A DNA stretch of 16,007 nucleotides from positions 1-16,007 of the forward strand of contig CAZBPC010000076.1 in assembly GCA_964493715.1 (NCBI GenBank), in the 5' to 3' direction. Source of the DNA: an uncultured archaeon (lineage in GTDB: Archaea; Asgardarchaeota; Lokiarchaeia; Sigyniarchaeales; SOKP01). Positions within the stretch are counted from its first letter, which is position 1. Each line of letters starts with the position of its first letter. Below are positions 1 to 16,007 of the stretch, one piece after another. Made by a program: the position numbers and the translations under genes. Below the pieces are notes generated by a model. The model saw only the letters and a list, made by a program, of their open reading frames with translations. It was not told the DNA's origin and did no database searches.

Positions 1-37
1 TAAAAATAAAAAGTATTTCGAATTTTCTTTTTTAATC

Positions 38-643
38 ATGCATATTGTCTGTTTAGATTTAGAGGGCGTTCTTGTTCCTGAAATATGGATAAATGTTGCT
101 TTAAAAACAGGAATAGAGGAGCTCAAAATAACAACTAGAGATGAGCCTAATTACGATAAATTAATGACAAGAAGATTACAAATTCTGCAAGAAAATGGAA
201 TAACTTTACCCATGATTCAAAAAATAATAACTACAATTGATCCTTTAGAAGGAGCTATTAAATTTATAACATGGTTGAATAAGTATACACAAATTATTAT
301 CGTGACCGATAGTTTTAAAGAGTTTGCTATGCCGCTTTTGAAGAAATTAGGAAATCCGTTTGCATTCTGTCATAACCTTAAAGTAAATGATGAGGGGATA
401 ATTATCGATTATGTTTTGAGAATCAAAGAAATGAAAAGGGTAACATTGCAAAAATTTAATGAGATGAATTATTCTGCCATAGCAATTGGGGATTCGTATA
501 ATGATATTGAAATGTTGAAAACTGCAGAACATGGAATCCTTTTTAGACCGCCCGTAAATGTTGAGGAAGAATATCCCAATTTTCCTAGTTTAAGAGAATA
601 TGAAGATTTAAAACAATACATTAGGAATATCATTGGTTTTTAA
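38..643 (+). CDS. thrH: Bifunctional phosphoserine phosphatase / homoserine phosphotransferase (ThrH family, HAD)
   Basis: N-terminal CLDLEGVLVPEIW is typical of ThrH. Also TTRDEPNYDKLM, and HAD motif IV AIGDSYNDIEML followed by GILFRPP. Length 201 aa. Confidence 0.9.
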   Translation: MHIVCLDLEGVLVPEIWINVALKTGIEELKITTRDEPNYDKLMTRRLQILQENGITLPMIQKIITTIDPLEGAIKFITWLNKYTQIIIVTDSFKEFAMPLLKKLGNPFAFCHNLKVNDEGIIIDYVLRIKEMKRVTLQKFNEMNYSAIAIGDSYNDIEMLKTAEHGILFRPPVNVEEEYPNFPSLREYEDLKQYIRNIIGF

Positions 644-694
644 ATCTACTAGTTTTAATTCATCAACAAGAACAAACATGTAAATTTTTTAAGA

Positions 695-1318
695 TTAGAG
701 ACAATGTTTTATCATCTTCTTTAATTTATCAAGGTTCTCCTTATTCAAAGCAGAAAATTCTATGAATGGTATTCTTGAATTATTTCCTTTGAAGAATTGA
801 TCAAGGTGCGTGAGTTCCAATCCGAATTCTTCAGCAGACTTCAAAAATAGGTTGATATTCTTGGTTCTATCGAAATTTGATACTTTATCAATTTTGTTTA
901 AAATGATTAATAGAGGAATATCAAATTCTTTAAGGAATTTTATTAATTCAAGACTTAGTGGTATTGTGTGTTTATTCTCAATAAAATATTTCTGAATTTC
1001 ATCTTCAATTCTTAAGATATTAAGCACGATGAAACACAAAAAATAATCCTTATGATGCTTCTCTATATGTACAACAATTTGTTTCTTTACATGTTCTGCC
1101 CTTCTATGACTTGAATGACTCATGTAACCAAATCCAGGTAAATCTATAACTTGAAATTTCATATTAAGTTGAGTTATTGGTCTAATTAATAAAGTACTTC
1201 CGGGAGATTTTCCACTTTTCCCTTTGAATTTGCGTGGGTTGGATAGAAGTAATCGTGTAATTGAACTTTTACCAACATTAGAGTTTCCGATGATCAATAA
1301 TGATGGTTTTTGCGTCAT
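695..1318 (-). CDS. engB: EngB/YihA (YsxC) family GTP-binding protein
   Basis: G1 GNSNVGKSS, G2 PGST, G3 DLPGFG, G4 NKID, G5 FSAL. The start is placed at ATG 1318 (MTQKPSLLIIG, 207 aa) because the ORF-track start at 1378 overlaps the upstream gene. Confidence 0.85.
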   Translation of the reverse strand: MTQKPSLLIIGNSNVGKSSITRLLLSNPRKFKGKSGKSPGSTLLIRPITQLNMKFQVIDLPGFGYMSHSSHRRAEHVKKQIVVHIEKHHKDYFLCFIVLNILRIEDEIQKYFIENKHTIPLSLELIKFLKEFDIPLLIILNKIDKVSNFDRTKNINLFLKSAEEFGLELTHLDQFFKGNNSRIPFIEFSALNKENLDKLKKMIKHCL

Positions 1319-1340
1319 AATAAAATAAAGTAAAAGAGAT

Positions 1341-2252
1341 TCAAATATCCAAAAAATCATCTTTGAGAAAATCTTCAATCATTTGCTTCCTTTCTTCCTC
1401 CTTGATAACAGGACGAGTGTTGATTGGTTCTCCGACTTGATCCAAGATCTCTTTTAGCCCTTTCACGGCTACATTGACTTGAAACTTGCTTCCTCTTAGA
1501 TATCGAACGATTTGTTTATCATTAAGTGTTAATCTTAATATATACCCTAAACCAAAGTAAAATTGGTGTTCTGGGATAGGATCGATGGGGCTCTTACTTG
1601 TTACCTCTTTTAACATTTCATACAATAGTTGTTTACTCGCAGTGTGATCCTCGGATTGATATACCATGTAATGAAGAGCATGATACCATATCTTATCTCG
1701 TTTGTTGCTTGCTTGTTCTATGAATTTTTCAGGAGTTATGATTTCCTTTCCTACTACATCTTTCCGATCCAATAATTCTTGTTCTATTCGTTTTTCCAAC
1801 TCGCTTGATATTCCGGATGTTGATGGTATTGAAATATTATGTTCTAATTGTGAAGTCATATCTTCCTGTCTAACTGATTTCATTGCTTCTTCCATTTCTT
1901 TAAGCTCTTCAAATCCAATTTCATCAAGATCTGAAAAGTCTGTTAATAACGATTCCTTTCCAGCAATATATCTCTCATTTTCATTGGTTGACTTTTGAAC
2001 TTCTTCAGTCGTATCCACTGAGATAGATTCAATGGGATTATCTTCATCTAATGCGTCTATTTCACGCATTTTACTTATGGCATCTTGCATATCTTTTATT
2101 TCTTCAAAATCGAGATCATCCATATCAGAGAAATCAGTTTCAAGTGATTTCATCTCTTCAAGATATGTATTCAAATCATCTTGAAGATTATCTAAATCGG
2201 GATTTTCTCTCTCTTGCTCATCTTCAGAGTGATTTTTTTCGTCTTCAGTCAA
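1341..2252 (-). CDS. Hypothetical protein with an acidic N-terminal half carrying two ~30-aa repeats and a globular C-terminal domain
   Basis: 303-aa ORF with a TTG start. It ends 22 nt before the engB start on the same strand. Internal repeat SLxTDFSDxDxxxFEExKxM occurs twice. Confidence 0.75.
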   Translation of the reverse strand: MTEDEKNHSEDEQERENPDLDNLQDDLNTYLEEMKSLETDFSDMDDLDFEEIKDMQDAISKMREIDALDEDNPIESISVDTTEEVQKSTNENERYIAGKESLLTDFSDLDEIGFEELKEMEEAMKSVRQEDMTSQLEHNISIPSTSGISSELEKRIEQELLDRKDVVGKEIITPEKFIEQASNKRDKIWYHALHYMVYQSEDHTASKQLLYEMLKEVTSKSPIDPIPEHQFYFGLGYILRLTLNDKQIVRYLRGSKFQVNVAVKGLKEILDQVGEPINTRPVIKEEERKQMIEDFLKDDFLDI

Positions 2253-2366
2253 TTTTTAAATGTAAAAAACGAATATTTATTTTCTATTAAGATCATAATG
2301 ACAATCTAATTCTTTAAATTTTAAGGTTCTTTCAATAAATTTAATTAGTGCTTTAATCAAATTGTC

Positions 2367-3080
2367 ATGAATGAATTAAATTTAGATGAATTTAAAGGCA
2401 TCATTTTTGACTTGGATGGGGTCATTTATGATATCACCGAGGCTATAAAAAAAGCCGTTGATGATGGAATAGAAAAATATAAGATGAAAGTAAGTCTTGA
2501 TGAAGTGATGGAAGAAATTGCTCATCTTATAGAAGATATTCAAAATTATCCCGTCCCCGAAATAATTCTAAATTCCTATAACTTATTAGATATCAAATTT
2601 TTAGAGAGATTAAGCTTTTTAAAGAAATTAAGAATAGGAATTTATTTATTTACGCAATTCAACAAATATAAAGATGCAGAATCTAAATTATTCAAGGAAA
2701 TTGATAAATTAATTAGTAATCTATCTAAAAAAAAGTTGAAATTGGCTATATTGACTAATAATAAAAGCTCCTATGCAGAAGATGTCCTAACTAAGTTCAA
2801 TTTGACTAAATTTTTCGATCCCATTATTGGTTTTAATGACGTCTCAAAAGTGAAACCCGATCCAGAAGGCATTATTAAAATTCTTGAAATATGGAAGATA
2901 AAACCCTCCCAAGCTATTTTTATAGGAGACATGACAACTGATATTGATGCAGGAAAAGCAGCAGGCGTTAGAATGATATGTGTATCGAGTGGGTTAGCTA
3001 AGAAAGAGATATTACTTCAGCATGAACCTGATATTTTAGTGAATAACACACAAGAATTAATCAAAATTTTCAATATCTAA
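2367..3080 (+). CDS. HAD-superfamily hydrolase, phosphoglycolate phosphatase/Gph-like
   Basis: Motif I IIFDLDGV, motif II LTNN, motif III KPDP, motif IV FIGDMTTDIDAGKAAG. Confidence 0.85.
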   Translation: MNELNLDEFKGIIFDLDGVIYDITEAIKKAVDDGIEKYKMKVSLDEVMEEIAHLIEDIQNYPVPEIILNSYNLLDIKFLERLSFLKKLRIGIYLFTQFNKYKDAESKLFKEIDKLISNLSKKKLKLAILTNNKSSYAEDVLTKFNLTKFFDPIIGFNDVSKVKPDPEGIIKILEIWKIKPSQAIFIGDMTTDIDAGKAAGVRMICVSSGLAKKEILLQHEPDILVNNTQELIKIFNI

Positions 3081-3146
3081 ATTAATTAATACTCTTAATA
3101 AATAGAATAGATAATAATAGAAAAGAATTACATTATTGAAACGGAT

Positions 3147-5460
3147 TTACGATTTCTTGTATAAAAATCTCTCCCAACTTGCACTTTTTGGCATTTCTAG
3201 AGCCATTCCCTTCCGTTTTCGAATTTCCATAATCAGGTCTTCTTCGATGCTTCCAGGAACCTTTTCAAACCCTAAGAATTCGTATCCGAAAAATGCTCTC
3301 CCTTGAGTTGATCCTCTGATCTCATCAGCAATTCCTATTAATTCTGCTGCGGGAAGTTGTCCTTGAACACGCACGTATTCTCCTTCAGGTATCACGTTTA
3401 GGACTCTACCTCTGTGTTTATTGATAATTCCTAATACACCTGATTCTGTTCCTTGTGGTGTTTTAACGTCTATTTTCTGAACTGGTTCAAATAAATGTGG
3501 TTTAGCACTTAACATTGCCATAGAAAAAGCAGAGAAGCTCATACTAGCAATTTGATTGTATCCTGTATGTGCGGGATCTTCGTGAATGGTTAAATCAGTA
3601 AAAACGACTTTTATACCGGCAGCGGGTTCTTTTGCTAATATAGCGCCCTCTAGCCATTCTCTAAATGCTGCAGATAAATAAGATTTGATCCTATCAAACC
3701 TTTGGAGTCCGGTAGTACCATTAACTAACAGATTTCCATTGTACACATCAACAATTCGGCGTGCTTCTTTGGCATCCCATCCTGCTTCTTCACGTAATAT
3801 TTTTGCTTTGGTTTTATCATCCATCAATTCGTTGATACCTCCTCTTTCTATTAACGTTTCTGTTGTTTCATCAAGAGGTTCCATGTACATAAGCATTCTG
3901 TTATGACTATTAGAGGATTTGGTATGAAATTCCTTGCTTTTTGTTGTAATCTTTTCCCTGTAAACGATAATAGGTTCTCCAATATCAATTTTTACTTGAT
4001 TGTTAATACGCTTGGTGAGGATATCAATTTGAAGTGGATCAATGCCAGAGAGAATGTATTCCATTGATTCTTTATCAAGACGGAATTTTGCTGTTGGATC
4101 AGCTTGGAGCCATTTTCCAACTACATCTCCAAGTTTTGCTATATCATGTGGATCTTGTGCTTTAATGCTTCGTGATACTACTGCTTCACAAGCATAGCTA
4201 ATTTTTTCAAATGATGGAAGCGCTGCTTGTGCTTCTTTATCTCTTGGTACATCATTAGCATTTAAAAATGTTTCACCAGAGGGACAAATAAAACCATAAA
4301 TTGCGAATAAATTTCCCGCGGGAATTTTTTCAACATCTAATATATCGGTGATTTCCATCACTCCAAGTCGTTTAACTCTATTTGACGTTCTACTGCCAAC
4401 TAAATAAATTGAGTCTGTATGATGAAATGTACCAGAAAATACTCTACCAATAAGGGTTGCTTGATAATTCTTCTTTGGATCAAGAAAAATTTTAGTAATC
4501 ATTCCATAGAGAGGGCCATTAGGATCACTTGCTACAAGAGCTTTCCCTAAATCAGAATCCAAGTCTCCACCCCAAATGTGGGGAATTCGATATTTTGCAG
4601 CAGCTGTTGGGTTGGGTAGATGATCTACAACCATTCTCAACATTGGTTCATCTAATGGAAGATTATCACGTAACCATTGAATATTTCCTTCATTATATTT
4701 TTGAAACACATCTTGAGGTTTTAATCCTTTTTCAAGTAAGATTTCATAAGTGAAACCCCAACCGTGTTTAGCTGAACCTACAGCAACGCTATTCTTTGAA
4801 AAATCGACGCCCCAATCTGAACCTTCAGGACGAATTTTTTTAATTAAATCATTTACTTGCATTGAAATTTTATCAATTTTTTCAAATGTTGCTTGAGGAG
4901 TGAGTTTTAGTTCACTTATTAAGCGATCCACCTTGTTAATAAATAACACGGGCTTACAATACTCTTCTCCTACAGCAAGTCTAATATTTGTCTCAGTTTG
5001 TGTCATGACACCTTCAAGAGCATCAACTAAAATAATAGCACCATCAGAACCCCGAAGGGCTCGTGAAACTTCTCCCGTAAATGAGATATGTCCGGGTGTA
5101 TCATTAATCTGGAAGATATAGGGCTCTTTGTCTTCAGGTGTTCGCGAGTCTTCGAATGAAAGCAAAACAACAGACGTGAAGATTGTGATTCCTCTGGCTT
5201 GCTCCTCTTCTTTCAGTAAAATAAGTAATTCTTATTCTAAATCTGAATCAGTCATTTGGAGCTGACCAGCATCTTCTTCTCTCATTAAACCAGCGCGACG
5301 CAAGAGATAATCTGAAGCTGTAGTCTTCCCATGCTCTAGTTTAGAGACTAATTGTCCTTTAAATATCTATGTGGGCGACTATAGAAAAGATTCTCTTTTT
5401 TTCAAAGTTCGTACTTGTTACCATGCGGGCGATATCTTCAGGGTTTTTTACTTTAACCAT
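3147..5460 (-). CDS. Archaeal elongation factor 2 family GTPase, probably the aEF-2 paralogue. Spliced: complement(join(3147..5210,5241..5333,5365..5460)), 750 aa
   Basis: Exon 1 encodes MVKVKNPEDIARMVTSTNFEKKRIFSIVAHID. Exon 2 encodes HGKTTASDYLLRRAGLMREEDAGQLQMTDSD. Exon 3 encodes EEEQARGITIFTSVVLLSF...DTPGH...NKVDR...GSAKHGWG...GRVFSGT...HEDPAHTG...IRKRKG. The ORF-track entry (3147..5165) lacks G1 and G2. Confidence 0.92.
5211..5240 (-). other. Candidate BHB-type mRNA intron 2 (30 nt) in the EF-2 switch-I region
   Basis: Minus-strand sequence TTAGAATAAGAATTACTTATTTTACTGAAA lies between TDSD and EEEQARGITI, with an in-frame TAA at 5232-5234. Fold: perfect 4-bp central helix TCAG/CTGA; bulges AT|T and AA|G; 9-bp intron stem TAGAATAAG/CTTATTTTA (one G-U); loop AATTA; distal exon stem CTGGT/GCCAG plus GCTCC/GGAGC. 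Confidence 0.88.
5334..5364 (-). other. Candidate BHB/BHL-type mRNA intron 1 (31 nt) in the EF-2 G1 motif
   Basis: Minus-strand sequence ATTTAAAGGACAATTAGTCTCTAAACTAGAG lies between the GAT (D) and CAT (H) codons of AHIDHGKT. It shifts the frame and has an in-frame TAA at 5359-5361. Fold: exon stem TAGTC/GACTA plus CCCA/TGGG; central helix ATAG/CTAG (3 of 4 bp); bulges AT|A and AG|C; intron stem TTTA/TAAA plus GGAC/GTCT; loop AATTA. Confidence 0.85.
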
Positions 5461-5466
5461 ATATAC

Positions 5467-5523
5467 TTCACTTTTTATATTATATTATATAATTCTAATG
5501 TTATGAATATAAAGAGAAGTGAA
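5467..5523 (-). promoter_or_regulatory. Putative EF-2 promoter: TATA-like TTATATAA (5485-5492) flanked by an inverted repeat
   Basis: TTATATAA is centred about 28 nt upstream of ATG 5460. The arms are TTCACTT-TTTATATT (5467-5481) and AATATAAA-gag-AAGTGAA (5506-5523). The AT-rich context lowers significance. Confidence 0.35.
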
Positions 5524-5608
5524 TGAAATCATAAAAATTTTGTGTAAATAGGTGATAAATTGAAATGGGATTATTTTCCATTTTATTTTTATTATTAAGA
5601 AAAGGATT

Positions 5609-8146
5609 TTATAAGATCGTCCGCATATCATATTTTGGCATTATTTCATAAAATTCTGCTTGTTGTTTTAATGACCAAAATCTAGGGGCATATCCATATT
5701 TTAGAGCAGCTTTAATCATCATTCCTATACCGATATAGTTTCTCTTTTCAATTTCATTGCTAAAATTTGTAATATGACTTGTAATTCCCAAATTTGGATT
5801 TACCTCTTTCATTACCCATAATAAATTATCTGGATCATTATTAGTTTTATCAAAATCGATATGATGCAACTCCCAAACAGATCGCCCACTCTTGTACTTT
5901 TTATCTCTTCTATATATATTTCCTGTGAAAGCGTCAAACATATATTCCAATTGAGTTAGTGAATTTTTAGTGTTTCTACTTTTTTTTACAAAACCCTGCA
6001 GAGAAAATACTTGTTCTCCAAGGATGCCATCCCTTTTTTTAGACCAGTCGGAGGAATGTTTAGAATTTACATTACCATATAGCTCTAAAGATTTTCTTTT
6101 TAGGTAAGAATTATAATCAGGATATTGACTTTTAATTTCATTAACTCTATCAATTTTTTGATACACCCTAATATATGTTAAAATATCAGAATATGCTTTT
6201 TTATCAATTTTAGCTAATTTATCATTTAATATCCTAGAAATTTTTATGAAATCTCTGGGATAAAAAACTCTGTATAATTGATTTTCTCTATCGCTTAGTT
6301 TTGGCTCAATATCTATTCCAAAAAATTCAGTTAATTCATTAATGGTGGGATATTCACTTCTCCAGCCCTCTGATATCTTTAGTTTTCCTAATGCATTGAT
6401 TAAATTATCTACTAGTTTGTGTTCTTTATATTTGATAAACGATTTCTCAACAGCAATTATAAAGATACCAGAGAATCGTGCTAATGCAATAATCATACTG
6501 TCGATAAATTTTCTATCTTCTTTATTCAAAATATTTTGATTACAATAGTTTCTAATCCGTTTAAGGGTATTTTTACTTAAATCATTCCTAAAATAATATT
6601 TTGTTACTAATCCTATTGATCCATCTCCAAGAATTTCTTGCCCAATTTCAGAGAGGCTTACAAATCGATTATATTTGTTAGAAATTACTCTCTGTAATGC
6701 TTTAAATAAAATCCAGTTGGGTTTATTTTGAACATCTTTATAAGTCAAGTAATTAATTCCTAATACATTACTAGAATAATCCTTGATTTTCATCAGAATA
6801 TCTTTACGTTTATTAATATCTATTTCCATTTTATCTATTTGAAGAAAATAATCGAAAAGCATTTCAATTTTAGTTGGATGGAATGCTACTTCACTATAAG
6901 GTACACTTTTTAATTTTTGATCACTCATTCTTCGCGTAAATTCAGATCGCCCAAATTTATAGATTCCATTTTTATATGTATCAATGAATTTAGCTAATTG
7001 TGCTGCCCATGACCATTTTCCTTTATAGTTGAAGATAATAGTTTCTAATTTTTTTTCTAACTTATTTTCATATATCATATTATAAAGTTCATCCCAGGTT
7101 GAATTTACATTCTGTCTCTTCGTTATAATATGATTTTCAATTAATATTTCTCTAAGGGCGTTAGCCGGTAGAGTTTTTATTAATTGTGGAATATGAACAT
7201 TAGCCATATTAATTATTAATTTTTGGTGCTCTGTATATTCATCTATTTTAAACTCCACCTTTCTTATACGATTAACAGTATTGTTACAATTCATTATAAG
7301 TTCTTCAATATCCGATTTAGTAAATTTTTTGGTTAATCCATTTGAAAAGAAATCGAAATAAGCATTAAATCGATCAAAAGCTGTAATTTTTTGAGTAGCG
7401 TTTTCTCTTTTTTTAGTCGAATATCCAAGAACACACATGCATATTCCCATATTAAGGATAGAATCGTAAAGCGTCTTAATTTTAGAGAGAGAAATTTCTT
7501 GAGTGTTTCCAAATGAAAAAATCTCTTTTTCCGCTAGTTTATATTTTTCTAACCAGTCAGAAAGTATCTTTTTTAACTTAGGAGATGGTGGGTTAAGCAC
7601 TATAAGATCATTAAATACTTCGTGGTGGATTTTGAGATGTTTAAGCAATCGTGTGTACTGTTTTGTTATTTCTTGAATACCATCTTTAATAACCTGAAAT
7701 TTTTTAATTTTCTCAGATTTAATATCGTTTTTTAGAAATGTTAGTTGTTTTTTAGATAATTGTTTAAGATATGAATTGGAAATTGAATCTATATACTTTG
7801 AAATGATTGGAGCACCTCTTCCAGTTGTAATACAATATACCCACTTTCTAATGAAGGATTCAGTTTCTTTAGGGATTTCTTTTTTAATAGTAGAAAGCAA
7901 ATCATGAGAAGGTAAGCAAGAAATATCAAATAGACAAGAGAGAGCAGCATCTACAAAATCTACAATTCTTTCATCAACATAGACCATTGGGATTTGATGT
8001 ATTTTGCATTTTGGATATTTACCAAATCCCAGAAATCCAAGTTTCAATGGTTTGACTCTAATTATTTTTTCACATCCAAAATTAGGACAGATTGCTATTC
8101 GATCCTCCTCTACAGTTTTCCGACTTGCAATAGAACACGACTTCAT
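5609..8146 (-). CDS. Large protein with an N-terminal putative Zn-binding module and a C-terminal HNH endonuclease motif
   Basis: N-terminal CPNFGC...YPKCKIH. C-terminal WELHHIDFDKTNNDPDNLLWV...SH at about 5775-5875 matches the HHID-x4-NN-xxxNL HNH signature. Length 845 aa. Confidence 0.7.
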   Translation of the reverse strand: MKSCSIASRKTVEEDRIAICPNFGCEKIIRVKPLKLGFLGFGKYPKCKIHQIPMVYVDERIVDFVDAALSCLFDISCLPSHDLLSTIKKEIPKETESFIRKWVYCITTGRGAPIISKYIDSISNSYLKQLSKKQLTFLKNDIKSEKIKKFQVIKDGIQEITKQYTRLLKHLKIHHEVFNDLIVLNPPSPKLKKILSDWLEKYKLAEKEIFSFGNTQEISLSKIKTLYDSILNMGICMCVLGYSTKKRENATQKITAFDRFNAYFDFFSNGLTKKFTKSDIEELIMNCNNTVNRIRKVEFKIDEYTEHQKLIINMANVHIPQLIKTLPANALREILIENHIITKRQNVNSTWDELYNMIYENKLEKKLETIIFNYKGKWSWAAQLAKFIDTYKNGIYKFGRSEFTRRMSDQKLKSVPYSEVAFHPTKIEMLFDYFLQIDKMEIDINKRKDILMKIKDYSSNVLGINYLTYKDVQNKPNWILFKALQRVISNKYNRFVSLSEIGQEILGDGSIGLVTKYYFRNDLSKNTLKRIRNYCNQNILNKEDRKFIDSMIIALARFSGIFIIAVEKSFIKYKEHKLVDNLINALGKLKISEGWRSEYPTINELTEFFGIDIEPKLSDRENQLYRVFYPRDFIKISRILNDKLAKIDKKAYSDILTYIRVYQKIDRVNEIKSQYPDYNSYLKRKSLELYGNVNSKHSSDWSKKRDGILGEQVFSLQGFVKKSRNTKNSLTQLEYMFDAFTGNIYRRDKKYKSGRSVWELHHIDFDKTNNDPDNLLWVMKEVNPNLGITSHITNFSNEIEKRNYIGIGMMIKAALKYGYAPRFWSLKQQAEFYEIMPKYDMRTIL

Positions 8147-8757
8147 AATTTAACCATTTCCCCCTTTTTTCGATTATTTTTTTGTTGGATAGGATTAGGA
8201 TTTAGCATTTCAATTTCATTTTCTATGGATTTATAGTCCCCACACAATTCCTCATAGAACTCAAATTGTTGTCTATTTAGGTACATTCGTGTCTTACATG
8301 CTTCTTGAGCTATCTTCATTATAACTTTAAAAAAAGCAGGTCGCAAGAGCATATTTTCTTCAGAAAAATAATGAATTAATATAAATAATTGATTAGTTAA
8401 GTTCACTAAGTCCTTTAAAAGAGAGGAGTTAACATTATTTCTAAAGTATAATAGATATTGAAATCTTTTCGCAGTAATTCCATTATCCTTGAGTTTATTT
8501 AATAACTTAATATAACTTAATGCTAAAGATTCAAACTTATATTTTTTCGCTTGAAATTTTACAATTCCCTTACTATCGTTGTTAATCTCATTAGAGCGTA
8601 ATCTGTGATATATAACCGAAGCTCTATAATTTAATAAAGTCCGGATTTGTCTGGAAAGATCTTTAATCACTTGAACGCATTCGATATTATACCAATTCTG
8701 GAAATCATTATCTTCCTCATAGTCCAAATAGGATAGATCATCATACATAAAATTCAA
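8143..8757 (-). CDS. Hypothetical helical protein, translationally coupled to the HNH protein
   Basis: 204-aa ORF whose stop overlaps the ATG of 5609..8146 by 4 nt (ATGA). The start is uncertain: TTG 8757 or the following ATG. Confidence 0.6.
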   Translation of the reverse strand: MNFMYDDLSYLDYEEDNDFQNWYNIECVQVIKDLSRQIRTLLNYRASVIYHRLRSNEINNDSKGIVKFQAKKYKFESLALSYIKLLNKLKDNGITAKRFQYLLYFRNNVNSSLLKDLVNLTNQLFILIHYFSEENMLLRPAFFKVIMKIAQEACKTRMYLNRQQFEFYEELCGDYKSIENEIEMLNPNPIQQKNNRKKGEMVKL

Positions 8758-8824
8758 CTTTTTATATCTAATTTAGTCTGCTCATATTTAAAGAACAAAT
8801 TTTTAAAACCTATTTTAAACCCAT

Positions 8825-8842
8825 ACTAAAATCCATTTTAGT
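8825..8842. promoter_or_regulatory. 18-bp palindrome (possible operator) in the divergent intergenic region
   Basis: ACTAAAAT-CC-ATTTTAGT has perfect 8-bp arms and overlaps three imperfect 11-12 bp direct repeats (8804-8838). Confidence 0.35.
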
Positions 8843-8867
8843 TTTTATGGATCAGATAAAATTATAA

Positions 8868-9641
8868 TTGAGCATTTTGGAAGAATTTAAAAAAGATCTC
8901 AAAAAAATAGAGGAATTATGTAATACTATTTTAAATGAGGGAGAGGATCCTTTTTGGCAAATTATGAGAACTCCAATCAGTTTTATAAAAAAAATCCAGA
9001 ACGGTCGATTTAATGAAGCCTTACAAGTTGCTAAAGAAGCATTTCAGCTATATCCTGAAAATCTCATTGTATTAGATACAATGGCTGAAGCTTATGTCTT
9101 TACAGGACAAGAGGAAAAAGCTCTTCAATTATTTGAAAAAAGTTATAAGCTTGAAAAGAATTCTCATACTCTAAATTGGATTAAAAAGGTAAAATTTGAA
9201 ATAAGAAAAAGAAAACTCTATAATAGTTTCTGTGATTTTCAAAATAACTATAAAAAGAATAATTATAGTCTTAACGATTTAAAGGAACATCTTAATACTT
9301 TAAATAGGATTAATTTTAACAATCCTACAATGAAAGATCACATTCAGTTTTTATCAAAATTACATCAAATAGAGTTATATAAATTTATACCATTTTCTAT
9401 TCATATTTATATTAGAATACATGTCATTCTTAAAGGGATTGATAATCGACTTGTCTATGTGCAGGAGATTACTAAATTCAATGAACAAGTAGATCTTATT
9501 ATATTTATAATAAAGGATATGATAAAACAAAAAGAGATAAATGCAAAATATTTTGAAAAAGCTCAAGCATTTTTTTTTACGAATAGACCAAAAAATGGAG
9601 ATATAATGAAAGTAATGATAAAATATAGAGATAAGAGATAA
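8868..9641 (+). CDS. TPR-containing protein with a possible C-terminal winged-helix (PCI-like) segment
   Basis: TPR consensus FNEALQVAKEAFQLYPEN / VLDTMAEAYVFTGQEEKALQLFEKSYKL. C-terminal IIKDMIKQKEINAKY. TTG start. Confidence 0.65.
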   Translation: MSILEEFKKDLKKIEELCNTILNEGEDPFWQIMRTPISFIKKIQNGRFNEALQVAKEAFQLYPENLIVLDTMAEAYVFTGQEEKALQLFEKSYKLEKNSHTLNWIKKVKFEIRKRKLYNSFCDFQNNYKKNNYSLNDLKEHLNTLNRINFNNPTMKDHIQFLSKLHQIELYKFIPFSIHIYIRIHVILKGIDNRLVYVQEITKFNEQVDLIIFIIKDMIKQKEINAKYFEKAQAFFFTNRPKNGDIMKVMIKYRDKR

Positions 9642-9667
9642 AAATTTTATTGAAGCTTCTAGAAATT

Positions 9668-11152
9668 TTAGGATTTAGGAGAAACTCTTGCTCTTTCATA
9701 ACAAAATGGTAAAACCATGTTTCTTAAGACGTAAATTGCTTTTTTACTTGAAATTGTAGTTGCATTTGCAGATTTTGATATATTCCTTATTTCAAAATTA
9801 TCGGGGAGTTTAAGAGCAACAAAATTTTTGAGGAAATCTATAAATTCAGTATAATCTCGAGTGGTTTCAATCCAGAGATACCCTTTTTTTTCAATATAAT
9901 TAGGATTTTTCACCTTGAATTTATTCGCATGGGATTTTTCTTTTATTGGGGGTCCCTTTCGGAGGTAAGATTTTGATATTGTTGGATTTGAACAATAAAT
10001 TGCTATGTTGTATTCTTCACTATCATCTTCAAAATATACTTCAAATTCAATTTTTTCAAATCTCTTTGTATGAGAAGGTTCAATTTCGCCATTTGACTTA
10101 ATACTATCTCCAAGGGAATATAATTTATCTCTATTTACCGTATAATGTATTTCTTGATTTAAATTAATGAGTTCTATGATAAAGAGATTATTGTTAAGTG
10201 TATCACCATTTTTTAGTTCTTTATATTCGGGGATTTCTGCAATTTTAAAAATGTCTTCTTTAGGATTTTTTAGGAATTCTTGAATTTGGTAGTTACAATA
10301 TCTATACGATCTTTCAGAAATTGCTGCTGCAACATTTCGATTTTGGTCTATTGGATCAATGATGATTAAAGCATCATCACGCATGTGAAGCTTTCTTCGT
10401 ATCTCTTTAATGGATCTATTGTAGTAATCAAGAGGAGTTCGAGTTAAATTCTTAAAGTTGGTAAATAAGTTTTGTAAGTTTCCATAATGATAAATGAGTA
10501 ATTCTGCACTATACCCAATAAATCCTGCTTTTCCTACTGCACTCTTATCACCATAACAGTGGCAGGATTTAAAGAATTGTTTTAATAGCCTTGCGTCATT
10601 TTTTTGAACTTCAGTAAGATTGTCTCTGACAAATCGTCCATGCCAAGGAGAGCGATCAACAGCAGTGATAGGTCCGTATTTTTTTATGTACTCCAATGTT
10701 AAATCAAAATATAAAACAAGATCTATTTTTAGGGCAATTTTATCTGAAATGTAATCAACTTTAACATATGGATGTTCTGCATATAACAAGTTAGGGTTTT
10801 TGAACTCTTCCGTGTATAATGCCTTGATTATCCATTCATTACATAAAAAGAGAAAATCCTTCTTGGATTCTTTTTTACGTTTGCTCTTGCTCAATCCTTC
10901 ATATTTTGGTTTGAATTCATTGAAATTTAATCCTATAAAAAAATCTATATCAAAGTCATTCCTTAATTGAGTTTGCTTAATACCCGTTGAACCTTGAGGT
11001 TCCATGGTAGTATATTGAAAGTCTTCTTCTCGAGCTCTTTTTTCTAGCAAAATTTTTAATTTGTGGACTACGTGATTAATGGTTGAAATTTCGTTTATCG
11101 TTGGTACGATATCCTTTAATACATTCTTGTATATTTGCTCGAAATTTGACAT
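9668..11152 (-). CDS. cca: Archaeal (class I) CCA-adding enzyme, tRNA nucleotidyltransferase
   Basis: Nucleotidyltransferase motif QGS...T.L..DFDIDFF. Also YAEHPYV, AVDRSPWH, GFIGYSAELL and IIDPIDQNRNVAAA. Confidence 0.93.
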   Translation of the reverse strand: MSNFEQIYKNVLKDIVPTINEISTINHVVHKLKILLEKRAREEDFQYTTMEPQGSTGIKQTQLRNDFDIDFFIGLNFNEFKPKYEGLSKSKRKKESKKDFLFLCNEWIIKALYTEEFKNPNLLYAEHPYVKVDYISDKIALKIDLVLYFDLTLEYIKKYGPITAVDRSPWHGRFVRDNLTEVQKNDARLLKQFFKSCHCYGDKSAVGKAGFIGYSAELLIYHYGNLQNLFTNFKNLTRTPLDYYNRSIKEIRRKLHMRDDALIIIDPIDQNRNVAAAISERSYRYCNYQIQEFLKNPKEDIFKIAEIPEYKELKNGDTLNNNLFIIELINLNQEIHYTVNRDKLYSLGDSIKSNGEIEPSHTKRFEKIEFEVYFEDDSEEYNIAIYCSNPTISKSYLRKGPPIKEKSHANKFKVKNPNYIEKKGYLWIETTRDYTEFIDFLKNFVALKLPDNFEIRNISKSANATTISSKKAIYVLRNMVLPFCYERARVSPKS

Positions 11153-11264
11153 GTGATTTAAAAATAGTGAGAATTGATTGGATGAATGTTATGTTAAATT
11201 AAAATACTGAGTCTTTGATTATAACTTTTTGGATGACTCAAACCGTTGAGATATAATTATCGAG

Positions 11265-13073
11265 TTACATTCCCCACCAGGGGTGATTTACCTTTCTCAT
11301 GAGTATTATATATTCTTTTAGAGCACTTTTTTGGTCGGTTGTGAGTTCATTAACAAATTTTCCTAGCAATTGTCTCACGTGAGATTCTGGAATACTTACA
11401 AAAAGTGTCTCATCTTTACCTAAATCTTTTCCAATTTCTATTCCACGAATGGAAATTGCGACTTCAGAATCTTTTTCTGCAAGATCCAGAGTCTTTCCTT
11501 TATCTTGAATTTGATGGATTCGCCGTATTTTTTTTCCTTTATCAGTAACCAATGGTACTCTTGGCAGAAGCGTTCCTGCTTCCACTTTTACGCCAAATAC
11601 AGCGGGATCAGAATTTCTAAAGATATAATCGGGTAACATTTTTAATTTAGCTGGTAATGTTAATTCACTTAATCCTTTCGCGGTGTCTTCAGCTTTTCTT
11701 ACTTCTGCATACTCAATATAGTCTTCTAATAATCGATAAATAACGTTATTCGTAAAAATCCTAATATTATCTGTTATGGCTTGTTCTTGAGCTTCGGGTA
11801 GTATTTTAACGTTAAAACCAAGAACGGCAGCAGAATAGGGATCAAAGACTTTTACGATATTGGCATTAATCACATCTTCTTTTTTGATAGGTCCTACATC
11901 TGCTATGCTTATTTTTACACCATTTAAAGTGAAATGATTCTCCAGTGCCTCTAATGATCCAAGGGTATCAGCTTTTAAAACTACCCCGGCTTTATCGGTT
12001 TTAATTCTAATTGCTTGTACTTCATCATTAATCTCATTATATATCCTTTCTTCTTCAGAAGGTGAACTAATTACTTTAAATGGGGATCCTGCAACTACAT
12101 CATCAATATTTGGAGCCAGAATTCTAATTCCCGCAGCGGCACTTACAAAATCTTCAGAGTCAAATTTCTGACGAGGATCACGAATCTCATCAAGAGGTTT
12201 TGGACGGAGTATCGCTCGGACCTTTGATTTAATAGGTTTTTCCAGCCCACCTACATAAAAATCATCGCTTTTATGTAATACTCCATCATAAATTAAGATA
12301 TCCGTGGTGACTCCTTGACCTTTTTCCTTTTTTACTTCTAAAACTACGCCTTTTGCAGGACCTTCTGAAAATTGTAAGTTTGTTGTCAGATATTGTTGAA
12401 CTAAACCCATTAAAATCATCAATAAGGTAGAAATTCCTTCACCAGTTTTCGCGCTTGTGGGTACAATTGCTATTTTTTTGGTAAAATCAGTTATTTTATC
12501 ATAGCGATCTAAATCTTTAAATCCTTCTTCAAGGAAATTTCCAATGATTTGAAATATTTTTTCATCTAAAAAATCTCTCACGTGTTGTTTTTGCGAGTTA
12601 TAAGTGTCTAAGAAATCAGCGTTTGCTTTAGATTTCCACCCAGAAATTCTGTCAATCTTATTAGCAGCAATTATAAACGGAGTTTTTCGTTCTCGTAATA
12701 TTCTTACTGACTCCCAAGTGATTGGCATGGTACCAGCAGTAACATCAATAACCAAAATAGCAATATCCGCCACAGCACCCCCTCGCTTCCTCAAGTTTAA
12801 AAAAGCAGCATGTCCGGGTGTATCTATTACTAATATACCCGGCAACTTAATATCCTTATCAGCAAATTCTTGTTTTGATTTTCTTAAAAATGCTTTAATA
12901 TCACTCATTGGAAAATAGGAAGCACCAATATGTTGAGTAATTCCAGCCGCCTCCCTTTGCTGGACTATAGTACCTCGAATATAATCTAGAAGTGAAGTTT
13001 TACCATGATCTATATGCCCTAATATACAAGCTATTGGAGCTCTAATGACTTTTTCTTTTGTTCCATCAGCCAT
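11265..13073 (-). CDS. infB: Translation initiation factor aIF5B (IF-2)
   Basis: RAPIACILGHIDHGKTS, EAAGITQHIGA, IDTPGH, ANKID, PTSAKTGEG, KADTLGSLEAL, IFRNSDPAVFGV. The 602-aa length is the archaeal size. Confidence 0.96.
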   Translation of the reverse strand: MADGTKEKVIRAPIACILGHIDHGKTSLLDYIRGTIVQQREAAGITQHIGASYFPMSDIKAFLRKSKQEFADKDIKLPGILVIDTPGHAAFLNLRKRGGAVADIAILVIDVTAGTMPITWESVRILRERKTPFIIAANKIDRISGWKSKANADFLDTYNSQKQHVRDFLDEKIFQIIGNFLEEGFKDLDRYDKITDFTKKIAIVPTSAKTGEGISTLLMILMGLVQQYLTTNLQFSEGPAKGVVLEVKKEKGQGVTTDILIYDGVLHKSDDFYVGGLEKPIKSKVRAILRPKPLDEIRDPRQKFDSEDFVSAAAGIRILAPNIDDVVAGSPFKVISSPSEEERIYNEINDEVQAIRIKTDKAGVVLKADTLGSLEALENHFTLNGVKISIADVGPIKKEDVINANIVKVFDPYSAAVLGFNVKILPEAQEQAITDNIRIFTNNVIYRLLEDYIEYAEVRKAEDTAKGLSELTLPAKLKMLPDYIFRNSDPAVFGVKVEAGTLLPRVPLVTDKGKKIRRIHQIQDKGKTLDLAEKDSEVAISIRGIEIGKDLGKDETLFVSIPESHVRQLLGKFVNELTTDQKSALKEYIILMRKVNHPWWGM

Positions 13074-13283
13074 AATTTTCTACAACTTCTTTATTGAATA
13101 GTTTTAATATTAATATTTTTAATTATTTATAGGCGTCTAAAAGTTAAAGAGTTTTTGTCATTCATTTAATTTAATAGATTTTTGAGTAAAGGATAAACAA
13201 GATCTAACCCATTATGATTATCTCTAAAGATAAAATGAAATTTAATTTCACAAATATGAGAAGGAATGGAAAGAGTGTATCTA

Positions 13284-16007
13284 TTAAAGATATTTTTTGA
13301 GATATTTTGCGGTGTAGGATTTCGTATTTTTTATTAACTCTTCAGGGCTACCTTGAGCAACGATTCTACCTCCTTTTTCTCCCCCTTCTGGACCAATATC
13401 TATTATAAAATCAGCAGATTTAACGACATCCATATTATGCTCAATAATTACAACTGTATTCCCTTTTTCAACTAATTTTTGCAAAACAGCTAGTAACGAA
13501 TTTATATCATAGGCATGTAATCCAACTGTGGGCTCATCTAAGATATATAGTGTATTCCCAGTACTAGTTTTTCTTAGTTCTCTCGCTATTTTAATCCTTT
13601 GTGATTCCCCTCCACTTAAGGTGGTAGATGATTGCCCTAATTCTAAATACCCTAAACCTACATCTACTACTGTCTTTATGGTTTGATTTAAACTAGGTAT
13701 ATTTTCAAAAAATTCTAAGGCTTGATGAAATGTCATTTTTAAAACATCGGATATCGACTTTCTATGAAATTTAATTTCAAGTGTTTCAGCGTTATATCTC
13801 TTTCCCATGCATAAATCACAGCGTATGTATATATCTGGTAAGAAGTACATCTCTTTTAAGATAAAACCCGTTCCGTTACATTTCTTGCACTGACCATGTT
13901 TTGTATTAAAACTAAATCTGCCTTTTTTATATCCTCTTTCTCTTGCCTCAGGAAGTTGTGCGAATATATCCCTTATGACATCTAAAGCTTTTGTATAAGT
14001 TGCTGGTACAGAACGAGGTGTTCTACCAATGGGAGATTGGTCAATATTGATAATTTTATCTATATTCTTGTACCCAATTATTTCATCATAATCTCCTGGT
14101 GTTAGTTTTGAACTTCTGGTGTTAATGAGATTATGTAAGCCTTTAAATAAACAATCGAGTATTAAACTTGTTTTACCTGCTCCAGAAACGCCAGTTATGC
14201 ACGTAAAAACACCTAGTGGGATTTTTACATCAATATTTTTCAAATTATTTTCACGAACACCCTTAATTTCCAAAAATTGATCACTAAGGGTTCTTCTCTT
14301 TTTGGGAGTGTCAATCTTTTCCTTCCCGGACAAATATTTTCCTGTAAGAGTTCCTGATTTGAGGATATCATCTAAAGATCCTTCCGCTACGATTTCTCCA
14401 CCAAGCTCTCCAGCAAGTGGCCCCAAGTCTATTATGTGATCTGCATTTTTCATTATCTCATCATCATGTTCGACAACTATGACCGTATTTCCCATATCTC
14501 TCAACTTTTTAAGCATTTTAATTAACCGAGAGATATCTCTTTGATGTAATCCGACAGAAGGTTCATCTAACACATATAGTACTCCCACGAGACTTGAACC
14601 TAACTGCGTTGCCAATCTTATCCTTTCAGCTTCCCCAACTGACAGAGTATGAGAACGACGACTTAAATTTATATAATCTAAGCCCACATTATCTAAGAAT
14701 GATAATCTATCATTGATTTCTTTTAACACATCTTTTACAATAATTAGTTCGGTTTCATTTAGATTGAGATCCTTAAAAAACGATATGGAATCTTTAACGG
14801 ATAGAGCAGATAAATCTGCGATATTATTATCTTTAATGGTCACGGATAAACTCTCAGGTTTCAATCTCTGACCATTACATCGCGGACATTCAATTTGATT
14901 CATAAAACCTTCATAAATATCTCTAGCCCATTCTGAAGAGGTTTCCATGTACCTTCTATGAAGCATGGGAATGATTCCTTCAAAAGTTCTTGTATATTGC
15001 CACAATCCTTGAGAAACTCCATTATTATTTTCATATTTAGAATTTTCATTATCTCTTTCAAGTTTGAATTCAATTAGCTCATCATCAGATCCATATAGCA
15101 ATTTTTGTAATTTTTCCGAACCAATCTCATTGATGGGAGTCTCATCAGTATCAAATCCATAATGTTTAGCAACTTGTTCTAACATTTGCCAAGAATAAGC
15201 TGTTAGCGTTCCAAAACCGGGGATATTCCTAATTGGAGTGTCTTGAATTGGTACATTCATATCAGTTCCTATGACTAAACTTGAATTAAACTCCATAACA
15301 GTGCCTAAACCGCTACAGTATTTGCAACTTCCATGTGGTATGTTGAATGAAAACATTTTATGGTCTAATTGAGGAAAAGATATCCCGCAATCAATACAAG
15401 CAAGATGTTCCGAATAAATATTTTCCTCTCCATCTAAAATTTGAATCGAAACAATGCCTTCTGTTAATTCAAGAGCTTTTTCTATTGAATCTGCTAAACG
15501 TGTACGAATATCTTCTTTCGACATTACTAACCTATCGACGATTATACTAATAGTATGTTTTACATTTTTATCCATCGTTATATCCTCATCTAAAGTATAT
15601 TGAATTCCGTCAATTTCTACCCGTAAAAACCCTTTTTTCTTAAGATCTTGAAGTAGATCTTTATATTCCCCTTTTCGATCTCTAATAACAGGTGCCTTAA
15701 TGAGGAATTTTTCACTTTCGGGGATTACTTCCAATACTTGATTAATAATTTGTTGAGGCGTTTGCGGTTTAATCTGCTTCCCGCAATTAGGACAATGCGG
15801 TATCCCAATGTTAGCAAAAAGTAATCGATAATAGTCATAAATCTCTGTAACAGTCCCCACAGTACTTCTTGGATTTTTTGAAAGAGCTTTTTGTTCAATT
15901 GCTATGGCAGGCGATAATCCCTCAATTGAATCCACGTCTGGTTTATCCATTTCCCCTAAGAATTGACGAGCATAACTTGATAATGATTCGAGAAATCTTC
16001 TTTGACC
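13284..16007 (-). CDS. uvrA: Excinuclease ABC subunit A (5' end lies beyond the window)
   Basis: The frame is open to the window edge (GQRRFLESLSSYARQFLGEMDKPDVD). It contains GLSPAIAIEQK, Zn-finger CxxC pairs, LDEPSVGLH, a second Walker A GVSGAGKTS, LSGGESQR and LDEPTVGLH. Confidence 0.97.
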   Translation of the reverse strand, partial: GQRRFLESLSSYARQFLGEMDKPDVDSIEGLSPAIAIEQKALSKNPRSTVGTVTEIYDYYRLLFANIGIPHCPNCGKQIKPQTPQQIINQVLEVIPESEKFLIKAPVIRDRKGEYKDLLQDLKKKGFLRVEIDGIQYTLDEDITMDKNVKHTISIIVDRLVMSKEDIRTRLADSIEKALELTEGIVSIQILDGEENIYSEHLACIDCGISFPQLDHKMFSFNIPHGSCKYCSGLGTVMEFNSSLVIGTDMNVPIQDTPIRNIPGFGTLTAYSWQMLEQVAKHYGFDTDETPINEIGSEKLQKLLYGSDDELIEFKLERDNENSKYENNNGVSQGLWQYTRTFEGIIPMLHRRYMETSSEWARDIYEGFMNQIECPRCNGQRLKPESLSVTIKDNNIADLSALSVKDSISFFKDLNLNETELIIVKDVLKEINDRLSFLDNVGLDYINLSRRSHTLSVGEAERIRLATQLGSSLVGVLYVLDEPSVGLHQRDISRLIKMLKKLRDMGNTVIVVEHDDEIMKNADHIIDLGPLAGELGGEIVAEGSLDDILKSGTLTGKYLSGKEKIDTPKKRRTLSDQFLEIKGVRENNLKNIDVKIPLGVFTCITGVSGAGKTSLILDCLFKGLHNLINTRSSKLTPGDYDEIIGYKNIDKIINIDQSPIGRTPRSVPATYTKALDVIRDIFAQLPEARERGYKKGRFSFNTKHGQCKKCNGTGFILKEMYFLPDIYIRCDLCMGKRYNAETLEIKFHRKSISDVLKMTFHQALEFFENIPSLNQTIKTVVDVGLGYLELGQSSTTLSGGESQRIKIARELRKTSTGNTLYILDEPTVGLHAYDINSLLAVLQKLVEKGNTVVIIEHNMDVVKSADFIIDIGPEGGEKGGRIVAQGSPEELIKNTKSYTAKYLKKYL

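Follow-up and report, generated by a model that had tools for sequence, protein, structure and literature searches.

The closest described counterpart of the element reported here is the pre-mRNA intron of cbf5 in Desulfurococcales and Sulfolobales, which is short, has a relaxed bulge-helix-bulge (BHB) motif and serves as a substrate of a hetero-oligomeric EndA (Watanabe 2002; Yoshinari 2006; Yokobori 2009, PMC2738675). Among related species it is distributed patchily, with lineage-specific gain and loss, and it misleads gene callers (PMC2738675). According to the available text of the same paper, as of 2009 pre-mRNA splicing had been confirmed for no archaeal protein gene other than cbf5 of some Crenarchaeota; our search of later literature, covering listings and openly accessible passages, found no further confirmed case. 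Non-canonical tRNA introns occur in Thermoproteales and Asgard archaea and have been gained repeatedly in a lineage-specific manner (PMC5829648; PMC11291895; bioRxiv 10.64898/2026.10.13.758758). In the portions of these three sources available to us we found no mention of protein-coding hosts, and the bioRxiv text never uses the word 'mRNA' and uses 'protein-coding' a single time, with a different meaning.

Here we describe a 31-nt insert on the minus strand of the window (the whole stretch of DNA analysed, 16,007 nt), at positions 5334-5364 in the aEF-2 gene of a MAG from Promethearchaeota (Lokiarchaeia-type Asgard). The evidence makes it very probable that this insert, called intron 1 below, is truly an intron of pre-mRNA, belonging to the archaeal bulge-helix-bulge (tRNA-type) class and lying inside the P-loop codons of aEF-2. 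It splits the P-loop between the Asp and His codons, the minus strand reading ...CAC ATA GAT, then the 31 nt (5364 down to 5334), then CAT GGG AAG. The sequence-only reading of this DNA had noted that only one 31-nt excision gives Asp-His, and the sequence bears this out, as a shift of 1 nt to the left gives Glu-His and one to the right Asp-Asn. It had also expected a 33-aa peptide from unspliced RNA, and this peptide is in the ORF list (5359..5460), the 31 nt shifting the frame so that a stop follows after 33 codons. Excision of 5334-5364 brings back the AHID-HGKT series, which is present in all orthologues. Stop-codon reassignment was ruled out as a rescue of aEF-2 because the insert changes the frame. 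The 672-aa ORF of exon 3 is intact, with the domains GTP_EFTU, EFG_III, EFG_IV and EFG_C, and its best NCBIfam model is aEF-2 (561.7 bits). Like a pre-mRNA BHB intron of the cbf5 type, intron 1 lies within a coding sequence, breaks its frame, and restores a conserved protein when removed. Searches of the window with Rfam (at gathering thresholds) and ARAGORN gave no match.

Table 1. Exons, introns and structural elements of the interrupted aEF-2 gene (positions in the window).
Feature	Position	Strand	Description and basis
Exon 1	5365..5460	minus	ATG at 5460, 32 codons, ends ...AHID; aligns with every orthologue at the N-terminus
Intron 1, 31-nt BHB-type mini-intron (very probable)	5334..5364	minus	Between the Asp (5367-5365) and His (5333-5331) codons; orthologues and RNA contigs
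Exon 2	5241..5333	minus	31 codons, HGKTT...TDSD; sequence and orthologue alignment
Intron 2	5211..5240	minus	30 nt, in-frame, TAA stop, BHB; orthologue alignment and structure
Exon 3	3147..5210	minus	Remainder of aEF-2: rest of G domain, domains II-V; stop codon 3147-3149
Intron 1, whole relaxed BHB motif	5321..5381	minus	Pairing and energies; complementarity of the exon stem set against that in orthologues
Intron 1, closing stem	5381-5377/5325-5321 and 5375-5372/5331-5328	minus	UAGUC/GACUA and CCCA/UGGG, exon codons
Intron 1, central helix	5370-5367/5339-5336	minus	A.G, U-A, A-U, G-C
Intron 1, 5' bulge AU|A	5366-5364	minus	Closed on both sides
Intron 1, 3' bulge AG|C	5335-5333	minus	Flanked by A.G and C.A
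Intron 1, inner stems	5363-5360/5343-5340 and 5357-5354/5348-5345	minus	UUUA/UAAA and GGAC/GUCU

Intron 1 is absent from all 16 of the 16 aligned orthologues. Its site was compared across 58 named loci, of which 3 gave no information; 53 of the 55 informative loci are without an interruption there, and the other 2 of the 55 have a different, unrelated insert of 30 nt, placed two codons (6 nt) upstream. No sequence relatives of intron 1 were found at its site among the orthologues compared, and in this comparison the intron is specific to one species. Extra length in two loci was considered as a possible intron and rejected, being a duplicated C-terminal fragment in L043 and a local duplication in L074.

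As far as the available descriptions go, intron 1 resembles the cbf5 intron in being short, in residing in a protein gene, in its relaxed BHB motif, in its patchy occurrence among relatives and in confusing gene callers. It differs in that the host phylum is Asgard and not Crenarchaeota, the host gene is aEF-2, interrupted in its P-loop, and this one gene has two introns, while similar mini-introns occur in at least six other genes of the genome; the evidence also differs, consisting here of metatranscriptome contigs and not of RT-PCR or in vitro cleavage. We judge that what is new for this kind of intron is the lineage and the genes. With the non-canonical tRNA introns, so far as their published text describes them, intron 1 shares the recognition motif, presumably the enzymes, and a similar size (several tRNA introns in this genome are 29-30 nt long and begin with ATTT), whereas here the intron sits in an mRNA, codons make up the motif's exon half, and splicing is needed to restore a reading frame. 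Eukaryotic HAC1/XBP1 splicing is likewise non-spliceosomal, with IRE1 as the nuclease and a tRNA ligase (RtcB in metazoa) sealing the exons, and it acts as a regulated stress switch. The likeness to intron 1 lies in a short, frame-changing mRNA intron, cut sites defined by stem-loops, and sealing by a tRNA ligase, which in our case is predicted; the differences are that a tRNA splicing endonuclease is proposed here in place of IRE1 and that the regulated switch is a feature of HAC1/XBP1. A role of RtcB in XBP1 splicing is mentioned in the accessible text of PMC8718801.

The junction of intron 1 is fixed independently of its structure because it is set by the orthologue alignment and the RNA contigs. 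From the letters alone it had been proposed that this junction coincides with the bulges AU|A (5') and AG|C (3'), that the central helix contains an A.G mismatch next to a C.A exon pair, and that exon codons supply the closing stem; all of these elements are present (Table 1). Since the AG|C bulge adjoins C.A, the 3' site is a 2x5 internal loop. With three central pairs plus A.G and this loop at the 3' site, intron 1 departs from the strict canonical hBHBh' form and has the geometry of the relaxed BHB forms (hBH/BHL, as defined in the introduction of PMC5829648), in which at least one proper bulge lies by the central helix and the other cut falls in a loop, at the symmetric position. Both cut positions are 2 nt 3' of a central-helix strand, as in BHB substrates. 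The junction has a BHB score of 10 out of 12 (H>=3, h2>=3), and 2,289 of the 1,296,047 ORF-joining junctions in the genome (0.18%) score equally well. In the closing stem, 9 of 9 exon positions are complementary, compared with a mean of 4.84 (sd 1.30, max 8) for 62 distinct insert-free orthologue junction contexts. When 5310-5390 was examined for this fold, a hand-drawn BHB structure proved compatible with the sequence at -12.4 kcal/mol, but it is not thermodynamically favoured, lying 1.5 kcal/mol above the MFE structure (-13.9), which is without the 3-bp central helix. RNAfold gives the region an ordinary stability (z = -0.80; 39 of 200 shuffles do as well). We count this outcome as neutral because RNAfold is a weak test for BHB motifs.

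Two metatranscriptome runs, X19 and X20, each have one contig in which 5333 and 5365 adjoin, so that precisely the 31 nt are left out between perfect flanks. This is the only joint reported in the contigs, and it is the GAT|CAT junction that had been predicted; at the level of contigs, it falls at the cleavage positions expected of a relaxed BHB. The sides of the joint measure at least 55 nt in the X19 contig (0 other letters over 5279-5333 and 5365-5461) and at least 74 nt in the X20 contig (0 over 5257-5333 and 5365-5438), and neither contig has microhomology at the joint ('both' = 0). This support comes from two assembled contigs of low depth (3.5 and 2) and not from raw reads; the samples differ from those of the DNA runs, and RNA libraries can contain DNA. 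No unspliced contig over intron 1 was seen among the RNA contigs, so they provide no precursor-product pair, and they end short of intron 2. In the DNA runs X1 (contig 5139-5419) and X8 (5159-5336 and 5312-5481) the insert is kept with 0 differences, and no joined contig was found in either; as Logan contigs lose rare variants, the missing joined DNA contig is weak evidence.

The genome encodes two members of the EndA family, on contigs C5 and C58. The C5 protein is closest to the alpha subunits of crenarchaeal heterotetramers, keeps the Tyr/His/Lys residues and aligns through the L1 loop, the loop Lys corresponding, by counting on the alignment, to K44 of the A. pernix EndA, a residue named in the available text of PMC5829648. 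The C58 protein looks like a structural, beta-like subunit, because it has Ser in place of the catalytic His. Where the sequence-only reading had called for the EndA type, these genes point to a two-subunit enzyme with the broad-specificity loop, its assembly being predicted; this would be a suitable host enzyme for relaxed motifs, which go with (alpha-beta)2 forms carrying the L1 loop or with epsilon2 forms. The non-canonical tRNA introns that it had suggested looking for are there, since 12 of 27 tRNA genes have introns and 8 are not at position 37 (ARAGORN numbering). The checks of junction, EndA type, tRNA introns and fold thus gave favourable or neutral outcomes, which supports the sequence-only reading. 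An RtcB-type ligase, which joins 2',3'-cyclic phosphate and 5'-OH ends, is also encoded, with PF01139 matches of 484.5 and 54.2 bits on contig C2.

The only other EF-2 in the genome, whose completeness is 100%, is a paralogue on contig C1 with 32% identity. The domain-IV loop ...HEDPAHTG... is present in the interrupted gene and is not evident in the C1 paralogue. Against TIGR00490 the C1 copy reaches 635 bits and the orthologue L061, which has no interruption, 621.8; both fall below the cut-off of 738. The interrupted gene and the C1 paralogue fit the aEF-2/aEF-2p pair described in the available text of Narrowe et al. 2018, and the intron-bearing gene is probably the organism's bona fide aEF-2.

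Our main reservation is that the RNA support takes the form of contigs, assembled from samples other than those of the DNA. An insert-free allele could account for them, in which case a recent 31-nt insertion inactivated aEF-2 and the RNA came, without any splicing, from an otherwise identical co-occurring strain that lacks the insert. We regard this as unlikely. Strain variation does exist: upstream of the start codon the X19 contig has 17 nt that are unlike the window and match a variant in DNA run X1, so that this contig represents a slightly different haplotype, and three X1 contigs come from a second strain, with 9 differences in 157 positions, 11 in 119 and 15 in 220. The restriction of the insert to one species and the loss of rare variants from Logan contigs would also suit such an allele. 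However, ten DNA runs each contain at least half of the sampled words of the window, and X1 and X8 have the insert-bearing form and no joined contig. The other 672 aEF-2 codons are intact, and the sole paralogue is divergent and without the domain-IV loop. The boundaries of the insert match BHB cleavage geometry, which few junctions do by chance, and a second stop-containing insert in the same gene is conserved with covariation in 14 other named loci, while like inserts are found in at least six other genes, including those for RtcB and uS8.

The skipped 31 nt form a hairpin and the RNA contigs are of low depth, so one may ask whether the reverse transcriptase or the assembler jumped the hairpin, the gene then being rescued in another way, for example by translational bypassing, or not at all. 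Template switching normally requires microhomology, and this joint has none; the identical exact joint occurs in two runs and exactly restores a universally conserved codon series, which makes such an artefact highly improbable. Bypassing, as in phage T4 gene 60, uses matching take-off and landing codons, and it was rejected on sequence grounds, the GAT before the insert having no matching codon at the landing site. A real excision at the RNA level by a nuclease and ligase other than EndA and RtcB is similarly improbable. The motif is not a canonical BHB and the action of EndA on it is predicted, but both cuts lie two nucleotides 3' of the central helix as in BHB substrates, an EndA of the broad-specificity type is encoded, tRNA introns of the genome have the same size and the same 5' sequence, and 31 nt, with no Rfam match, are too short for group I or group II features.

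If 5334-5364 is a BHB pre-mRNA intron, exon-1 codons for ...IVAH would pair with exon-2 codons for HGKTT as the closing stem, the Ile-Asp codons would pair with the 3' end of the intron as a 3-bp central helix (plus the A.G mismatch), and the intron's own hairpin would form the inner helix. The two-subunit EndA would then cut the 5' bulge after U5365 and the opened 3' bulge, or internal loop, after G5334, and RtcB would ligate the exons at GAU|CAU, which brings back both the frame and AHID-HGKT. We infer this division of work between EndA and RtcB, and also that splicing is efficient. The intron most likely has no function of its own and would be a neutral or selfish insertion. A tRNA-type intron would thus sit in the catalytic P-loop of an Asgard translation translocase, with an exact joint supported at the RNA level, and the archaeal lineage nearest to eukaryotes would hold split protein genes that require RNA splicing. 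Gene callers applied to Asgard MAGs will show such essential genes as truncated, frameshifted or pseudogenes, and inferences of completeness and gene content are therefore distorted. The small size of the system (a 31-nt substrate, a two-subunit EndA and RtcB) suits direct in vitro testing.

In intron 2 the central helix is UCAG/CUGA, the bulges are AU|U and AA|G and the inner stem has 9 bp; a homologous insert is present in 14 other named loci, where the structure is 92% paired with 2 compensatory pairs, indicating covariation. Beyond aEF-2, a partial comparison with a relative revealed inserts of 29-39 nt in genes for RtcB, proteasome alpha, uS8, a Ras-like GTPase and others; this homology census covers 2.8 of 4.32 Mb of one distant reference. 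The 29-31-nt inserts in the genes for proteasome alpha, uS8, the Ras-like GTPase, GHMP kinase and VWA fit a BHB at the junctions defined by alignment, and Pfam coordinates are contiguous or flanking across the inserts of these genes. The RtcB insert occupies C2:12136-12164, and further inserts are located at C4:20109-20139, C26:4049-4077, C21:19953-19982, C28:34412-34441 and C6:80447-80476. Several other candidates were set aside. C105, with Ns and a duplicated flank, is an assembly gap, and C10 (363-375 nt) has no BHB. C1, C39, C20, C53, C69, C2:119238, C41 and C8, which may be neighbouring genes fused in the reference, have BHB scores of 3-7 at their alignment-defined junctions and were not counted, nor were C2:89105 and C89, the latter a doubtful case with a 4/4 central helix and an inner stem of only 2 bp. 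A genome-wide scan for BHB geometry with ORF joining was dropped as a census because it gave no excess over shifted-geometry decoys (2,289 versus 2,170-2,299) and recovered only intron 2, one of the three inserts known at the time. Searches of three inserts against the genome with blastn-short returned no other copy, the best partial match being 15/15 nt (E = 0.053).

The proteasome alpha insert agrees with intron 1 at 21 of 31 positions (counted by hand); their alignment scores 11, whereas the null is -3.9 +/- 3.0 and none of 500 shuffles gets as high. Intron 1 seems to be part of a set of mini-introns of ~30 nt in the coding genes of this genome, the one in proteasome alpha resembling it most. 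We also entertain, tentatively and at somewhat less than even odds, that intron 1 arose recently as a copy within a mobile family of BHB mini-introns of ~30 nt, which colonises tRNA genes and the conserved motifs of core protein genes in Lokiarchaeia-type Asgard archaea. Its members would be 29-31 nt long and have a common hairpin core, with 5' AUUU... and AAUU(A) as the loop. The 3' tetranucleotide of each would be able to pair with the exon sequence directly upstream of the insertion site, which is what copying by reverse splicing, or by a comparable process guided by RNA, would lead one to expect. Were such a family to exist, the output of translocase, ribosomal protein, proteasome and RNA ligase would depend on splicing by EndA and RtcB, and the closest prokaryotic relatives of eukaryotes would already live with splicing-dependent split protein genes; RtcB mRNA would itself need RtcB, giving a self-referential loop. 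The BHB-like insert of the RtcB gene is 29 nt long, has a perfect 4-bp central helix and is common only to the closest relative, so that very recent gains, with intron 1 in one species and the RtcB intron in two, allow the origin and spread of such introns to be studied.

The host genome (3.68 Mb, 31% GC, 160 contigs, rated 100% complete) is a Lokiarchaeia-type Asgard MAG; its contig C76 (16,007 bp) makes up the entire window, with archaeal genes for a CCA-adding enzyme and aIF5B as neighbours, and the orthologue loci carry the names Promethearchaeota/Promethearchaeia, Loki_b32 and ABR04-06. On the minus strand, a frame starting with ATG at 5460 reads MVKV...SIVAHID up to intron 1, whose 31 nt (5364-5334) shift it into a stop after 33 codons, in line with the short product claimed for unspliced RNA. 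Past this insert the frame (HGKTTASDYLL...) is open until a TAA within the in-frame 30-nt intron 2 (5240-5211), followed by a 672-aa open frame (3147-5165) with GTP_EFTU, EFG_III, EFG_IV and EFG_C domains and aEF-2 as its top NCBIfam model. The genome holds two EF-2 family genes, the other being a C1 copy of 729 aa, 32% identical to the interrupted gene and with an intact P-loop. A HEDPAHTG-like loop in domain IV is present in the interrupted gene and missing from the C1 copy; according to Narrowe et al. 2018 (PMC6143161), most Asgard genomes carry a bona fide aEF-2 plus a single divergent paralogue from which those residues are absent. The interrupted gene would accordingly correspond to the bona fide translocase, an assignment we keep conditional because both EF-2 types score under the NCBIfam aEF-2 cut-off. 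Directly upstream on the minus strand lies an 845-aa ORF (5609-8146), whose sole family match, to HNH_3 endonuclease close to the C-terminus, is weak (22.8 bits, under the cut-off).

A DNA search of 41 genomes (the host and 40 relatives) found matches in 30, with the three exon pieces directly adjoining in many. In the alignment of the host gene with 16 loci (L017, L021 and L022, partial matches only, were left out), the 31 nt lie exactly between GAT and CAT in the host alone, and AHIDHGKT is unbroken in all 16 others. Among 58 named orthologue loci, a set that overlaps the 41 genomes so that the counts are not additive, 53 are unbroken at this site, three are without the 5' region and two (L043, ~1330-1359, and L067, ~1300-1329) carry a 30-nt insert two codons upstream, between His and Ile. 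Intron 1 is therefore unique among these orthologues, and the closest relatives (L061 and L069, 91% protein identity) have neither intron. The insert of L043 and L067 fits a canonical-looking bulge-helix-bulge (BHB) motif by hand (GCGC/GCGU helix, AU↓C and AA↓A bulges, 9-bp inner stem), and because it is unrelated to intron 1, the P-loop coding region has been struck independently in other species. Two further rearrangements are not BHB-like: in the EF-2 locus L074 (1980-2083) a local duplication adds 177 nt, with 25 residues matching two times, and in L043 (3717-3845) a C-terminal fragment is duplicated on the downstream side of the gene.

At least part of the window is present in 20 public runs, including two metatranscriptomes. 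We placed contigs of the RNA runs X19 and X20 and of the DNA runs X1 and X8, from different studies, on 4500-5600. The sole joint reported among the four runs, 5333->5365, skips the 31 nt and coincides with the predicted GAT↓CAT junction; it is carried by one contig in X19 (5279-5333 + 5365-5461) and one in X20 (5257-5333 + 5365-5438), both without other letters and both ending short of intron 2. DNA contigs of X1 (5139-5419) and X8 (5159-5336, 5312-5481) cross the insert with no differences, and no joined contig was seen in either. Within the gene, three X1 contigs represent a second strain, with differences at 9/157, 11/119 and 15/220 positions, and a population variant in X1 DNA and X19 RNA replaces the sequence directly upstream of the start codon (5461 onward, + strand).

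We consider it very probable that intron 1 is a relaxed BHB intron spliced by EndA and RtcB. It is improbable, if the least so of the alternatives, that a co-occurring strain expresses an insert-free allele and that the sequenced copy is a pseudogene. RNA libraries can include DNA, and beyond the start codon the X19 contig runs upstream into 17 nt of variant sequence also found in X1 DNA, so that it comes from a slightly different haplotype and its joint is not tied to the insert-bearing one; on the other side stand the DNA contigs, all of which retain the insert. That reverse transcription or assembly made the joint is very improbable. In favour of such an artefact, the RNA evidence consists of assembled contigs of low depth (3.5 in X19, 2 in X20) rather than reads; against it, the two sides of the joint share no letters in either contig, which disfavours template switching. 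Stop-codon reassignment is ruled out, since it is no help with an insert of 31 nt, and translational bypassing was rejected, matching take-off and landing codons being missing. Excision by enzymes other than EndA and RtcB is just as hard to credit as an artefact; the identity of nuclease and ligase would follow from the geometry and from the enzyme genes in the genome. We likewise infer the splicing efficiency of intron 1 and the absence of a regulatory role.

The architecture described in the sequence-only reading is present throughout. Just one 31-nt excision gives Asp-His, a move of 1 nt producing Glu-His or Asp-Asn; the bulges are AU↓A (5') and AG↓C (3'), the central helix consists of A.G, U-A, A-U and G-C with an adjoining C.A exon pair, and the exon codons form the closing stem (CCCA/UGGG + UAGUC/GACUA). 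Within the intron, UUUA/UAAA pairs outside a GGAC/GUCU hairpin. The minimum free energy (MFE) structure from RNAfold includes the closing and inner helices, but the 3-bp central helix is absent from it. The region shows no extra stability over shuffles in RNAfold (z = -0.80), and the explicit BHB fold reaches -12.4 kcal/mol vs -13.9 for the MFE, so that modelled thermodynamics is compatible with the BHB fold without being diagnostic. Among 1,296,047 ORF-joining combinations of position and length in the genome, 2,289 (0.18%) score at least 10 of 12 (central helix and inner stem each at least 3), vs 2,170-2,299 for decoys with shifted geometry; intron 1 scores 10 (central helix 3, inner stem 4, h1 3), and because alignment and RNA set its junction, the structure is testable at one single position. 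Closing-stem complementarity is 9/9 in the host gene, vs 4.84 ± 1.30 (maximum 8) in the 62 distinct uninterrupted junction contexts of orthologues; either the site was predisposed, or the exon codons adapted to it, or both.

The genome has an RtcB gene and two EndA-family genes. The C5 protein (207 aa) is closest to catalytic alpha subunits of crenarchaeal heterotetramers (3p1z_B, E = 1e-36), keeps Tyr/His/Lys and can be aligned across the N-terminal loop, where one Lys falls opposite A. pernix K44 as counted by hand on the alignment; K44 and the L1/Crenarchaea-specific loop are treated in PMC5829648. The C58 protein (205 aa) has Ser in place of the catalytic His, as would be expected of a structural subunit, and the pair points to a two-subunit enzyme, one of the broad-specificity types named in the sequence-only reading. 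The non-canonical tRNA introns that had been suggested as a check were found as well: ARAGORN reports 27 tRNA genes, 12 with introns, eight of them off position 37 in its numbering, and several are 29-30 nt long and start ATTT.

In intron 2 the central helix (UCAG/CUGA) is perfect, the bulges are AU↓U and AA↓G, and the inner stem has 9 bp. A homologous 30-nt insert occupies its site in 14/58 named loci; L057 (~1426-1455) carries a 30-nt insert of unrelated sequence at or near that site. Across 15 sequences, pairing under the BHB model reaches 92%, vs 33-50% with partners slid; the central helix is invariant, two inner-stem pairs are altered on both sides (compensatory), and the covariation score was reached by 0/500 shuffles, which supports a BHB fold for intron 2.

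We also made a partial census by tblastn, comparing six-frame ORFs of at least 90 aa from 2.8 Mb (65%) of G038, a complete relative from another family, with the host genome (1,992 + 1,393 ORFs). It returned 17 candidate interruptions, with intron 2 re-found as a control. Six inserts fit the BHB at junctions set by protein alignment alone, in tests whose decoy maxima were 3-7; nine candidates scoring 3-7 may reflect genes that are fused in the reference. We rejected a run of Ns with duplicated flanks within a gene at C105:~6025-6182 as an assembly-gap artefact, and a 363-nt stretch without BHB on C10.

Inserts in other protein-coding genes of the host genome (G000)
Gene	Contig and positions	Strand	BHB score (of 12)	Remarks
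Proteasome alpha	C4:20109-20139		8	31 nt; BHB fit at alignment junction
Ribosomal protein uS8	C26:4049-4077		8	BHB fit at alignment junction
GHMP (mevalonate-type) kinase	C21:19953-19982		10	BHB fit at alignment junction
VWA/CoxE-like protein	C28:34412-34441		10	BHB fit at alignment junction
Ras-family GTPase	C6:80447-80476		9	BHB fit at alignment junction; score 4 with other reference ORF, junction placed elsewhere
V4R-like protein	C13:42940-42978		10	BHB fit at alignment junction
Coiled-coil protein	C89:3340-3369			BHB fit doubtful
RtcB	C2:12136-12164	minus		29 nt; between ...GGVGY and DINCG...; loci L023/L090

The seven inserts other than that in RtcB span 29-39 nt; most of their 5' bulges read A(A/U)↓(A/U), and several inserts start ATTT with an AATT(A) loop. 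Separate exon fragments match Pfam families in succession for proteasome alpha (1-98 and 101-188), Ras (1-58 and 60-160) and Ribosomal_S8 (2-43 and 93-126), and VWA_CoxE on the first fragment only; the first GHMP kinase exon (15 aa) was left out of this search. In these genes the junctions fall within conserved motifs. The proteasome insert is identical to intron 1 at 21/31 positions (alignment score 11 vs -3.9 ± 3.0; 0/500 shuffles as high): both start ATTT and have the core ACAATTAGT in common, and in each the outer position of the central helix is a purine-purine mismatch. The relative G015 also has the proteasome insert, with an identical AAUUA loop and a stem that differs yet remains complementary, and the insert is missing from G022 and G001 at the sequence level and from most other same-genus matches by length. 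Resemblance was also seen among the inserts of the uS8, GHMP and VWA genes.

The RtcB insert splits the Pfam match into profile positions 1-47 and 48-426 and has a UUGG/CCAA helix with bulges AU↓A and AG↓A. It is common to the host and its closest relative G001 only, where 1 nt is changed; it is precisely missing from G022, G006 and G007 at the sequence level, and absent by length arithmetic from the other same-genus matches spanning the site. Making RtcB, which joins the exons at BHB introns, would require that its own mRNA be spliced.

Intron 1 is a real feature, and the mechanism proposed for it is the one known from the cbf5 pre-mRNA intron in Crenarchaeota; PMC2738675 gives cbf5, as of 2009, as the sole archaeal protein gene with confirmed splicing. 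Our search, which covered parts of main texts in freely available journals, found work on tRNA introns in Asgard archaea, with BHB introns reported neither from protein-coding genes of this group nor from EF-2. The company of similar inserts in one genome is unusual, and the wider pattern merits dedicated study. The comparisons also showed Cys residues in proteins of the relative lining up with in-frame TGA codons at C39:17922 and 17370, C74:14712 and 14160, and C59:6057 and 5508, in matches with high scores (472-534 bits); these genes probably encode selenoproteins, and a tRNA-SeC gene lies at C26:15797-15889.

Follow-up and report, generated by a model that had tools for sequence, protein, structure and literature searches.

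The window analysed here, a whole stretch of 16,007 nucleotides from a metagenome bin of 160 contigs with 31% GC, carries on its minus strand a gene of the EF-2 family that is broken into three exons by two very short inserts. Exon 1 (5365..5460, 96 nt, with its ATG at 5460) encodes MVKVKNPEDIARMVTSTNFEKKRIFSIVAHID and aligns colinearly with the N-terminal ends of 26 orthologues that lack interruptions; exon 2 (5241..5333, 93 nt), delimited by the joined reading frame and by orthologue loci, encodes HGKTTASDYLLRRAGLMREEDAGQLQMTDSD; and exon 3 (3147..5210, 2064 nt including the stop, 687 aa) is recognized by its domain-model matches. Between them, on the same strand, lie intron 1 (5334..5364, 31 nt) and intron 2 (5211..5240, 30 nt). 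When the coordinates were joined by script, the 96 + 93 + 2064 nt gave a stop-free product of 750 aa, which bears out the uninterrupted three-exon EF-2 claimed in a preliminary description of this DNA. The first junction then reads IVAHID/HGKTT, the insert having interrupted the P-loop between AHID and HGKTT, and the second reads MTDSD/EEEQARGITI. Both inserts hold an in-frame TAA, as had been described: ATT TAA in intron 1, which also shifts the frame by its length of 31 nt, and TTA GAA TAA in intron 2. Group I/II introns, inteins and readthrough were dropped as explanations because of the size, frame and stops of the inserts found in this study, which measure 29-33 nt, include two whose lengths are not multiples of three, and all contain stops.

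Exon 3 starts at position 48 of Pfam GTP_EFTU and at position 61 of the NCBIfam model aEF-2, and it also matches Pfam EFG_III, EFG_IV and EFG_C. Against TIGR00490, exon 3 alone covers positions 61-720 of 720 with 573 bits, and a second, intact EF-2 paralogue on contig C1 (729 aa, 33% identical) scores 635 bits. Because both paralogues stay below the equivalog cut-off of 738 bits, the host gene is assigned to the EF-2 family only, and by these profile matches the working translocase may be either paralogue. Relatives are named Promethearchaeota, i.e., Asgard archaea, and both paralogues are kept in every one of them, so the two are not redundant. Internal stops suspected in the second paralogue of six relatives (G002, G027, G007, G057, G040, G038) did not hold up, as the aligned stretches contain neither a stop nor an insert; the stops are probably the natural stop codons outside the aligned stretch.

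An intact paralogue does raise the question of whether the interrupted gene, or at least its intron-1 allele, is a young pseudogene inactivated by MITE-like or repair-footprint hairpins and backed up by the copy on C1. Intron 1 is confined to this genome and has an imperfect structure, and in a quick tree the terminal branch of this EF-2 is somewhat longer than in its two closest relatives. We nevertheless consider inactivation quite unlikely. Compared with seamless orthologues, exon 3 has dN/dS values of 0.075 and 0.107 (0.060 for a pair of seamless genes), so the gene is under purifying selection, at about 0.08-0.11, and does not display the relaxed selection that the preliminary description had named as evidence against its own reading. 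Exons 1 and 2 are likewise intact, 4 of their 63 residues differing from those of the relative L003, and the retention of both paralogues throughout the relatives speaks against a dispensable copy.

The inserts are present in the DNA of the organism. Contigs from run X8, which has another year and study code, span both with 0 differences, a contig from run X1 covers insert 1, and bins of several further assemblies contain homologous inserts. An artefact of assembly or binning might be suspected in a genome of 160 contigs, the more so as the Logan contigs of X1 break at 5231/5235, inside intron 2, but with independent runs and assemblies carrying the inserts the chance that they are missing from the organism's DNA, an objection anticipated in the preliminary description, is next to nil.

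As the letters on either side differ, each EF-2 junction is defined to the exact base. The N-terminus is read in one frame, uninterrupted at both sites, in 26 of the 28 relatives' loci, and the junctions are thereby fixed independently of any RNA motif. It is with these protein-defined junctions, taken from seamless orthologues, that the cuts predicted from a bulge-helix-bulge (BHB) structure coincide in both inserts, just as originally proposed. Intron 2 is an exact BHB, its 30 nt consisting of 1 nt, a 9-bp stem closed by a 5-nt loop, and 4 and 2 further nt (1 + 9 + 5 + 9 + 4 + 2). The exon strand of the central helix, UCAG (5243..5246), pairs at 4/4 positions with CUGA (5213-5216); the bulges are AU/U at 5242-5240 on the 5′ side and AA/G at 5212-5210 on the 3′ side (slashes mark the predicted cuts), and the 9-bp inner helix abuts the 5′ bulge. 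Minimum-free-energy folding gives this same structure (z = -2.67; 4 of 200 shuffles did equally well). Intron 1 is a relaxed BHB, in which AUAG (5367..5370) faces CUAG (5336-5339) with 3 of 4 positions paired, and the 4-nt central helix earlier ascribed to both inserts thus holds exactly for intron 2 and is reduced in intron 1 to 3 bp (UAG with CUA) plus an A.G mismatch. The bulges of intron 1 are AU/A and AG/C, its inner stem is 4 + 4 bp (UUUA with UAAA and GGAC with GUCU; loop AAUUA) and includes an asymmetric loop, and an exon-exon outer helix is present (CCCA with UGGG and beyond). The fold of intron 1 is no better than that of shuffled sequences (z = 0.33 over 51 nt, -1.22 over 71 nt). 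Intron 1 was found in 1 of 29 loci, that of this genome, and may have been inserted recently, with inefficient splicing or none.

Orthologues were compared, as suggested in the preliminary description, for the presence or absence of intron 2 and for covariation. Intron 2 is present at the identical site in 5 of 44 distinct orthologue sequences (this genome, L005, L007, L055 and L056), the 39 others being seamless; read as separate loci, it occurs in 3 of 29 including its own. The copies in the four other species differ from that of this genome at 3-8 of 30 bases, and synonymous sites of the genes that bear them are saturated (pS 0.77-0.80). Across the five species 95.7% of cells are paired, with the stems kept and the loop variable, and one pair has changed on both sides, from A-U to U-A; the covariation score of these five sequences is reached by 39 of 500 shuffles. 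The exon contributes to the pattern as well, since the letters TCAGAT, which comprise the pairing and bulge positions, occur in 5/5 intron-bearing alleles vs 10/39 intron-less ones, i.e., synonymous exon letters co-vary with the presence of the intron. The flanking frames are open in the species that bear intron 2, and its persistence in five of them is a further point against an inactivated gene. A 174-nt insertion noticed in L055 was rejected as a scaffold gap of N with duplicated flanks.

Five inserts were detected by protein or Pfam alignment alone, i.e., introns 1 and 2, one in the RtcB gene, one in L048 and one in L039. The L048 insert (30 nt) lies 6 nt upstream of the intron 1 site, near the P-loop, and the L039 insert (genome G058, 33 nt) lies in the second EF-2 paralogue of a relative from a different family within the class, where it was the only real insert among the second-paralogue loci flagged with stops. 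An extra 329 nt in L048 proved to be a second weak HSP, the real extra being the 30-nt insert. Within this motif-free set the geometry is perfect in four and relaxed in intron 1, the 5′ bulge is AU/N in 5/5, and the predicted cuts agree with the seamless-orthologue junctions for the RtcB, L048 and L039 inserts too. Judged by two 3-nt bulges and a 4-bp helix, or the relaxed form of these, introns 1 and 2 qualify as BHB motifs. Most inserts have little or no outer helix (0-5 bp, and 1 bp in intron 2), which makes them a relaxed, bulge-helix-loop-like (BHL-like) form; most of the mini-introns are thus relaxed predicted substrates of EndA.

A genome scan for BHB motifs in broken genes, also suggested in the preliminary description, showed that at least ten more conserved genes of the genome are interrupted by inserts of the same build, roughly 30 nt long. 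Insert sites outside EF-2 include C2:12136-12164, C44:26027-26056, C28:23007-23036, C120:4198-4228, C39:8748-8777, C2:42636-42665, C19:23103-23132, C53:2033-2062, C28:34412-34441 and C145:299-328. The EF-2 inserts are therefore members of a genome-wide class and not a peculiarity of one odd gene, and the scope of the phenomenon had been underestimated. The interrupted genes include those for the RtcB ligase, a LeuRS-like synthetase, two thiolases, NAD synthase, RNase HII and an AMP-binding enzyme. The scan combined intron geometry with ORF joining. With 0 mismatches in 13 pairs and n = 30, 6 of 59 hits joined frames, compared with 0/52, 0/60 and 0/54 for decoy geometries in the same scan, and the real geometry at other lengths (26-40 nt) gave 0-2 frame-joining hits. 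A loose scan at n = 30 (inner helix ≥5 bp or ≤2 mismatches) returned 92 real vs 60 decoy ORF-joining hits; as loose scans are swamped by chance hairpins at 31% GC, only the 0-1-mismatch sets were used. Whole-genome hairpin counts taken without the ORF criterion had no peak at 30 nt. The number of introns is a lower bound, because the first ORF filter was overly strict and missed the RtcB intron.

Because the scan used BHB geometry, the structure of the inserts in the other genes is partly circular evidence, and independent support for them comes from ORF joining, Pfam adjacency and the decoy controls. The split halves fall on consecutive Pfam positions for NAD_synthase (3-143 and 144-242), the two Thiolase_C_1 genes (14-49 and 52-143; 1-48 and 51-143), tRNA-synt_1g (4-46 and 48-135), AMP-binding (9-208 and 223-312) and RtcB (1-47 and 48-426, with a 29-nt insert). 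The RNase_HII match of its interrupted gene begins at position 9, and for three scan hits (C145, C28:34412 and C53) both halves were not shown by Pfam. GTP_EFTU matches at the edges of contigs C13 and C154 belong to a single aIF2-gamma-like gene, whose two overlapping ends they represent and which lacks introns. The class consists of mini-introns of about 29-31 nt inside conserved catalytic motifs of many genes, and closely related species seem to differ by their precise gain or loss. The 30-nt inserts showed no sign of a transposase or of terminal repeats. For the inactivation of EF-2 discussed above, it is a further difficulty that like inserts sit in single-copy essential genes and that the sole RtcB found is split.

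The enzymes that removal of such inserts would call for are encoded by the host. Two tRNA_int_endo genes, on contigs C5 and C58, score above the cut-off. The ORF at L068 (207 aa) aligns end to end with its closest match, chain 3p1z_B from the structure of a crenarchaeal EndA, and conserves Y, H and K in the catalytic stretch of that alignment; the ORF at L069 (205 aa) has S in place of the H of the M. jannaschii EndA motif KEHS. Read from these alignments, the EndA would be a two-subunit enzyme, L068 being alpha-like and catalytic and L069 beta-like and structural. Asgard EndA is reported as (alpha-beta)2 with a broad-specificity loop, L1/CSL (PMC5829648). A single RtcB gene was found (484.5 + 54.2 bits), itself split by the 29-nt insert. 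Introns are carried by 12 of the 27 tRNA genes found by aragorn, and some of these tRNA introns measure 29-30 nt.

Taken together, it is likely that both EF-2 inserts are mRNA introns of the archaeal tRNA-intron type spliced by EndA and RtcB. Each insert would fold in the EF-2 pre-mRNA with the last six bases of the upstream exon, forming a central helix of four positions between the exon and the 3′ part of the intron, a 3-nt bulge on each strand and a stacked hairpin of about 9 bp. A two-subunit (alpha-beta)2 EndA would cut after the second base of each bulge, and RtcB would join the resulting 2′,3′-cyclic-phosphate and 5′-OH ends. Ligation would restore the codons of the P-loop (AHIDHGKTT) and of switch I (DSDEEEQARGITI), so that the 750-aa EF-2 could be made. 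The proposal of two tRNA-endonuclease-type introns in one Asgard protein gene is in this way supported by orthologues, conservation, selection, DNA and enzymes; EndA cleavage, RtcB ligation and the existence of the spliced mRNA are what we infer from them.

Removal at the RNA level by another hairpin-recognizing nuclease/ligase pair, similar in logic to the IRE1-RtcB splicing of HAC1/XBP1 or to the SOS splicing of animals, is unlikely. In its favour, the inserts mostly lack the outer helix that a canonical BHB has, the constant 9-bp stem with its 5-nt loop goes beyond what EndA is known to need, and SOS splicing is an RtcB-dependent excision that paired inverted repeats can trigger (PMC12779559). 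On the other hand, cut sites two bases into 3-nt bulges, four positions apart, reproduce the ruler of EndA as given for cbf5 in an earlier study (PMC2738675), and the broad-specificity two-subunit type of EndA is the type encoded here (PMC5829648).

The inserts might also stay in the mRNA, with the ribosome hopping over them. Bypass elements of this kind are known from T4 gene 60 and from a yeast mitochondrion, whose 'byp' hairpins are 27-55 nt long; translational bypassing needs identical take-off and landing codons, and the RNA is not removed. Like bypass elements, the inserts described here are short hairpins within conserved coding sequence, with a stop right after the last exon codon, and the RNA contigs of runs X19 and X20, which cover 3457-4588 of the window only, outside 5200-5400 and short of the inserts, and show no joints, do not speak against this option. 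Programmed bypassing is nevertheless very improbable. In none of 12 inserts are the last three exon bases identical to the last three insert bases, as matching take-off and landing codons would require, and bypassing would leave unexplained the 4-bp exon-intron helix with its 3-nt bulges, whose spacing from either junction is constant, the constraint on synonymous exon letters, and the occurrence of 29-30-nt inserts in tRNA genes too. The RNA contigs of X20 are 92-95% alike and probably come from relatives. When JGI metagenome contigs were searched for the junction of this species, with a gap of 0-30 nt allowed, there were 0 matches, in a collection from which own-genome records may be excluded.

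Splicing of a protein-coding transcript by way of the endonuclease has one confirmed precedent in Archaea. An intron in the pre-mRNA of crenarchaeal cbf5 was reportedly described by Watanabe et al. in 2002. A later study links it to a hetero-oligomeric EndA of relaxed specificity, places it within the codon of the catalytic Asp of Cbf5, describes its gain and loss among related species, and states that as of 2009 pre-mRNA splicing was confirmed for no other gene (Yokobori et al. 2009, PMC2738675). The two cases share an intron inside a catalytic motif, gain and loss among related species, and an EndA of the relaxed type. They differ in that a single gene with a single intron is involved in Crenarchaeota, whereas here two introns in EF-2 and at least ten more interrupted genes are found in an Asgard archaeon, the inserts being hairpins of uniform build, 29-31 nt long, one of which lies in rtcB; splicing of cbf5 was demonstrated by cDNA, and the present introns are known from DNA sequence alone. 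The EF-2 mini-introns are very likely a much larger variant of the cbf5 case. Archaeal structural-RNA introns have the same recognition motif, the same presumed enzymes and repeated independent gains, and the tRNA genes of this genome are intron-rich as well; however, in structural RNAs the mature fold helps to form the motif, while in an ORF host the intron supplies nearly the whole structure. In a preprint on structural-RNA introns the word 'mRNA' is absent from the text and 'protein-coding' occurs once, for neighbouring genes only. A literature search found no description of such mRNA introns in Asgard archaea, in agreement with the preliminary description, whose author was aware of none.

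Two further parallels are eukaryotic. HAC1/XBP1 mRNAs are cleaved by IRE1 in small stem-loops and joined by RtcB-type ligation, and the XBP1 intron is 26 nt long. This resembles the splicing proposed here in the spliceosome-independent removal of a short intron from mRNA, the cuts in stem-loops, the joining by RtcB and the change of frame, but the nuclease is IRE1, and a single target is spliced under regulation where many would be spliced constitutively here. The XBP1 intron is also mentioned in PMC12530127. SOS splicing excises inverted-repeat hairpin transposons from animal mRNAs independently of the spliceosome and with RtcB involved (PMC12779559). It is alike in that hairpin-forming inserts are tolerated because the RNA is repaired, and unlike in that it concerns animals, large transposons and a different or unknown nuclease, instead of 30-nt inserts. 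If splicing by EndA and RtcB is right, these mini-introns would provide a natural precedent beside eukaryotes for RtcB-dependent mRNA repair of the HAC1/XBP1 and 'SOS' types.

Many mRNAs are probably spliced without a spliceosome in these relatives of eukaryotes. We lean, with more reserve, towards a stronger statement, namely that a Lokiarchaeial Asgard lineage practises obligatory, spliceosome-free mRNA splicing on a genomic scale, with uniform mini-introns of about 30 nt, mobile or precisely erasable, in the catalytic motifs of at least a dozen core genes, among them EF-2 (twice), its paralogue, LeuRS, thiolases, NadE, RNase HII and RtcB. If true, the prokaryotes most closely related to eukaryotes would have interrupted protein genes and constitutive mRNA splicing, with the tRNA-splicing machinery and not group II introns as the basis, and the long-standing question of whether the archaeal host of eukaryogenesis already handled interrupted protein genes would become testable. 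The organisms would depend on EndA and RtcB for enzymes of translation, replication-repair and central metabolism, and the RtcB intron would form a self-dependent loop, in which a ligase gene needs its own joining. In practical terms, gene callers would truncate or split such genes in Asgard bins, distorting the completeness and gene-content inferences used in studies of eukaryogenesis. With the mini-introns, the question of how introns are gained and precisely lost in mRNAs of prokaryotes would also have a concrete case open to testing; inteins and homing introns are likewise sited in conserved motifs. The same-site homologous copies cited in the genomic-scale reading lie in at least three separate clades, with sister species seamless.

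Read on the minus strand from the ATG at 5460, the EF-2 gene of contig C76, which belongs to a bin (G000) of 3.68 Mb, 160 contigs, and 31% G+C, opens with the frame MVKVKNPEDIARMVTSTNFEKKRIFSIVAHID and then runs into an ATT TAA stop. Excision of a 31-nt insert at 5364-5334 (intron 1) and a 30-nt insert at 5240-5211 (intron 2), both on the minus strand, leaves 96 + 93 + 2064 nt that together encode a stop-free protein of 750 residues, with junctions that read AHID/HGKTT and TDSD/EEEQARGITI (slashes mark insert positions in proteins and predicted cuts in bulges). Cutting again by coordinates and joining the frame showed that the insert positions, lengths, and in-frame TAA codons of the preliminary description were all correct. 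The matches of exon 3 alone start at position 48 in Pfam GTP_EFTU and at position 61 in NCBIfam aEF-2, which means that some 60 residues of the family must be supplied from upstream. As first proposed, the inserts are very probably mRNA introns of the tRNA-endonuclease type, judging from sequence and predicted structure; the observation itself is real, and the EF-2 introns are only one part of a larger system. Directly upstream of the gene lie a minus-strand ORF of 845 aa (5609-8146) with a weak HNH_3 match (E = 7e-5, below cut-off) and one of 204 aa matching no Pfam family (8143-8757, minus). The genome also holds a second, intact EF-2 paralogue (C1:99073-101259, plus strand; L002:1318-3504) of 729 aa and 33% identity, which lacks an H.D..H motif; the HEDPAHTG of the interrupted gene stands at what we take to be the place of the diphthamide motif, H.D..HRG. 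Both paralogues score below the aEF-2 equivalog cut-off.

The inserts are present in DNA. Contigs of sequencing run X8 cover 5159-5336 and 5312-5481 with zero differences and so span both, and a contig of run X1 covers 5235-5600, spanning intron 1; these contigs, together with independent bins, exclude an assembly artefact. Logan contigs of X1 stop at 5231 and resume at 5235, within intron 2, either because the hairpin may have broken the graph or because the population may vary here; X8 crosses intron 2.

Sixty related genomes were searched, and EF-2 orthologues in the same genus share 75-91% identity. The N-terminus is a single uninterrupted frame with the same residues in 26 of the 29 loci whose 5′ ends were read, our own included, and because the relatives' frames are uninterrupted there, the junction positions are fixed independently of the RNA motif. 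Intron 2 was found at the identical site in three of these loci (our own, L005 from genome G023, and L007 from G015), and intron 1 in our genome only (1/29). A second search found intron 2 in two further loci, L055 and L056, from bins named 'Promethearchaeota archaeon' (i.e., Loki-type Asgard), bringing it to 5 of 44 distinct sequences, the remaining 39 being seamless. An apparent insertion at about 1322-1425 of L055 is a scaffold gap of N with a duplicated 75-nt flank, an assembly artefact of that bin. In the orthologue of another species, L048 from a Promethearchaeota bin, a distinct 30-nt insert (locus positions about 660-690; TAH/IDHGK; helix GCGC with GCGU, 9-bp stem) lies six bases upstream of the intron-1 site; the P-loop region has been struck at least twice independently, by our intron 1 and by this insert. 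Additionally, the second EF-2 paralogue of another family in the same class (L039; G058:C23:61107-63674, plus strand) is interrupted in DTPGH/VDL by a 33-nt insert containing TAG, with a GGUC helix to GACC, an inner stem of 8 bp, and bulges AU/U and AA/G.

Each insert was scored at its homology-defined junction by the cbf5 rule, which, in the accessible text of its source, places the cut between the second and third bulge residues (PMC2738675). The four-nucleotide central helix described earlier for both EF-2 inserts holds for intron 2, where exon UCAG pairs with intron CUGA at 4/4 positions between bulges AU/U and AA/G, and is slightly off for intron 1, where AUAG faces CUAG with three pairs and an A.G mismatch (bulges AU/A and AG/C). 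In intron 2 a 9-bp stem capped by a 5-nt loop adjoins the 5′ bulge, and the bulge-helix-bulge (BHB) is the minimum-free-energy fold (z = -2.67; 4/200 shuffles equally good). Intron 1 has a stem of 4+4 bp with an asymmetric loop and an exon-exon outer helix (CCCA with UGGG) that is longer in the 71-nt fold; its fold does not surpass those of shuffled sequences (z = 0.33 and -1.22). The L048, L039, and RtcB inserts have perfect geometry (4/4 helix, inner helix 8-9 bp), and the 5′ bulge is AU/N in all five inserts identified without the motif (introns 1 and 2 and these three).

A scan of both strands of G000 for inserts of this geometry, whose removal joins two open frames otherwise interrupted, points to a genome-wide class. 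In the strictest set (0 mismatch in 13 pairs, G-U allowed), 6/59 structural matches at 30 nt join frames, vs. 0/52, 0/54, and 0/60 for three decoys (pairing made parallel, or the bulge on the 5′ or 3′ side enlarged by two); other lengths within 26-40 nt gave 0-2 joining matches. One of the six is intron 2 of EF-2; the other five interrupt a class-I tRNA synthetase, LeuRS-like by eye (PMGYD/SFGLPAEN; C44:26027-26056), a thiolase (EVHDCFTI/TE; C28:23007-23036), and thiolase-N-like, VWA_CoxE, and TPP-enzyme (ATR/FCSGCG) genes. Allowing one mismatch gave 12 joining matches at 30 nt vs. 5-7 in decoys, among them NAD synthase (FTKYGD/GGVD; C39:8748-8777), RNase HII (DEAG/RGP; C2:42636-42665), and an AMP-binding enzyme (SWM/MWNW; C19:23103-23132); a second thiolase has a 31-nt insert (C120:4198-4228). 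The six inserts for which coordinates have been given so far in this paragraph are on the plus strand. When gene halves were submitted to Pfam separately, the two matched successive stretches of one family: NAD_synthase 3-143 and 144-242, Thiolase_C_1 in two genes (14-49 and 52-143; 1-48 and 51-143), tRNA-synt_1g 4-46 and 48-135, and AMP-binding 9-208 and 223-312; the RNase_HII match starts at position 9. The C145, VWA, and TPP cases (C145:299-328, minus; C28:34412-34441, plus; C53:2033-2062, minus), where Pfam recognised one half only, are candidates. With two exceptions the inserts follow a single layout, 1 + 9-bp stem + 5-nt loop + 9 + 4 + 2 = 30 nt, and their sequences are unrelated apart from it. 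The strict ORF filter makes the count a lower bound.

At the DNA level the closest known phenomenon is translational bypassing, in which ribosomes would skip the inserts. Bypass elements look alike in DNA, but the match that bypassing requires between the last three exon bases and the last three insert bases occurs in 0/12 inserts here; bypassing also leaves unexplained the exon-intron helix, the tRNA inserts, and a constraint on exon codons. The latter is seen in TCAGAT (helix strand plus bulge), present in the exon of 5/5 intron-bearing alleles vs. 10/39 seamless ones, which otherwise have TCTGAC, AGTGAT, etc. at that place. These exon letters are a sharper signal than stem covariation. When the five copies of intron 2 are aligned, 95.7% of cells are paired, vs. 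36-56% with partners slid. Two sequences have U-A instead of A-U at one stem pair, and the loop is free to change; 39/500 shuffles attain the observed score. Intron 2 is conserved at one site, with covariation that is modest in these five sequences; intron 1 is confined to our genome.

The view of our EF-2 as a young pseudogene fits poorly with dN/dS in exon 3 of 0.075 and 0.107 against the two closest seamless orthologues (0.060 between those two), and with the presence of such inserts in essential genes that occur in single copy. It is the main remaining doubt for intron 1 alone. Synonymous sites have reached saturation between our gene and those of L005 and L007 (pS 0.77-0.80), yet intron 2 differs from our copy at only 6/30 bases in L005 and 3/30 in L007. 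Contigs of two RNA runs fall only within 3457-4588 of the window and yielded no spliced RNA, and a metagenome scan for the EF-2 exon junction gave no match. The literature searched, mostly outside subscription journals and without supplements, contained no account of introns of the endonuclease type in protein-coding genes of Asgard archaea.

A quick tree, built by maximum likelihood from 40 exon-3 proteins and omitting the duplicates L040 and L051 as well as six rows that are partial or contain N (L030, L031, L052-L055), placed our genome as sister to two seamless species with carrier L005 outside them, carrier L056 as sister to seamless L041, and carrier L007 as sister to seamless L008 and L012. 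Since the intron-2 copies are clearly homologous, either one old intron has undergone many precise losses or lateral spread has brought it to the same site.

The outer helix closing the 3′ bulge is short in most inserts (0-5 bp), which makes them relaxed motifs; such motifs, according to the accessible part of PMC5829648, are cut only by two-subunit or epsilon-type endonucleases. G000 has two tRNA_int_endo genes. One product aligns end to end with 3p1z_B, the B chain in a structure of crenarchaeal EndA, and retains Tyr, His, and Lys at the aligned positions; the second most resembles the M. jannaschii enzyme, with Ser in place of the His of KEHS. The two are read as predicted catalytic alpha and structural beta subunits. 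Less probably, the inserts are removed by some other RNA machinery. The one gene found for the ligase RtcB is itself split: Pfam RtcB 1-47 and 48-426 are parted by 29 nt within PGGVGY/DINCGVR (C2:12136-12164, minus; locus L070/L071), with perfect geometry (UUGG with CCAA, bulges AU/A and AG/A, 9-bp stem). G001 (L072) carries this insert too, with one base changed, and rtcB is seamless in G022, which has exons nearly identical to those of G001, and in G006 and G014; in the remaining relatives matched over the full length, the frames are open for about 480-550 aa. Should RtcB be what joins these exons, its own mRNA would depend on RtcB already present.

Asgard tRNA genes are heavily interrupted according to the available part of a preprint, which does not treat mRNAs (10.64898/2026.10.13.758758), and the G000 counts agree. 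Aragorn recognised only 27 tRNA genes in this bin, rated 100% complete, and many are probably too interrupted for recognition; 12 of the 27 have introns, at gene positions 30-42, and four of these introns are 29-30 nt long.

Follow-up and report, generated by a model that had tools for sequence, protein, structure and literature searches.

Candidate BHB-type mini-introns in the EF-2 gene and other protein-coding genes of an Asgard archaeon

The gene for archaeal EF-2 in the window (the whole 16,007-nt stretch of DNA analysed here) is interrupted by two short inserts (Table 1). The second of these, intron 2, is very probably a relaxed bulge-helix-bulge (BHB) pre-mRNA intron, predicted to be cut by the tRNA-splicing endonuclease EndA and to have its flanks joined by RtcB. 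When both inserts are removed, the predicted frame is 750 aa long with zero internal stops and aligns without a gap to the 750-aa insert-free orthologue of a relative (G001); the two agree at 687 of 750 residues overall and at 77 of the first 80. The open reading frame listing under table 11 sees EF-2 only as a 672-aa fragment. On balance, we favour the broader reading that ~30-nt EndA-type mini-introns form an evolving population dispersed over protein-coding genes of this Asgard family.

Table 1. Features of the interrupted EF-2 gene in positions of the window; a caret marks a junction or a predicted cut here and in the text.
Feature	Positions	Strand	Description
EF-2 gene	3147..5460	-	Archaeal EF-2, with two inserts
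Exon 1	5365..5460	-	ATG at 5460; 32 codons, MVKV...SIVAHID; breaks off midway through the G1/P-loop motif AHID^HGKT
Intron 1	5334..5364	-	31-nt insert ATTTAAAGG...CTAGAG that shifts the frame; lies after GAT (D) and before CAT (H)
Exon 2	5241..5333	-	31 codons, HGKTTASDYLLRRAGLMREEDAGQLQMTDSD; lacks its own start codon ahead of residue 17
Intron 2	5211..5240	-	30 nt, TTAGAATAAGAATTACTTATTTTACTGAAA: 1 nt, 9-bp hairpin arm, 5-nt loop, other 9-bp arm, CTGA, AA
Central 4-bp helix, exon strand TCAG	5243..5246	-	AT (5242-5241) comes next, as nt 1 and 2 of the 5' bulge; predicted cut after 5241
Central helix, intron strand CTGA	5213..5216	-	Followed by AA (5212-5211); predicted cut after 5211
Intron 2 hairpin h'	5217..5239	-	TAGAATAAG (5239-5231), AATTA loop, CTTATTTTA (5225-5217)
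Possible distal outer helix, 5' strand GCUCC	5258..5262	-	Predicted by RNAfold and RNAalifold
Possible distal outer helix, 3' strand GGAGC	5201..5205	-	Predicted by RNAfold and RNAalifold
Exon 3	3147..5210	-	687 codons and TAA stop; begins EEEQARGITI; Pfam: GTP_EFTU, EF-G domains II-IV, EFG_C

The original prediction of a 30-nt in-frame insert with a TAA holds on the minus strand: the third codon of intron 2 is TAA (5234-5232), in frame with ...MTDSD upstream and EEEQARGITI downstream. TAA is an ordinary stop in EF-2, as it terminates the gene itself. The insert had also been credited with a 'textbook BHB core'. In two sources, the BHB motif is a 4-bp helix between two 3-nt bulges, with relaxed forms allowed, and non-canonical tRNA introns are abundant in Asgard archaea (PMC11291895; bioRxiv 10.64898/2026.10.13.758758). 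The TCAG/CTGA helix and the 9-bp hairpin, one pair of which is G.U, were borne out by the minimum-energy fold (MFE), and the central helix also by 17 of 17 distinct same-site copies of the insert, while 'textbook' goes too far for a structure whose outer exon-exon helix h, adjoining the 3' bulge, is only 1 bp. Both sides share one geometry, a 4-bp helix followed by 2 nt and then the predicted cut. Central helix, hairpin and the 5' bulge of 3 nt are all present in the MFE structure from RNAfold; over 68 nt it reaches -16.2 kcal/mol compared with -7.5 ± 2.46 for shuffles (z -3.54, equalled by 0 of 200), and over 46 nt z was -3.08 (equalled by 1 of 200). MFE and alifold consensus alike leave the 5' bulge AUU unpaired. 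On the 3' side, the bulge AAG is present only when the weak outer helix is formed, and the MFE pairs its first A with U as a fifth pair. Helix h thus falls short of the strict hBHBh' form and the MFE pairs into the 3' bulge; intron 2 is therefore classed as a relaxed, HBh'-like BHB, a class described in PMC5829648. The possible distal 5-bp helix GCUCC/GGAGC shows no covariation, because it is nearly invariant and coding.

We propose the following course of splicing. In the transcript, exon TCAG and intron CTGA would pair to form the 4-bp central helix, and the 9-bp intron hairpin would stack on one side of it, leaving two bulges of ~3 nt, AU^U and AA^G. A heteromeric (alpha-beta)2 EndA would cut each bulge after its second nucleotide, and RtcB would ligate ...GAU to GAA..., restoring DSD-EEEQARGITI; in an unspliced message, translation would be halted by the in-frame TAA. 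We infer EndA as the nuclease, RtcB as the ligase and cutting at these phosphodiester bonds, and any regulatory role would likewise be putative. The genome encodes RtcB (PF01139) at a single locus, which is interrupted by an insert as EF-2 is, and two EndA paralogues, each with N-terminal and catalytic domains (PF01974 and PF02778 matches), at G000:C5:37730-38353 and C58:18437-19054. Their alpha and beta roles were assigned by eye from catalytic residues and are presumptive. From this reading and from PMC5829648 we infer an (alpha-beta)2 enzyme here; that paper reports Asgard EndA as (alpha-beta)2, with an L1 loop tied to broad specificity for relaxed BHB forms. Since EndA and the cleavage are predictions, and the 3' bulge and outer helix of intron 2 are non-canonical, there is a slim chance that the insert is removed from the RNA by other means, either by another structure-specific nuclease and ligase or in a regulated cleavage that mainly destroys the message. 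Against this, the spacing of 4-bp helix, 2 nt and cut is the EndA substrate rule and restores the reading frame at every site examined in this genome, and the reported broad specificity of Asgard EndA would suit such a substrate.

We compared the intron 2 site across relatives. A family search gave alignments spanning the insert in 22 of 133 genomes; the site itself was read in 51 genomes, 20 with the insert and 31 without. All 20 inserts, 19 of them in other assemblies, are exactly 30 nt long. A translated orthologous insert with a sense codon in place of TAA had been named as the case that would speak against splicing; each of the 20 copies has an in-frame stop, and an intein or other translated insertion, which would be open in frame, was likewise not found among them. 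In all 31 insert-free genomes the exons abut with 0 nt between them, reading ..D-(S/T)-D^(E/D/A)-E-E-Q (DSD^EEEQ, DSD^DEEQ). This is the junction GAT^GAA that had been chosen from the BHB register, and it is the one used in the gapless 750-aa frame. Of the insert carriers, 19 of 20 have the exon hexamer TCAGAT, compared with 11 of 31 non-carriers.

Sequence variation among the copies supports the hairpin. Across 17 distinct same-site copies, 94.8% of the hairpin cells are paired, and overall 96.4% of pair cells are standard, compared with 27-48% when the partners are slid. Compensatory changes occur at two hairpin pairs, from G-C to A-U in 3 copies and from U-A to A-U in 4. These double changes fill seven cells, a number reached by 0 of 500 shuffles; only these 2 hairpin pairs vary, and a score of pairs with a change on both sides was matched by 242 of 500 shuffles. 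Both shuffle controls overstate the support, because the insert copies are kin. The RNAalifold fold agrees with that of intron 2. Exon TCAG is invariant and all four central-helix pairs are standard in 17 of 17 same-site copies; because the central helix is constant among them, covariation backs the hairpin only. One relative (G066) carries its insert 6 nt further upstream, after ACAGAT, and there the helix strand is CTGT instead of CTGA, so that ACAG/CTGT is re-matched.

A stop codon and an inverted repeat within the insert, an intact second EF-2 family gene in the same genome (G000:C1:99256-101256) and an assembly with 3.85% contamination are what one might expect of a decaying gene, in which a small palindromic DNA element inactivated EF-2 and the paralogue or another strain's gene compensates. 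We consider this very unlikely. The 30-nt insert, whose hairpin covaries, has been kept in 20 genomes, the spliced frame aligns to the orthologue without gaps, and exon 3 has 62-91% identity to orthologues (77-91% within the genus) with 0 internal stops. The paralogue shares only 33% identity and is missing the domain-IV HxDxxH loop that can be seen in the interrupted EF-2; EF-2 paralogues of this kind are judged unlikely translocases in PMC6143161. RtcB, with its sole locus in the genome, is interrupted likewise. At intron 2 a target-site duplication is absent; the 3' end of the insert is instead complementary to the exon and changes with it in G066.

Translational bypassing, in which the ribosome would hop the 30 nt by means of the hairpin and stop as in phage T4 gene 60 and the mitochondrial 'byp' elements, shares with intron 2 a short insert (~30 nt) in an essential coding sequence, a stop codon shortly past the take-off point and a hairpin where the gap begins. 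Bypassing requires matching (identical or synonymous) take-off and landing codons, and the codons flanking the inserts do not match (GAT/AAA in EF-2, TAC/GAC in RtcB, GAC/AAA in LeuRS). What stays constant is instead a conserved 4-bp exon-intron helix with 2 nt after it; bypassing has no need of this geometry, and the helix is re-matched in G066. Bypassing is accordingly scarcely credible here, and a relaxed BHB intron remains our preferred reading of the insert.

Intron 1 is absent from 56 of 56 other EF-2 loci examined, which read ..CAYATHGAYCAYGG.. across the site, and EF-2 orthologues begin with the same ATGGTTAAAG as exon 1. Intron 1 shows a central helix ATAG/CTAG with 3 of 4 pairs and, around an AATTA loop, an irregular hairpin; AT^A and AG^C are its bulges. 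RNAfold applied to intron 1 alone did not recover the proposed fold (z +0.49 and -0.77), and because of this the call rests on comparison. If the message is to encode EF-2 as predicted from the sequence, the 31-nt intron 1 must also leave the transcript that carries intron 2. Besides the copy displaced by 6 nt, EF-2 genes of relatives have three further insertion points within the same ~100 nt, and the presence or absence of inserts differs between near-identical species; gain, sliding and loss of introns are therefore directly testable. Read in this way, the comparison shows inserts that appear to have been gained, shifted by a few nt and precisely lost between near-identical species, and that lie in highly conserved motifs of housekeeping proteins.

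EF-2 is not the only interrupted gene of this genome. RtcB (GGVGY^DINCG), LeuRS (PMGYD^SFGLPAEN), NadE (GYFTKYGD^GGVD), uS8 and a thiolase are each split by an insert of 29-31 nt that combines a 9-bp hairpin with a 4-bp helix and has bulges beginning with A, just as EF-2 is split in its P-loop and before EEQARGITI. In NadE the Pfam profile continues over the insert, from 3-143 on one side to 144-242 on the other. Recoding cannot explain the 29- and 31-nt inserts, because they shift the frame. RtcB is the ligase predicted to finish splicing, and its own interruption would create a dependency loop. These disruptive inserts bear out the earlier expectation that more introns may be hidden in the genome; its other half, that stop-free introns would be invisible to gene callers, found no sign in its favour. 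When relaxed-motif matches lying wholly inside long open frames were tallied by insert length, they numbered 64 at 27 nt (of 269 hits in all), 33 at 29 nt (of 125), 31 at 30 nt (of 143), 49 at 31 nt (of 133) and 24 at 33 nt (of 97). Matches in open frames were thus not commoner at 27, 30 and 33 nt than at other lengths, and on reading none of them resembled an insertion.

A motif-only scan of the genome (strict 4-bp helix, at least 6 contiguous hairpin pairs, lengths 14-110) gave 72,049 hits. A further filter, under which excision had to fuse two open frames of at least 60 codons each, left 302, with 261 expected by random placement and hence no excess; at a threshold of at least 30 codons there was an excess in no length bin, and with A demanded at the first bulge position we observed 63 compared with 59.2 expected. 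The frame-merging filter mostly picks ordinary gene boundaries, e.g. carA/carB and DsrE/DsrE. The BHB-type motif alone is not predictive genome-wide, and true cases could be told apart only by homology, in the form of Pfam continuity over the insert, which 2 of 12 candidates in one set and 3 of 4 in another displayed. We remain unsure of VWA_CoxE, a Mo-oxidoreductase and the C145 thiolase-like gene (a weak match). A mobile sequence family was sought by blastn-short of nine insert sequences against the genome, which returned self matches and chance matches of 16-19 nt only; the mutual similarity of the introns of this genome is not significant. Group I and II self-splicing introns have a catalytic core of hundreds of nt, and the insert has 30; the whole window gave 0 Rfam matches at the gathering score to these or any known RNA family. 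No tRNA was found in the window.

In the portions of the literature available to us, the cbf5 intron of Crenarchaeota is cited as the only confirmed archaeal pre-mRNA intron. A full-text search of the openly accessible literature found no description of BHB introns in Asgard protein-coding genes. The cbf5 intron (Desulfurococcales, Sulfolobales; Watanabe 2002, Yoshinari 2006, Yokobori 2009 = PMC2738675) resembles the EF-2 introns in that its hosts have hetero-oligomeric EndA, that it is patchy among relatives with lineage-specific loss, and that it misleads gene callers. It differs in gene and lineage (cbf5 in TACK, EF-2 in Asgard archaea); EF-2 moreover has two introns, at least five more genes of its genome are interrupted, and in relatives inserts occur at several alternative points within ~100 nt of EF-2. 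Splicing of cbf5 was shown by experiment, whereas that of the EF-2 introns is predicted from sequence. What is new relative to cbf5 is the occurrence in Asgard archaea and the multi-gene scale.

BHB introns of archaeal tRNA and rRNA, including the non-canonical Asgard tRNA introns, share the motif and the presumed enzymes with the inserts described here and a similar picture of repeated gain without a detectable sequence family (PMC11291895; bioRxiv 10.64898/2026.10.13.758758). Sizes are also alike: in this genome ARAGORN finds introns of 11-39 nt in 12 of 27 tRNAs. Those two sources, in the parts available, concern tRNA genes only, whereas the EF-2 inserts lie in a protein gene. Their host RNA, unlike a tRNA, is a message, and removal must therefore keep the reading frame; codons moreover constrain the exon half of the motif. 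In eukaryotes, the unconventional cytoplasmic splicing of XBP1/HAC1 mRNA (IRE1 with RtcB or Trl1) likewise is a protein-only removal of a very short mRNA intron, of 26 nt in XBP1, with structure-defined cuts, then RtcB-type ligation chemistry as proposed here, and a different or truncated product from the unspliced form. In contrast, IRE1 recognises twin stem-loops and not a BHB, and XBP1/HAC1 splicing is a regulated stress switch.

If the reading is true, cells would need the tRNA-splicing machinery to express both their translation apparatus and their RNA ligase, possibly as a checkpoint linking RNA-splicing capacity to translation, and archaeal relatives of eukaryotes would have spliceosome-independent 'genes in pieces'. 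What had been an oddity would become a phenomenon if genomes of the lineage closest to eukaryotes each carried several such introns. Gene callers will describe EF-2, RtcB, LeuRS, NadE and uS8 in these genomes as truncated or frameshifted genes or as pseudogenes, and the miscalled genes distort metabolic reconstructions, marker-gene sets and protein phylogenies of Asgard archaea.

Public sequencing runs were searched for the window; 18 DNA runs contained part of it, and 2 RNA runs contained small shares of it (0.08 and 0.05). Four runs were compared (X19, X20, X1 and X2); none of them gave a reported joint, and RNA coverage in them is limited to 3451-4588, within exon 3 and outside both introns. 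The RNA contigs of X20 are 90-99% alike to the window and therefore come from relatives. In a public DNA run that may be the sample behind the window assembly, a 4712-nt contig shows 0 differences over 5038-5480. The contigs of run X1 break at 5231/5235.

The open reading frames listed under Table 11 show EF-2, which lies on the minus strand, just as a 672-aa fragment (3147-5165). Reading upstream of this fragment, we found HGKTTASDYLLRRAGLMREEDAGQLQMTDSD LE, a stop, ELLILLK and then EEEQARGITI, while the N-terminus (MVKV...SIVAHID) lies in another frame farther upstream, with its ATG at 5460; this stop and this change of frame indicate that the gene is interrupted twice, by inserts 1 and 2 (see table). 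Joining the three exons by script gave a 750-aa frame with zero internal stops, which aligned without gaps to the 750-aa orthologue of the related genome G001 (687/750 residues identical; 77/80 over the first 80). Since EF-2 itself ends in TAA, this codon is an ordinary stop in the organism. The window is the entire contig C76 (16,007 bp) of an assembly (G000) that comprises 3.68 Mb in 160 contigs, has 31.3% G+C and is rated 100% complete and 3.85% contaminated. By Pfam, the gene content of the window is archaeal (aIF5B, archaeal CCA-adding enzyme, UvrA, HAD hydrolases), and the nearest public EF-2 loci come from metagenome-assembled genomes, mostly labelled 'Promethearchaeota archaeon', i.e. 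Asgard archaea. Immediately upstream of EF-2, also on the minus strand, is an 845-aa ORF (5609-8146) for which Pfam gives nothing beyond a sub-threshold HNH_3 hit close to the C-terminus.

Insert 2 and its in-frame TAA were found where the original prediction placed them, together with both proposed stems: exon TCAG (5246-5243) has its complement in intron CTGA (5216-5213), giving the central helix, and the 9-bp intron hairpin pairs TAGAATAAG with CTTATTTTA around the loop AATTA, with one G.U pair among the nine. In the minimum-energy structure from RNAfold, both stems form and the 5′ bulge measures 3 nt. Folded over 68 nt it reached -16.2 kcal/mol (z = -3.54; 0/200 dinucleotide shuffles as good), and over 46 nt a z of -3.08 (1/200 shuffles as good). 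The description of a textbook bulge-helix-bulge (BHB) core needs qualifying, the exon-exon helix expected to close the 3′ bulge being a single pair; apart from it, just a distal 5-bp helix, GCUCC/GGAGC, is predicted. As modelled, the motif belongs to the relaxed HBh′ class, not to the strict hBHBh′ class. We also searched exon 3 against 40 relatives and inspected the sequence preceding each match. In G006, G001 and G022, the three nearest species at 91% protein identity, the exons abut as TCAGAT|GAGGAG with zero nucleotides between, as they do in all the more distant relatives; over the full set of loci, the site is empty (0 nt) in 31 genomes, which encode (T/M)D(S/T)D(E/D/A)EEQ there. These abutting exons fix the EF-2 junction at GAT|GAA, the register that had been predicted from BHB geometry.

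A 130-nt DNA query centred on insert 2 gave insert-spanning alignments in 22 of 133 family genomes, from 4 of 13 genus labels. The site could be extracted from 20 of them; of the remaining two, one runs off a contig end and the other did not come back as a locus. Each of the 20 inserts measures exactly 30 nt and contains a stop codon in frame. A translated orthologous insert with a sense codon, the observation that the original prediction had named as a refutation, was found in none of this sample. In an alignment (A1) of 17 distinct copies from this site, 96.4% of the proposed pairs are standard; sliding the partners by 1-3 columns lowers this share to 27-48%. Compensatory changes occur in two hairpin pairs: three copies have A-U for G-C, and four have A-U for U-A. 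None of 500 shuffles reached these double changes in seven cells, while the number of pairs altered in both partners was matched in 242/500; because of this match and because the sequences are kin, covariation is moderate, not overwhelming. No variation occurs in the central helix or in the four pairs next to the loop (TAAG/CTTA, TAA included).

In one family genome, G066 (locus L054), the 30-nt insert is shifted upstream by 6 nt relative to insert 2 and follows ACAGAT, not TCAGAT. The intron strand of the helix reads CTGT in place of CTGA, so that four pairs are kept with the new exon partner, and excising the insert restores MTDSDDE. The exon hexamer TCAGAT is present in 19/20 carriers (G066 being the exception) and in 11/31 non-carriers, a count that is descriptive, as kin are not independent; non-carriers freely use TCT, TCC, TCG, AGT, ACT or GAC. 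To judge from these sequences, the re-matched helix and the TCAGAT bias tie the putative intron to its exon context.

On a maximum-likelihood tree built quickly from 51 genomes with 440 EF-2 residues, presence and absence of the insert require at least seven state changes. Near-identical genomes differ, e.g. G079 (with insert) from G075 (without; end branches 0.012 and 0.015) and G015 (with) from G011 (without), as does G000 from the insert-free G006, G001 and G022. Because this is a gene tree and its sample was partly chosen by similarity to an insert-bearing query, the count suggests that the insert is often precisely lost and/or gained, and should not be read as a rate. Insert 1 was seen in G000 alone among 57 readable EF-2 loci; it has a 3-of-4 helix (ATAG/CTAG) and the same AATTA loop as insert 2, and its fold was not recovered by RNAfold alone. 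Two further genomes carry 30-nt inserts nearby: G078 (L047) 6 nt upstream of the insert 1 point, at AH|ID, with helix GCGC/GCGT and with insert 2 also present, and G055 (L065) within the Lys codon of HGKT, with helix ATGG/CCAT. Together with inserts 1 and 2 and the G066 site, this makes at least five insertion points in ~120 nt of EF-2, family-wide. Two minor observations concern the same gene. At locus L093 (JBHLOJ010000021.1) the exon 3 match exceeds the query length by ~174 nt and shows additional in-frame sequence around query residues 151-175. In the public DNA run X1, two contigs end either side of 5231-5235, inside insert 2, while a contig of run X2 runs through; the break could be a population sequence variant or an assembly detail.

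That more such introns lie hidden in this genome was borne out for disruptive inserts. An RtcB profile search returned two adjacent matches (positions 1-47 and 48-426) 29 nt apart, with the EF-2 architecture: exon TTGG-AT|, 1 nt, a 9-bp hairpin, CCAA-AG|. This is the single RtcB locus found in G000. The insert occurs in 5/133 family genomes, with exons abutting in many others, and its final nucleotide is G, A or C among carriers while the codons stay constant. RtcB, the presumed final splicing enzyme, would need its own message spliced. A relaxed scan of G000 (length 24-40, ≤ 1 mismatch, A first in the bulge, merging two open frames of ≥ 40 codons) gave 43 hits from 3284 motif matches, and Pfam continuity across the insert confirmed those in LeuRS, NadE, a thiolase and uS8. 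These four inserts are 29-30 nt long and disrupt the frame by a stop or a shift; in each, a 9-bp hairpin accompanies an exon-intron helix of 3 or 4 pairs. Confirmed inserts in G000 are all 29-31 nt and all disruptive. For the stop-free in-frame introns that had also been envisaged, a search of G000 gave no evidence, and comparing its insert sequences with one another revealed nothing shared. Motif plus ORF merging showed no excess over random placement in G000, most hits being ordinary gene boundaries, and the BHB motif alone is not predictive there. That introns sit in conserved motifs may partly be an ascertainment effect, because recognition of true cases favours such motifs.

Inserts and candidate inserts in the window and elsewhere in the source genome (G000; C-numbers are its contigs)
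Feature	Location	Strand	Description
Insert 1 (EF-2)	5334-5364	minus	31 nt, frame-shifting; splits P-loop motif between AHID and HGKT
Insert 2 (EF-2)	5211-5240	minus	30 nt; in-frame TAA at 5234-5232
rtcB insert	G000:C2:12136-12164	minus	29 nt, BHB-like; ...GGVG-Y / DINCGVRL; loci L074/L103
LeuRS insert	G000:C44:26027-26056		tRNA-synt_1g 4-46 then 48-135
NadE (NAD synthetase) insert	G000:C39:8748-8777		NAD_synthase 3-143 then 144-242
Thiolase insert	G000:C28:23007-23036		Thiolase_C_1 14-49 then 52-143
uS8 insert	G000:C26:4049-4077		both halves hit a single Ribosomal_S8 domain
Candidate, thiolase-like gene	G000:C145:299-328		Pfam continuity weak or absent
Candidate, VWA_CoxE gene	G000:C28:34412-34441		Pfam continuity weak or absent
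Candidate, molybdopterin oxidoreductase	G000:C15:41248-41286		Pfam continuity weak or absent

The view that EF-2 is a pseudogene or damaged by insertion is contradicted by the conserved insert, its covarying hairpin and the intact exons, and by the single-locus RtcB gene being interrupted in the same manner. The second EF-2 family gene, 33% identical and without the domain-IV loop, is moreover of a class judged unlikely to translocate (PMC6143161). This second gene is itself intact (G000:C1:99256-101256), lacks the HxDxxH motif of that loop, has a tRNA-Gly just downstream and fits the aEF-2 paralogue known from diphthamide-lacking Asgard archaea. Ribosomal bypassing of insert 2 is highly improbable, the take-off and landing codons being mismatched. 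Stop-codon recoding was rejected as well, as it leaves the 29- and 31-nt inserts unexplained. Most likely, the splicing endonuclease EndA would cleave within both bulges and RtcB would then ligate the exons, and the TAA would block read-through of unspliced RNA. RNA contigs found in public runs cover EF-2 exon 3 only, and no joint turned up in any run. G000 encodes RtcB and two EndA paralogues (208 and 206 aa), each with an N-terminal and a catalytic domain; read by eye, one has what we take to be the Tyr/His/Lys pattern of a catalytic subunit, and in the other the His is missing. Asgard archaea are reported to have an (alpha-beta)2 EndA with an L1 loop linked to cleaving relaxed BHB forms (PMC5829648). 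That a nuclease other than EndA makes the predicted cuts is conceivable but improbable.

The crenarchaeal cbf5 intron is cited as the confirmed archaeal pre-mRNA BHB intron, and Yokobori et al. (2009; PMC2738675) state that splicing had been confirmed for no other gene; a 2025 structural paper (PMC12397907) still references the pre-mRNA case only to the cbf5 work. The EF-2 element is of the same kind, but its spliced form is predicted here whereas cbf5 splicing is confirmed. We found no description of BHB introns in Asgard protein genes in the open full-text literature. What is new here is the occurrence in an Asgard host, the number of genes affected, and the evidence that such inserts are gained, slide and are lost.

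ARAGORN found only 27 tRNA genes in G000 despite the 100% completeness rating, 12 of them with introns (11-39 nt); many others were probably missed owing to multiple or non-canonical introns. This picture agrees with two reports of heavily interrupted tRNA genes in some Asgard archaea (PMC11291895; bioRxiv 10.64898/2026.10.13.758758).
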